DNA from: Octopus vulgaris | Taxonomy: Eukaryota | Direction: 5' to 3' | Assembly (NCBI GenBank): GCA_951406725.2 | Contig: OX597819.1 | Span: 100,130,001 to 100,194,000, forward strand | Length of the DNA: 64,000 nt | Part shown: in pieces, positions 1 through 64,000 of the stretch | Layout: every line of letters starts with the position of its first letter | Position numbering within the stretch: position 1 is the first letter of the stretch | The notes under the pieces: generated by a model | The model's input: the letters and a program-made list of their open reading frames with translations, nothing else | What the model was told of the DNA's origin: nothing | Database searches by the model: none | Program-made: the position numbers and the translations under genes

Positions 1-117
1 GCTTTGATCGGTCCGAGGCTAAGCTAGAAGACACCTGCTCAAGATGCCACGCAGTGGGACTGAACCCGGAACCACGTGGTTGGGAAGCAAGCTTCTTACC
101 ACAGACCCACGCCTGCA

Positions 118-120
<3 letters not shown>
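1..120 (-). mobile_element. tRNA-derived SINE family A, 5' part (cut by window edge)
   Basis: Reverse complement matches the head of the copies at 21345 and 30705/32987 (aggcgcagg..tgtggtaag..ggttccgggttcagtcccactgcgtggca). Confidence 0.85.
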
Positions 121-156
<36 letters not shown>

Positions 157-157
<1 letters not shown>

Positions 158-506
158 CCTGTAAATAGTAATAATGGCATTTGTATAAGCTTAAAACTTA
201 TAGCGTTTGCCGTGCAATGACTAAGGAAAATAGTCTAATAATTGGGCATAGAAGCCCTCGACAGACAAAAAAGTAGTCTTTCCCATCAACGTGAGTCTCG
301 AACCCACATCCTTTTGTTAACGCGTCTAAGTGTGTTAGCATTACATCAGCGAATTAGGCTAATTCGAGTCTCACGCGGATGGGAAAGCCTACTTTTTTCC
401 GTCGCGGGTTCATATGTCCCATTATTAGGCTATTTTCCTTAGTCATTGCACTGTGATCGCTATAAGCTTTAACCTTGTATAAAAACCATTATTATTATTT
501 AGAGGA
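157..506. mobile_element. Foldback/MITE-like element with ~145 bp imperfect inverted arms
   Basis: 157-302 is the reverse complement of ~363-506 (e.g. tgcaatgactaaggaaaatag / ctattttccttagtcattgca). It lies between (TA)n tracts. Confidence 0.8.
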
Positions 507-575
507 CTGTAAAACTCGGTACCATATAACAAAACCATTCCCACCGAAATATATATATATATATATATGTATATA

Positions 576-1570
576 TTGGGTCATCCCACAAATAATGCAG
601 CTTATTTATACTTCTTTTATTTTTCAAAATTGAATTGAACAAAGTTCTTTTTAATCTAAAATATACTCTCCTTCATTTTCTACACTGCTCTTCGATCTAT
701 CTGGTAGAATCGCAAGGCCCCTTTTCCAAAATTCACTTGTCCGTGAAGAAAAATACTCCTCCAGTACTGTTGTAACCTTGTCTACAGCATTCATATTTTC
801 TCCATTCAAATGATTTTGAAAACTGCGAAATAAATGATAATCAGATGGGGCAATGTCCGGCGAAGATGGTGAGTGGGGCATTGTTTCCCATTCAAACTGC
901 TCTAGCCTTTGGAACGTCATGCTCGCTGTATGTGGCCGAGCGTAATCCTGATGGAAGAACACCTTTCGTATTGAAACCAAAGGTAGTCGTTTTTCTTCTA
1001 GCGCTGACTTAAGCCGCTCAAGCTACTCACAGTAGACCTCCTTTGTTATCGTTTGGTTTGAGTTTAAAAGTTCAAAGTGGACTAAACCTTTCATACCCCA
1101 CCAGACAGATAACATCAAGTTACGCAGATGAAGACTTTCTTTAACCCGGGGTGCCTGTGTTTCTCCTTTCCCTACCGACTGCCTTCGGCGCTTGCCATTT
1201 TCATAGAAAATCTATTTCTCGTCACCTGTCTCTATTCGCTCCAAAAATAGTTCATTCGGGCGACCTCCGCGCGATTACACTGGGTAAGTTTGTGATGAAC
1301 CCATTGATACAATTTGGTGACTATTTCGATGGCACGCAGGTGTTATAAAATCGTTGAATGATCGAATCGAAGCTTCACTGTAGGTTCCTTAACAATTATG
1401 ATAAGATTTTTTCCAGTAGAACTTGCGGGACGTCCTCGTCGAGCTCTACAAATCTTCCAGGACGACGCTTGCCTTCTAAACTAGTTTTTGGCTAGGAATT
1501 TCTGAAACCACCGTTGACACTAGTTTACGATTATTGTCCGATCTCCATATACTGCTTTACGTTCACATTT
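576..1570 (-). mobile_element. Decayed mariner (DD34D-type) DNA transposon, one end retained
   Basis: ORF 651-980 has FHQDYARPH and SPDIAPSDYHLF, mariner catalytic motifs. A TA followed by a TIR-like ttgggtcatccc starts at 576. The upstream transposase is frameshifted. Confidence 0.85.
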
Positions 1571-1724
1571 TTAAAAATTTCATTTCTGGTTTTCGTGTTA
1601 TACTATACGTCTTAAACCCGATACAAGTGAAGTCATGAAATTGAATTGATGTTTAAGCAATGTTCTAGAGGAATTCATTTAAATAATATTTATAATTAAT
1701 CTTTTCAAAAATACTGAGTGTATA

Positions 1725-2375
1725 CAGTACCGTCAAAAGTCTTCGGCTATTTTAAACTACAGCAAATTTCTACTAATTGGTAATTTATGAGTGTATGTCG
1801 CGCATTACGTTTTCTACAGATGAAATATTGGCTCTGTTTCCATACCTAATCATTTTACTTTGTAGTAGGGGTTCTGAATGACAGGATAAGATGCAAGTCG
1901 ACCCCCAAACGTTTTCGGTCATCTCACATAAACCAATCAAAATACAGTGTTTTAAAACAAAAAAATGTCTATAATGAAAATATATTAAATAATGTTCATT
2001 TCAAGAAGTTACTGTACATTGTTAATATTACGTGTGACCTCTCTTAACTTCAGTGACGGCTTCAATGCGCCTGGGAAAGGATACGTACAAATTCGTTACC
2101 GTCTTCATATGTATGAGATACCATTCTGTGCGGTTGATCTACCACAACTCTTCTAGATTTCGTAGCTCCTTCTGACGAACTCCTCTTTAGTTCTGTCCAC
2201 ATCTGCTTAATGATATTTAAGTCAGGGTTCTGAGCTGGCCAATCCTGCAATACGATAACACTTTCATCAGCCATACTCTGTTGTGTTGCACACAATCCGT
2301 GGCATGGAGCTCCGTCATACTGAAAAATCTCACCTTCATCTCGTATCAAATTGACGGTAACTTGAATAGTGCCAA
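1725..2375 (-). mobile_element. Tc1-like transposon remnant (3' part of transposase plus one TIR)
   Basis: IFQYDGAPCH..DWPAQNPDLNIIKQMW in ORF 2062-2442, and TA+CAGT terminus at 1723-1728. Confidence 0.8.
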
Positions 2376-2519
2376 ATACACCGGTTCTCAAGCAATGACG
2401 GCAGACAAACACTGACACAAACACGCACACGCACATACTCACTTTCTAGAGGAATACATTTAAATAATACTCATAATTAATGTTTTCAAAAATAATGAGT
2501 GTATACAGTACCGACACTT

Positions 2520-3340
2520 TTATCCAGCTTCTTGGGCCATCACCTTTTATGTATCCCCAAAGGATCAGATTCTTACTCCCAAACTTTACTTTTTTTGTCA
2601 TGTAGCGAGGGTCATTTCGCTTTCCTGGAGTTATGCTGGCAAACGAGTCTTCATTCTGAGAAATTAGTTTTCATTCCTAAATGTGGGCGGTTTCTTACTC
2701 TTTTCCAGAGGATTTATCGTAGCAATGCATTGATCCATTTTCACAGTTGTCAGAGTCAACGACCATATCTCGGAACCGTTTCTAATTGCGTCCTCGGTCC
2801 GTCAGTGGTCTCCCTTCTCGGCTCTTCTACACATGCTGCCTCAGTGGTCTCCATTCTCAGCTCTTCTACACATACTGCCTCTCCAGATCTTGCTGCTTCT
2901 TTAGCACTTGCTACCTCATCACCTCTTTCTATTTCATCAAAGGTTTCTAAGGAAGTTACAAATAAAGGGGACATCTCTTTTGAGGTGAGTTGCTCGCAGG
3001 AGCAAAGATACATGTGGACTGCGGTGGGCGTGTCACTTAGCATCGAGAAAAATTCTGTCTCGTTAATCATCATCATAAGTCGCTTCAGAGACTGGTCAAT
3101 TTAAGTGCCTGGTTTGGGACAATGATTGGGACAAAATTATGAACAGGAGACTCTTTCTGAATTGCCGACTCAAGGTAACTGATGCCTTCTTCACCTCCAT
3201 CATAATTAAGCGTCAGTTCGTCGGACTTCACTCCAGGCCTTGTCTGACCAAAGGAGTATCTGCTCTTCTGTGTCCTGTGGAAACGTTGCATTCTATTGGT
3301 CAAGCGATGGAATGCGGTAGCTACTGTTGCACCATCTGCA
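2520..3340 (-). mobile_element. Possible Ty3/Gypsy pol remnant (RNase H end/linker)
   Basis: MQRFH..SRYSF..RPGVKSDELT loosely resembles the RxQRW..Y.F...RPG..N..AD.LS motif at the end of Gypsy RNase H. The match is weak. Confidence 0.3.
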
Positions 3341-3571
3341 AATATTTCTGGACACTACTATTACTATAACACAACTACTACCACCACTCTAACCTTACTG
3401 CTAATCTCACCCCACCACCATTCAGTGACTTAACCCATAATGATCACAACCAACACAATACTACTACCGTCACTCTATCATTAGAACCTCTCACACCACA
3501 AACATTATTCCTACCACTACCACTACAATTATCACCATCTCCATAACTATCATTATTATCACTATCCATAA

Positions 3572-4003
3572 AGGTGGCGAGCTGGTAGAATCGTTAGCGC
3601 ACCAGACGAAATGCTTAGCAGTATTTCGCCCGTCGCTACATTCTGAGTTCATATTCCGCCGAGGTCGACTTTGCCTTTCATCGTTTCGGGGTCGATTAAA
3701 TAAGTACCAGTTACGCACTGGGGTCGACATAATCGACTTAATCCTTCTGTCTGTCTTTGTTTGTCCCCTCTATGTTTATCCTCTTGTGGGCAATAAAGAA
3801 ATAAGAATCGTTAGAGCGCCAGACGAAATGCTTAGCAGTATTTCGCTCGTCGCTATGTTCTGAGTTCATATTCCGCCGAGGTCGACTTTGCCTTTCATCC
3901 TTTCTGGGTCGATAAATTGAGTACCAGTGAAACTCTGGGGATCGATGCAATCGACCTATCCCTTCCACCAAAATGGCTGCTCTTGTTGCAAATTTTGAAA
4001 CCA
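3572..4003 (+). mobile_element. tRNA-derived SINE family B, dimeric copy
   Basis: ggcgagctgg(t/c)agaatcgttagc head and core gtcgactttgcctttcatcctttcggggtcgataaa..gtaccag present twice. Same family recurs about 10 times in the window. Confidence 0.85.
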
Positions 4004-4116
4004 TTATTATTACTACCAGTAGCACAACCACTATCACGACCTCTACCAAAACTACCACCACATCCACAATCAGCACTACTACCATTATCAAAATTCTATC
4101 ACTACCTTCACAATAC

Positions 4117-4168
4117 TACCACCACCACCACCACCACCACCACCACCACCACCACCACCACCACCACC
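4117..4168. repeat. (CAC)n microsatellite
   Basis: Seen directly. Confidence 0.95.
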
Positions 4169-4599
4169 AACGACGTTTATCAACACAACTGGCACTACTA
4201 CCACTACTACCACAATAACCAAGGCAGAGATTTCATGAAACCTATTTGTCAATTACATTCTAATCACATCGGAAGATCGAATGTTTTAAAAATCAAATTC
4301 AAGAGAGGCTTTATTCTTTATATTTTATTTTAGTTTTTGTCTTTTCTATTTTGTTTATATAGTTTGATTTGATTTGATTGAATTTAATGGCTTAGCGGCT
4401 GACTACTCTGTTCCAGGTTTGAACCAGCCACCCCACCACCATCCCTCGTTCACACACATAAGCACCGATTACACAATATTCGTCGCCACACAATCAACCA
4501 CCCGACCAACAAACTAGCCAACCAACCAACCAACCAACCACAAACATCTATACCAACAAAGGTGGCACTGATATAAAATTACTTCACTTTTTCAACACT

Positions 4600-4857
4600 A
4601 TCCATATATATATATATATGTATGCATGGACACACATAACACAAACATCACACACACATGTATGTATGTATAATGTATGTATGTATGTACGTACGTATGT
4701 ATGTATGTATGTATGTATGTATGTATGTATGTATGTATGTATGTATGTATGTACGTATGTATGTATGTATGTATGTATGTATGTGTGTGTGTGTATGTAG
4801 GTATATATGTATATAGATATGTGTGTCTCTCTCTATATATAAGTATATACAATCAAA

Positions 4858-4926
<69 letters not shown>

Positions 4927-5671
4927 TTATATGTATATATATATGTGTGTGTGTATCTATATATGTATGTATATAAATATATTGATATATATATATATAT
5001 ATATATACTGCTATACGTGTGTATATTTGAATTTATATATTATATATTTATGTGTACACATGTATACTTAATGTATACACAAACATGAACGCAGATATAT
5101 GCCTGTATCTCTTTCTGTAATACAGGCATCATGTGTGTGTGCGTGTGTGTGTGTATATGTTTCCATATATGTATTATAATCATGTTTGTGTATGTGAATA
5201 TGTGCGTGTATGTGCGCGTGTAGAGGGAGTATGCGCGTATGTGCGTGTGTGTGTGGGTGCTTAAAATTCCAAACAAGAAATGGCGATGATATTTTTCATT
5301 AATGTCAGTTCTGTTTTCTTTAAAACGCTATTTTTTTCACACCGCAAGGTAAGATTCTACGATATATATGTGTGAGTCTGTATGCGTGCATGTGTGAACG
5401 TATGCATCTGTTCATGTATTTATGTGTGTGTATAATTATGTATATATATGCGCGTGTGTATGTATGTGTGTGTGCGTGTATGTTTTTAGTGTATGTGTGA
5501 GTGTTTACGTGTGTATACATATATACATAAATACATACATACATACATGCATACATACATACATACATACATATATACATACATAGGGAGAGTTTACGAA
5601 AAAAGAACAAAAGACGAAGACAGGTGGTACATACATACATACATGCATACATACATACATACATACATACA

Positions 5672-5731
<60 letters not shown>
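4600..5731. repeat. Compound (TATG)n/(TA)n/(TG)n/(TACA)n microsatellite region
   Basis: Seen directly. Confidence 0.95.
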
Positions 5732-5735
<4 letters not shown>

Positions 5736-5895
5736 ATGAATACAGGGCTATGCACCTATTCGTCGATGCAAATTTTTGTCTTACATTTTGTAAATTTTAG
5801 TGTTTATATACTTCACCTCATAGTCTTTTTCTATTTTTTATTGACTACAGAATTTTTTCTTCATTATCATTATTATAGTATTATTTCATGCAGCT

Positions 5896-5962
5896 TCCTC
5901 TTCCTCCTCCTCCTCCTCCTCCTCATCCTCCTCATTATTATCATTATCATTATTATAATCAA

Positions 5963-6035
<73 letters not shown>

Positions 6036-6097
6036 TATACAAAACAGGCTGCCATACTTTTCTTTGATTAAGTAAAACTTTCTCAGAAAGCATCCTT

Positions 6098-6151
<54 letters not shown>
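5896..6151. repeat. (CCT)n, (ATT)n and (CTA)n microsatellites
   Basis: Seen directly. Confidence 0.95.
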
Positions 6152-6152
<1 letters not shown>

Positions 6153-6987
6153 AACCCTGGTTTAGAATATAACGGTTGTACTGGGGGTACAAATAATATT
6201 GATGTTGATAACAAGAAAATTACATCTGCAGTTTAAACAAAAACTTTTTTTTTAAATTGTTCTCTTATGTGTGTTATTTTTAGATTATATATCTTTTATT
6301 TTTTAATTATTATTATTTTTTTAGCTAGATCTCGATATTTTATTTTGTCGCCAGGGTTTTGTTTTCATAATTTAATTGAAATGTTTTCTACCTAGTTTTT
6401 CGTGGTTGTAATTTGGTTAATTCACGGCTTGTGTTTTAACATGTGAAGGGGCAAGTTTCTGATGAATGACATTCTCTGCTTAAATTGTATTTGTTCACAG
6501 GATATCTTAAGTAACAAGTAAAACATGCAAACAAAAAATAATAAAATAACAATGACAATAAAACTGTTTATAATTGTTTTAAAATGAAAATATATAATGT
6601 GCAGCGTGAAGAGAGACGACATTTTCTTGTACATAAGTCTATTGACTTATTCATCAGAATCCTTCAACGGGTGAGTGGCGTTTCAACAAAAGAATAAAGT
6701 TATTCTCTTCAGTTAGTACAGTGTTTCTCAACCATTTCCCACCTATGGATCCCTTTGATTTATATTTTACTCTGAAAAACCATTATAGCCGTTCAATATT
6801 TTTTAAAATTCCTATTATATTTTTACGATTGAATATTATAAGGAACTGCATAAAACATCAATGTATTTTGCGTTATCGAAGTTTAACCAATATATTGCTA
6901 GTAAATCTTAATATCGAAATCTTTTATGGATAATAAAGGTGATATGGACGACTGGGTTTGTATGTGCCAATGAAAATACTTACACAA

Positions 6988-7048
6988 CACGATAACACCT
7001 TCATCAGCCAGACTCTGTTGTGTTGCACACGATCCGAGGCATGGAGCT
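6988..7048 (-). mobile_element. Short Tc1 transposase fragment, same family as 1725-2375
   Basis: acgataacaccttcatcagccagactctgttgtgttgcacac..ccgaggcatggagct matches 2252-2310. Confidence 0.75.
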
Positions 7049-7691
7049 TATATGCATCAAAGCCATTTGATCACCATAAACAAATCAACTGTGTGGATTG
7101 TTTAACAAGAAATTGCTGAATCCTCTTTCACGCACTGAGAGAGAAACTTAAAAAATAGGTAAATTAAAGATGTATTAAAGCTTTGTAATTAAGAATCGAA
7201 CGCCAACCGTTTTCTCGGTGCTTACATATAACTTATACAATCAAATTTTCTGCAACTTCTCCTTAAAATATTTTCTTCATCGAAGATTGCATATTTAGAT
7301 TCACAAGTTCTAGATTCTTTTTAAATAACCTGTTTCTTTTCGTCCATACACTCTTTTTAGGGGTCTTAGATGATAAATGTGGCAAAAAAAGAAGCACGTA
7401 AAACCAGAATATGAAGTTATTCCGAGTGAGAGGTGTCAAACATTTAAACCAACCATCGTTTAAGCATCAGCTTCGTAATTTCAAGAGACGGATAAAAGAA
7501 CAAAAATACTGAACAAAATTGAGGGATGGGGAAAATATATAGCAAAAGAAACAAGGAAAGGAGGAATGGAAAAAATTATTCGCGTTTTTTTATTCTGTTT
7601 AGGTTTTATATTAAGAAAGGAAAAATGTTTTCAGTATCGGGTGACATACATGCACACACACACACATACACACGCACATTACACACATACA

Positions 7692-7736
<45 letters not shown>

Positions 7737-7907
7737 CATGCACACTCGCATACCTTACATTCCCCCATACAAACACACACACATACACATGCACACACAT
7801 CAGTGAGTATATGTATGCGTGTATATTTGTATATGTGTATATATGCATATATGTATATTTTAAATGTATATATTGTAACACATGCGAAAGATTATAAATA
7901 GCTGAAC

Positions 7908-7966
<59 letters not shown>

Positions 7967-8009
7967 TATGTGCATATGCACGTATGTATGTACATATGTA
8001 TAATTTTAC

Positions 8010-9180
8010 TTTGAGTTTCTTTGAGAAAGTTCGAGCCGGTTGCTAACAAAGTAATAACACTTCTTGAGCTAAGAGAGTCCCCGGTGTTTGTAAATATGTG
8101 GTCGATTTTGTGTGCTGGTTGAACTGTCGATACACACAGCCCAGTGTGCGCGTCTATTCAGATAAACATTTTTGAAATGTCTAACAAACCTTCACTAATA
8201 GATTGGATTTGAAGAATCCACCTGCTTCTATTGCCCCTTTTTAATGAGCATTTTTAGGTTTTGTGCAAATTTGTTAGTACATAACCTACTGCAGCTATGA
8301 TGATAGGTACATATGAGAATTCATAGTCAGGGCTACAAGACCTATCAATTCCGTATTAATTCGTCATAAATGTACTCTTTTCCCTGGTCTGTTGATTGTA
8401 CATTCACATCTACTGGGTAGCTGACCGCCACCACAGAACAATATCAGGTTTGCTCTGTTTGTACCGAATTGATGTTTTTATTAGGGTGTTCCACCAGCAT
8501 TCTTTGTTTTTAAAGGAGTGAATACCTGCTGGTTCTGACATACCTTCGATGTTTGCGTCTGAGTAGACTTTCTTGAGGATAGCAATATAAATATTCTTTG
8601 CAACTATATCATGCCTAATGGGCAGGTAATATCTCGAAGACACATTGGGGTATCTGTTGATGATGAAAGCAATATCTTCCACACTGGTATAAGAGAGCCG
8701 AAATTTTTTTATCACGTAGAGGTTTGATTGTATCTTTGTCCCTGTTATTCATCAGGTATCTCGTAGCTATTCCTATTCTTGAATAGCAGGGCATATCCTT
8801 CTAGGTGTGATGTATCTACTCTTCGTTTCAATGCTGCTGTTGCCCTTTAACTTACAGTAAGTGTACCCAAGAATTGCTTTTTGTTGGTATGATGCCTGCT
8901 TCTCCTTTAAGCTTCTGTTTAAGTAGGCCAGCTCAGCCTCCTTAGGATCACATAAAACACTTGTATTCTCAGGTACCCGCTCTCCTCCACCTGTGAAGAT
9001 ATTGTTGCTCTTACTTTTGATAATGCAGGGAATGTACTAATTTCTTTCTTTAGGTGTTGTCTACGTGAATCAAGATACAAAATATATTTTGTATCTTTTC
9101 ATTTGTCTTGCTCGCTTATGATCTGGCGTTTGCTGAATTTTCTTGAGAACAATCTTTTCTTAGTAGTAAGACGCTAGGGG
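8010..9180 (-). mobile_element. Decayed non-LTR retrotransposon with restriction-like endonuclease (R4/Dong-like)
   Basis: ORF 8410-8715 has RHDIVAKNIY, WWNT and KPDIVLW, the RHD and PD motifs of RLE-type LINEs. Confidence 0.8.
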
Positions 9181-9223
9181 TCTACCTCTAGCATAATGGA
9201 TGTCCACTTAGTTCTCAATCCCT

Positions 9224-9294
<71 letters not shown>

Positions 9295-9319
9295 TTTATT
9301 TTAAGCAGCAGAAAATTCA

Positions 9320-9371
9320 ACAAAATCTGTTACTCTGAGTTTCTCGTTGCCGTTCATCAGACAGTTTTTGC
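9320..9371 (-). ncRNA. Minimal type I hammerhead ribozyme motif (PLE-1, sense copy)
   Basis: Reverse complement reads CUGU-CUGAUGA-A-CG(GCAA)CG-A-GAAA-CUCAGAG-UA-ACAG. Confidence 0.8.
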
Positions 9372-10387
9372 TAGAATGGAACATATATATTAATTCAATC
9401 TATACTCTTACAAACGCTACACCTTTAAAAAGAAATGGACTTGTTTGATTGGCCCTTTAGAAAAAACGGTCAATCTTCGAGCGATAAACAAAAAGGTCAA
9501 AAATATATGTATATATATATAAAAACTTATAAAATTATAAAATCCGAGGAAAAAACCGAGGAAAAAACCTATTGCCGTTAATGAAGACAGTACAAATTAA
9601 TGCATAGAAATTAAACCTGCTATAAATACTGCAATACATATTTATATTAAAATCCACATATATATATCAACATACACAAAAGGATGCGCGTAAATGCCAT
9701 ACATACATATACAGACGTATGAATATGAATCTAAATTATACACATAAAAGCATGTGTACATATATTCACGCAAACCGTCTCGCACGCAAGCTAAAATTCA
9801 TCTATGTAGCAATTCTCATATACTGAGCAAGGAGGGGGAACGAAAGAAAGGGAAAGAGAGAAAAAAGAAACGAAGGAGGGGTGGGGAAAACTTGTAGCGA
9901 TATTATTGACATCTATAGAGGCCAGTATACATACACAAGTTCGAATTGATACATATACATACCGTCGTGTGTATGTGTGCTTAAGCACACGCATACTTTC
10001 ACTTACACATACACAGATACGCATGCTTACAAATATATATGCTTTGCTATATACAAACTTATATAAACATTCTAAATTTGACAACATTGCTTTTTTTAAA
10101 AAAAACATTGCTTTTAAAAAATGGGTGCATTAATAAAAATATATACGAAAGACATATAAAATAAAATATAACATCCTATTTTGGGTCATTTATAAATAAT
10201 CAAGGTAATATAAATAATCAAGGTAATCTTATGCAATACAATAACATGAAAACAAAGTTTGTAGGTTTTTCCTAATATATATGTAGAAACAATAAGACTT
10301 TGCTATAGTTCCGTCGTAGCGCTCAAGAGTCAAAATCAAAATCAAAAAATCAAAATACAAAATATATACTCTATCCATATGGTATAT

Positions 10388-11047
10388 TTATATTCGACAT
10401 TTAAATTTAGCCGTGTGCCTACATAAGTTCATTAATTCACTTCTTTGATTCAAAGAATTATTGTCTTTGAATAATATATGCATTTTTTCTAATAAGCAGA
10501 GCCTGCACTTGAAATTATATTTGTAAGCTCCATGCCTGTATGGTGCCGCCCTGTCCAGAATGCTCCATGTCACGTTGAAAGGTGGGGCTTCCTTTTCTTT
10601 TAGTTCCCAGACATATTTTGCTAGGCTGGTTTTCTTTCTGTTCTCTGGGTATTTAAAAGAATTCTTATGAGAATAAAATCTTGTTTTAAATGAATTTTCT
10701 GAAGCCCCTGTGTATGTCTTGTATTCCGATGAGCCTTCCACTTGCACCTTGGCTCTATAAACTACTCCTTTCACTAGACATTTCCCTTCTAACGGACAGG
10801 AGCTTTCGTTTTTGAAATTACATTTCTTAATGGGCTCGGCACCATGTCTAATCTCAATTAGCTTCCTATTATGTTGGCTAATGTAAGAGGCGAAATTTCT
10901 GCAACAAGAATAGCTAACCTTCAGGGTTCTTCTATTAAATATTCTGTAGAATTTATGACCCTGCCTAAAATGCTTAGAGACTAATCTCAAAAATTCTTTA
11001 CCTATATTAGTCTTTACGGCCAAATTGAAAGCCGGGTTGAACCACAA
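10388..11047 (-). pseudogene. PLE C-terminal linker plus GIY-YIG endonuclease (RT portion missing)
   Basis: WFNP, C..C-PLEGKC linker, GVVY...YTG, FKTRFYSH, CRLCLLEK, LNQRSE..CRH. Homologous to the C-terminus of 49323-50780. Confidence 0.9.
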
Positions 11048-12038
11048 AACTTTCCTGGAACTAGGACCAGGAAAGTTTTGACTCTTGAGCGCTACGACGG
11101 AACTATAGCAAAGTCTTATTGTTTCTACATATATATTAGGAAAAACCTACAAACTTTGTTTTCATGTTATTGTATTGCATAAGATTACCTTGATTATTTA
11201 TATTACCTTGATTATTTATAAATGACCCAAAATAGGATGTTATATTTTATTTTATATGTCTTTCGTATATATTTTTATTAATGCACCCATTTTTAAAAGC
11301 AATGTTTTTTTTAAAAAAAGCAATGTTGTCAAATTTAGAATGTTTATATAAGTTTGTATATAGCAAAGCATATATATTTGTAAGCATGCGTATCTGTGTA
11401 TGTGTAAGTGAAAGTATGCGTGTGCTTAAGCACACATACACACGACGGTATGTATATGTATCAATTCGAACTTGTGTATGTATACTGGCCTCTATAGATG
11501 TCAATAATATCGCTACAAGTTTTCCCCACCCCTCCTTCGTTTCTTTTTTCTCTCTTTCCCTTTCTTTCGTTCCCCCTCCTTGCTCAGTATATGAGAATTG
11601 CTACATAGATGAATTTTAGCTTGCGTGCGAGACGGTTTGCGTGAATATATGTACACATGCTTTTATGTGTATAATTTAGATTCATATTCATACGTCTGTA
11701 TATGTATGTATGGCGTTTACGCGCATCCTTTTGTGTATGTTGATATATATATGTGGATTTTAATATAAATATGTATTGCAGTATTTATAGCAGGTTTAAT
11801 TTCTATGCATTAATTTGTACTGTCTTCATTAACGGCAATAGGTTTTTTCCTCGGTTTTTTCCTCGGATTTTATAATTTTATAAGTTTTTATATATATATA
11901 CATATATTTTTGACCTTTTTGTTTATCGCTCGAAGATTGACCGTTTTTTCTAAAGGGCCAATCAAACAAGTCCATTTCTTTTTAAAGGTGTAGCGTTTGT
12001 AAGAGTATAGATTGAATTAATATATATGTTCCATTCTA

Positions 12039-12090
12039 GCAAAAACTGTCTGATGAACGGCAACGAGAAACTCAGAGTAACAGATTTTGT
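12039..12090 (+). ncRNA. Minimal type I hammerhead ribozyme motif (PLE-1, inverted copy)
   Basis: ctgt ctgatga a cggcaacg a gaaa ctcagag ta acag. Stem I ctgt/acag, GNRA-capped short stem II, palindromic stem III. Predicted cut after 12079. Confidence 0.8.
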
Positions 12091-12185
12091 TGAATTTTCT
12101 GCTGCTTAAAATAAAGCATATTACTCTACCACTGGTATTTGAGTACTCTTTTTTCCACCTTGTTTCACATTTATGTGTTTACTCC

Positions 12186-12540
<355 letters not shown>

Positions 12541-14090
12541 CATATATATATATATATATCCTTTGGCAGATCGGTAGATAGGTACATTGATTGATAGATA
12601 TATAGATATTGTTTATTCTTCTATATATTTCTATCGCTCTTCACATGTGTGTTAGTGAAAGGATGGGGGCTTCCATAAAATGCTAGCTGGGTTCAGAGTA
12701 CTCATATGCTGTTTTGAAAATATTCACATATTGGAGGTAAATCGATGACGACGACGACGATGATTATAATTAGCATCATGATCATCGTTATCATCATTAT
12801 CATCTACAACAACAGCCACAGTAAAAGAGGCAGAAGCAGTATGAACATGGTCACAAACGTAGCTGTGGACGCGTTATGTGTAAAGGGCGAGGTGGGCCAT
12901 GCACCGAGCGTATATAACAATAACGGCTTCCTATCTTTGACAGATGAATACAGCAATGGTTGTAAATCAAGACGGAAATAAAGGTATGACATTCTTATAC
13001 TTTGCTGCGAATATTTCAAAACTATTACGGAGAGAACTCGACACACGGACAGAAATACAACGGACGGATAACTTTACATAGCTAACATATAACTGCAAAA
13101 GATTTGTGACGTTATTTTATTGCTACTGTAGTCGTTCGTGTAATTGTTGTTGTTGCTGCTGTCACTACAGACATTATTGCCATCGTCAGGGTGATGGAGG
13201 TGACATAAAATTTGGAGTGCCGAAGTACATGACGTGCAATGTTTACTCCCATCTCTTTCAGGGTTCAAATCCGAATGAGTTCTGGTATGCTATTAATTCT
13301 GTTGGGGTTGAGACCAATGAAATGGGTTTTGTCTTTTATGTGCTAACCTGCAGGAGTTAGCGATCTTGGATAATTTTTACCTCCTCTGTTTTATGCAATA
13401 TTTTAGATAATCGGAAAGGTCTCTTTGTAATCATCCAATAAGAGTGTCAGATATTATCATCTCTCTCTCTTTTACGTCCTTGGTTTCTTCTTTTCCTGGT
13501 TTTTGATTATCCTTAAGTGTCCAAACCCTTGTCTACTCGTATCATGACAAGCTCCAACACATAATGACCACTACAAAACCTGAAGGAATGAAACGAGTAG
13601 CTATCACATATTCATGGAGGTTCTGGTAGTGTTGTCAGTGAACTCAAACAAGGTGGACAAGATCGGAGAGGGATAATAAATATTCTTGTTTTCATTCGAA
13701 TGACGGTCATATAGTAGAATGCATTGTTTGCAGTGTTGATATACGTATTTCCTTTTGTTTCAGGTCAGACCTGGTTCAGAAAAACTATCATCAAAGGCTT
13801 CTTAACAATAACTATCCCGTCTTTTGTCCAGAGATTGCGTATTGATATATTAATATCTCGTATATTGTATATCTACCACGCTATATTCCGCTTTATCTAT
13901 ATATTCCACTATATTTATATATACCACCACATCTACCACTATATATTTTGTATATGCCACTATATGATATCTTGTATACAGTTTATTTAATGGTTTTAAG
14001 ACTATATATAGTATCGTCTATATGGTGTATCTAGAACCATTGTATATCTAGGAATTTAAGGCAGCAGAGGGTGGTTTGAGTCAGATATAG

Positions 14091-14158
14091 CTTCCCAATG
14101 ATAGGAAGATGCGAGATCGAAGGATCAAAAAGCGACATCGCTGCGAACGCTTGGCCGT

Positions 14159-14192
<34 letters not shown>

Positions 14193-14199
14193 TACCTCT
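14091..14199 (-). pseudogene. Isolated 28S rRNA fragment (domain V, peptidyl-transferase region)
   Basis: atgataggaaga..atcgaaggatcaaaaagcgac..gaacgcttggcc..cacaagccagttatccctgtggtaacttttctga is the reverse complement of conserved eukaryotic LSU rRNA, with several substitutions. Confidence 0.9.
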
Positions 14200-14384
14200 C
14201 GGAGGACGCATAGCTCAGTTAAAGTCTTCCTCGCTGGCTACATTTGTCATTATTTCATCCAAAGCTATAATATGCTAATATGTAATTTAAAGAATATTTG
14301 GGTGTTATCTTTTGTAGAGTGAGTGACCAGTTAGGAATTACTTTGGTAGATTACTAAATGTTGTCATCTTTGTAATTATAAATA

Positions 14385-14580
14385 AGGCAACGAACTGATA
14401 GAACCGTTGGAACAAAATGCATAGCGACATTTGTTCCAGATTATTTACATTCTGAGTTCAAACTCCACTGAGGTCACCTTTGCTTTTTATCCTTTCGGAG
14501 ACGATAAATTAAGTAAAGTTTGAGACTTAGGATCAATACAGTCGACTCGCAACTCCGTTTAAAATTATTAGAACTTGTCA
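14385..14580 (+). mobile_element. SINE family B, diverged copy
   Basis: ttctgagttcaaactccactgaggtcacctttgctttttatcctttcgg core. Confidence 0.7.
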
Positions 14581-15296
14581 CCAAATTTTTGTGTGAATAT
14601 AAGTTAGTTTATTAACCACTTTTGTAAATATAAGTTAGTATATTAACAATGCTGTTTGGACACAAGTAACTGCTTTTTGCTGCTCTTGTTGATGTTATTG
14701 TCGATTTTACGCTATTATTATTATTATTGTTATTGTTGGAGTTATTAAAACTATTGCTGTTGCTACTCTTACTATTGTGATTTTGATAACTGTCGGAACT
14801 ATACTACTTGGTTTGATGACGATGACAGCGATGGTGATGACGAGGACGATGACAAAAAAAGACGATAATGATGATAACGATAATTAGGATGTTGTTGCGT
14901 CTGGCCCCCATTGCATGACCACAATGACAACATGACAAAATGGTCAAAGAGCAGGAAATGGCTGTCAAGGGACAATCTGCTTAAACTTGTAGAGGCTATA
15001 TACACCAGAATGTTAGAATACATACGAGATAATTATACATACACACACACATAAACACATATATATATATACACACATTCACACACATGAACACACGCAC
15101 ATATATAAACACACATGTACACATATATACATACATTCATTGAAATATACCTATGTAAATATACGTAGATATGTAGAGACCTACACAAACATACGTACAT
15201 ACATAGGTGTACATGTTTGCATGTATTTGTATATATACATATGTTTGTGTGTGTGTATGTGTATATATATATATATACGTATTATATATGCATATA

Positions 15297-15373
<77 letters not shown>

Positions 15374-16115
15374 AAATATATATGTATCCAACACTTAGTA
15401 CACATACACATATGCATAATGTATAAACAGTGACTTGTTCCTTCGCATATCCACGACTGCAACTGTAAAATCGCTGACATTGAATCATATAAATGTGTGT
15501 GTGTGTGTGTGTATGTGTGTGTGAGAGTGCGTGCGTGTGTATTGTGCGTATTGTGCTAACTTCATAAGGAGTTTCCCTCCACACCTGCTATCTGTCATAA
15601 GTTCGTCTGGTATTTTTTATTCTGGTTTTCTGTCTGTAGAGAAGTGTATCCTGGAGATATAGACCAAATACCTTACTTGCCTCCTAAAATCGACTGCAGC
15701 AACACTTCGAGGAAAATACGATGTATATCTGGGAACGAAGGTATGCCTCAAGAAGCTCAAGTCAGAAAAAAAACTGCGGAAGTGCTGAAATGTAGTAAGA
15801 TAACCTGGGAAGATGAAGTTTAAAACTTTAAACAGTAATGTAACTTCACTCCTCGATGGAACTCAGTTGATCAAATATTTACACTCTGATGTTTTCGATA
15901 GAAATCATGGCTTGTGTTGTTAGTAGAAGATAGCATGCTTGTGAATTCTGAAAAGGTATATGACCCCGAGTCATGGAACGTAATTTGGAGATTTAACGGA
16001 AATTTGAGACAGATTGTTATCTGTATAGATGCCCTTGTGTTTAAGTTCGGGTAAATAGTGATAAACCGAAGCATTTTAACATATGTTCTGGAATTCCCCT
16101 GTACTTTTTCCTATA

Positions 16116-16340
16116 GAGCTGGCAGACACGTTAGCGCGCCGGGCGAAATGCTTCGCGGTATTTCGTCTGTCGTTACGTTCTGAGTTCAAATTCCGCCGAG
16201 GTCAACTTTGCCTTTCATCCTTTCGTGGTCGATAAATAAAGTACCAGTTTCGCACTGGGGGCGATATAATCGACTCATCCCTTCGTCTGTCCTTGTTTGT
16301 CCCTTCTATGTTTAGCCCCTTCTGGGCAGTAAAGAAATAT
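16116..16340 (+). mobile_element. SINE family B
   Basis: Head, core and the tail gtttagccccttctgggcagtaaagaaata. Confidence 0.85.
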
Positions 16341-16779
16341 ATATTCTTTCTATAACATTTATGAGCTGGATTGACATGCCTAACTGGTTGGAAGTGTGAT
16401 CAGAAATGATGAGTATGGAATCAGCCGGCTGGTATGTACAGAAGACATGATATGATGCTGATCGTCACAAAGTAACCTTTAGCATTGACTACATAGGTTC
16501 ACTGGAATTATAATCTATACTGCGAAATCTGAGACATCAGTCCTCTCGAAAATCTCTGGCCAGTGTGTTTTGCACGTTAATAAAAAAATATACTAAAACA
16601 GATGAAGGTCATCACTAGAAAGGCGCTGGCTAAATAAGCAAAATTCGGTGTCTTCGATGACTAGTGTGTTCCTGTAGTTGTGGTCATTAATCTTTAGTGA
16701 GCAAAAGAGTTAGATCACAAGCTACCGGTATTGGGTCAACCAAAAGAGTCATTTCAGTATCATTATTCAATGGATGGAG

Positions 16780-16981
16780 ACGGCGAGCGGGTAGGGTCGT
16801 TAGCATGCCGAGCGAAATACTTCGCGGTATTTCGCCCGTTGCTCGGTTCTGAGTTCAAAATCCTCCGAGGTCGACCTTGCCTTTCACCCTTTCGAGGTCG
16901 ATAAATGAAGTATCAATTGCGTAATAGGGTAGATCTAATCTCCCTCCCTCAAAACTTCAGACCTTGTGCCTATATCAGAAA
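16780..16981 (+). mobile_element. SINE family B followed by (ATT)n
   Basis: Head and core with the alternative tail ccctcaaaacttcagaccttgtgccta. Confidence 0.8.
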
Positions 16982-16996
16982 TTATTATTATTATTA

Positions 16997-17060
<64 letters not shown>

Positions 17061-17149
17061 TGGTGGTGGTGGTGGTGGTAGTGGTGGTGATGTTGTGATT
17101 ATTAGATGATGTAAACTCTTAACTTATGTTGCTCTGTATGATGGACAGT

Positions 17150-17400
17150 GTCAGCTGTCTAAGGTGACACTTGCTTACTGTCATGCTTCAAGAATTCTGC
17201 AAATAATTCTTGCAGCTCCAAGCAATGATGATTTTTGTAGGTCTTCTATCCTTGCATTTATAGCAATCTTTTTGATAGTTGAGTGCTGATACTTCCAAGG
17301 GCACCGATTACTACTGGTATCAAGTCTACTGTCCTCATTGAACACAAACGTCGTATTTCCCGCTTCAAATCGTCGTAGTTATTCAGTTTTGATGACGCCA
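17150..17400 (-). mobile_element. R4/Dong-like LINE extreme C-terminal fragment
   Basis: Reverse-strand translation gives IPVVIGALG and LQKSSLLGAARII, typical RLE-LINE ends. Confidence 0.65.
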
Positions 17401-17870
17401 GACTTCTTCACGTGTTTCAATAATGATTTTACGGTATTTTTTACATACCATCACATTTCGGATTCTATTATCGATATCCAATGTTCGATCTACACAGCTA
17501 TATTCTTCTATATAAGTCACCGATTTAGTTTATATTCAACAATCGTTTCAGTCAATTATAACATTCTTCTATAAAATATTTTGTTTGTTGGACTCTGCCA
17601 TTCTCTTGGATAATATCGATGCTGGTATGGAAGAAGGACATAAAATACATGCCTAAATGGTTTTCATGGTTCACTACACGAATCTTTACCAGAATTGTAC
17701 CACTGATATAACTCACCCTCGGATTCATACTGTCAAAAACAAATGGAAGTATATGTGGTGAAAAAAAAAAGAAGAAACAATTTAACAAGTTACCAAAGAA
17801 TTCCTCTCTAGTTTAAAGATGAGGAAAGGGCATTTTGTTACATATATTTGTTAAAGAACAACACACATTA

Positions 17871-18083
17871 ATTCTGTTGTGTCTGGGGAGAGTAATATTC
17901 TTTTTGTGCCTTATAATATAACACACTCACCGCTAAAATTCAAGAGTCAAAAATTTTGAAAAGGCTGCAAGACGCAACGAAAATTTTAGGAAAATACAAA
18001 GAAGAAAAAAGTGGAAATTTTACCGGTGAGTGTGTTATATTATAAGGCACAAAAAGAAAATGACTCCCCAGAAACAACAGAAT
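17871..18083. mobile_element. Foldback/MITE-like element with ~70 bp inverted arms
   Basis: ttctttttgtgccttataatataacacactcaccg pairs with cggtgagtgtgttatattataaggcacaaaaagaa. Outer attctgttg pairs with caacagaat. Confidence 0.8.
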
Positions 18084-18779
18084 ATGCTTCAACACACGAA
18101 CTCATATAAAGAATCTTGTAAACCAAATCCAAAAAAGAAACACACAAAATATATGAGAAGGCAAAGTTTATATCTTTTAGTTGTGAACATAGAAAATAGA
18201 GCGAGGAATATGAAATTCGTATGGCACATTCGTATGTTATTTCTTTTCACGCCCACCACCACCACTCCATTCTAATGGAAACTACACCTGATTAGTTTAA
18301 GGTGTTTGCATGTGTATTTACATGAAGCCTTACATAGCATAGAGACATATTTATTGGATTCTTTACGGATCCAATGAAAATTCGTTGAAAGTCAGATCTG
18401 TGTTGATACATTTGTGTTTGTGTTTGATACTTTTAGTTATCATTAACACATCAATGATTAAAAGAGGATTAGCGAGAATTTTCAACACTTAGTTTTGTCT
18501 TATAATCTGCGAAAATATTCTGAGTACTGTCAAAGAATAAAGAGCACAATACACACGCGCGCACACGCATACACACGCACGCACGCGCGCGCAATCACGC
18601 GCACACACACACAAAGAAAAAAAAGATAACAACAGCAACGCCAACAAACAAAACAAACCAACAACAACAATTACAGAACAAGAGCAAAAGTAACAAAACC
18701 AATAGAAATATAGCAGCAACAATAAAAACAACTCAACATTAATTGTACCACCACAACTACAACTAGGATTTCCATCCCC

Positions 18780-18953
18780 ACTACCACCATCACCCCACCA
18801 CCATCCTCATTATCATCATCATCATCCTCACCATCATCATAATTATCACCACCATCATCATCATCATCATCACCATCATCACCATCATCATCACCATCAC
18901 CATCGTCACCATCATCGTCATCACCATCACCATCACCATCATCATTATCATCG

Positions 18954-19019
<66 letters not shown>

Positions 19020-19049
19020 CCACCACCACCACCACCATCACCAAAAACC

Positions 19050-19119
<70 letters not shown>

Positions 19120-19147
19120 CCATCATCATCATCATCGTCGTCGTCAT
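18780..19147. repeat. (CAT)n/(CAC)n trinucleotide array
   Basis: Seen directly. It explains the poly-D/poly-M ORFs. Confidence 0.95.
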
Positions 19148-19866
19148 TGTTTACATCGACGTCAGCGATGTAAACAAGAATTATGTTACTGTCACCCACC
19201 ATCGTCGCCATTTCGATGACGAACACCTCCGTTTCGATACGGAACACCACCAGCTTCCTTGCCGAATCTTCACCGCCGCCGCTACCCCCGTCGTCGTCAT
19301 CTGCAGCGTATCGCCTTTGCTGTAGTGTTCGTCACAAACATCATCATTGTCTTCGTCACCTGCGAAAACAATATTATCAACAACATTATTAAAAACTTCC
19401 TCATCCTCATCCCAAAAATCAAAAACCATCACTATCTCTAAGTACATCATCATCATCGTCATCACGAACAACAGCAGCAATAGCAACTTCAACAGCTTTA
19501 CAACGGCGACATTAATAACAACACCAGCAACTAGAATATCAACGACACAAAGAATAACTTGCATTTCGGTAAAATTAAGGAATATCATGACATGGAGATT
19601 ATGGAATTATCGCAATCTCTATGGAAAATTCCAATCTATGCCACGAGTAAAAGATAAGAAATGGCAAAAGAATAAAGAACTTGTACTTGTATGAAGGAAA
19701 TCAAAAGTTTGTCTTAAACATCGCACGCTACTACATCACAAACTTATCCGAGAATATAAGGAAAAATTTTTAAAGTCACACACACATATACACAACAGAT
19801 ATGAAGGTATGAACGTATGTATGTACGTATGTATGTATGTGTATATATATATATATATATATGTAC

Positions 19867-19914
<48 letters not shown>

Positions 19915-19985
19915 TTATATGTACATACATATATATATACATACATACATACATACATATATACATACATACATACATGCATACA

Positions 19986-20102
<117 letters not shown>

Positions 20103-20363
20103 GCGAAGGAAGACAACTCGTTCGGCCATAATTTTTTGGGAGGAATATTTCTTAAACTATCACCAGCGTTCTTGTGTTTTTTAAAAAAAACATTCTTTGC
20201 AGAGCAACTGTTATCGTTTAGAGAAACTGAAGATATGTCTAGTTCGCGCTTTATATAAGAAACCAATGTTTTTTTTCTAAAACTGTTACTTTGCACACAT
20301 ACACATATATATAAACTTAGATATGTAAATACAAATGTGTGTGTATATATATATATGTATATG

Positions 20364-20880
<517 letters not shown>

Positions 20881-20887
20881 ATGTACA

Positions 20888-20982
<95 letters not shown>

Positions 20983-21153
20983 AGAGAGAGAGAGAGAGAG
21001 AAGGGTTATAAGAGGTAATGGTGTCAATAAGGCCCAAAGGTGTCAGGTAATGCTGATTAAGTGCTATGGATAAACCATAGTTAAGCTCCAGGTTCTGTGA
21101 TTATGCGAATAAAGAGTACAACGTAGGTCATATATCAGCATGTGTATATATAG

Positions 21154-21310
21154 TTTTTTTTTTTTTCAGAATGCGATAAAAAAGTCCAAGGCTGTGAATA
21201 TTATAGAACATTTATAAGTAGAGAAAATATAAATCTATTTATAAATGTCATATTTATAGATATTCTAAAATATACACAGCCTTGGCTTTTTATCTCATTC
21301 AAAAAAAAAA
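21154..21310. mobile_element. Short palindromic foldback element with T-run/A-run ends
   Basis: gaatgcgataaaaaagtccaaggctgtgaatatt pairs with aatatacacagccttggctttttatctcattc. Confidence 0.75.
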
Positions 21311-21312
21311 TA

Positions 21313-21344
<32 letters not shown>

Positions 21345-21345
<1 letters not shown>

Positions 21346-21752
21346 GGCGCAGGGGTGACTGTGTGGTAAGTAACTTGCTATCCAACCACATGGTTCCGGG
21401 TTCAGTCCCACTGCGTGGCATCTTGGGCAAGTGTCTTCTGCTTTAGCCCCGGGCCGACCAATGCCTTGTGAGTGGAGTTGGTAGACGGAAACTGAAAAAG
21501 CCTGTCGTATATATGTATATATATATATGTATGTGTTTGTGTGTCTGTGTTTGTCCCCCTAGCATTGCTTGACAACCGATGCTGGTGTGTTTACGTCCCC
21601 GTCACTTAGCGGTTCGGCAAAAGAGACTGATAGAATAAGTACTGGGCTTACAAAGAATAAGTCCAGGGATCGAGTTGCTCGACTAAAGGCGGTGCTCCAG
21701 CATGGCTGCAGTCAAATGACTGAAACAAGTAAAAGAGTAAAAGAGTAAAAGA
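21345..21752 (+). mobile_element. tRNA-derived SINE family A, full length, (AAAGAGT)n tail
   Basis: tRNA-like head with B-box-like ggttcagtccc, CORE-like cttgggcaagt, internal microsatellite, LINE-like 3' end and tandem tail. Confidence 0.9.
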
Positions 21753-21902
21753 TATATATATATATATATATATAAAGAGTAAAAGTACAGGAGAATCAGT
21801 ACAAACCACGTGGTAAAATTATGAGTTAAAAATATGTGGAAAACATTTAAAAAATGGGATCGAAATGCCTTCGTTTCATATAATTTAATATCTATCTATC
21901 TT

Positions 21903-22393
<491 letters not shown>

Positions 22394-22417
22394 TATATAT
22401 ATATATGTATACATATA

Positions 22418-22448
<31 letters not shown>

Positions 22449-22529
22449 TCTTCTTTTATTATTTTGCTTGTTTCAGTCATTGGCTGCACCCATGCTTGAA
22501 CACCACTTTGAATGATTTCAGTCGAACAA

Positions 22530-23610
22530 ATTGACACTAGACTTAGGAAAATATGGCACACGAAACTTCCCTCTTACAATAAAACAATATCCCACAATGC
22601 ATTTGCAGTACCAGTAATGATCCCAACATTTGGGATACTTGATTGGTCTGTAGCGGAAATCCATTCCATAAATATCAAGACCGGCAAAATCCTGACAAGT
22701 TCCAGAGAAACAGTGATTTGACAGGCTCTACCTAAGAAGAAATGAAGGTGGTAGAGGCCTGGGATCAGTGCAGACGGCCTTCGAATGCAGTATGGCATCA
22801 CTCAGGCAGCACCTGCTAAACAACAGCAGCAAAAATAAATATATTAATGCAGTCCTGAAAAGTGAAGTGAGCAACGTTGTACGAGTTGGCAGTGAACCTC
22901 TCAAGAAGCACTCTCTTCCTGATGATCTTCTATACAGCCCCACAACAGCTGGGCTCTCTTACCTCAGAGGGGACCTGGAAGGAAAGCACTCAGCATAGTT
23001 AAAAAGACCATGTATGGGTATGTTGCCCGGAAGCTTGAAGAAGACAGTAGAACTGACACGAAGCGCAGCCTCACTTGTACACAAATTTTGAAGGCTTTGC
23101 GTTTGCAATCCAGGAGCACGAGATTACCACAAAGTACTTGGTGAACAAGAGAGACAGTGACGCTCTTGTAATCCCAAGGTGCAACCGCATGTGTAGGCTA
23201 TGTCATGTTTCTGTGGAAGACAATATGCATGTGATAAGCAGCTGCACTAAGACCTCCCTAAGCTGCACGATGTTATTGATAAAACAATTTACGATGCCAT
23301 CCGCAAAAAAACACTGTCCTGAAATAAACTTAGAAAAGCCTCCGTTATGAAATACATTCAGAAACAACAACTCAGGGAATACTGGTGGAATATTTCCATC
23401 CAAAACTTCTGTCAAATGTAAGCATAACAAACCGGATATTGTTGTTTGGGACAGATAGGCATAGAGGTTTGATGCCATGCAGATATAAATATCTCCTTGA
23501 AAATCAAAGAAAAGAGGATATCTATGGACAACTGCTTCGAAACCTCCAGCTTATAGGAGAACCTGGATATACTGGGGTTATCAGAAAGAGAAAATGACCG
23601 GCTGATTCGT
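22530..23610 (+). mobile_element. Decayed R4/Dong-like RLE LINE
   Basis: HNAFAVPVMIPTFGILDW, EGFAFAIQEHEITTKY, CRLCHVSVED..HVISSC and NKPDIVVWD across frameshifted segments. Confidence 0.85.
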
Positions 23611-24160
23611 ACATTACAAGTGCAATCTGTGAGTGGAACAGTAAAAATGTGCAAGATTTTTCACAAGTGAATTTTTCTGTGTTACCTACATCACAAAGGC
23701 ACAAAGGTGGAGCCTTGTATCTATGATGGCTCCCTCCTCAGTGGCAGATTTATTATAATAATTTTTAAAAAATAGAAGAGACATACATGCATACATAAAT
23801 ACATACAGGTATTGTGCTTTCAGTAGAAAGGATTGTTTGTGATGTTGCCTCATCCGGATCTTATTTTCACTAGGTGTTCAATAGATATATATCCATTGCA
23901 TGATGAATTTCTTCTCTCTTGATTTTCTTCTCTCCGCTCCCTGGGTCATAACCCGCCTCTCCCTCTTGTCTGCTTTCTTCCATTGTTGGAAATAGGTAGA
24001 ATCAAGACCCTGGTAATCCCTGCGAGTAACTCCAGTGATTTCGCGTCACTCTAGCTTGCTTCCACCTTGAGCGACTGCACTGCTATCTGCCTACTTTTGC
24101 CTAGACCTTCTTGTAATACTTCACTTCTGACAAGCTCCACTTCTGAGTTTCTGTACATCT

Positions 24161-24221
<61 letters not shown>

Positions 24222-24844
24222 TATTTTAGTGTATATGTGTGATAATATTTGTATGTCTGTATGGACGTATGTACGCATGTATGCATGTATGTATATATGT
24301 TTGTTGGTATATACGACTGCATATCTATATATCACACTACAAAAGAAAATAGATTGAACGTATCGTCAGAAAGGTGAACTTTAAGCGCATTGTCTTATTT
24401 CTTCTACATTTTAGCTGCGACCAAACAGATGACGAGCTGCACTTTACAATTTACTCAGACAATATCCAACATGGCTTGCCGAGAAGACGACCGCCATGAT
24501 ATCTAATCGGGTTTGGTGGTCTTCAAAAGAAATTTCTACCAGTGCTGAGGCTGGTATAAGTAAACATCGCAATAACATTGCCAACGCTGATCCGAGTACC
24601 ACTTCTAAAGGAAATTAAAATTTTTTAAAAATATGAATTTTTACACATCTATGTATGTGTGGTCAGCGTGTAATTAAGTCATAAATTTTACTACACTCAC
24701 GTTATTAGTTAAATATTTTACATTTACGCTATATGTTTGTGTTTGTATGCTGTTTGTGTCCCTGTAGGTACATGTGAGCGTATCTGTGTTTGTCTATGTA
24801 TGTGTAAGCAACTGAGCGTACATAAACTATCCATTTATCCGTAA

Positions 24845-25085
<241 letters not shown>

Positions 25086-25318
25086 ACGCACACATATGTA
25101 TATGATATATGATATATGTAAATATATATACATATATGCCTATATCTATCAATATATAAGTGAAATATATACATATATACGTGTGTATGCGTGTGTGTGT
25201 GTGTGTATGTGTGTCAAAGTAAGCATTTAAGGAACTTAAAAAGTAGACATGAAAACCCTACGGGGAACGAATGTGTGAGCGCTCAAATAAAGAAACACAC
25301 ATATACGAAGACACACAC

Positions 25319-25358
<40 letters not shown>

Positions 25359-25541
25359 TAGCGACATGCACAGACACAAACACCTACGCATACACTCATA
25401 TAGACACAAATCACATAGAGACATACACACACAACTAGGTGTTTATAGAAAAAAAACCAGCAAATGGGTTGTTTATATATAAAAAAGAATCCATCTAAGT
25501 ATGAAGTGTAAATGGAGATTGCAGGGGAAATATCTTTTAGA

Positions 25542-25603
<62 letters not shown>

Positions 25604-25772
25604 GTATGTAATACACAGCGATGTGGTGTGACTGAGGCTCTACCTTATATTTTCCATCTCTCACCCCAGAAAACTTAATCATAAGCAAACTGCGTTGTTA
25701 TGTTTACATATACACACATGCACATAAAGATAGATGTATACATAATTATATGTAAATACATGTATATATACA

Positions 25773-25847
<75 letters not shown>

Positions 25848-25869
25848 ATATACATATGTATATACATAC

Positions 25870-25915
<46 letters not shown>

Positions 25916-26525
25916 CATATATACATACAAACACGCGCACATATGTTATGTAGATATGCATGTATATGTATATGCATACATATGAAGTCTGAAATTCACT
26001 TCCCAGCCCTCTCCGTTTACACTTCTACTTAGATAAATTCTGTTATATTTTTTCTTTTATAAACACTGCATTTCAGACAACCATAATATGGAAAAAGAAA
26101 CCCAAATAAAATCAAACTTCATTACACACAGTCACACACACGCACTCACACACACATACACACATTCTCACACACATACTTACACACACACACACACACA
26201 CATACACACTCGCAATCACACACATCTACACATACGTAAAACGAATAGAAGAAATTCTGAGGAGCAAGCGAAAACAACAATAATACAAACAACACCTAAA
26301 ATAGGATTTAAAATGACAGTTCAGAATAAAAAAAAAAATGGCGACTTGCCTCTGTAGGGTAGATGTGTGTGGTGATTGATTGAAACGTAAGAAATTGAAG
26401 TGACAAGAATATACGAGATGAAAATTAAATAGCTAGAGACGATAGTAATAAACTCTATATTTTTATGGTGAAATTATATAATTGGTGGTTGTAACAAACT
26501 ATATTACTCAGCCTTGTATATGTGC

Positions 26526-26671
<146 letters not shown>

Positions 26672-27211
26672 GTATGTGTACATATATATATATTTATATT
26701 TATATATTTATGTACATATGTTTATATTTATTGAAAATATATCAGCTTGAAATGTGTTGTAATTCGTACCTTCCAAGCGGCTCATTTCTTTTTGTCCTCA
26801 CTTTTTTCTGTCTCTCTCTCTCCCTTCCTTTCTTTCGCCCTCTCTCTTATTCTTTCTATTTGTCTCACTTTCTCCCTAGTAGCGACTGACTTTCATTGCT
26901 TCTACACATTTTTGCAAACCAACATGTGTATGTTTGAGTGTTTATATGGAAATACAATATATATTTTTTTTCTGCTCACACAAAAATAAGAACAATAATA
27001 TAGCCAACCTAAGAAAAAATATATAGTGAGGGTGTTTTAGTCGAATGAATCGACCCCAGAATTTCTTTCTTTCTAAGCCTAGCACGAGTTTTTTTCGTCT
27101 CTTATGCCGAACAGTTAGGTTATTGGAACGCAAATACACCAAGACCGGTTGTTAAGCGGTAGTGGTGGACAAACACAGACACACGCACATATATATATAT
27201 ATTTTTTTTTT

Positions 27212-27251
<40 letters not shown>

Positions 27252-27257
27252 CATACA

Positions 27258-30165
<2,908 letters not shown>

Positions 30166-30564
30166 AACAAAGAAACTTCATCCACCTCTTATCTATTTAT
30201 CATTCAAAAAGGAGGTAAAATAAAATTAAAATTAAAAATTGAGATACAGTTGAGTAAAAATAAGAATAAGAATTGAGATACAATATATACAATTTAGAAC
30301 ACAATATATACATATATAAATATATATATGCAAAATACAAACATACAATTTGAAATATAATAGATACAATATATATATATACATACACACACGTGTCCAC
30401 AAATACACCTAGTTGAATGGCCGTTGACTACACTGTAGTTCTTTCGGCCTTTGACGGGTCTTGCTTTTTATCCCGCACGATGTCCTACAATCATCCTCCT
30501 CACCAAGCACACCGACGATCCGACCATGTAACAGGTTGTATCAGTAGCGCTCAAGAGCGACCTG

Positions 30565-30630
<66 letters not shown>

Positions 30631-30704
30631 ACACACACACATGTATAAAATACAGAAATATGCTATTCTCAAACGCATGATAATATTAATACAAAAACAT
30701 GAAC

Positions 30705-30744
30705 AGGCGCAGGAGTGGCTGTGTGGTAAGTAGCTTGCTAACCA
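30705..30744 (+). mobile_element. SINE family A, 5' piece (split by insertion)
   Basis: aggcgcaggagtggctgtgtggtaagtagcttgctaacca. The SINE resumes at 32987. Confidence 0.85.
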
Positions 30745-31443
30745 CACATGCGCAGTTAGTCGGTTGCTTCCTGTTGAGCTAGAGTGGACGTGAGTAACAA
30801 GCTCCTTCCAACTAAAGAAAAAAGACCAAAAACGGAAAGTTGTCGAGGTAAGTGATTTTGTTTATTGTGAGTTGGGCATAATTTATTGCGTGCCAATTAT
30901 TATTTCAGTAGGTTGTGTCCAACTCTGAGACAATTTCGCCTGCGCTAGGCGGCTGCCGTTTTTGTGTTCATTGAAAAAAAAAAAAAAAAAAAAACAGTGG
31001 AGGGGCGTATCCTCAGAATTCAATACAGTTACTGTTAAAATCACCGTTGGCGGTAGCCAGTGCTGTGTTTGGATTTGTTGAATTTATTCCCTTGTCAGAG
31101 TACTTCGCAAGAAAAGTATAAAAATAAGCCACTATTGGATTACCTTTCGGACCTTTTTTGTGGAGGTTGTGTTGCAGTTGCGGTGTTCCAGGTTCAACCC
31201 AGGCCGGGAGTACCGCAAGGCCAGAATATTTTTGCTGTGTTTTTTCTGTTTATTAACTTTCTTTTGAACTTCATTTACCCCCCCCCCCTTTTGTTTTTTC
31301 TTTATTGCGACTTTCCGTTAATTTCTTCCCTTCTGTTGTGCTTTCTCCTTTTTGTTTTTTCAAAAATCTATCAAATTTATTTAGACTTTTGAACTTTTTT
31401 CTTCCTGCTTTTGAGTCTAATTTGAATATATTTTTTAAAAAAC

Positions 31444-32688
31444 ATGGCAATGAAAAATAACAAAGTTTTGGAGTGGGAAATCATACCACCCAAAAAGTGG
31501 TTGAAGGACCGTGAAGATAGGACGGTGGTGTTGAGAACCTACTCCAAGGCACTTGACACCATCGCCCTATTCGAAAAGACGGCAATTGAGGAGGAGTTGG
31601 AGGAGTATTTGCCAACAATTAAATTCATTTCCAGGGGTGTCAAATATGGAACAGTGTGGTTGCTGTTTGACACCCCTGAAGAGGCTTGCAAATTTGCTAG
31701 CGAACCCTTGGAGGGTAAGGAAATCTTATTCCTGCCCACTTACAAAAAAAAGAAATTGATGAAAGCTTGGATCTGCGGACTGCCATCCGACATAGAACCC
31801 GAGTGGATAGAGGAGACTATCCGCCGGGGTCTGGGTGACAGCGAAACTAAGCTCCTCAATGTAAAAGTTCTTCCTGCGGCTGCTTGGGTTGGCTCGAAAG
31901 CAGTTTTGACCCTGTGGACCCAATCAGCCAATCTGGTTTTTCCAGATTTTTTGAAAATGGCCGGGTGCAGGTACCCGGTGATGCTTGAGGGTCGCCCCCC
32001 TAAGTGTCATCGGTGCTTGGAGTCCGGCCACATAAAGAAGAACTGTCCTCGGGAACAAAATAGGATCCCGGAACAGTTAAGTAAAACCCCTCTAGAAGAG
32101 GGAACGATAACGGCCGAGAAAGCAGAGGACTCCTCAAGCAGAGGCCGAAAGAGGAAGGTGAGCAACAATGGGTGCTCACCAAAGGATAATAGGGACGAGG
32201 AGAGGAGGGCGAATCTTCCAGCCACGGAGGAGACGCACCCTCCCTCAGTTGAAAAGGGAAAAAAAAAGAAAAAGAGGAAGAAAAAGGGGACGTTGCCGGC
32301 TGTCAGTGTGGCACCGGAATGTCGCGGAACTACGTCGGTTGGGGTTGTGCCACCGACAAGAGAAGGAATACCGTTGGCGGAAACTGTTCCGCCAACGAAA
32401 GAACTGAATGTATTGGTCCTCTTCTATAGAGGAGGAGAAATTGAAAAAGTGATGGAAGAGCACTACAAGGGAGCACCTTTAGCCTTCACACAGGACCCCG
32501 AATGGCCTCCGCAGGTAGCTGTGGAGGCCGTGGCGTTCGACGTGACGCTAGGGCTAAAGGAGCTCAATGAAGACTATAACTTGGTCCCGGGCGACGCGAA
32601 CTCGGAACTTGACTACGTTCTGAGGGAGGCGTGGTTGATGGTGGAGGGCGCGGGCACAAGCTATTTCGAGGACGATATGTATTATTAG
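31444..32688 (+). CDS. 414 aa Gag-like/ORF1 protein with CCHC zinc knuckle and basic tract
   Basis: Uninterrupted ATG ORF with CHRCLESGHIKKNC, an upstream ICGLP segment like L1/Tx1 ORF1 RRM regions, and KKKKKRKKK. Confidence 0.8.
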   Translation: MAMKNNKVLEWEIIPPKKWLKDREDRTVVLRTYSKALDTIALFEKTAIEEELEEYLPTIKFISRGVKYGTVWLLFDTPEEACKFASEPLEGKEILFLPTYKKKKLMKAWICGLPSDIEPEWIEETIRRGLGDSETKLLNVKVLPAAAWVGSKAVLTLWTQSANLVFPDFLKMAGCRYPVMLEGRPPKCHRCLESGHIKKNCPREQNRIPEQLSKTPLEEGTITAEKAEDSSSRGRKRKVSNNGCSPKDNRDEERRANLPATEETHPPSVEKGKKKKKRKKKGTLPAVSVAPECRGTTSVGVVPPTREGIPLAETVPPTKELNVLVLFYRGGEIEKVMEEHYKGAPLAFTQDPEWPPQVAVEAVAFDVTLGLKELNEDYNLVPGDANSELDYVLREAWLMVEGAGTSYFEDDMYY

Positions 32689-32689
32689 T

Positions 32690-32814
32690 AATGGACTTAA
32701 GTCCAAAAATTGAAAAATTGTAAGAGGATTAATACCTCGTTTTGTATTAATAATGGACTGCTAAGCCCAAAATTGGAAAAATTGTAAGAGGTTTAATACC
32801 TCGTTTTGTGTTAA
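32690..32814 (+). repeat. Two-copy ~62 bp direct repeat right after the ORF stop
   Basis: aatggact..aag(t/c)ccaaaa.ttg.aaaattgtaagagg.ttaatacctcgttttgt.tta occurs twice. Confidence 0.9.
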
Positions 32815-32986
32815 TCTTTTTAAAAAAAGAACAATGTTTTAGAGAAGCAAAAGTCGGCGGGCGCTTTCTGTCTTCTCCCATCCTTATCATCTTTCTTTCA
32901 TTATCATTCACCTCATTAATGTCCTCGTCCAGCCCGCAAAGCTAACTTAATCTGTGTACTGCCTTTATGGCAAATGTTTTGAAATA

Positions 32987-33387
32987 AAGTAGCTTGTTTA
33001 CCAACCACATGGTTCCGGGTTCAGTCGCACTGCGTGGCACCTTGGGCAAGTGTCTTCTACTATAGCCCAGGGCCGACCAATGCCTTGTGAGTGGATTTGG
33101 TAGACAGCAACTGAAAGAAGCCCGTCGTATATATGTATATATATATATGTGTGTGCGTGTATGTTTGTGTGTCTGTGTTTGTCCCCCTAGCATTGCTTGA
33201 CAACCGATGCTGGTGTGTTTACGTCCCCGTTACTTAGCTGTTCGGCAAAAGAAACCGATAGAATAAGTACTGGGCTTACAAAAGAATAAGTCCCGGGATC
33301 GAGTTGCTCGATTAAAGGCGGTGCTCCAGCATGGCCGCAGTCAAATCACTGAAACAAGTAAAAGAGTAAAAAAAGAGTAAAGAGAGT
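32987..33387 (+). mobile_element. SINE family A, 3' piece
   Basis: Colinear with 21368-21752 including the (AAAGAGT)n tail. Confidence 0.9.
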
Positions 33388-33527
33388 AGGATAAACTATC
33401 CATATATTGCAGAAAAATTCGTTACCGGCCATCCATGAGACATATATATATATATGTGTGTGGGGGGGGGCGTGTTAAGTATGTATTATGTATGAATGTA
33501 TGTATGCATTTATGTATATACATACAT

Positions 33528-33562
<35 letters not shown>

Positions 33563-34084
33563 CAGTGTCAGATCATGAGAAATATAGAGGCAAAGATTAG
33601 TAAATGTAAAAATCAGTAACGTTACGAGCAGCATATTTTGCAATATTTAGTTATTTATTTAGAGTAGGCTTATTTCTCTTTTAATTTCATAGGTCATCGC
33701 CATCGAATTCAAGCTTGATTTCTTAGGAAGTGATGCATAAGTAACCTTCATTTCCCTGGCCAAACTACTGAACTGTACAATTCCGTAATATATCTGGACT
33801 TGCGATTACTCTGTAATTCAATTCTTAAACTTAATGTGAAAAATAATTGTTCAAAGTATTTGCATCTGGATTTATTAGGATGTGTGTTTGAACTTCTGCA
33901 ATGTGAATAAGTTAATAAAAAAAACCCGTTTCAAAAGGTGATATTCTTTATGAAGAACAAAGAAAAGAAAGAAAGAAAAAAAAAGGATTATGTTAACTGT
34001 CTCACCAACATTACTTATTCATACATATTTTCTGGAGTTCAGTGTTCTTCAATTTTTGTTTTTCTTAAACCCCAGTAAATATTG

Positions 34085-34272
34085 ATTTCAAAGTTTGGCA
34101 CGGGAACAGCAGTTTCGAAAGAGTGGGCAAGTCGATTTCATCGACCCCAGTACACAAATTATACTTATTTTATCGACCCTAAATGAATGAATGGTAAAGT
34201 CGACTTCGGCGGACGTAACAACTCTAAGCATTTTGCCCGGCGTGCTAACAATTCTACCAGCTCACCACCTTA
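34085..34272 (-). mobile_element. SINE family B, diverged
   Basis: Reverse complement of the family B head and core. Confidence 0.75.
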
Positions 34273-34419
34273 GAAAATATCAAAACAAATTTTTAGAAAT
34301 ATTATTGTAAACCTTCTCTGCTGAGGACTCGAGCACCGCCATTCGAATGAGAGGCGGTGATGATTTTCACTCTACTACAGGCGGTCGATTCAAAGGAAGT
34401 CAAAGGAACTAGAGAAAAT

Positions 34420-35240
34420 CTTTTAACATTAAGGAATATCATGAAGTGAGTTGGAGGATAAACATCAACAATCCTACTCTTAGTAGACTTTGCAAAAGAT
34501 TTTGACTCTGTATTTCGAAATAAAATAGAACAAATTCTTCTTACATACTTCTTGTCATAAGAAATATTCTAAGCAGTAATAATTATCTACGATAATACCA
34601 GGCCTAAAACTTCGATCATTTGATAAAGACATCGATTTCTTTGCCATTATTGCCTGTGTCATTCAAAGTGATACACTCGGTCCATTCCCGTTTATCATCT
34701 ACCTTGAATACATCCTTCGTATTTCATTGACAGAAGTTGAAACATATTCTCTTTGACAAAATCCATTTCAACTCACTACTCAGTCACAGCAATAACATAC
34801 GGATTATGCAGTGATATCGTTCTGGTTGTTGACAACATTTCAGTTTTACTGCCCTACCATGTGAGTTTGAGAAAACGGTTGGAGCTATTAGTATTCATGT
34901 CTACATCACAAAAGCTAAAATACTTCTTGTTCAATCAGGGAGACTCAATAAACGCAATTAAACACACTCTTCTAAGAAATGTCGTACACTTAGGAAGCAA
35001 CATAGCATCTATGTTTCACAAACGTTTGGAAAATTCTTCATATCTGGAAATCACTACTATTAGATGATTTTAAAAGAAGTTTCTTCAATGCTACAGTGAA
35101 ATCAGGGCCATTTTGTTGATCAAAATCTTACCAATCACGTAGTGACACGGCTTGATGGAATGTGTACCTGCATGTTACGGGCCGATCTGAATATCTACAA
35201 GTCCAACTCCCAATCACATTAACACTACAGGCAACAATAT
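34420..35240 (+). mobile_element. Highly decayed RTE-like RT fragment
   Basis: LLVDFAKDFDSV and VIQSDTLGPFPFII motifs in frameshifted segments. Confidence 0.65.
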
Positions 35241-35578
35241 TCAATTCACTGATGTTATGAAAGAGAGAGAGAGACAGACAAACAGACAGGCACATACAAA
35301 CATAGGCGCGCACTTTGTGGGACACTGTTGGAGGGGAAGCCCTTAACACCACACTTTTTCAAGCATCTTGAGAGATATACTCAAGACATGCTTCCCCCAA
35401 ATCTCTACTACTTTGCACAAACAAAGGATGTTACTCCACTGGTATATCAAACGCTATGTAGAATGCAAGTGGTAATTGAGGCAAATCAAAGCAGGGCATA
35501 ATGGAGATGTGCGATAAATTTCGTATGGGATAGAATGTTTGAATTTCACATCAAACTTCTCTCTAGGAAAAAAAAATC

Positions 35579-35617
<39 letters not shown>

Positions 35618-35880
35618 AAGAGCATTACTTTACATAAATTCCTCACACTAGAAGGGATTCTTAATGTCAAAAACTACCATAATAAATACATTGTACCAAA
35701 CGCAAGAGATGGCAACTCTCGAAGCGAGTCTTTTAAAAACAGATTGCAGTTGAATGTGTTTTTAAAAGCTCGCTTTGAGAGTTGCATTCCCTCGCGCTCG
35801 GTACAATGCGTTTATTATGGTAGTTTTTGAATTTAAGAGTCCCTCCTAGCGTGAGGCATTTTTGTATAGTAATGCCCTTA
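35618..35880. mobile_element. Foldback element with ~120 bp imperfect arms and a short loop
   Basis: tcaaaaactaccataataaa.cattgtacc pairs with ggtacaatg.tttattatggtagtttttga, and gcaactctc pairs with gagagttgc. Adjacent to (TA)n. Confidence 0.8.
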
Positions 35881-35995
35881 ATATAAATAAATTATTTAGG
35901 GGAATAATTAATAAATTTTTCTCATGTTAGGTTTTTCACGCTATTTGATAAGTTCTTATAAATATTTTATCCTATTTTAAAATTGTAATTATATG

Positions 35996-36047
<52 letters not shown>

Positions 36048-36544
36048 CTTGTTTATATATGTGCATGTGCACACATGTGTGTATATATATGTATGTATAC
36101 GTGTGTATGTGTGTGTACAAATAGCTTCGTTTAGAATTTTCCCCTCTCTGTCTGTCTCTTCAGTTCGCTCCCTCACGCTTCTCCTTGTCTCTTCATTACT
36201 CTCTTCTATCTTACTCCCCTCTTTCAAATATATAAATTCTCTCTATATTTCTTCCTTCTCTCCCTGTCTCTTCAGTTTCTCTCCCGCTTCTCCTTGTCTC
36301 TCCATTACTCTCTTCTATCTTACTCTCCTCTCTCGGATAATATAAGGACAGACGCTTTCTCTCTCTTCCTTCAGCTCTCAGTCTCTCCTCTTCCTATTCT
36401 CTCTTACTCTCGGCTCCCAATTTCTCCTTAAGTACATAGACGCTCTCTTTCTCTATTTCCTCCCTACCCCCTATTGCACTATTAAATTAATATAAATTAA
36501 TATTATATAATTAGATAGATAGATAGATAGATAAAATATCAAGA

Positions 36545-37435
36545 ATGTCCAGAACCTGGAAACGTGACGAACTGGCGTGGTTCCTGCGAGGATGGCAATG
36601 CGCTGACGGAGAAAATCCAAATAATATAATTACGGCCGCGCTGAAGAACAACGGATACAAAAGGACGTCAGCTCAAATAGAGCGGAAGAAGCAAGAATTT
36701 ATACGCTCCTACGCACTTGTCAGATCGCACATTAACACGCTGGATGCCATTTTTGACAGCGAAAAACGCGAACAAAGTAAAGATGGCAAGGATAGAGACG
36801 CGGGCGCTGATGAGGAGGGTCACCCCCACCTGGTAGACGCCCAGGAAGAAAACTCCTGTGAGAGGCCTGCCCGGAGATGAACCCAGGTGCGGATGCTCCT
36901 ACCAGCACCAAAAGCCATGGACATGGAGATGAAAAAACCAAAAAAGGAAGAAAAACTGAAGCTAAAACTCAGACAAAGCCAAGGGGCAAGGCAGCCAGGG
37001 ATAGAGGCAAACCTAACTATCCATATGCCAAAAAGGATGGAAACAAGCAGCGCACACGGGTATATAAGTTCTACCTGAAAGGTGCCTGCCGGCATGGAGA
37101 GGAAGGTGCAGGCTGCCGCTTTGCACATCCGGGACCCTGCCACAGAAACCAACCACCGAAAGGAAATGGGATGGACCACGCATCACCTGCCCCAAAACGG
37201 AGGTACGCAGATGTGGTGCGTGCCACAAACCACCAACGTGTTGTTGAAAGGGAAGCTGCTGAGCAGGAATCTTTTTTTGTGCATGGCACAAAAGATTGTA
37301 CAGCAACTAACCTGGCTCCATCAGGCTCAGGCTCGCAGATGGAATTGCCCACAGTTCACGAGACAGCCACAGCAGATGGACCCAGGGTGGACACCACCGG
37401 CAACAGCATACACCTCACCTCGATGCTCCTACTGA
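36545..37435 (+). pseudogene. LINE ORF1 (frameshifted): Myb/SANT-like N-terminus plus CCCH-like zinc finger
   Basis: RTWKRDELAWFLRGW..IITAALKNNGYKRTSAQIERK resembles a trihelix/Myb-like domain. YKFYLKGACRHGEEGAGCRFAHP is CCCH-like with the first Cys replaced. Confidence 0.6.
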
Positions 37436-40382
37436 ACATCAGAGGACTACTAACACACAGTAACAGGACAAAAGTCCCGTTCCTGAGAGACTTTGCCGCA
37501 TGCAATCAAGCCTTATGCATAGCACTCACAGAAACGCATCTGAAACCGGACATAGCAGATGCGGAATTACACATACCACAGTATGTTGTACTACGGACCG
37601 ACAGAAAAGAAAGGAGTCATGGAGGAGTTGCTATGTACATCCGTGGGGACCTCACACCCCAGGTCCTTTTGTCATACTCAAACTCGGTGTGTGACACACT
37701 AATTGTACACATAAGGCAACTTGATGTAGTTGTGTGTGCTACATATCGCCCTCCAGATGCCCCAAGTCATATGGGCAAGTTTGAGGACTGCCTTTTAAAA
37801 ATAGAAGAAGTTCTAATCACATTAGAACAACACATAAGTGTACTTCTTATGGGAGATTTCAATCTACCCAATGTCAGATGGCCCGAGGGCCTTCCTCTCT
37901 CAGGAATGACAAGATGTGAACGAGGACAGGCGAGGTCCCTCCTGAACCTCATCAACACCCTATACATGGAGCAAGTAATACTCCAACCAACCAGAGCAGG
38001 TAACACACTGGATCTCTGCTTCACAAATAATATGGATCTCATCCATAATGTGAAAGTGACACCGACACTACTCTCGGATCACAACATGGTAGAGCTGACC
38101 ATGTACGGGCCAAAAGAGAGCACGGACATGCAGCCTACAAGAAACCCTCAGAATCTTTCCAGCTTGAACTTCAATAAGGCAAACTGGAAACAAACTGAGA
38201 AAGAGATCCTCAAACAAAACTGACCTGAATGTCTCTCCTCGCCGGACATCGACATGATACTTCAACAATTCATGTCTGTAATGCAAGCCATATGCTACAA
38301 ATGTGTCCCAGAGAGAAAGGCCTCTGTACACAAGAACAAAATCCCCAGAGAGAGGAAAATTTTAATGAGACGGCGTACAAAAATTTCAAATCGCCTAAAC
38401 AAACAAATTGAAAGCAGTGAAAAGTCCCGCCTGAAAATAAAACTGTTGGAAATTGAAAATTGTCTGCAACTCTCCCATGAGAAGGAAAGAGCAGACAAAG
38501 AAGCCTGGCTATAGACAACATAAAAACTAACCCCAGAGCTTTCTACAGGTATGCCAAAGAAGCAGCTACGGTGCACTGTAGGATAGGGCCACTCCTTGAA
38601 AAGGATGGCACACTCACAGGAAAACCAATGAGGGTAAGTGAAATACTGAATGAACAATTCAAGAGTGTTTTCACTCCACCCCTTGGGCATTTCCAAATCA
38701 GCAATCCAACTGACTTCTTTACCACTGCAGATATAGAATCAGAAGCGGCGACGATAAATTACATCGATATAAAGGAAGACGATGTAATAAAGGCTATAGA
38801 TGAAATGAAAACAGACTCAGCTATTGGCCCCGATGGATTCCCGGCAATCCTCCTAAAAGTATGTAAGAGAGTCCTAGCAAGATCACTGCAGTTCCTCTTT
38901 CAGAGCTTCCTTGCAGCAGGCAAACTTCCAAGAAAACTGAAGGAAGGTAAAATATGCCCTATACATAAAGGAGGTAGCAGAGCGGAGGCCAAGAACTACA
39001 GACCTATCTCTCTGACCTCACACATCAGCAAGGTCATGGAACGAATAGTCAGAAGGAAACTAATCACCTTCCTTGAAGAAAATGACTTGCTGCCTGACAC
39101 CCAACATGGTTTCCGACCAGGAAGAAGCTGCTTAACTCAGCTCCTGCAGCACTATGACTGGGTGCTGAAACAACTGCTCAACCACTCAAATGTGGAAGTC
39201 ATTTATCTCGACTTCGCAAAGGCCTTCGATAAAGTCGATCATGGAATGATATGTCACAAGCTGCGTGATCTTGGCATAGTTGGAAAACTAGGAGAATGGC
39301 TTCATGACTTTCTGAAGAATAGAAGTCAGGTGGTAGCAGCCAATGAGGCCACTTCCATTAGCACGCAAATAGTGAGCGGTGTTCCGCAGGGCACTGTTTT
39401 GGGACCACTACTGTTCATAATGGCCCTCTCAGACATGCCCTCAGCCACGCAGAGAGCCACGATCACAAGTTATGCAGATGATACAAAAGTTTCACAGGCA
39501 ATACAGAACCCTGAAGACACTAAGCACCTGCAATGTGAGCTGGACGAAATATACAAGTGGGCTGAAAAGAATAGCATGCAGTTCAATGCTGAAAAGTTTC
39601 AAGCTTTATACTATCAGCATGCAAAACTGAATGCAATACCCAATGAATACACTGGACCCGGAGGGATTGCAATCCCAGAGGCACAATCAGTGCGTGACCT
39701 GGGTATTCACATGAGTGATGACGCGACCTTTCATGTACATGTTGCTAAACTGACAATGAAATGTAGACGGCTGGCTGGATGGATTCTTAGAACCGTTAGA
39801 ACAAGAGAACAAGAAACCATGATGGTCTTCTGGAAGACACTTGTCCTAAGCCACTTTGACTATTGCTCTCAGCTATGGTCACCATCCAGTGTCAAGTTGA
39901 TCACAGAAATTGAGGCGATCCAACGAAGCTACACGAAGAAGATAGCCTCTGTGAAGCATATGAGCTACTGGGAGAGACTCAAGAGATTAAAGCTCTATTC
40001 CCTGGAGCGTAGGCGAGAAAGATATGCCATAATATATATCTGGAAGATCCTGGAAGGTCTTGTCCCAGACTTTGGCATCGAGAGTCACACAAATGCCAGA
40101 ACCGGACGCCACTGCGTAGTACCAAGGACTCCAAATTTGCCATCAAGATGTAGGACAATATATTGTGATAGCCTGGGCTTCAGAGGCCCACGGCTCTTCA
40201 ATATCCTCCCGAAGAACCTGAGGGACCTGCATGGTGTAGATGCGGATGTCTTTAAAGTAAGACTGGATCTCTTCCTGTCAGGTGTCCCGGATGAACCAAC
40301 TTCACGGCAGGAGGTGCAGATGAGGGCAGCTGCATCGAACTCTCTCATGCATCAGATGGCGTTTGCTAAAAAGCATCCGTGA
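37339..40382 (+). pseudogene. LINE ORF2 (endonuclease and reverse transcriptase), one stop and one frameshift
   Basis: Pieces 36877-38223, 38254-38514 and 38571-40382 join into a canonical ORF2. Confidence 0.9.
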
Positions 40383-41011
40383 GGTAAAACCGTGTAGCAA
40401 ACCAAATGGCGGTGCCCCAGCATGGCCACAGCTCATTAGCTGAAACTGGAAAAATCAAAATCAAAATCATATGATATGTACTTTCCCATTACATATCTTT
40501 CTAAACAATGGCATTTTTGGAAATTTGAGTTGAAATAATGTTCCGGTAGGCCATTCCTTCATGATTCACTGCTTCTCAAGCAAGCAGACTGACAGGAATT
40601 ATCTATACAGGTGCACTTTATAATTCTTCTGGCTCATCCATTTTTCAGGTAGTTGCTCATCTTTCTTTCTTTCTCCATTTTCACCAATGATGTCTATACG
40701 CTATACAGATTACAGCAGCTCGGTCATGCGATGCAGTGATATAAATTGTTTATACTTTTAGCTTGTATTGTATGTCTCAAGGTGCAATATTAGTTTGAAT
40801 TAACATCCTTTCGTTGGGAAAACTATTAACTTGTGCTCATATGAAATAAAGCATGCCGAATATACTGTGAGACACAAGGGGACATTGTTTATTTGAATTA
40901 AATCAAACGAATCCCCCTGTGATGATTGCATTTCCAAACATTTCTTTTAATCTCTGATATTAAAACTTCTTCCGATAAACTGTAGTTATATGACGTAAGG
41001 TAATATGAATT

Positions 41012-41195
41012 TCAAATTTTTGCACAAGGGCAACAAGTTCGGAGGAGAGAATGAATCGATTCTTCCGACACCAGTACTCAAATGATACTTATTTTACCGA
41101 CCGCGAGGATAAAATGCAAAGTCGACCACGGTGGAATTTGAACTCAGAACATAAAGACAAATGAATAATCGCTAACCATTTTGCGATAGATTGAC
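41012..41195 (-). mobile_element. SINE family B, diverged
   Basis: gcaaagtcgaccacggtggaatttgaactcagaac core. Confidence 0.75.
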
Positions 41196-41559
41196 TAGGA
41201 GGCAGGCAGATAGATAAATGTATGTGTGTATGTATGTGTGTATGTATGTATATATGTATGTATGTATGTATGTATATCATTATTCAGTTTTATTTCAAGA
41301 TTTCTTGCCAATAGAGAAGGAGCCGTTTTCTAACCTAGATCCAAAGCAATTTCCTTGGAATTTCAACATTAACAACAGATTATTTTTGTTTGTTTGTATG
41401 TATGTATTATGAATGTATGTATGTATGAACGTATGTATGTATGTATGTGTGTATATGTGTATATGTATGTATGTGTAAAGATTTGTATATTTCATTTTAT
41501 GTATGTATTCTCATGCATATAGTTGCATAGGTAGATATGCTCATATATATTTAAATGAT

Positions 41560-41935
41560 AAAATTCTGGAAAGATTTCCAGATTTTTAGAGTTCCAGTGA
41601 TGGATTAAATCTGTAGTCATCGAATTAGCTTTCTCCTTTCTGGTTTTGAGAAGTCTAATTTCTCAAGATTGGTTTTTAGGCAATGGGTCACATCCTAGGG
41701 CCTCAATTATTATAGGTATAAACCTGAACTTATAATCTGGATAGAGTAACTGCAGATTTCTCAAAAGTTCAGGGTAGGTATTCTCTTTTCTACTGATCTT
41801 CAGCTTTATATTAAAATTCGCTGGGCGGCTAATTACCACAAATGTCCACAGTTTCTCTTCTCTATCCCAAATCATTATATCAGATCTGTTGTACTTACAT
41901 TTTATCGAGGCCTTCAGTAGAACATTCTACCAGTA
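41560..41935 (-). mobile_element. R4/Dong-like RLE LINE 3' fragment
   Basis: DIMIWDREEK..KENTYPELLRNLQLLYPDYKFRFIPIIIEALG, homologous to 23430-23550. Confidence 0.8.
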
Positions 41936-42015
41936 CTCCTTTTTATTATGAACACTAACATACTGTGGGTTCTTATTTCTTTGACCCCGGGTTTATCCTT
42001 CCGACGGATTTCACT

Positions 42016-42118
42016 ATGTATGTATGTATGTATGTATGTATGTATGTATGTATGTATGTATGTATGTATGTATGTATGTATGTATGTATGTATGTATGTA
42101 TGTATGTATGTATGTATG
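42016..42118. repeat. (TATG)n microsatellite
   Basis: Seen directly. Confidence 0.95.
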
Positions 42119-42638
42119 CGTGTGTGTATGTGATTGTATGTATGTATGTAACACACACACAAATGCATATTTCAGTACGTGTTTTGGGAAATCGATAGGC
42201 TATTAGATCTCCTTCATTCCTGTTCCACACTTTCTTCAGGAATTCTTCCTTAACATGTTGATAAACATACATAAGACATAAAAATTAACAATCTATAATC
42301 AGCAGATAAAAAAAAAAATTCAAAAAGCTTAATGGTTGGTTTTGTGATATCAATATCCAGTAAGTTATCACTTGATAAGTATCTATGTGATAAATCACTT
42401 TAAAGATATTTCCAGTAAATATCAGTGTTTGAATTTCTCTTTATAGAATACATAGTTTGTTATATTTCATTAATGTGTTTATACATATATTATATCTTCA
42501 CACAACATAGTAATCGGAATGCCTGATAAATATCAATATACACTTTTACCAGATTAGAGATACATAAATTTATTCCTGTTTCTGCGTAAAAGTATATCTA
42601 TGCAACCAAAAGTAAATACACACATACATACATACATG

Positions 42639-42670
<32 letters not shown>

Positions 42671-43779
42671 CATACATACATACATACATACATACATACA
42701 TACATACATACATACATGCATACATACATATAAGTATGCAGCCACTGAGACGAACGTACGCACTTACGTACGTAGATACACATACATACATATGTATGTA
42801 TATGTAGGTTTATATGCGTGTATAGTTGTTTGAATGTTTGAATTTTTGTATGTATGCATGAATGTATTTTGTTGATATGTGTGTATGCGGGTTTGTGCGT
42901 GTATATATATATCTTATATACACTTACATACACGCATGCATATCAAACAATGTTTACGAAAACACTCTAAGTAATATTAATGGATACACAACAAACCCCT
43001 ACACTTTCCTTACAAGGCTTACACGCAAACAAAAACAATATTATTACTCAGCGTGTGTTTAGTTACACTAATGTAAACACAAATACACACCTACACACGC
43101 ATTTTATGTGTAAGCCTGTGTATGGGTCTCTCTAAGTATTCGTATGTGTGTGTGTGTGTGTGTGTGTGGTGGAACGTGTAACCTTCCCACCATCTTGATT
43201 AGATTTCACTATGCACACTTAGACACTTAGATGTGGCAGGCCAACGTTACATATATTGAGGAAGGAAGATAAGACGAAAGCTTATCTCCCTGATCTTTCA
43301 TCGATGGATGTCAAAATATTTGTGCTGGATATAGGAGGGTGCTATTAAAACCTTGATATTCCCCTCACACATTTGGGATCAGATGAAAGTTTAGCTACGA
43401 ACGTAGGTGTTGAACTATATTCCTAAGTCTAGTTAAATGTTGAATTACGCATTCGATAATATATACTAGCTTTCGTCACGGCAAATTAATGTTAGCCACA
43501 CATTCCGTGTTAGCGTCGCCAAATAGTTGACGATAATTCGTTCCAATTCTAAGGCTCAAAAAAAAAATAAGAGTAAACTAAATTTTTTAAAGTCCAGTTT
43601 ACTTATTTGAAGTTCCTTTATTTTAGGCAACAGAGAAAATGCTGGAGTGTCGCATTCAGTGATGTATATCTATTATAATATGTTTTTTAAATGTTGCTGC
43701 TGTTAATTACACGATGTTAAAAATAATTCAGTAGATTTGTGTATTATATCGTTAAAAAATAATTTTAAAAACTGCCTTT

Positions 43780-44290
43780 AACCCTCCAACGCGGAGTACA
43801 GGCCACTTATAATTGAATTCCATGTCACATAATTTTTCGCTTCTGTACTTATACTCTGCCATGAATGTCCCCCTTTCTCTAGTTTCTTTTGTGTTGATCT
43901 ACGCCACGAGGTCTTAGGCCTACCTCTCCTTCTATATCCATCCGGATTCCACTGTAAAGCATTTTCGCTACATTTGGTGTGTCTTTTCTAATTGTGCTAC
44001 CAATCCACTTCCACTTTTTCTTAAATATTTGCTCCCTAATCGAAAGTTGATTTGTTCTTTGCCATAGCTCCATATTGCTTATGTGTTCGGGCCATCTAAT
44101 TTTAAGTATACTACGCAAGCATCTGTTGATGAATGATTGTATTTGCTTATTTGACTTAACTGTTGTTTGCCATGTCTCAGCCCCATACAATAACACCGCT
44201 TTTACGTTAGTGTTAAAACTTCTTAATTTGTTCTTTATTGAAAGTACACTTGCGCTCCATATTTTTTCAACCATTTCATATTTATTTTTC
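43780..44290 (-). mobile_element. RTE-clade LINE 3' fragment
   Basis: [46 protein letters not shown]. Confidence 0.85.
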
Positions 44291-45036
44291 AGGCATAACG
44301 TCTTTAAGACTATATTAACTTATATGTCCTTCATTTTTTGAAGACAAGATATACTCCAAAGAAGATTAGACTTGGTTTTCTTCTTGATTTAATGATTTTG
44401 TAGTTTCTTCTTGTCTGTCTCGACTTAGCAGAGATGAAGTTTGTTCCTGTCACCAATAGGCGTCACAGTATATTTCACCAAATTAAAAGGTTTGCTGAAA
44501 AGTACAATCCTATAATAAATGTGAAGAGTGAAAAGGAAATCAAGTTTTAGTCTTCTATAGTAATTTCATTTACGGTTTATATGATGCATATAGGAATATT
44601 AGAACTTAAATAAATAAAGAGAACTTAATAGGTCATCGACTGGTAGTTAGTTTAATGTATTACCCCAGGAACGATGGAAGTCAAAGAAAACTAAATACCG
44701 TACGATTATTGTATGTCCTGCTATCTATTCTGCTAATCTGCTTCTTAGCCAGTTGTATTCATACCATTATTTTTTTTTCATAATTACAAAGGTTGTAACA
44801 TCAAGATGTATTTATTACAGTTATATTTTTAAATAGAGAATTCCGAAAGGCTATGTAAATGGCGCTCTAAATCCTCCTCAACATCATCAGCATCATCAAG
44901 ATCATATACATCTCCATCTTCCTCATCATCATCGTCATCGTCAAAAACCACCACCACCACCGCCACCACCATTGCCGCCGCCGCCACCGCCACCACCATT
45001 GCCGCCGCCGCCGCCGCCGCACAAACCACCACCACC

Positions 45037-45067
<31 letters not shown>

Positions 45068-46013
45068 CATCCAACACCGTATACTGCAACAGCAGCTATA
45101 CTATAGATTCATAACATTTCCTATAACATGTTAATAACTCTGCGTTATATGAAATAATATTCATGAATGATGTAACAAAATTATGTACAAGACTTGCAAC
45201 AGGAACGGCAATATCAACAGCAACAACAACAACAATAACAAAACAACAACAACTATAGTTAGAATAGCCCTAGCGATAACAACATCAAGTTTAACACAAG
45301 AATAAATTTTTAAAAAGCACATAATAGAATAATACAAACAAATACAAGTACAACAACAAAAAACAACACTATCAGTCAATCACAAGAACATAACAACAGC
45401 TACAAGAACGACTGCAACTACAAGAACACCAATAATAGGGAAAATACCAACACTAACACTAATACCAAAAGGAATATAACAGCAATTCATATAGAACATG
45501 TGTTATCGCTATTTTATATCAAATGCTATAACCCTACTTCATTTTATGATGTAGTGAAACTCGTTACAACCTGCAGCTGCTCTCTTAACATAATCAATGG
45601 TCTTATCAAAACTCAAACATGCATTTTTCAAACACCATTTCTCCAAGAATTATGTAGCTATGGAGTACTTTTTTATTCTCTTGTTATGGTGGTGGGTACT
45701 GTTGTTCTTATCGCTGTAGTTTTCTTCATATTGTTGTTATTTAGTTCTTGTTGTACGATGATATTTTGCACTTGCTATTGTGATCTTATAGCTATTGGAT
45801 GATTGGGGCATCATATATGCATTCATACATACATGCATACATATATACATACATACATACATACATACATACATACATACATACATACATACATACATAC
45901 ATACATGCATACATATATACCTTCATGCATATATATATATATATATATATATACATACAGGCACGTGCATGCATACACAATTATAAAAACATTCATTCAC
46001 ATATGTACGTATA

Positions 46014-46044
<31 letters not shown>

Positions 46045-46142
46045 TGATAAAACGGTAAGATAACAAAAGAAAGAAAGAGACCTCAATATTATGTAAATAG
46101 AGGAAATTTATCTATACAATATGTTACATTACTCGGTAGTCA

Positions 46143-46205
46143 AGATAAAACTCTGAGTTTCAGATGCCGAAGTGGAAATCCACAACACCATCTCTTCGGT
46201 TATCT
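46143..46205 (-). ncRNA. Hammerhead-like motif, PLE-2 inverted copy
   Basis: Reverse complement of 50976-51038. Confidence 0.65.
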
Positions 46206-46400
46206 GGCTATTTGAAAACGTTATGAAAAAATACCGTTAAAAATGAAGGGAAATTACTCTGTTATAACTCTGCTTTGCCTGCGTACTTATACATCGCTCG
46301 CATTTTTCGTCATAAAAATTATATAAAAATACATAAAAAATATATAAAAATATATAAAAATATATAAAATCTTCTTGGGACATAACACAGAAAGCATGTT

Positions 46401-48390
46401 CTATCCGTTTTCTTTAGGGGACCAAAAACGTAACAGAAATTTAGTCACATGTGGGCATGATCCGAAAAGTTCTGTCCTTGTATTTAGACATGTGGTAGGG
46501 TCTAAGCTGCTTTTCCAGATAAGCCATCTCTCCATGTCGCATAAACCGCACCTTCCGCTGCCGTTAGTATAGGGCTTACATCTGGCCAAAATCTTCCATT
46601 GTATGTTATAATCGACACCTTTATCTCTTAAAGACCAAATATGATTGGATAATTGTGTCGCTTTTCTTTTGTTCCAGTGCCTAAAGCTCAAAGTGTGGTT
46701 ATTGAACCTGGCCTTGAAATTACCCTCTGTCAGGCCCACGTATTTCTTCGTCAAAACGGTGTCTTTAGTGGTTATAGAGTTTACGGTAGCCTCATATATG
46801 ATGGTCTTGGACATGCAAGCTCCATTTAGCGGGCACAATTCTTTATTCCTGCATGAACAGCTGTTTTCTTCTTGTGTTTTTTGTATGTTATGATTGATTA
46901 TGTTTTTAAAATTGGTAGTTGAACTAAAACTAATTTTTAAATTGTGTCTATTGAAGAGTTTCCTATAAGCATGGTTAACTGGAAAATGTCTATCTATCAG
47001 TGCTAGGAAATATTTACCTATATTGAAGGCCACCTCGGGTGAGTAAGGGGGCGTAAACCAGATGACCTTCCTATTTCTATTATTCCTTTTCCTTATTGTT
47101 GGGCTGGTGATAGGTGTATATTTTATTTTTCGCTAAAACCACTATCTTTTAAAGCTTTATTATAAACTGGGGCAACGCTATTGAAGATGTCCTCATTAGA
47201 TGAGAGGCTAGAAATCCTCTTACTAATATTTTTAACTAAATTTTTGAATACTATAGGGGGATGGCATGAACCTACATTAATATAACTTAGTCTATCATTG
47301 GGCTTCCTATAAGGCTTATAAATATTATTATTAAGATCTAAGGAAACGTCTAAGAAATTGACAACCGTCAGGTTAGTGTCTATAGTTATACTAAGTCCGA
47401 AGTGTTTCATTAACTGGATAATATCCTTCCTAAAACGATCTTGTGCTGGTCCATTTGTATTAGCTGTTAAGGCGAGGGCATCATCTTTGTAGATGGCGAA
47501 ATGTACGTTAGGGAATGTCTTACTGAAGGTATCTAGGAGAAAGAGTCCAATTAGATCACAGATGCCTGCCCCATCATATGAACCCATGCTCACATCGAAA
47601 GCGCCCTCCGTGTCGGTGTTTTTTACCCACTTTGCATTCTCACTGAAAAGTAATGTCTTTCTAGCATGGAAGATTATATCCTTATCATTGGTACTAATTT
47701 CTATGAAGTCACTAGCGAAGATTAGGGCTTTATCTAGCAGTTCTTTAGAGATAGAGGCATAAAAATCAACAATATCGAATTGTGTAAACCTCGCTTTTTT
47801 CTTATTCTTAATAGCTTTAAACCAGTCTACGACTTCTATACTATTGGACCATTGCACTAGCCTAGTATCGGTCTTAATTTTCGTATTTATTTTATCTAAA
47901 ATTTCTTTGCTAATAATCCCTAGTTCTGACTTGGCTGGGTTGATAAGCCTACATTTAGGATTGGAAAGGAAGTTTTCTTTGTGGTCTTTAATAGTAATAA
48001 AGGCCTCTTTTTGGGGAGGGTTTCTATTTTTTTATCTAATTTAAGTTTAGCGGCGATGACGCTAGCTTCTTTATTAATTTCGTTATATGTCTGTGCCCTA
48101 GCTTTAGTATAATTATTAATGATGCTGTTGTGTAAGAGTTGTGTGTATTTGCTGTTATCTACCAGGTATAAGTTCTTGGTTTTATCCGAAAAAAGTGCTT
48201 TTTTCTTGGAGCTTTTTATATGATCAATATCTTTCTTCAATTTATGTTGGAAATTGTTAAAAGACTTACGAAACTTTATTTTGCTCATGATCTTCAGCAG
48301 GTCCGCTTCGAAATCTTCCAAGCCTTTAATCCTAGGAGGGAATTTTTTGGATTTTATCCGATAGCAAATGTTTTCCTTGGTGTTCGCTTC
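46401..48390 (-). pseudogene. Inverted, 5'-truncated copy of the PLE-2 RT/GIY-YIG ORF
   Basis: ORFs 47920-48420, 47123-47857 and 46401-47033 translate identically to the plus copy. One extra frameshift near 47126. Confidence 0.9.
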
Positions 48391-48449
48391 AACCGAAGAG
48401 ATGGTGTTGTGGATTTCCACTTCGGCATCTGAAACTCAGAGTTTTATCT
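48391..48449 (+). ncRNA. Hammerhead-like motif lacking most of the 5' strand of stem I (at the inversion junction)
   Basis: aa ccgaaga gatg..catc t gaaa ctcagag tt ttatct starts exactly at the junction. Confidence 0.55.
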
Positions 48450-48654
48450 TGACTACCGAGTAATGTAACATATTGTATAGATAAATTTCCTCTATTTACA
48501 TAATATTGAGGTCTCTTTCTTTCTTTTGTTATCTTACCGTTTTATCAATAAATCACCTCCCGGACGACGTTATTCTCAACTAAGAGCTAATACGACCTTT
48601 TTGGGATTATCGCCTAACATCGGTTGAGGACTCTCACAAACAAAAGAATCTAAT

Positions 48655-50780
48655 ATGGACGCATATCACATAGATTATTCTATGAAAAATATACCGATCC
48701 CATCAAAGGATTTTTACTCTAAGAAACTTCTGCAAAAAATTACTGATGTAATTAAGCGTATGAGATGGAAGGCTTTCTTTTTTGACACAGAAGCGAACAC
48801 CAAGGAAAACATTTGCTATCGGATAAAATCCAAAAAATTCCCTCCTAGGATTAAAGGCTTGGAAGATTTCGAAGCGGACCTGCTGAAGATCATGAGCAAA
48901 ATAAAGTTTCGTAAGTCTTTTAACAATTTCCAACATAAATTGAAGAAAGATATTGATCATATAAAAAGCTCCAAGAAAAAAGCACTTTTTTCGGATAAAA
49001 CCAAGAACTTATACCTGGTAGATAACAGCAAATACACACAACTCTTACACAACAGCATCATTAATAATTATACTAAAGCTAGGGCACAGACATATAACGA
49101 AATTAATAAAGAAGCTAGCGTCATCGCCGCTAAACTTAAATTAGATAAAAAAATAGAAACCCTCCCCAAAAAGAGGCCTTTATTACTATTAAAGACCACA
49201 AAGAAAACTTCCTTTCCAATCCTAAATGTAGGCTTATCAACCCAGCCAAGTCAGAACTAGGGATTATTAGCAAAGAAATTTTAGATAAAATAAATACGAA
49301 AATTAAGACCGATACTAGGCTAGTGCAATGGTCCAATAGTATAGAAGTCGTAGACTGGTTTAAAGCTATTAAGAATAAGAAAAAAGCGAGGTTTACACAA
49401 TTCGATATTGTTGATTTTTATGCCTCTATCTCTAAAGAACTGCTAGATAAAGCCCTAATCTTCGCTAGTGACTTCATAGAAATTAGTACCAATGATAAGG
49501 ATATAATCTTCCATGCTAGAAAGACATTACTTTTCAGTGAGAATGCAAAGTGGGTAAAAAACACCGACACGGAGGGCGCTTTCGATGTGAGCATGGGTTC
49601 ATATGATGGGGCAGGCATCTGTGATCTAATTGGACTCTTTCTCCTAGATACCTTCAGTAAGACATTCCCTAACGTACATTTCGCCATCTACAAAGATGAT
49701 GCCCTCGCCTTAACAGCTAATACAAATGGACCAGCACAAGATCGTTTTAGGAAGGATATTATCCAGTTAATGAAACACTTCGGACTTAGTATAACTATAG
49801 ACACTAACCTGACGGTTGTCAATTTCTTAGACGTTTCCTTAGATCTTAATAATAATATTTATAAGCCTTATAGGAAGCCCAATGATAGACTAAGTTATAT
49901 TAATGTAGGTTCATGCCATCCCCCTATAGTATTCAAAAATTTAGTTAAAAATATTAGTAAGAGGATTTCTAGCCTCTCATCTAATGAGGACATCTTCAAT
50001 AGCGTTGCCCCAGTTTATAATAAAGCTTTAAAAGATAGTGGTTTTAGCGAAAAAATAAAATATACACCTATCACCAGCCCAACAATAAGGAAAAGGAATA
50101 ATAGAAATAGGAAGGTCATCTGGTTTACGCCCCCTTACTCACCCGAGGTGGCCTTCAATATAGGTAAATATTTCCTAGCACTGATAGATAGACATTTTCC
50201 AGTTAACCATGCTTATAGGAAACTCTTCAATAGACACAATTTAAAAATTAGTTTTAGTTCAACTACCAATTTTAAAAACATAATCAATCATAACATACAA
50301 AAAACACAAGAAGAAAACAGCTGTTCATGCAGGAATAAAGAATTGTGCCCGCTAAATGGAGCTTGCATGTCCAAGACCATCATATATGAGGCTACCGTAA
50401 ACTCTATAACCACTAAAGACACCGTTTTGACGAAGAAATACGTGGGCCTGACAGAGGGTAATTTCAAGGCCAGGTTCAATAACCACACTTTGAGCTTTAG
50501 GCACTGGAACAAAAGAAAAGCGACACAATTATCCAATCATATTTGGTCTTTAAGAGATAAAGGTGTCGATTATAACATACAATGGAAGATTTTGGCCAGA
50601 TGTAAGCCCTATACTAACGGCAGCGGAAGGTGCGGTTTATGCGACATGGAGAGATGGCTTATCTGGAAAAGCAGCTTAGACCCTACCACATGTCTAAATA
50701 CAAGGACAGAACTTTTCGGATCATGCCCACATGTGACTAAATTTCTGTTACGTTTTTGGTCCCCTAAAGAAAACGGATAG
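48655..50780 (+). CDS. PLE polyprotein: reverse transcriptase plus C-terminal GIY-YIG endonuclease (one frameshift near 49170)
   Basis: YSMKNIPIPS, KRMRWKA, FDIVDFYASI, SMGSYDG, YKDD, NFLDV, WFTPPYS, CSCR..CPLNGAC, IIY..YVG, CGLC, LNTRTE..CPH. Restoring one A gives KKEAFITIKDHKENF. Possibly Nematis-type (from memory, not tested). Confidence 0.9.
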
Positions 50781-50975
50781 AACATGCTTTCTGTGTTATG
50801 TCCCAAGAAGATTTTATATATTTTTATATATTTTTATATATTTTTTATGTATTTTTATATAATTTTTATGACGAAAAATGCGAGCGATGTATAAGTACGC
50901 AGGCAAAGCAGAGTTATAACAGAGTAATTTCCCTTCATTTTTAACGGTATTTTTTCATAACGTTTTCAAATAGCC

Positions 50976-51038
50976 AGATAACCGAAGAGATGGTGTTGTG
51001 GATTTCCACTTCGGCATCTGAAACTCAGAGTTTTATCT
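50976..51038 (+). ncRNA. Hammerhead-like motif (variant core CCGAAGA, extended stem II)
   Basis: agataa ccgaaga gatg-gtgtt-gtgga tt tccac-ttcgg-catc t gaaa ctcagag tt ttatct. Stem I is agataa/ttatct and stem III is the same as in PLE-1. Predicted cut after 51032. Confidence 0.65.
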
Positions 51039-51267
51039 TGACTACCGAGTAATGTAACATATTGTATAGATATATATATATATATATATATATAAATATA
51101 TACATGTATGTATGCATATATATCCACACAGTTGATAAACTGTACTACAGAGCATAAGGTTATTCACACACACACACCACACACGCACTCACACACATAC
51201 ATATATATATACATACATATATACATATATATACATATATATATACATATATACATGTTTATATACA

Positions 51268-51316
<49 letters not shown>

Positions 51317-51849
51317 GAATGTTGGTGGAGTAACTTTTAATGCTGAGTTTTGTTTTCTTTTTAAAGCTACACTTACATTTCTAAACTACATTTTTGCACT
51401 CGGCTTCAAACAATCCCATGAAAGAAATATATATAGCAAATTTATTTCGATTTCAACTCACGTTCAGTAAATACAGCGTTTTTAAGCAGAACTCAGCGTT
51501 CGAGTTGCAAACAATGTTCTTAGTGCCATGAATGTTTTTCTTACCTACTTGAGCTTCCCAATTATGTTGGAGTTCTAGAAGCACTTTAATGACAGACTAC
51601 AGAGGCCGTTGTGTTAGGGTTCAGTTCAGATTTTCTTCTCCATTCGTCAGGTTGGGCAGCTTTTGCCTCCCGTTTTCTGTTTGTTCCCCCTACTGTCACT
51701 CCCCACTGTTCTTTCAAGAATGGTCACTGCAATGCCTTAAAGCGTGTTAGCAGAAGATAAAGTTTTAGTTTTACGTTCTTCATCATTATAGAGGCGGTCA
51801 TTGTCAGGCTAGATAATTCTTGCGAACGTACACGTGTAAGACGTAGTCT

Positions 51850-52200
51850 GTATATGAAATGACTAAAAGGTTGAACCCGCGTATCCTTTCCGGTGCTGCT
51901 GTCCTTTATTTATTTTTTCGCTTCACTGTGAGGGTCCATACCTCGCATGCATACAGGAACATGCAAAGTACCTGTACACTCAAGTATCCGATCTCGTTCT
52001 TCAAATCAGTGCTTCAATCTATCCGTATGAGAGTAAATCTGGCGAATGCATTTAAAGTGTGTTCATTTGTGGCAACGATTTCTGGCCTTGATCCTATATT
52101 ATTACTCTCTCTAGATATTTCAACTGCTGCATCATCTGTATTGTTTGTCCTGAATCTCATTTCACTGTTTTATGACTTCAATGTTATTTCTCCTCTGTTT
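51850..52200 (-). mobile_element. Decayed RTE-like fragment
   Basis: Reverse translation gives SRPEIVA and FLYACEVWTLT. Confidence 0.6.
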
Positions 52201-52372
52201 TTGCTTTTTTTCTCCACCCATCTTTTTTTCTTTTACTTTTCAGACATTGCTTTTTCTCTCTCAAATTTCACAAGATTATCAAGGTGGCTAAATAAGCTAG
52301 TAAAATGTTTCATCTCGCTTCTTTTATATGCTGTAAAATTCAGCATCCTGAGATTAAGATCAACAGCAATGG

Positions 52373-52520
52373 CCGCACCCTTCGCACTCAACGTCAAAAC
52401 CAGAAGTAGAAAGATATACCTTAGGTTAGTTGACAAGCACTTCACACAGCCACGTATACGTACGATTGTTTAACAGACACAACAGGGTCTCTTTCAGCTA
52501 TGCAACAAGCGTTAAGAAAA
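52373..52520 (+). mobile_element. Short decayed PLE fragment
   Basis: PFALNVKT..YLRLVDKHF..LFNRHN resembles PAFNLAVKTNIGKEFLRLVSKHF..IFNRR of PLE-1. Confidence 0.6.
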
Positions 52521-54497
52521 TATTAGTGAAGAGCTCTAGACCACGCGCAGAGGCAAGATAATGATGTTGGGTTAAAAATGAGTGCTCAATGGGGCATCGA
52601 TACAACTGCAAAGCCATGGTCTATGAGGCTAAAGTGGTGCCAGGGAGGAATGGCAGCTGCAGCAGCGTTGGCAGCAGCAACAGAACCAACAGTAACACAA
52701 CGAAAACAGTAGCAACAGCAACGTAACCAACAACAACAGCAACGGAACCAAAAACACTTCCGCCAGTAACAGCAACAGCGACAACAGTCGTAGCAGATGC
52801 GGCGATAGTGGCGGTGGCTGTAGTGGCGAAGGCGCTGTAACACCACCAGCAGCGCATTAGGAAGTAGTGACTGTTACGGTTGCACAAGTGGAGCTACAAT
52901 AACAACAGCATCACCAACAGTGCGTCTGACCGTAGTATCAACAGCGGCAACTGTTGCCGCAAAAACAGCAACAACTGCGGCACTAGAATCCCGTCCAGCA
53001 AAAACAGCAACAACGGCAGCGATGCCTGCAGCAACAATAAAAGCAGTTGCTCCTGCAATGCACTGGTCAATAGCAACAGCAACGGCTGCGATAATGACAG
53101 CAACAACAGCTGCAACACCACCATTATAAGGACACAGACACGGAAATATTTGAGGCTACAGAGGGTCCTTTTTAAGCAATGATATAGCAATCACAAACCC
53201 TCTTTTTGGATACCAGAGAAGCGCAAACCTACATCCTAGGCCAGCTACATGTGGTGTTTAAAAGAGGAAGTATATTATACATAATAATTAAACGGAAGTT
53301 CTTAGAAAAACAGGGGCTGTAGTTCAACAGCATCAAACGATATAAACTTTGCTTGGCCGCAAGTGCAAGAATTATAAAAAAAACTAGCTTGTCTCGGGAA
53401 ACTTCTTAAACTAAAAAAAAATATTTTGTTGGTGGCCTCATCAGTGGAAATTCGTTTTAGGAACATGGAATTCCCGATTACCGACACAGGAAAAGTAATC
53501 GACTATACACTGAGCAATCTTTAGATGCAGCTGGAACCGATTTATTATAAGACAGTAGAAGTTCATTTCGGGATTCTTTGTTTACAACCATCACTGACCA
53601 AACGTTTTCCTCCCTCTAGTTGTAGACAAGTTAAGTGCCTCCGGCCAACGAGTCTAATCAGCACCGTGCATTCCTTAATCACTCCCTCTCTACTGGCAGG
53701 CAGCAACCTTTTTGTCACTATAAAACAAATTTCGCTATCACTACAAGTACTACTGTCTCTAATTACCTGTCGGGCAAACGAATAAATATATGTAAATAAT
53801 ATTTCTTCCTTCTTGGTGTTGATCATTCGATGTTCACTGGTTACTCTGACGTTGGCACAATAATTCACTTGCCCAAACTGAATTGCTGGAGACATTTCAT
53901 TTTTTCCAGAAAAATGTTTTCAAAAAGTTATAAAGGTTTAACGTTCGATCATTTTCACCCAGTCAGGAAACAGTATTTGGAAGCAGTGATTTTGTGCGTG
54001 ACTGAACATTTTGTCGTCAACATCCTGAAAATGCTTGCATTTTTTATATCTTCCGTGAATCTTGCACGGGTCCTGCATGCTACAGATTTATAATTTACTA
54101 ATAATAATATAATAGTAAACGGCGAAATTTTTTAGTTCTCTTCCTGACTATCTTTTGGGGATCTTTCATGTTTGGTTGCCTGCTCAATTTTCAGTTCGAA
54201 TTGATTTCATATTCAGTGTAATGATACACTTTTATAGGCTAATTAATCAAGTGAAAGTAATTTTCGCTATAAAACAATAAATAAAGACTTATTAGTAATT
54301 AAGGCTTGAAAATTTTGGTAAATTTAGTCAATCGTAAGCCACAGACATATTTATGGTTTTCTCTTTTAAATTAACATAAACATTTATTTACAGGTGAGAA
54401 AATTACCGAATACCTTTCGTGCTAAAAATTATAGCTAAAGAAGATTTATTTACATAAAAGAAAATTACCGGTGATGTAAAACGTTGTTTACAAACAT

Positions 54498-55276
54498 TCT
54501 TTTCTTCTCTAGGCACAAGGCCCGAAATTTTGCAGGAGGGGTCCACTCGATTAGATCGACCCCCAGTACGCAACTTGTACTTAATTTATCCACCCTGTAA
54601 GGATGAAAGGCAAAGTCGATCTCGGCGGAATTTGAAGCCAGAACGTAAAGAGAGACAATAATGATTCTCCCAATAATAATGAAGATGATGATGATGATGA
54701 TGATGAGGATGATGATGATGATTATTATAATTTCCCTGTCATTGGCTGAAAAAATCTGGGAATGGGTAAAATTGTTATAGAAAACACCACTACTTAAGTA
54801 CTTTTTATGTTACTTAGAGCGAAAATAAAAGAAAGTAGTGAACGGATGAGCCATGATAAGTATTCTTTTGTAGGAACAAGGCTCGAAGTTTCTGGTGAGG
54901 GGGCCATTCGATTAGATCGACCGCAGTACGCAACTGGTACTTAATTTATCTTCTCCGAAAGGCAAAGTCAGCCTCGGCGGAGTTTGAACTCAGAACGTAG
55001 ACAGAGGAAATACCTATTTCTATTTCTTTACTACCCACAAGGGGCTAAACACAGAGAGGACAAACAAGGACAGTCAGACAGATTAAGTCGATTATATCGA
55101 CCCAAGTACGTAACTGGTACTTATTTAATTGACCCCGAAAGGATGAAAAGCAAAGTCGACCTCGGTGGAATTTGAACTCAGATCGTAACGGCAGACGAAA
55201 TACCTATTTCTTTACTACCCACAAGGGGCTAAACACAGAGAGGACAAATAAGGACAGACAAACCGGATTAAGTCGA
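54498..55276 (-). mobile_element. SINE family B copies (54498-54655, and a multimeric copy at 54865-55276)
   Basis: Reverse-complement core with both tail modules repeated. Confidence 0.8.
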
Positions 55277-55763
55277 TTACTACTACTACTACTACTACTA
55301 CTACTACCACTGCTGCTGCTGCTGCCACTCCGCATCTTTACGTCGCCAGCTGCATTGCAAAAAGTTTTCTTTATAAACACAGAATCTGAGGAACCCACGT
55401 ATCTTTATCAATAAATCATTTGTTTCATTACATGATGTTTGTGGGTGGAAATAGCTGGGATAGTGTAATTGGCAGGGTTGTAGTGGTGGTGATGGTGACT
55501 AAGGCATTGGTGGGCCTAGAGATGACTATGAGGAAATTAGTAGAGAAAGTGCTGCTGTGGAGGGGATAATTGCTGTGGGTGTATAATTGTGTCTGTTGCT
55601 GTTACAGTTGAATCTAATGTTTTGGTAGCAACTGATATACTTTCAGAGTGATGGTGAAGATGTTGTCAGTGACCTCTAGGATCCCATGTGGTCGTATCTA
55701 TTAATCAGGATGTGATGTAAAGGAGTAATGGCCGTCATTTCTAACAGCTCAAGTAACCACATA

Positions 55764-57051
55764 CAGGGGTTGGACAAAATAATGGAAACACTTAGCTTCA
55801 TAGCATCATAATTTTGTATTATCTATAAAACCGTCAAAAGCTTGTTAATTTTTATGTTTTTTTTTTATTATTAGTGTTGCTTAATATGTTTTGCTAACAC
55901 TTATGTTTCTTTTCAAATATCATAAGAAAAAGGTAATTAAAATTTATTAAAATAACAGATCTATCGGACTTTCAAAGAGATCAAATTGTTAGTGCTCGAA
56001 TGGCAGGTGCTAGCGTAGCGAAGACAGCCGAAATGTTTGGTGTATCTAGTAGTACTGTCCCGAAAGTAATTACAGCCTTTGAGAAAGAGGGAAAAACCTC
56101 CTGGTCGAAACAAAACTCTGGAAGAAAACCAAAGCTTTCAGATAGGGACCGTCGGACTCTTACGCGAATAGTTAGAAAAGATCTCAAAAGATCTCAAAAT
56201 TACTGCAGACCTTAATGACCACCTCGGGGTCCCAGTTTCCACCAAAATCTGTTCGCGGGGAGCTGCACAAAGCCGGATTTCACGGGAGGGCTGCAATCAG
56301 AAAACCACTACTTTCAAAAACAAACGTAGCAAAACGTTTAGAGTGGAGTAAAAACCTACAGAATTGGTCCCTAGAGCAGTGGAAGAATGTTATTTTCTCG
56401 GACGAGTCATCATTTACCTTATTTCCGACCACCGGCCGAGTATACGTATGGAGACAGCTAAAATAAACATTTGACCAAGACTGCCTTCTTCCAGCTGTTA
56501 AACATGGAGGAGGATCTTTGATGATCTGGTGGTGGTGGTGGTGGTGGTGGGGTATATAATTTGGAAATCCGCCGGCCCAAATGTTTCTCTTCATGGCAGA
56601 ATTAATAGTCAAGACAATTTAATCATTTTATCTGATCAAATTCATCCTATCCTTGTGGAACTGTTTCCGGAGTGAAACGCAACCTTTCAGGATTTTAATG
56701 CACCAACTCATACGGCCAAAGTGGTTACTGAATGGCACGAGGAACATTCTAGTGAAGTTGAACATCTTATCTAGTCACCGCAGTCCCCAGATCTCAATAG
56801 TATTGAACATTTATAGTGCATTTTAGAAAAACAAGTAAAGAGTTGATATCCTCCACCATCATCACTTCAAGAACTGGAGACTGTTTTAGCTCAAGAAGGG
56901 ACAAAATTCCTTTGGAAAGAATTCAAACTTTGTACGAGTCCATACCTCGTAGAATTCAAGGTGTAAATTTGTGCCAAAGGCGGTCCTACCCCATATGAAA
57001 ATAAATTTGTTTGGAATTTTAAGGTGTTTCCATTATTTTGTCCAGCCCCTG
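55764..57051 (+). mobile_element. Full-length Tc1-family DNA transposon with a decayed transposase
   Basis: 28 bp TIRs caggggttggacaaaataatggaaacac / gtgtttccattattttgtccagcccctg (1 mismatch) and TA duplication on both sides. Motifs GRKPKLS, RKPLLS, WKNVIFSDESSF, PQSPDLN, with stops and frameshifts. Confidence 0.95.
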
Positions 57052-57616
57052 TAGATGCTCGCTCGTTGATTCAATTTGACCATGAATGATTGTAGTGCTG
57101 TTTAAACCTATGTCAGGTTTCATCCACTCAGCTATAATAAAAGTTGATCACGTCGTGACCATCCAGACATAATTAAACTTGGATTAAATTACTTAATATA
57201 CATTGCGTAGTTCCTATTTATAAGTAGATAGTGTGATTTGAGGATGATTCTACTGCTACTTCTAGCAGATTGAGACATTCTTTGTTAGCTCCAAATCAAT
57301 AATCTTTCACTTGACTGGAGATAACCTCAGATTCAGTGCTGCTGACATTATGCTTTCCTCACTTCGAGGAAATACATGTATGTTGTGTGTTTTTCTCACA
57401 GTCCAATCTATTTCCTTGCTCCAACATTACTTAAAGGTGGCCAGAAAAGGTGAGGGTCACTTGCATTTGACTCGAATAGAGGTATCGTAAGTCAAAGTGC
57501 TGCATTGATGCCCCTTCACGCACAACAACAGCATATATAGACTAGCATTGAAACTCGAGACCTATGGGTAGCAACAAGGCCTTCTTAACTCTAACAATAT
57601 TCCTATGAAAATAACG

Positions 57617-58008
57617 CGGCGAGCTGGCAGAATCGTTAGCGCGCCGGGCGAAATGCTTAGCGGTATTTCGTCTGCCGCTACGTTCTGAGTTCAAATTCCG
57701 CCCAAGTCGACTTTGCCTTTCATCCTTTCGGGGTCGATAAATAAGTACCAGTTACGCACTGGAGTCGATATAATCGACTTAATCCGTTTGTCTGTCCTTG
57801 TTTGTCCTCTCTGTGTTTAGCCCCTTGTGGGTAGTATAGAAATAGGTATTTCGTATGTCTTTACGTTCTGAGTTCAAATTCCACCGAGGTCGACTTTGCC
57901 TTTCATCCTTTCGGATTCGATAAATTAAGTACCAGTTGCGTACTGAGGTCAATCCAATCGACTGCTCCTCCCCCAAAATTTCGGGCCTTTTGCCTGGAGT
58001 AGAAAAGT
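57617..58008 (+). mobile_element. SINE family B, dimeric copy
   Basis: Head-core-tail1 followed by core-tail2, as at 3572-4003. Confidence 0.88.
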
Positions 58009-61000
58009 ATATTTCTATACAAAATAATGTACAATTGCTTATAGTAAACTACTTTGAAAATGAGTAGCATAGTAGTTACTGCGTTGCATTCATGATCATA
58101 AGATTGTATTTTCGCTTCCCAGGTCGGGCAGAGTGCGTTATGTTCTCGAGCAAAACACGTAGGTGTAGTTCACTTAGCTATAAATTAGTTCTAGCAATAG
58201 CTAGAAAGTTAACTTCAGTGGGAGTATTGCAATCTTATTCATTAATATACTATGGAAATCTGGTTAAACTCCGGTGTTATGAGTGCTATGGCTCATGACA
58301 GACTTAAGTTTAGGTAAGGCATAGCAAACGTAAATTAATATATGGCCCATAGACCCGTGACCACCTGGTAATTGCCCAGTGCGTTCATACCTTAAGATGC
58401 CATTACTCGTGTACGATAATTATTCATTCTTCGCAGTTATCATTGGTGTGTTAAACCTTTATACATTATTTGAGATAAATGCTGTTATATATATACATTC
58501 AAATCTTTATATTTATATCTGAAATAGGTTAGTGTTGTTATTGTTGCTTTTAACCTCAAATCAGCACTTTAATCAAAGACAATCTAGCCATGACCTGCCT
58601 GTCCTTCGGAACCACATTAGCTCGTGTGACTCTTTCCTTTTTTTTTTTTTTGCTTTATTTTGAAGACGATGGAGAATGTTATATGAGGGTGCCTGGTTAT
58701 CATTTCTTGCAGTTTGACCGACTCCGAAGAGGCTCCGCTCTGGTTCCTTGCAAAAAAGAAGTTAGAAGCGATTATTATTAGTGGTTTTAAAACGGATGTG
58801 TCTTGCTATAATGATAGTAGTGCTAGTAGGGGTGGAGGATCCTAGTAGCGGTAGCTGTACTGGTGTGTTGTTGGCAGGGGTGGTGAGTGGATATTGGTGT
58901 TGGAGGTAGAATGTCAGGTGTTGCGTCTGTGAGATGGTTGTCGGTGCCGATGTTGTTGGTAGCTGCCGTGTTGGTTGCGACAGTGTTGACATTAAGACAT
59001 GAAACTGTTATTCTAAAACTAAGCAGGATTGATGAAGTGATCTCGTGATATTTACGGTATTCCAAAATATTAGAAACCTTCTAAAGATGTAGCTTTGTTT
59101 CGTGTTTTATTAGGCCGTATATTTATTTATAAATGAAAGAGGGGAGAATAAGAAGTTGTAAAGTTCTTGACTTTCCCGAGGGCATCAGTGGTGGTGTGAA
59201 GTGTCAGGAATGTGTATCAACCGACAATCAAACTGGGTCGTTGTGTTAGATGTAAATTTACGTCTGAACTGTCTATAAATATTGACTTCTTGTCCTTTCT
59301 CCACAATCCCATAGATAAATACATTTGCAAATTTCTGTTCTCTAGCAAAAAGAAAACAGCTTTACAATGTGTTAGAGATAGTAAAAGCTGTGCTAATATA
59401 CTTAACGTCATCATGTATAAATGATTAATGAATTAACGTATTAACCCGTCATGTGGAAAGAAAAGAAATTGTAGTCAAGGGGGACATGAGCGAAGTTTAA
59501 TTTAATAAAAATAACTAGAGATAAAATGAGATCATGAAGTAGCGAGTGAGTCTGAGTATCATGACAACTGTAGACGCGTTCCTATGTTATTAGACCTCCT
59601 CAGTAAACGTAGTCCTGTATATTCGCACGTTCCGACGACGGGGATATTCATAGGAAGTTTTCCTGTGTAAGCACTGATAGCGTGATAGTTTAAACGAATG
59701 ACTTGGAACATAAATTTTAAGAGACGCCTTCTGCATGGATGAACCATAACAAGGTGCATTTCGTCACTCATTACATATAAGTGTTTGTTCACTTAAACCT
59801 TTTCTTATAATCTATCATACATTTTAATGTTTGGAACCATTTTTAGTGCAATAGCAATTACATAAAATTGTCGCGTTTATTGACTTGTTACTTGAGTTAT
59901 TGGCTGGCTTGTTGATTGGTTAAAGAACTCGGTCGTGGGTTGTTTTATTCGTTGGTGCGTTGGTTGTATTAGTTTATTCTTATTGGTTTATTGGTTAAAT
60001 AGTTAGTTGTCCTACTGGTTAATTTGTTGATAGTCGTATTGCTTGTCCTGTTGATTGGCTTCTTGACTAGCTTGTCGATTATCGTATGTGTAGCTTGTAG
60101 AATTCCTTGGTTGGCTTGTTGATTGTCGTATGAGCATTGATGGCTTTGTTGAATGTTGTACTGGTTCATTATTGGCTAAATATTAGGTTCACTTGTTTTT
60201 GTATATTGACTTACTAACTTTACTATGACGCGTATTCTGATAACAAACACCTAAAATTAAAAAAAAAGAAATATGTATATTATACTTAAAGTAAATATAT
60301 TGTTGAAAGTTTAAAGTGTGATTTGCAGACTGCTATTTTGAACTAACACTACTTCCGTCGCTAATGCAGAAAAGAAAATACTAAACACTTGTAGTTTTTG
60401 CTACAACAAGGAACTCCCTACGTGGTTCCTTAACCTGCTGCGAGATATATCAGCTAATCTCACTTAAACGATAGTCTATCGTCTTAAACAAAGCGAAGGA
60501 TATATTAGATGATGTCTATCTTCGAATTTGAAAGAAAGACAGAGATGTCGGCCATGGTTGGCATAACTTAATAATATGTCTGTTAATTGGGGGTGAAGCA
60601 AGGGTGAAAAAAAGAACAACAACAGTAGTAGTAATAAAAGTAACAACAACAAAAGCAATAATAAATAATTTTAAAACTCCACAATCTTAAGTGCACATAT
60701 ACAATATTTATCGAGGTGAATTACCGCTGGCTCTATGACTACTAGTAACACCATTTTCTAATATTTTATTTCCGGCCAAGCCCTTCTCTGAAATTTTCCA
60801 GAACAGTAATGACGTCATGGTTAATCTAACATTAAAGAAAAACAAAAAGAATTAATAAAAAGGATGGTGGTGGTTTGGGCAAAATCTTCGGCACTAAATT
60901 TGTATTTCCCTTTTACTAAAAACAAAACTACTAATATCACTCCCCAACATGATCAACCCTAAAAAAATAATCTCGCACGACCAATACTACCATCAGCAGT

Positions 61001-61611
61001 ACAACCGACCACCACCACAGCAACAACAACAAAGCGAACACCACGAAGAACTACACCTACGCCGCCACACTATGCCGATTATATTTCTTCCTGCATTTAT
61101 CAACTATGTTTATTTTGCCTTCCCTTCGCCATTTTATTTCCAGTTTTTTTTTCTTTACCCCTAACACTTCATTTTATACATTTATATATTTCCACCATTT
61201 TCATTTCCCTTTTCCTTCTTTCCTTCTTTTCTTCTTTTACTTCTTCCTATCTTTCTTTCTTTCAATTTAATTTTACTTTTCTTCTTTTAATTTCTCTTCT
61301 TCCACCCCCTTCTTTCTTTTCTTTTTATTCCTATATCTGCCTCCTTTGTTCTTTGCTCCTCTGTTTTTTATTTATTTATTAGTTTTGTATTTCATTTTGC
61401 TCTATAGTCCTTCAGTACGCCCTCTTCTTTCTCTTCCTCCTTTTCTATCCTCCCCCACATCTTTCTGCTATTTTTCTTATCCACTCCACCCTTCTTTTTA
61501 TTCTTTCTTTCTTTCATTGTTTTCATTTCCATTCCGCCTTCATCTCTTTCTTCCTCAAAGTAACCAGATCCACCAACCTTCTGACATTTCTCTTTCTTAG
61601 AAAACCTACCA

Positions 61612-61885
61612 CAAACCACCACCACCGCCGCCGCCACCGCCGCCACCGCCACCGCTGCTATCGCCACCGCTGCCGCCCGCCCCCACCGCCTCCACCATCG
61701 CCGCCTCCACCTTCGCCGCCTCCACTGTCGCTGCCTCCACTGTCGCCACCTCCACCGCTGCCGCCTCTATCGCAGCTCACGCCACCAACACCACCACCAC
61801 TAACGGCGCAGCCGATATCGTCGCCGTCACCACCACCATCAACCTAGTAATTGCCATCCTCTTACAGCCTGAAGCACTCTACTAT

Positions 61886-61921
<36 letters not shown>

Positions 61922-62115
61922 CACTACTACCACTACTACCACAACAAAAATAATGATGATGTAGAAAAAGAAGAAAAGAAGGAAATGAAGATGATGGTGA
62001 TGATGATAATGATGATGATGATTACGACGTCGACGACGACGACGACTACGATGATGATGATTATGACGATGACGAAGACAACGATGATGATTATGATCAT
62101 GGTCATGATGACGAT
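61612..62115. repeat. (CCG/CCA)n, (CTA)n and (GAT/GAC)n low-complexity tract
   Basis: Seen directly. Confidence 0.9.
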
Positions 62116-62581
62116 GAAAAACAAGTCAAGACGCGGGAGAGGGGGTAGGATAGGAGAAGAGCAGGAGGATGATGACGGTAAGGGAGGAAAAGGAGGGGAA
62201 AATAAAGAACATAAAAGATCCTAGAAAGATTTCATAAACGAAGCACAAAGAAACATCACACCTAGGAACTGGCCATATTGTCCGTAAAATATCTAAACTA
62301 AAGAAAGAACAACTTATAACCACTCCTTTTAGAAAGTACGCACAAACAGACACACGCACATACAAAAACATACATATACGAATTTTTGTGATTCATATAT
62401 TATGTACTACAAAAATATAACGATCCGAAATTCTGGTGGGTAACAGTTCAAAACAATGACTACCCGATACCTTCGACCACCCTCTTTTCAGATTTTTTTT
62501 CTGTTTAAACTATACGCTGAACAAATGTGTTATATCTTATATCCGAATTAATTGTTCAGTTACTGCCCACCCAATGGATTT

Positions 62582-62926
62582 TTACTGTGGTCTGGGATGA
62601 TCGCACATGGAAGCTGAATATTTCGGTGAGCTACAGAACTGTTCAGTTTGGCTCACAGATGTTTTTAATGATATTTTTTTTTTAACTGAACAGTTTGAAA
62701 CTTCGTATACTGGGGGAACGTCTCGCGCAGAACACGGTTTACTTTGAACATTTTTGAGAAAATTTGATATTTTAGAAGTTATTTCTTGTTTAAGTTGTCG
62801 TATTTGGTTGGGTAACTTCAACAAATCAACGACGTGTATTCGGTTGAAGAAAGTTACTGCTGTTTGCGATAGTAATCGAAGAGGAACAACTTTCAAGTCA
62901 TCTCTCCCAAATGTTACCTCTCTGTT
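62582..62926 (-). other. Candidate coding exon with a SOCS-box-like segment
   Basis: Non-repetitive open frame of about 114 codons containing VVPLRLLSQTAV..IHVVDLLKLPNQIRQL. No clear splice acceptor. Confidence 0.25.
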
Positions 62927-63437
62927 CTAATCGTATGTCGAGCGAAGACGATGCCACTTTTATCCTTTCTAGTCAGCACCATGCATTCCTTACTCTTTCC
63001 ATCCCTTCTACACTTTCAAATAGCAACCAGCAAGCGAACTTGTCACTGCCACTATAATTACCGTATTTTCCGGTGTATAACCCACTATTTGATTTGCTTT
63101 ACCTTCATGTTTTGATGGGTTTTTTAAAAATATAATAAAGACTTTTAGATTTGTTTGTTGTTGATTATAGTAAGATAAAATCGTGATAGACAGACAGAAT
63201 GTAAAAGTAAAGCAATAAGGATATGCGCCTATATAACAATTGTATGTATTTTTCATCCATACTAGTAAGTACACCAGCCACCCACCTACCAACGATATCA
63301 GTGCTATTCTATACTAATATTACACTCAGTGTAGACCATATGAAAAATGTATATAAATATACACACACGCACACGCACATCTATATATGTATATATACAT
63401 ACATACTTAAATAAATACATACATACATACATATATG

Positions 63438-63523
<86 letters not shown>

Positions 63524-64000
63524 TTTTGAATATAACTTAGTGTTAAACACCGTTATCAACAAGCAGTTTACGTTAAGTTATTCGACAACGAGACCAGGAC
63601 TTGTACAAAGAACCCGATGTAATCTAAAGATATAAAATAACGATATATCCTAAAAATAACTGAAGATAAATGGAGATAGTTATAGTTCCCAAATTTATTT
63701 ATTTCCTTATCTAACTAAACATTTTTGGGTGCCTAAAAGTTATCAACACCAACTTCCACAATATCATCTGTCACTTTTCCTTTTCGAATACATTTATTTG
63801 AACTCGACCTTTATGCACATGCGCACTCCCCCCCCCAAAAAAAAAAAACATATATATATAAATATAATCGTAGATATATATAAATATAATCGTAGATATA
63901 TATTTAATTATATATATATACATATATCAAGATCGTGTTTTCGATTCCCATACCGTTTGTGCGTTGTGTTCTTGAGCAACACTCTTCATTTCATGTTGCT

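Follow-up and report, generated by a model that had tools for sequence, protein, structure and literature searches.

How does a Penelope-like element (PLE) come to lie head-to-head with a second truncated copy of itself, and what does a short perfect hairpin at the point of inversion reveal about the steps that joined the two? The question is raised by a locus in the 64,000-nt stretch of Octopus vulgaris DNA analysed here (the window). The original prediction for this locus held that a nascent cDNA had folded back on itself and then jumped to the 3' UTR, leaving a template-switch footprint that would show how PLE inversions form.

A Hydra-type element inverted in a (TA)n tract

The insertion is sited in a (TA)n tract, with (TA)n on both flanks and its two arms head-to-head. 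At the left part of the target site (9232..9293) begins the left arm, a 5'-truncated PLE copy on the minus strand (9289..11058) that comprises the endonuclease (EN) coding region from the basic linker onwards, a 3' UTR of ~1.1 kb and a hammerhead core. The right arm (11076..12121, plus strand) is sense 3' UTR; it is followed by a 65-nt tail present at the right end only (12122..12186, plus strand) and by a (TA)n-rich tract that forms the right part of the target site (12188..12311). Three differences separate the arms over 1046-1047 nt: an internal substitution at a CpG site, a terminal substitution located at the outer junction, and a homopolymer indel for which the family is polymorphic. Compared with contigs of other copies, the window base was common to both arms at 23/23 variable positions checked, and at 11358, 11374, 11468, 11501 and 11790 the base in both arms is the minority base in three large runs. 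Because the arms share source-copy variants and differ so little, we conclude that both came from one source copy and that the insertion is young.

The outer ends of the arms are also characteristic of the family. Among the contig ends listed, family copies stop at two sites and give way to (TA)n at both: 28 contigs in run X1 and 76 in X16 stop behind 12121, and 32 in X1 stop behind ~12184. The left arm ends, without a tail, at the first or inner of these standard positions, and the right arm reaches the second or outer one, 65 nt further. Taken together with the two RT start sites described in vitro for another PLE, the two standard outer ends suggest two target-primed cDNAs, a reading that they fit without proving. 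In the passages of PMC8557442 compared, such a tail is ascribed to endonuclease resolution of an intermediate and not to two primings.

We classified the element as a Hydra-type PLE. The EN-domain reading frame (10391..11056, minus strand; RKVLWFNP ... CRLC ... E ... N ... CRH) matches, at 59% identity, the C-terminus of the RT-EN protein P0001 (713 aa), whose N-terminal part contains an RT core (YRDD). A C-terminal GIY-YIG endonuclease behind the RT is thus predicted by homology to P0001, since Pfam gave no match for the EN fragment itself. In an alignment of four EN sequences, C187, C190, E193, N206, C215 and H217 were invariant. The linker motif reads C-N-F-x5-C in the window copy, versus CxCX5C in P0001 and in a second PLE of the window. 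P0001 carries the RT motifs RWR and DKT and the second PLE carries RWK and DKT; the RT region is absent from the junction copy. A canonical hammerhead ribozyme core (CTGATGA...GAAA) is predicted by pattern in both arms, at 12050-12070 on the plus strand and 9360-9340 on the minus strand, with no Rfam call and a folding z of only -0.9. Insertion into (TA)n agrees with the Hydra clade. We use the wording 'Hydra-type', which the element fits, rather than proven membership of the clade, because the RT motifs are absent from this copy and Phe takes the place of the second linker Cys.

Protein searches did not recover a member of the element's own family: the best match reached 59% in one search (four long matches of 310 candidates) and 46% in another (24 matches of 190 candidates). 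A metagenome scan gave two distant loci (41-42%) and a viral-contig scan none. The sole Rfam matches were (TA)n-driven miRNA ones below the gathering threshold and a weak hammerhead match that lies outside the element. The latter is an HH9 match on the plus strand at 12440-12504 (22.8 bits, E 0.028, below gathering), to the right of the (TA)n tract, and is possibly the end of a third PLE.

Other mobile elements are found in the window. A second Hydra-type PLE, of another family, occupies 46039-51075 and is likewise head-to-head; its layout is that of the junction element with the tail on the opposite side. Its arms (2285 and 2286 nt) differ by one substitution and one indel, its tail of 67 nt lies at the left end, its ORF is frameshifted near 49150-49260, and its hammerhead-like core reads CCGAAGA, not CTGANGA, in all three copies. 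The junction of this second element is blunt, with a 399-nt spacer that contains a 163-nt pseudo-LTR piece and the start of the ORF. The two tails, 65 nt (12122-12186) and 67 nt (46039-46105), are roughly double the length of 30-40 nt that the compared parts of PMC8557442 and PMC11167929 state for other PLE clades, and longer tails may be a trait of Hydra-type elements. On the minus strand at ~8300-9228, a broken frame with RHD...EP...KPDIVxW and no relevant Pfam match ends at the (TA)n tract of the junction element; we take its motif to resemble the end of a non-LTR element with a restriction-like endonuclease. The long frames at 36862-40382 (plus strand) and 27689-29802 (minus strand) presumably represent endonuclease- or RT-like sequence of other LINE-type elements.

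The junction hairpin and the polarity of its loop

The junction itself (11045-11080) is a perfect hairpin, as had been seen at the outset. Its left arm (11045..11058, plus strand), which constitutes the final 14 nt of the left, antisense copy, is the exact reverse complement of 11067-11080, leaving a loop of 8 nt (11059..11066, plus strand); the 14-bp stem extends neither outward nor inward. Of 691 stems of at least 12 bp in the 64-kb window, three remained after low-complexity filtering, and the junction hairpin was the sole perfect stem of at least 14 bp among them. Dinucleotide shuffling of the 2833-nt element produced a 14-bp stem in 0/300 trials. Folded as single-stranded DNA, the hairpin has an energy of -14.7 kcal/mol (z -6.4), and none of 200 shuffles was equally good. 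We regard the hairpin as a by-product in a dead, truncated copy, itself without function, and a host function of the junction is not likely.

The last five nucleotides of the hairpin, TTTTG (11076-11080, plus strand), also begin the long inverted arm at 11076-12121, and this shared stretch is exactly 5 nt. The predicted jump of ~700 nt through TTTTG was borne out as a skip of 714 nt; microhomology of at least 5 nt occurred in 1050/99,951 random long deletions of the element. Five TTTTG copies crowd into 32 nt at the landing site, and the skip lands on the last of them. Splicing was rejected as the origin of the skip upon inspection of the sequence contexts, as no placement inside the 5-nt microhomology gives GT..AG ends.

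What the hairpin records depends upon the strand from which its loop was copied, and we inferred the parent sequence from contigs of four public runs (of 24 listed) aligned to 10336-12186. Among the 24 rows of loose contig ends listed, of 662, contigs that ceased to match behind 11056/11058 continued with TCCTAGTTCT (three contigs in X16, two plus three in X13). This continuation begins with the exact reverse complement of the window loop, in eight contigs from two of the four runs; the chance of such an 8-mer match is 1.6e-5. Contigs that stopped before 11076 went on with the TTTTGA repeats of the UTR, and contig 17 of X15 keeps a single orientation as it passes from the EN region into the 3' UTR. 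The loose ends of X15 were excluded as junction evidence, and contig 17 alone was used from that run, because it lacks a palindromic stretch that recurs at several unrelated places in X15 and that we take to be a library linker. Since the parent contigs run past 11058 into the upstream ORF, and from EN into UTR one way, the intact element has no hairpin at this position; its absence from contigs of other family copies agrees with what had been expected.

On this contig evidence, the loop is sense parent sequence from directly upstream of the left arm's truncation point, and it belongs to an uninterrupted 23-nt piece of sense ORF-linker sequence, 11058..11080 (plus strand; T-R-T-R-K-V-L). The piece begins at a parent position 9 nt upstream of the left-arm terminus, has 1 nt (G11058) in common with the left arm, and has 5 nt (TTTTG) in common with the right arm. 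Homologous proteins point the same way: the sense reading, TRTRKVL, places Arg where 19/21 homologues have Arg, whereas the reading expected from a top-strand fold-back, PSSRKVL, places Ser there, as do 0/21. Neither reading fits at the adjacent column (Thr 0/21, Ser 1/21). This comparison covered 21 of 28 proteins, the other seven being omitted as they lack the motif. The parent bases of the loop occur nowhere else in the window, and no 8-nt micro-inversion of the source copy at the loop was present in the eight contigs.

Loop polarity divides the original prediction. A two-step junction stands. The proposed first step, a fold-back of the nascent top-strand cDNA with self-copying of 14 nt, is contradicted by the sense loop of the eight contigs and by the conserved Arg. 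The 8-9 bases concerned lie past the terminus of the left arm as retained, so that arm could not have been their template; and since the top-strand cDNA ends at 11058 without the loop bases, the proposed order of events does not hold. A snap-back would be possible on the bottom strand only.

Routes to the junction

Junctions of other family copies provide a context in which to weigh the remaining explanations. The contigs yielded 19 joints, of which 15 were listed, with one further joint omitted at a repeat. The 15 comprise six head-to-head inversions, eight within-arm skips of 32-87 nt, and one joint between opposite strands whose ends are 65 nt apart. Each of the six inversions was found in one run, at a depth of 31-49; their arm ends lie 346-1486 nt apart, a range that includes the 723-728 nt of the window junction, and they show either microhomology of 0-4 nt or fillers that are 1, 4 and 7 nt long. 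In three of the six, the letters between the arms are marked as not known. A short hairpin was present at 0/7 other junctions, these being the six listed family joints and the window's second PLE. The notion of a footprint showing how PLE inversions form in general consequently goes too far, as one junction is insufficient for it. Short-word contigs handle hairpins badly, and the six junctions are biased towards long spacers because straddling the window junction was needed for listing; we treat the survey as a lead and not as a result.

One of these joints may be a second case of a two-step junction. The 7-nt filler of joint 10532>11305 (X16) extends to a 10-nt sense match inside the joint's own gap; random 7-mers reached such a match in 198/20,000 trials inside the gap and in 791/20,000 anywhere in the element. 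This gives a weak hint that short hops recur. Joint 11554>11547 (X1 and X16), in the UTR of the family, carries a 26-nt insert that includes what looks like a duplication of 8 nt.

The explanation that we favour, at about even odds (a probability of roughly 0.5), is that the right-hand cDNA hopped upstream on the RNA, copied 23 nt that overlapped the left cDNA by 14 nt, and was then joined to it. The endonuclease would cut both strands of the (TA)n target, and each 3' end would prime RT, one at each start site. The bottom-strand cDNA would stall after ~1.1 kb in the TTTTG run; its CAAAA end would re-anneal to the TTTTG located 714 nt upstream on the RNA, and 18 more bases would be copied. The top-strand cDNA would pass the hop site by 14 nt and stop, comparable to the 'internal duplication' of L1 twin priming. 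Finally, the two 3' ends would be joined, either with 1 nt of microhomology or after the bottom strand had snapped back briefly and then paired with the top cDNA over 14 nt, and the gaps would be filled. The layout of the sequence is observed, and these steps, like those of the palindrome route below, are what we infer from it.

One chain of events would account for the microhomology of 5 nt, for the overlap of 14 nt and for the nearness of the piece to the end of the left arm. The polarity of the loop, the two standard ends, the spacer range of the six family junctions and the L1 precedent suggest the same course of events, and the filler of joint 10532>11305 is suggestive only. On the other side, this is one locus at which the order of events is unobservable, and a later deletion in one arm would yield an identical sequence; the join at the loop has just 1 nt of microhomology, and the junction of the window's second PLE is blunt and has no such piece. 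With both arms beginning close to the 3' end, the model further has to assume that a second RNA took part or that one RNA was used again.

A later deletion is the core of the principal alternative, which we consider a serious contender of appreciable, if minority, weight. The insertion would have been born as a near-perfect palindrome of 1.77 kb whose loop measured 8 nt, through fold-back of the bottom-strand cDNA or from two cDNAs stopping within 9 nt of each other. Subsequently, 714 nt of the right arm would have been lost between TTTTG copies, by slippage or by microhomology-mediated joining in fill-in or replication, and the 14-bp stem would be the surviving tip. On the bottom strand the loop is antisense, as a fold-back of that strand predicts; the TTTTG beside the loop is the first on that arm; and the arms' agreement with the window base at all 23 variable positions checked is in keeping with such an origin. 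Long palindromes are unstable, which also counts for this route. Both ingredients, PLE junction palindromes (read as self-priming) and microhomology-associated internal deletions, are described for Penelope copies in the parts of PMC3846280 compared. However, this route requires both a fold-back for which 1 nt served as primer and, as a separate event, a deletion that left the loop intact; its single-cDNA version leaves unexplained why the left end falls at a family-standard position; and the insertion is young, with one internal substitution in 1046 nt. Moreover, the listed within-arm deletions are all shorter than 90 nt, and the near-symmetric joint between opposite strands makes up one of the 15 listed.

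Host repair is improbable as the source of the 23-nt piece. Polymerase-theta-type end joining makes short templated inserts; here it would have joined two asymmetric cDNA ends and copied 23 nt from the element near its left end, and both the length of the piece and the 5-nt microhomology fit, as do the short fillers at 3/6 other junctions. Nevertheless, a sense template, be it RNA or a second strand, that reaches 9 nt beyond the left arm is needed, and neither single-stranded cDNA end offers one, so that this explanation either collapses into the RNA hop or needs extra steps.

We hold an assembly or chimeric-read artefact to be very improbable. None of the 32 public-run contig pieces listed (there are 26,175 further) spans the window junction, and inverted PLE structures are hard to assemble according to the portions of PMC8557442 compared; but the arms differ at a CpG site and at a family-polymorphic indel, both ends are family-standard with a one-sided tail, the loop carries parent bases not otherwise present in the window, and other inversion junctions of the family occur in contigs at a depth of 31-49. 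The literal fold-back of the top strand, with a 14-nt self-copy and a jump to the 3' UTR, describes the stem correctly, together with the microhomology at TTTTG and the skip of 714 nt, and is hardly tenable, as the loop is sense parent sequence absent from the retained top-strand cDNA.

The favoured RNA hop could be extended to PLE inversions at large, a tentative step that we regard as rather doubtful: a dimeric enzyme would prime both target strands at the two sites that define the tail, and one cDNA would hop on the RNA to its partner's site, thereby building the head-to-head inversion. If this is true, the hairpins at PLE junctions would be twin-priming-like overlaps, not self-primed fold-backs, loop polarity would name the hopping strand, and the model of self-priming on antisense RNA would be replaced. 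Taken alone, the locus is one dead insertion at which the two remaining models are not separated. It is nonetheless more informative than most, as the orientation of its loop rules out one model, and this high-copy family offers many junctions for a survey that could discriminate between the others.

Comparison with known systems

In the parts of PMC8557442 compared, inverted truncated copies and one-sided tails are general features of PLEs, and the features behind the inverted copies are called undefined. The Hydra clade described there shares with the window element a C-terminal GIY-YIG-type EN with CxxC and CxH around a conserved E and N, a hammerhead core, insertion into (TA)n, an inverted 5'-truncated copy and a tail; the window copy differs in having no RT part and in its linker, which reads C-x-F-x5-C and not CxCX5C.

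Short palindromes at head-to-head PLE junctions are already published, and the window junction is a scar of that published type. The Adineta vaga elements Pen2, Pen2a and Pen3a have junction palindromes (a 15-bp overlap, 18 bp and 38 bp) that were read as self-priming in the sections of PMC3846280 compared. These Penelope copies, like ours, combine the head-to-head arrangement with a one-sided tail, a short junction palindrome and microhomology deletions. In A. vaga, however, the palindromes lie at the 5' end of the pseudo-LTR, whereas the window hairpin is situated in the ORF linker, with the 714-nt skip separating it from the long arms, and the reported tail is 30-40 nt, as opposed to 65 nt. 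Judged by titles and abstracts, in a literature coverage largely exclusive of subscription papers, we found no report of PLE junction fillers or of twin priming or 5' switching in PLEs.

Biochemical work on Poseidon PAc provides the closest view of the priming steps. In vitro, both strands were cut and extended, a dimer was predicted, and two RT start sites delimited the tail, according to the passages of PMC11167929 compared, in which later steps of the reaction are left unvalidated. The two start sites resemble the two standard ends of the window family; PAc belongs to another clade, and the joining of two cDNAs is outside the passages compared.

L1 offers the nearest parallel for that joining. 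In the portions of 10.1101/2024.08.27.596794 compared, an overlap duplication was present in 283/1,703 inverted L1 insertions (median 22 bp), and in 20 inverted insertions the second cDNA had transferred to upstream RNA. L1 primers act at the poly(A) tail and internally on one RNA, and the L1 arms are not duplicated; in contrast, the junction element has two arms that each begin close to the 3' end, so that 1046 nt are present twice, and the RT and endonuclease are different ones. By analogy, the window junction would resemble twin priming at most, and not its L1 form. The likeness would extend to two cDNAs from the target ends joined by microcomplementarity, and it takes in a short overlap at the inversion point (14 bp in the window, against the L1 median of 22 bp) and a segment of upstream origin that ends the second cDNA, represented in the window by the 23-nt piece from 714 nt upstream.

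Follow-up and report, generated by a model that had tools for sequence, protein, structure and literature searches.

A head-to-head insertion of a Penelope-like element (PLE) occupies positions 46042 to 51072 of the window (the whole 64,000-nt stretch of Octopus vulgaris DNA analysed here), and we hold, with somewhat better than even confidence, that cDNA synthesis was primed from both ends of a cut target, at the two start sites of the family, and that the two cDNAs were then joined head to head. The head-to-head structure is genuine in the assembled sequence: as originally predicted, the ORF is present nearly whole and twice (1991 of the 2126 nt between the ATG at 48655 and the stop at 50780), in arms of 2282 and 2283 nt (Table 1) that differ by no substitution after reverse complementation and by a single absent A, in the A run near 50051-50057. 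The inverted arm is longer by 67 nt, its 46042-46108 being equal to 48484-48550, while 48391-48483 recurs as a direct repeat at 50980-51072 and constitutes the pseudo-LTR of a 2589-nt unit. Both ends of the insertion adjoin (TA)n, in which a target-site duplication is not readable, and attempts to show the two flanks as halves of one interrupted sequence yielded nothing.

Table 1. Features of the head-to-head insertion, in coordinates of the window.
Feature	Position	Strand	Remarks
Tail of inverted copy, 67 nt	46042..46108	-	Ends at outer 3' end (equivalent of 48550), meets (TA)n
Inverted, 5'-truncated copy (short arm)	46109..48390	-	94% of ORF with two frameshifts, 3' UTR, pseudo-LTR
Hammerhead-like motif, complete, inverted arm	46143..46205	-	Descriptor scan
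Head-to-head junction	48390..48391	.	Zero shared letters; CTTC/GAAG 4-bp stem, 4-nt loop (chance ~6%)
Upstream pseudo-LTR	48391..48483	+	Begins within 5' strand of stem I; core-like CCGAAGA 48393-48399, GAAA 48431-48434, predicted cut 48443/48444
Spacer, 399 nt, long arm only	48391..48789	+	Pseudo-LTR, tail, 5' UTR, first 45 codons
Tail, internal copy	48484..48550	+	
ORF, Hydra-type PLE	48655..50780	+	Reverse transcriptase, C-terminal GIY-YIG nuclease; one-base frameshift, C run near 49160-49163
Direct copy of duplicated arm (long arm together with spacer)	48790..51072	+	
Hammerhead-like motif, complete	50976..51038	+	Stem I AGATAA/TTATCT, core CCGAAGA, GAAA-CTCAGAG-TT
Downstream pseudo-LTR	50980..51072	+	Ends at inner 3' end (equivalent of 48483), meets (TA)n

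Judged by its motifs, the insertion is a PLE of the Hydra clade in (TA)n. In common with that clade, as characterized in PMC8557442, it has a unit of less than 3 kb with a single ORF (here carrying one frameshift) in which reverse transcriptase is followed by a C-terminal GIY-YIG domain, RWK at residue 37, DKT instead of DKG at residue 114, a CxCX5C linker (CSCRNKELC), the nuclease signatures CxxC (CGLC) and CxH (CPH), a (TA)n target, seen at both ends as well as at loose ends of the family, and a hammerhead-like motif in the pseudo-LTR, although the motif here is non-canonical (C at position 4). The 67-nt tail compares with the 30-40 nt stated for PLEs in the same source. The reverse transcriptase has a YKDD motif, while the GIY-YIG match is weak (E 0.015 at residues 428-457 in the C-terminal frame, which falls short of the Pfam cut-off); at E 0.001 neither PLE frame matched Pfam, and a protein search returned no close relative, the best match having 53% identity. 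Assignment to the Naiad PLEs was dropped, as these require an N-terminal GIY-YIG and the nuclease match here is C-terminal. Viral contigs gave 9 pattern matches, none of them confirmed. The family is widespread, with at least half of its words found in 20 of the 24 listed runs (8 studies), among which there is no RNA run.

Both termini of the insertion are family-standard 3' ends on (TA)n, which supports two-end priming. This can be seen in a comparison with contigs from public runs, made with a reference sequence beginning at 48391. Among the 24 of 398 loose-end rows listed, position 48550 meets (TA)n in three contigs of run X20 and in one contig each of X14 and X1, and position 48483 does so in one contig, from X20; a sister subfamily has its (TA)n junction at the same place as 48550 in X3, X20 and X14, among the rows listed. 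That the inner start site is backed by one contig among these rows counts against two-end priming. The outer end was not chosen by microhomology alone, because a longer TA match within the tail region, at 48506, was passed over in favor of the one at 48550. The family is young, with two sharp 3' ends, and the 67 extra nucleotides are the known PLE tail. The additional template switch originally proposed for them is needless if priming at the left end was independent, and 48550 recurs in three runs.

A frameshift and five substitutions are found in both arms and are absent from the main contigs in runs X1 and X14. Since these variants are private to both arms, the arms have one source, in agreement with the earlier description of a young Penelope-like insertion. 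The further claim that the event is very recent is plausible, at fewer than 6.6e-4 substitutions per site, but it presumes that the arms were not made alike by conversion or polishing. Conversion between the arms of a palindrome would likewise yield variants common to both, as would be needed if the structure had arisen by two independent insertions, or by hairpin-type repair at a later time, with gene conversion keeping the arms alike. We give this scenario very little weight: the 48390/48391 junction contains no (TA)n or host DNA, and the limits of the duplication are the element's own start sites. An assembly or library artefact, in the form of a fold-back chimera or of arms equalised by consensus polishing, is also very unlikely. 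While it would suit arms that are identical save for a homopolymer deletion, and the junction is absent from the 13 joints listed in public-run contigs, this absence says little, as the reference had its start at 48391 and the list lacks even the plain continuation from 50979 to 48391. Moreover, the outer flanks (43000-46041 and 51073-54500) gave no minus-strand blastn match with low-complexity filtering and so are not mirror images, both ends are family start sites in independent runs, which a chimera would not hit upon, and the same layout is found at 9289-12187, with other opposite-strand joints in run X3.

The original prediction located the junction 2 nt ahead of a hammerhead core and attributed it to reverse transcriptase stalling at the ribozyme. 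The location is correct, CCGAAGA beginning at 48393, and the motif is hammerhead-like in that a descriptor scan found both complete copies compared with none in 500 shuffles; as a true hammerhead it is deviant, with an odd register of stem II besides its C4, and was found neither by Rfam nor by model R1. Rfam returned 0 matches at gathering scores across the whole window, and no hammerhead among 31 matches up to E 10 within 45900-51200. Model R1, a sequence-only model from 44 relatives that came out without base pairs, misses the element's motif and detects only that of the neighbour element at 9289-12187. Stem I is absent from the predicted lowest-energy fold. The motif lies at the homologous place in relatives, to which GAAA-CTCAGAG-T is common, and C4 occurs in 0 of 55 of them.

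The stall itself we regard as highly improbable. It fails on polarity, because reverse transcriptase copies RNA 3' to 5' and would meet the motif at about 48449, while the junction is on the far (5') side; at 48391 only 4 nt of stem I were left to copy, and the enzyme had already crossed the predicted cut site, which was intact. Nine other inversion junctions were available for comparison (one from the neighbour element, two from run X3 and six from related loci, with locus L076 left out). Eight of these are at least 120 nt from the motif, and only locus L071 has an end at it, on the 3' side. L014 and L034, which have no detected motif, have both junction ends within the ORF; in 4 of the 6 related loci the inverted piece extends to the contig edge, so outer ends are not covered. 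It is likely that the ribozyme-like motif had no part in placing the junction. Depth is several-fold higher at 48391-48477 than at 50914-50979 (X3, X20 and X1), which could reflect 5' ends clustering at the motif, but a sister subfamily whose upstream sequence differs explains it equally well.

Under two-end priming, the nuclease would have cleaved (TA)n on both strands. Synthesis from one 3' end would have begun at the inner start site (51072) and proceeded for 2682 nt to 48391, and synthesis from the other would have begun at the outer start site (the tail end, 46042) and proceeded to at least 48790. The free end of the longer cDNA probably folded over four bases (GAAG) and paired at 48790-48793 of the other cDNA, which would then have served as template, with host repair completing the insertion. 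Both cDNAs would derive from one frameshifted source, so that the protein probably came from an intact copy. Consistent with such a scheme, purified Poseidon PLE protein is reported to nick and extend both target strands and to use two RNA start sites, the interval between which is the tail (PMC11167929). Against the scheme, that result comes from another clade in vitro, and joined products in head-to-head orientation are not shown in the paper. The 4-bp stem at 48390/48391, taken alone, is weak and counts against this reading. The neighbour element has a junction stem of 14 bp, and stems of at least 4 bp are present at 3 of 10 other junctions (including L076, an 83%, gapped match) versus about 6% by chance (P 0.016, in an anchored test devised after seeing the data). 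An earlier, unanchored junction-palindrome search carried no information, since it gave at least 4 bp at 189 of 323 control positions too.

Further support for two-end priming comes from the neighbour element, which has the same layout and also lies in the window. Its 71-nt tail is confined to the short arm, and no other part of the window matches it over a 14-mer; because there is no second copy of it, this tail is not obtainable by copying back along the element's own cDNA.

Much of the original prediction concerned a cDNA that switched onto itself: one cDNA would run from 51072 to 48391, turn at 48790, be copied back and then switch to the upstream pseudo-LTR for its tail. A snap-back at the junction is plausible, given that R2 snap-back onto an internal cDNA position has been described (PMC11371274), yet it stands as a rival to two-end priming, and one that we consider rather unlikely. 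It predicts equally well that the private variants are all common to both arms, which for this reason count somewhat against two-end priming, and the tail could here be obtained from the same cDNA (48484-48550). Fold-back apparently takes place in this clade, since L071, with an internal inverted piece of 121 nt that stops short of the 3' end and a long arm that starts 5 nt behind the hammerhead cut, resembles such an event. However, for the present insertion it requires a second switch and termination at precisely the outer start site of the family, it cannot supply the neighbour element's tail and, when combined with a stall, it is contradicted by polarity and by 8 of the 9 other junctions.

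It is improbable, too, that a palindromic intermediate arose before insertion, through self-priming, possibly of an antisense transcript, and had its ends trimmed at staggered sites by a nuclease. Such an intermediate fits variants common to the arms and a tail on one side; on the other hand, GIY-YIG enzymes are nucleases, which are not known to have strand-transfer activity. Junction palindromes were read as self-priming on an antisense template by Arkhipova et al. 2013 (PMC3846280), and the tail was attributed to nuclease resolution of an intermediate by Craig et al. 2021 (PMC8557442), but later biochemistry ties the tail to two reverse transcriptase start sites in target-primed reactions (PMC11167929).

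Two-end priming may take a more specific form, which we put forward tentatively: paired PLE enzymes might read one RNA twice, each primed by one cut target strand. The enzyme at the outer (tail) site would trail the other, leaving the tailed arm shorter. This version fits the two tails of the window, both on a short arm, and the private frameshift in both arms here, although locus L010 seems opposite as to which arm is tailed; a literature search of papers outside subscription found none stating it. If true, a single reaction would lie behind the inverted arms, the tails at one end and the palindromes at junctions in all nuclease-bearing PLEs.

The insertion offers a clean test case for the way in which inverted arms and tails of PLEs are formed, a question named as unresolved by Craig et al. 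2021 (PMC8557442). If transcribed, the 2.3-kb near-perfect inverted repeat could also give double-stranded RNA, as reported for fly Penelope.

In twin priming of L1, two target strands also prime cDNA and give rise to an inversion, but synthesis from the second primer begins internally on the RNA, so that there is little duplication and just one of the two ends is a 3' end. In contrast, the present insertion has a 3' end on either side and a duplication of 2.28 kb. The R2 snap-back 5' junctions described in PMC11371274 are alike in that the 3' end of a cDNA acts as primer on cDNA. The Poseidon PLE of Anolis (Frangieh et al. 2024, PMC11167929) shares an AT-rich target, two start sites by which the tail is defined, a template of uncut ribozyme RNA and extension of both strands; it differs in belonging to another clade and in having been studied in vitro, and the available text of that paper offers no account of the inverted arm as two joined cDNAs. 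The layout itself has already been published for PLEs, is ordinary in kind and would not surprise a PLE specialist: the typical complex insertion comprises a partial tandem, an inverted 5'-truncated copy by the upstream pseudo-LTR and a tail at one end (PMC8557442), with insertion layouts also in PMC3846280 and long inverted repeats in PMC3681739. Every layout feature seen here is present in that typical insertion, and the difference is in degree only, the inverted arm holding 94% of the ORF.

The insertion at 46042-51072 has the architecture of the original prediction, every coordinate of which held when arms, spacer, additional 67 nt and junction were rechecked. The reverse complement of 46109-48390 (the short arm) differs from 48790-51072 by no substitutions and a single missing A, and a 399-nt spacer (48391-48789), which with the direct copy forms the long arm, lies between them. 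As 48391-48483 is directly repeated at 50980-51072, the PLE unit measures 2589 nt. The short arm extends another 67 nt (46042-46108, equal to 48484-48550), (TA)n adjoins both insertion ends with about three letters in common, and the arms meet at 48390/48391 with zero shared letters, CCGAAGA beginning 2 nt further on. The insertion is real and young, a defective member of the Hydra clade of PLEs in the standard inverted layout. That it is an artefact is unlikely, given that the outer flanks are not mirror images, both insertion ends are PLE family ends and the same layout recurs. The window is eukaryotic DNA, AT-rich and dense in microsatellites.

Features of the insertion and of the surrounding window
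Feature	Coordinates	Strand	Remark
ORF of the insertion	ATG 48655, stop 50780		one break near 49160-49163
LINE, APE nuclease and RT in two frames	36862-40382
Further RT fragment	27689-28405	minus
420-codon open frame	31426-32688		no Pfam match at E 0.001

When 8000 candidates were scored against the C-terminal frame of the insertion's ORF, 1016 proteins reached E <= 1e-20, with 53% identity in the best match. The ORF carries the motifs RWK, DKT, YKDD, CxCX5C, CxxC and CxH, and a weak GIY-YIG match at its C-terminus. Section 11 of Craig et al. 2021 (PMC8557442) describes such motifs, a C-terminal GIY-YIG, size and (TA)n target for the Hydra clade, to which our insertion is assigned by these features.

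Both arms go back to one source. Behind 49163, the main contigs of three public sequencing runs that contain the family (X20, X14 and X1) have one base more in all of their depth, so that the family frame is open and the frameshift of this insertion is private or rare. Among the best 40 of 69 matches listed, five substitutions (48945, 49077, 50390, 50428, 50711) separate it from X1 and X14; at 49220 the window's letter is also that of X1, and X14 and X20 differ. A fourth run, X3, keeps the window's letter at 48945 at small depth (about 27/1044); because contigs drop rare variants, the insertion probably came from a minor source copy. The frameshift and all these variant letters are carried by both arms, which argues against two unrelated insertions. 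Separate events are the least probable reading. Two cDNAs from one source, or one cDNA copying back on itself, fit the shared variants equally well.

The original prediction placed the inversion at a reverse transcriptase stalled by the hammerhead ribozyme, and this was not borne out. Travelling 3' to 5' along RNA, reverse transcriptase would first contact stem I near 48449. The end of the long arm, 48391, is on the wrong side, 58 nt past that contact and beyond the predicted cut (48443/48444) and core, where a structural stop would not be expected. Among 9 other junctions compared, a motif-linked end was found in one alone. In the neighbour element, a second PLE insertion in the window (9289-12187), the two junction ends are 974 and 1698 nt away from the core; the distances are 272-1130 nt at the two opposite-strand joints listed for X3 (49852/50160 and 50497/50710; orientation not certain), and 120-2302 nt in the related Hydra-type loci L010, L031 and L035; in L014 and L034 both ends fall within the ORF. 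These loci stem from metagenomic contigs of other hosts, possibly collapsed consensus. In L071 the long arm begins 5 nt behind the predicted cut, the place expected of a stall or cleavage end, and motif-linked junctions may therefore exist in some insertions. At 124-281 of this locus a 121-nt internal inverted piece is joined to the pseudo-LTR there, with a junction stem of 5-6 bp, and it is the best example seen of the mechanism first proposed.

For the features of PLE hammerheads the source was PMC4209133. A hammerhead descriptor matched the window four times (50982, 46199, 12050, 9360), always at the 3' ends of its two PLEs. It matched 0/500 shuffles of the unit and none of 40 shuffled windows, and related loci on the sense strand in 55/77 and the antisense strand in 0/77. 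Since its GAAA-CTCAGAG-T also occurs in the neighbour element and several relatives, the motif of 46042-51072 is very likely homologous to theirs. Its deviations are a C at core position 4 (0/55 relatives), one additional base in the register of stem II and the triplet GUU; an Rfam search and a sequence-only model built from 44 relatives both missed it, and stem I does not form in the predicted fold. Contigs of X1 are identical to the window over 48391-48550, so the deviant putative hammerhead is the form of the family. Many Hydra relatives among the 77 loci have a palindromic stem III, and a U-U or other non-standard pair closes their stem II beside the core; the neighbour element has a near-canonical core (12050, 9360) and a 3' UTR of 1 kb. 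In X3, a joint of depth 931 leads from 48447 to 48391 across an intervening AT. This makes a roughly 59-nt tandem that consists of the hammerhead-like motif only and may be a retrozyme-like array. A pyrimidine tract plus AG at 50949-50978, ending 2 nt ahead of the junction-equivalent place, is possibly a 3' splice site; the joints listed for contigs of the four runs include no splice joint for it. In D. virilis Penelope the intron's end is the 5' end of helix I, according to PMC4209133.

At the junction, the short arm's last four bases pair with long arm bases 5-8 (CTTC/GAAG; chance about 6%). Stems of at least 4 bp occur in 3/10 junctions (46042-51072, L031, L071; P 0.016, in a test devised after the fact). 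For R2, cDNA-end snap-back is described as one class of junction (PMC11371274). On this analysis the stem supports a step in which the cDNA end would turn back over the stem and jump to a landing strand, whether on that cDNA itself or on another. The neighbour element belongs to another Hydra-type family (nuclease region 36% identical) and has the same layout, with head-to-head arms of 1047 nt (99.7%), a 740-nt spacer and both ends in (TA)n. Its junction contains a perfect stem of 14 bp, and the final five letters of the 8-nt loop also belong to the short arm: a snap-back followed by a jump. Its short arm alone bears a 71-nt tail, of which no 14-mer recurs in the rest of the window, and fold-back along the first cDNA could thus not supply it. 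For 46042-51072, fold-back of one cDNA, with which the shared frameshift and substitutions and L071 agree, is doubtful.

Aligning all contigs of the four runs to 48391-50979, we found (TA)n directly after 48550 in X20, X14 and X1, and after 48483 in at least one contig of X20 (among the best 24 of 398 matches listed); a sister subfamily has (TA)n after the same place as 48550 in X3, X20 and X14 (among the matches listed). Both insertion ends are thus ends used elsewhere by the family. The 67-nt extra is present as predicted, but separate priming of each end is a simpler reading than another template switch or a longer cDNA. We somewhat favour an origin in which either target end would prime its own cDNA, at one of two family 3' ends; a palindrome formed beforehand is quite unlikely. 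A version of two-end priming with one RNA and two enzymes is tentative. In 2/2 window elements the short arm carries the tail, whereas in L010, with arms 93.5% identical, the long arm apparently does. We found no paper stating this version in the openly accessible literature, and it would be a novel case.

The layout itself is already known, since three papers describe such insertions. In the typical PLE insertion, a partial tandem, an inverted and 5'-truncated copy adjoins the upstream pseudo-LTR and one end is tailed (PMC8557442 and its Fig. 2 legend), insertions in a rotifer share this layout with palindromes at the inverted junction (Arkhipova et al. 2013, PMC3846280), and long inverted repeats are on record for Penelope in flies (PMC3681739). 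For a Poseidon PLE, Frangieh et al. 2024 (PMC11167929) report a protein that cuts and extends both target strands, starting at two internal sites of a template RNA not cleaved by the ribozyme, with the interval between these sites forming the tail.

Follow-up and report, generated by a model that had tools for sequence, protein, structure and literature searches.

Paired arms of Octopus vulgaris Penelope-like elements end at two fixed sites, probably through priming by both target strands on one linear, uncleaved RNA

The window, the whole stretch of 64,000 nucleotides of Octopus vulgaris DNA analysed here, holds at 46042-51072 a head-to-head double copy of a Penelope-like element (PLE), which we call PLE-2. 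It lies in (TA)n, a repeat that would mask any target-site duplication, and the 3' ends of its two arms face outward. A second insertion of the same layout, PLE-1, lies further upstream. Signed positions are given throughout in nucleotides from the predicted hammerhead cut, and the features are as follows.

46010-46041: left (TA)n target flank
46042-48390, minus strand: left arm of PLE-2, 5'-truncated, beginning at +347 (the equivalent of 48790) and ending at site B, +107
46042-46108, minus strand: tail of about 67 nt (+41 to +107), with which the left arm ends and the right arm does not
46143-46205, minus strand: predicted type I hammerhead of the left arm (descriptor match)
48391-51072, plus strand: right arm of PLE-2, one 2589-nt unit with 53 nt upstream and 40 nt downstream, ending at site A
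48391-48449, plus strand: first hammerhead copy of the right arm, predicted cut after 48443, lacking most of the stem I 5' strand and giving no descriptor match
48474-48550, plus strand: stretch copied by read-through, spanning site A (+31 to +40), the tail and then site B (+104 to +107)
48655-50780, plus strand: Hydra-type ORF for reverse transcriptase (RT) and, C-terminally, a GIY-YIG nuclease, with RWK, DKT, YKDD, CxCX5C, CxxC and CxH motifs
50976-51038, plus strand: complete predicted type I hammerhead, predicted cut after 51032, with stem I AGAUAA/UUAUCU, core CCGAAGA...GAAA and a GUU triplet
51073-51123: right (TA)n target flank
9294-12188: PLE-1, a further Hydra-type family arranged in the same way; the end lies at +37 in the minus arm and at +108/109 in the plus arm

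An earlier, sequence-only reading had described a 2589-nt monomer between predicted cuts at 48443 and 51032, copied with 53 nt upstream and 40 nt downstream. These limits are exact, as given by a perfect 93-nt direct repeat (48391-48483 equals 50980-51072, measured by script); they describe only the right arm of a head-to-head insertion, one arm of each element having been considered. The short-ended arm of this insertion extends about 400 nt further 5' than the long-ended one.

On its protein motifs, and not by a tree, PLE-2 is assigned to the Hydra clade of PLEs. RWK and DKT (in place of DKG) are present in both families, as are the CxCX5C linker, the C-terminal GIY-YIG, CxxC and CxH; CCHH is absent from the nuclease core, the ORF translation has no Cys between the IIY and YVG motifs, and the Pfam match to GIY-YIG, at E 0.015, lies below the cut-off. 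The 2589-nt unit with its single ORF falls within the size of Hydra elements, below 3 kb. In both PLE-2 arms the ORF is frameshifted at a C run near 49163, a minority variant found in 21/91 segment matches against 68/91 for the other variant (overlapping loci counted twice), and the window copy was therefore probably mobilised in trans. PLE-2 is a young, abundant family, with 3617 exact genome-wide matches to its hammerhead 29-mer. PLE-1 has a 3365-nt unit, and its core sequence gives 3796 exact matches; the proteins of the two families are 43% and 45% identical and carry the same Hydra motifs, which refutes the earlier description of PLE-1 as unrelated. The window element is a new family of a described clade with a known layout, and in itself ordinary.

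The surroundings hold further repeats. Inspection by eye finds at 52322-52560 a decayed fragment resembling the C-terminal part of a Hydra-type ORF, and further ORFs that look like those of retroelements (a fragment of an RT, an ORF with a zinc knuckle, and a LINE-type endonuclease and RT pair) at 27689-28405 (minus), 31426-32688 (plus) and 36862-40382 (plus). A dispersed repeat of about 170-200 nt, probably a SINE, occurs in both orientations at 3579-3747, 14444-14547, 16116-16953, 22049-22364, 54500-55263 and 57621-57972.

Hammerhead identity refers here to a hand-written type I descriptor, not to Rfam, which called the hammerhead motif of neither family in the window and two narrow stretches. 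The descriptor matches four times in the window, in both arms of both PLEs, and never in 50 local shuffles. The predicted hammerhead contains the type I core (C-U/C-G-A-N-G-A, GAAA, NUH and three stems), with N7 varying, in the non-canonical form CCGAAGA, GUU and an extra U, and one older variant has both sides of a stem I pair changed. Folding of the hammerhead and tail regions is not better than that of shuffles (z -0.62, -0.54 and -0.17). The PLE-2 tail repeats the stem I strands, AGAUAA at +37 (48480-48485) and UUAUCU at +87 (48530-48535), and these repeats could compete with folding of the predicted ribozyme.

We compared the ends of many copies in three samples: 67 clusters (68 loci) from the first 100 of 3617 PLE-2 matches, 77 loci selected for read-through past +108 from 100 listed of 151 matches, and, among the first 100 of 3796 PLE-1 matches, 54 loci. 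PLE-2 arms end at +31 to +40 (site A) or at +104 to +107 (site B); PLE-1 arms end at +37 or at +108/109 (12188 for the partner arm in the window). Among 156 adjacent minus/plus arm pairs typed by script, 136 combine one A end with one B end (41/46, 52/62 and 43/48 by sample), none is A/A, two are B/B and 18 have at least one other end. Inspection reassigned L074, L105 and L293 as A/B and left a single, internally complex B/B locus (L276). By script and inspection together, and over both families, A/B accounts for 139/140 typed pairs and short/short for none; if ends were independent, such pairing would have a probability of about 1e-40 (computed with n=139). The remaining 16 pairs comprise inversions inside the insertion, jump structures and ends at intermediate positions (+60 in L143, +68 in L169, +70 in L258), and five arrays split across two loci, which lie outside the pair count, are A/B by eye as well. 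Single-armed copies occur for both end types. Genome-wide, exact matches fall from 2814 (+63 to +96) to 151 (+108 to +137) in PLE-2, and from 3796 (core) to 67 (+110 to +138) in PLE-1, counts that also depend on polymorphism.

Hence the A/B pairing is a near-strict rule, in place of an "optional tail". The distance from hammerhead to 3' junction, which the sequence-only reading had proposed to plot across both families, is not scattered; it takes two values, one per arm. A start at a fixed distance of about 40 nt past the ribozyme thus holds good as to the fixed distance, and the PLE-1 long arm does join (TA)n beyond the cut, at +37, as had been claimed. This is one of two sites, the partner arms ending at +107 and +108/109, and a single +40 start site is rejected.

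What sets these sites appears to be position. In PLE-2, ATA steps overlap (TA)n at +36, +40 and +107, as the proposed AT microhomologies would have it, and the ATA at +59 and +62 are not used as end points. In PLE-1, 54/55 short ends (hand count) lie at +37 without any overlap, the C that follows being missing from the junction, and site B has at most one base in common with the target. Microhomology at the join is therefore a feature of PLE-2 and not of PLE-1 site A, annealing to (TA)n is not needed as such, and priming by microhomology alone is rejected. The positional starts of both families agree with the non-homologous internal starts described in PMC11167929.

Near these sites lie CUC...GAG hairpins with 13-15-nt loops, placed 7-10 nt past both PLE-1 start sites and PLE-2 site A (12124-12145; +118 to +136 in L172; 48490-48510) and not clear at PLE-2 site B. 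Hammerhead stem III likewise reads CUC-A-GAG, and the hairpins are possible protein-binding marks. AATAAA overlaps PLE-2 site B (48546-48551) and lies directly 5' of PLE-1 site A (12110-12115), which in AT-rich sequence may be chance.

The two arms of an insertion tend to carry the same haplotype, which supports a single template for both. Opposite arms are discordant at a common polymorphism in 12/45 informative insertions, compared with 3047/3434 random pairs, a likeness that could alternatively reflect gene conversion or assembly. Their 5' ends lie within 60 nt of each other in 20/41 pairs (shuffle mean 10) and 26/43 pairs (shuffle mean 15). This coincidence is weak once short copies are left out (4/18, P 0.03; 3/17, P 0.05; 3/37, P 0.16), and in most cases the long arms stop at different points. 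In several insertions the B arm is nothing more than the tail and has its stop near site A (L065, L077, L253, L294, L304), as if a trailing enzyme had met a leading one. Many PLE-1 mini-palindromes meet at a self-complementary CTAG at about -43 (L149, L160, L166, L182, L184).

That the template must span the cut site, as had been argued from the window, is confirmed, and the junctions favour an uncleaved linear RNA over the other form that had been offered, a circle defined by the ribozyme. In 20/41 and 26/43 pairs (hand count), from two samples selected because they contain the hammerhead core, both arms come to a stop no more than 120 nt upstream of the cut. Cleaved monomers should leave 5' ends heaped up at the cut (+1). 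Second-pass ends viewed by eye show no such heap; they range between about -120 and +107, and of some 20 ends 4 fall 7 nt or less from the cut. The right arm of the window, from -52 to +40, had been taken as more than one turn of the template; it starts inside the zone between -120 and the cut and so fits a full transcript from the upstream pLTR that begins just before the first hammerhead.

A class of jump loci concerns the template's 5' end. In these, sequence runs to +197...+317 and is followed by a 5' piece starting between -86 and +32. We chose 13 such loci by eye among 18, excluding five that are joined to other sequence. The join carries an untemplated G in 8/13 (L081, L261, L264, L265, L273, L280, L284, L289), lacks it in 4/13 (L241, L251, L275, L288) and is ambiguous in 1/13 (L269), an excess of G with P between 0.006 (at 25% G) and 0.0006; in 3/8 G junctions the next base is also G, which makes slippage possible. 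All eight G joins begin at a pyrimidine-purine step (five distinct sites, P 0.0006), with starts at -83 three times and at -60 twice, in differing subfamily backgrounds, and in L261, L264 and L280 the G follows additional A's. The same jump is crossed by both arms in L269 and L280, and in L251, L273 and L289 the first runs of both arms end within a base of each other. In PLE-1 one comparable jump was found among 30 read-through loci (L316), with microhomology and no G. An untemplated G marks the RNA cap, and a pyrimidine-purine start is the initiator rule of Pol II. Such a G has been taken as a transcript start before (PMC3510499). The simplest reading of the jumps is a short capped RNA, with an uncut hammerhead and both start sites, that would be copied to its cap and then again from its 3' end. 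Since the 5' ends pile up just upstream of the hammerhead and G is present at 8/13 joins, the template of the short copies looks linear, capped and uncleaved.

Several of these loci are short tandems, of about 270-400 nt, in which each unit has one hammerhead (L251, L261, L265, L269 at 2996-3830, L273, L275, L280, L284, L289); their joins differ at nearly every locus, often carry G and do not lie at the cut site. Four presumed-RNA contig sets from four studies cover the unit; as the contigs carry no information on ends, strand or level, and the join of a circle reads the same as a genomic tandem join, they do not count as evidence here. One contig (X14, matching window positions 48689 to 50949) joins +246 to -83 with an intervening G, identically to L265, and is probably a transcript or DNA of an L265-like copy.

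Altogether, we consider it probable that the arms end at two fixed sites as both nicked (TA)n strands prime RT on one linear, likely capped, uncleaved RNA, a mechanism read wholly from genomic junctions. The endonuclease of the element would nick both target strands; one RT would start at A and a second at B, placed by protein and not by base pairing, and both would copy toward the 5' end, the trailing RT displacing the leading one or stalling at it. The two cDNA ends would then be joined in the middle, leaving the roughly 70 nt between A and B as a one-sided tail. Transcripts would begin just upstream of the hammerhead, so that the numerous mini-palindromes would result from priming near the 5' end, and the arm of one unit plus 53 nt seen in the window from priming on the downstream copy in a read-through transcript. 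At the cap, RT may jump to an RNA 3' end and continue, by which a linear RNA would be copied for more than one turn; seamless multi-unit arrays would come from array read-through or from transfer between repeated ends, with a circle also possible.

We put forward a wider proposal only tentatively, giving it somewhat less than an even chance. Starting at two fixed sites, a pair of PLE RTs would copy a single capped, uncleaved RNA and jump at the cap to the 3' end of the same RNA, which would make a linear RNA act as a circle. On short pLTR transcripts this may yield the 270-400-nt tandems with one hammerhead per unit, and it could represent both the birth step of non-LTR retrozymes and a cleavage-free route to PLE tandems.

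Two other origins have been weighed for copies longer than one unit. A 2589-nt circle, cut by the hammerhead, ligated and copied for more than one turn, is unlikely as the main template, although circles have been shown for the related small retrozymes (PMC7229834). It would readily give seamless arrays, which reach four full units and part of a fifth (L129/L130), and several insertions in which both arms exceed one unit; it would also fit the concordance of array units in haplotype in 24/32 informative arrays and the rare SNPs common to units in 13/38. Yet a circle has no 5' end at which about half of the two-armed copies could stop just upstream of the hammerhead, the jump joins carry G at initiator-like steps, and 8/32 arrays have discordant haplotypes, among them L100/L101, whose haplotypes differ at seven sites. 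The ends do not pile up at the cut, the predicted core is non-canonical, and PMC11167929 reports that hammerhead mutants inserted normally and that no RNA reads ended at the cut. The mixture of family haplotypes in the L100/L101 and L129/L130 arrays may stem from template switching, gene conversion or assembly error, and a further array, L106, is probably two insertions. It is quite unlikely, too, that two-site priming is real while multi-unit copies merely reflect read-through of tandem genomic masters and short joins are products of repair or assembly. Tandem genomic copies do exist (the 151 exact matches past +108 and arrays of up to four full units), heterogeneous masters would suit mixed-haplotype arrays, and partial tandems drive transcription in Drosophila Penelope (PMC2377424). 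Repair, however, leaves unexplained the G at 8/13 joins, all at pyrimidine-purine steps, and the same join in both arms of L280; read-through alone should only shorten arrays, and no unit-specific variant common in register to both arms was seen among the arrays listed. For the long copies, seamless arrays could arise by read-through, by transfer between repeated transcript ends or from a circle, which the data do not separate, and a circle is possible there given arrays of up to four units.

The inverted arm itself has been attributed to self-priming, and the one-sided tail to endonuclease resolution (PMC3846280; PMC8557442). We regard fold-back or self-priming of one cDNA, or an antisense template, as highly doubtful here, even though the arms have a common haplotype and a small palindrome is the meeting point of many short copies (PLE-1, about -43). 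Fold-back requires one arm to lie inside the other, and it is disfavoured by the finding that either arm may reach further 5' (14 vs 14 in sample 1, 9 vs 10 in PLE-1), by up to kilobases; in the window it is the short-ended arm that reaches about 400 nt beyond its partner. Moreover, the +37 end of PLE-1 is precise to a single base. Priming by both target strands on one linear, uncleaved RNA is the more probable account.

Most of this pattern has been described before. Publications exist on starts inside an RNA left uncleaved, on a tail at one side only and on the idea of a circle (PMC11167929, PMC8557442, PMC4209133). The overall inference of the sequence-only reading, of a circularised or uncleaved tandem RNA, was half right and largely anticipated, the circle being the less likely of its two options. 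What would be new is the end-to-end jump marked by the cap G, by which retrozyme-sized tandems would be made. Both PMC8557442 and PMC11167929 treat as unsettled how PLEs come by their tandem and inverted copies and by the tail at one side. Here, two young families with thousands of near-identical copies supply precise start sites along with candidate starts of transcription and jump joins, all of which are testable in the existing in vitro system. In a literature search with most subscription papers outside its reach, nothing relevant turned up on twin priming in PLEs, on template jumping in PLEs or on PLE circles tested with RNase R. In the twin priming of LINE-1, each of the two target ends serves as a primer on the RNA of the element, and an inverted 5' part results, as here. 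The LINE-1 pieces do not overlap and their second site varies, whereas here the same sequence is copied from two fixed sites.

The closest relatives are the Hydra-clade elements of Craig et al. 2021 (PMC8557442), which have in common with the present families the RWK, DKT, CxCX5C, CxxC and CxH motifs, the C-terminal GIY-YIG and the hammerhead, along with (TA)n targets, partial tandems, an inverted 5'-truncated copy and a tail at one end. They differ in that their tail measures 30-40 nt, compared with about 70 nt here, and is described as occurring "often", whereas here it is found on exactly one arm in 139/140 typed pairs; PLE-1, at 3365 nt, also exceeds the usual size of less than 3 kb. Poseidon_Ac, a green anole PLE of another clade, has been studied in vitro (Frangieh et al. 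2024, PMC11167929): both strands are nicked and extended, uncleaved RNA is used, two internal starts downstream of the hammerhead bound a tail with no homology needed, and the protein is predicted to be a dimer. Our arithmetic on the numbers in PMC11167929 places one start region of Poseidon_Ac between about +85 and +92 from the cut; that paper saw no difference in start site between the strands, which speaks against the strand-to-site pairing found here, and its accessible text presents no cap or jump analysis. A circular template for PLEs was proposed in PMC4209133, and circles have been shown for small retrozymes and not for full PLEs (PMC4209133, PMC7229834). Retrozymes have been argued to be PLE derivatives (bioRxiv 10.64898/2026.07.22.740005), in an account whose accessible part names no step for the origin of the tandems. 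Like the short copies described here, they carry one type I hammerhead per unit and occur in copies longer than a unit (PMC4209133, PMC7229834, bioRxiv 10.64898/2026.07.22.740005), and the sizes match, with jump units of about 270-400 nt here and retrozymes of about 170-400 nt.
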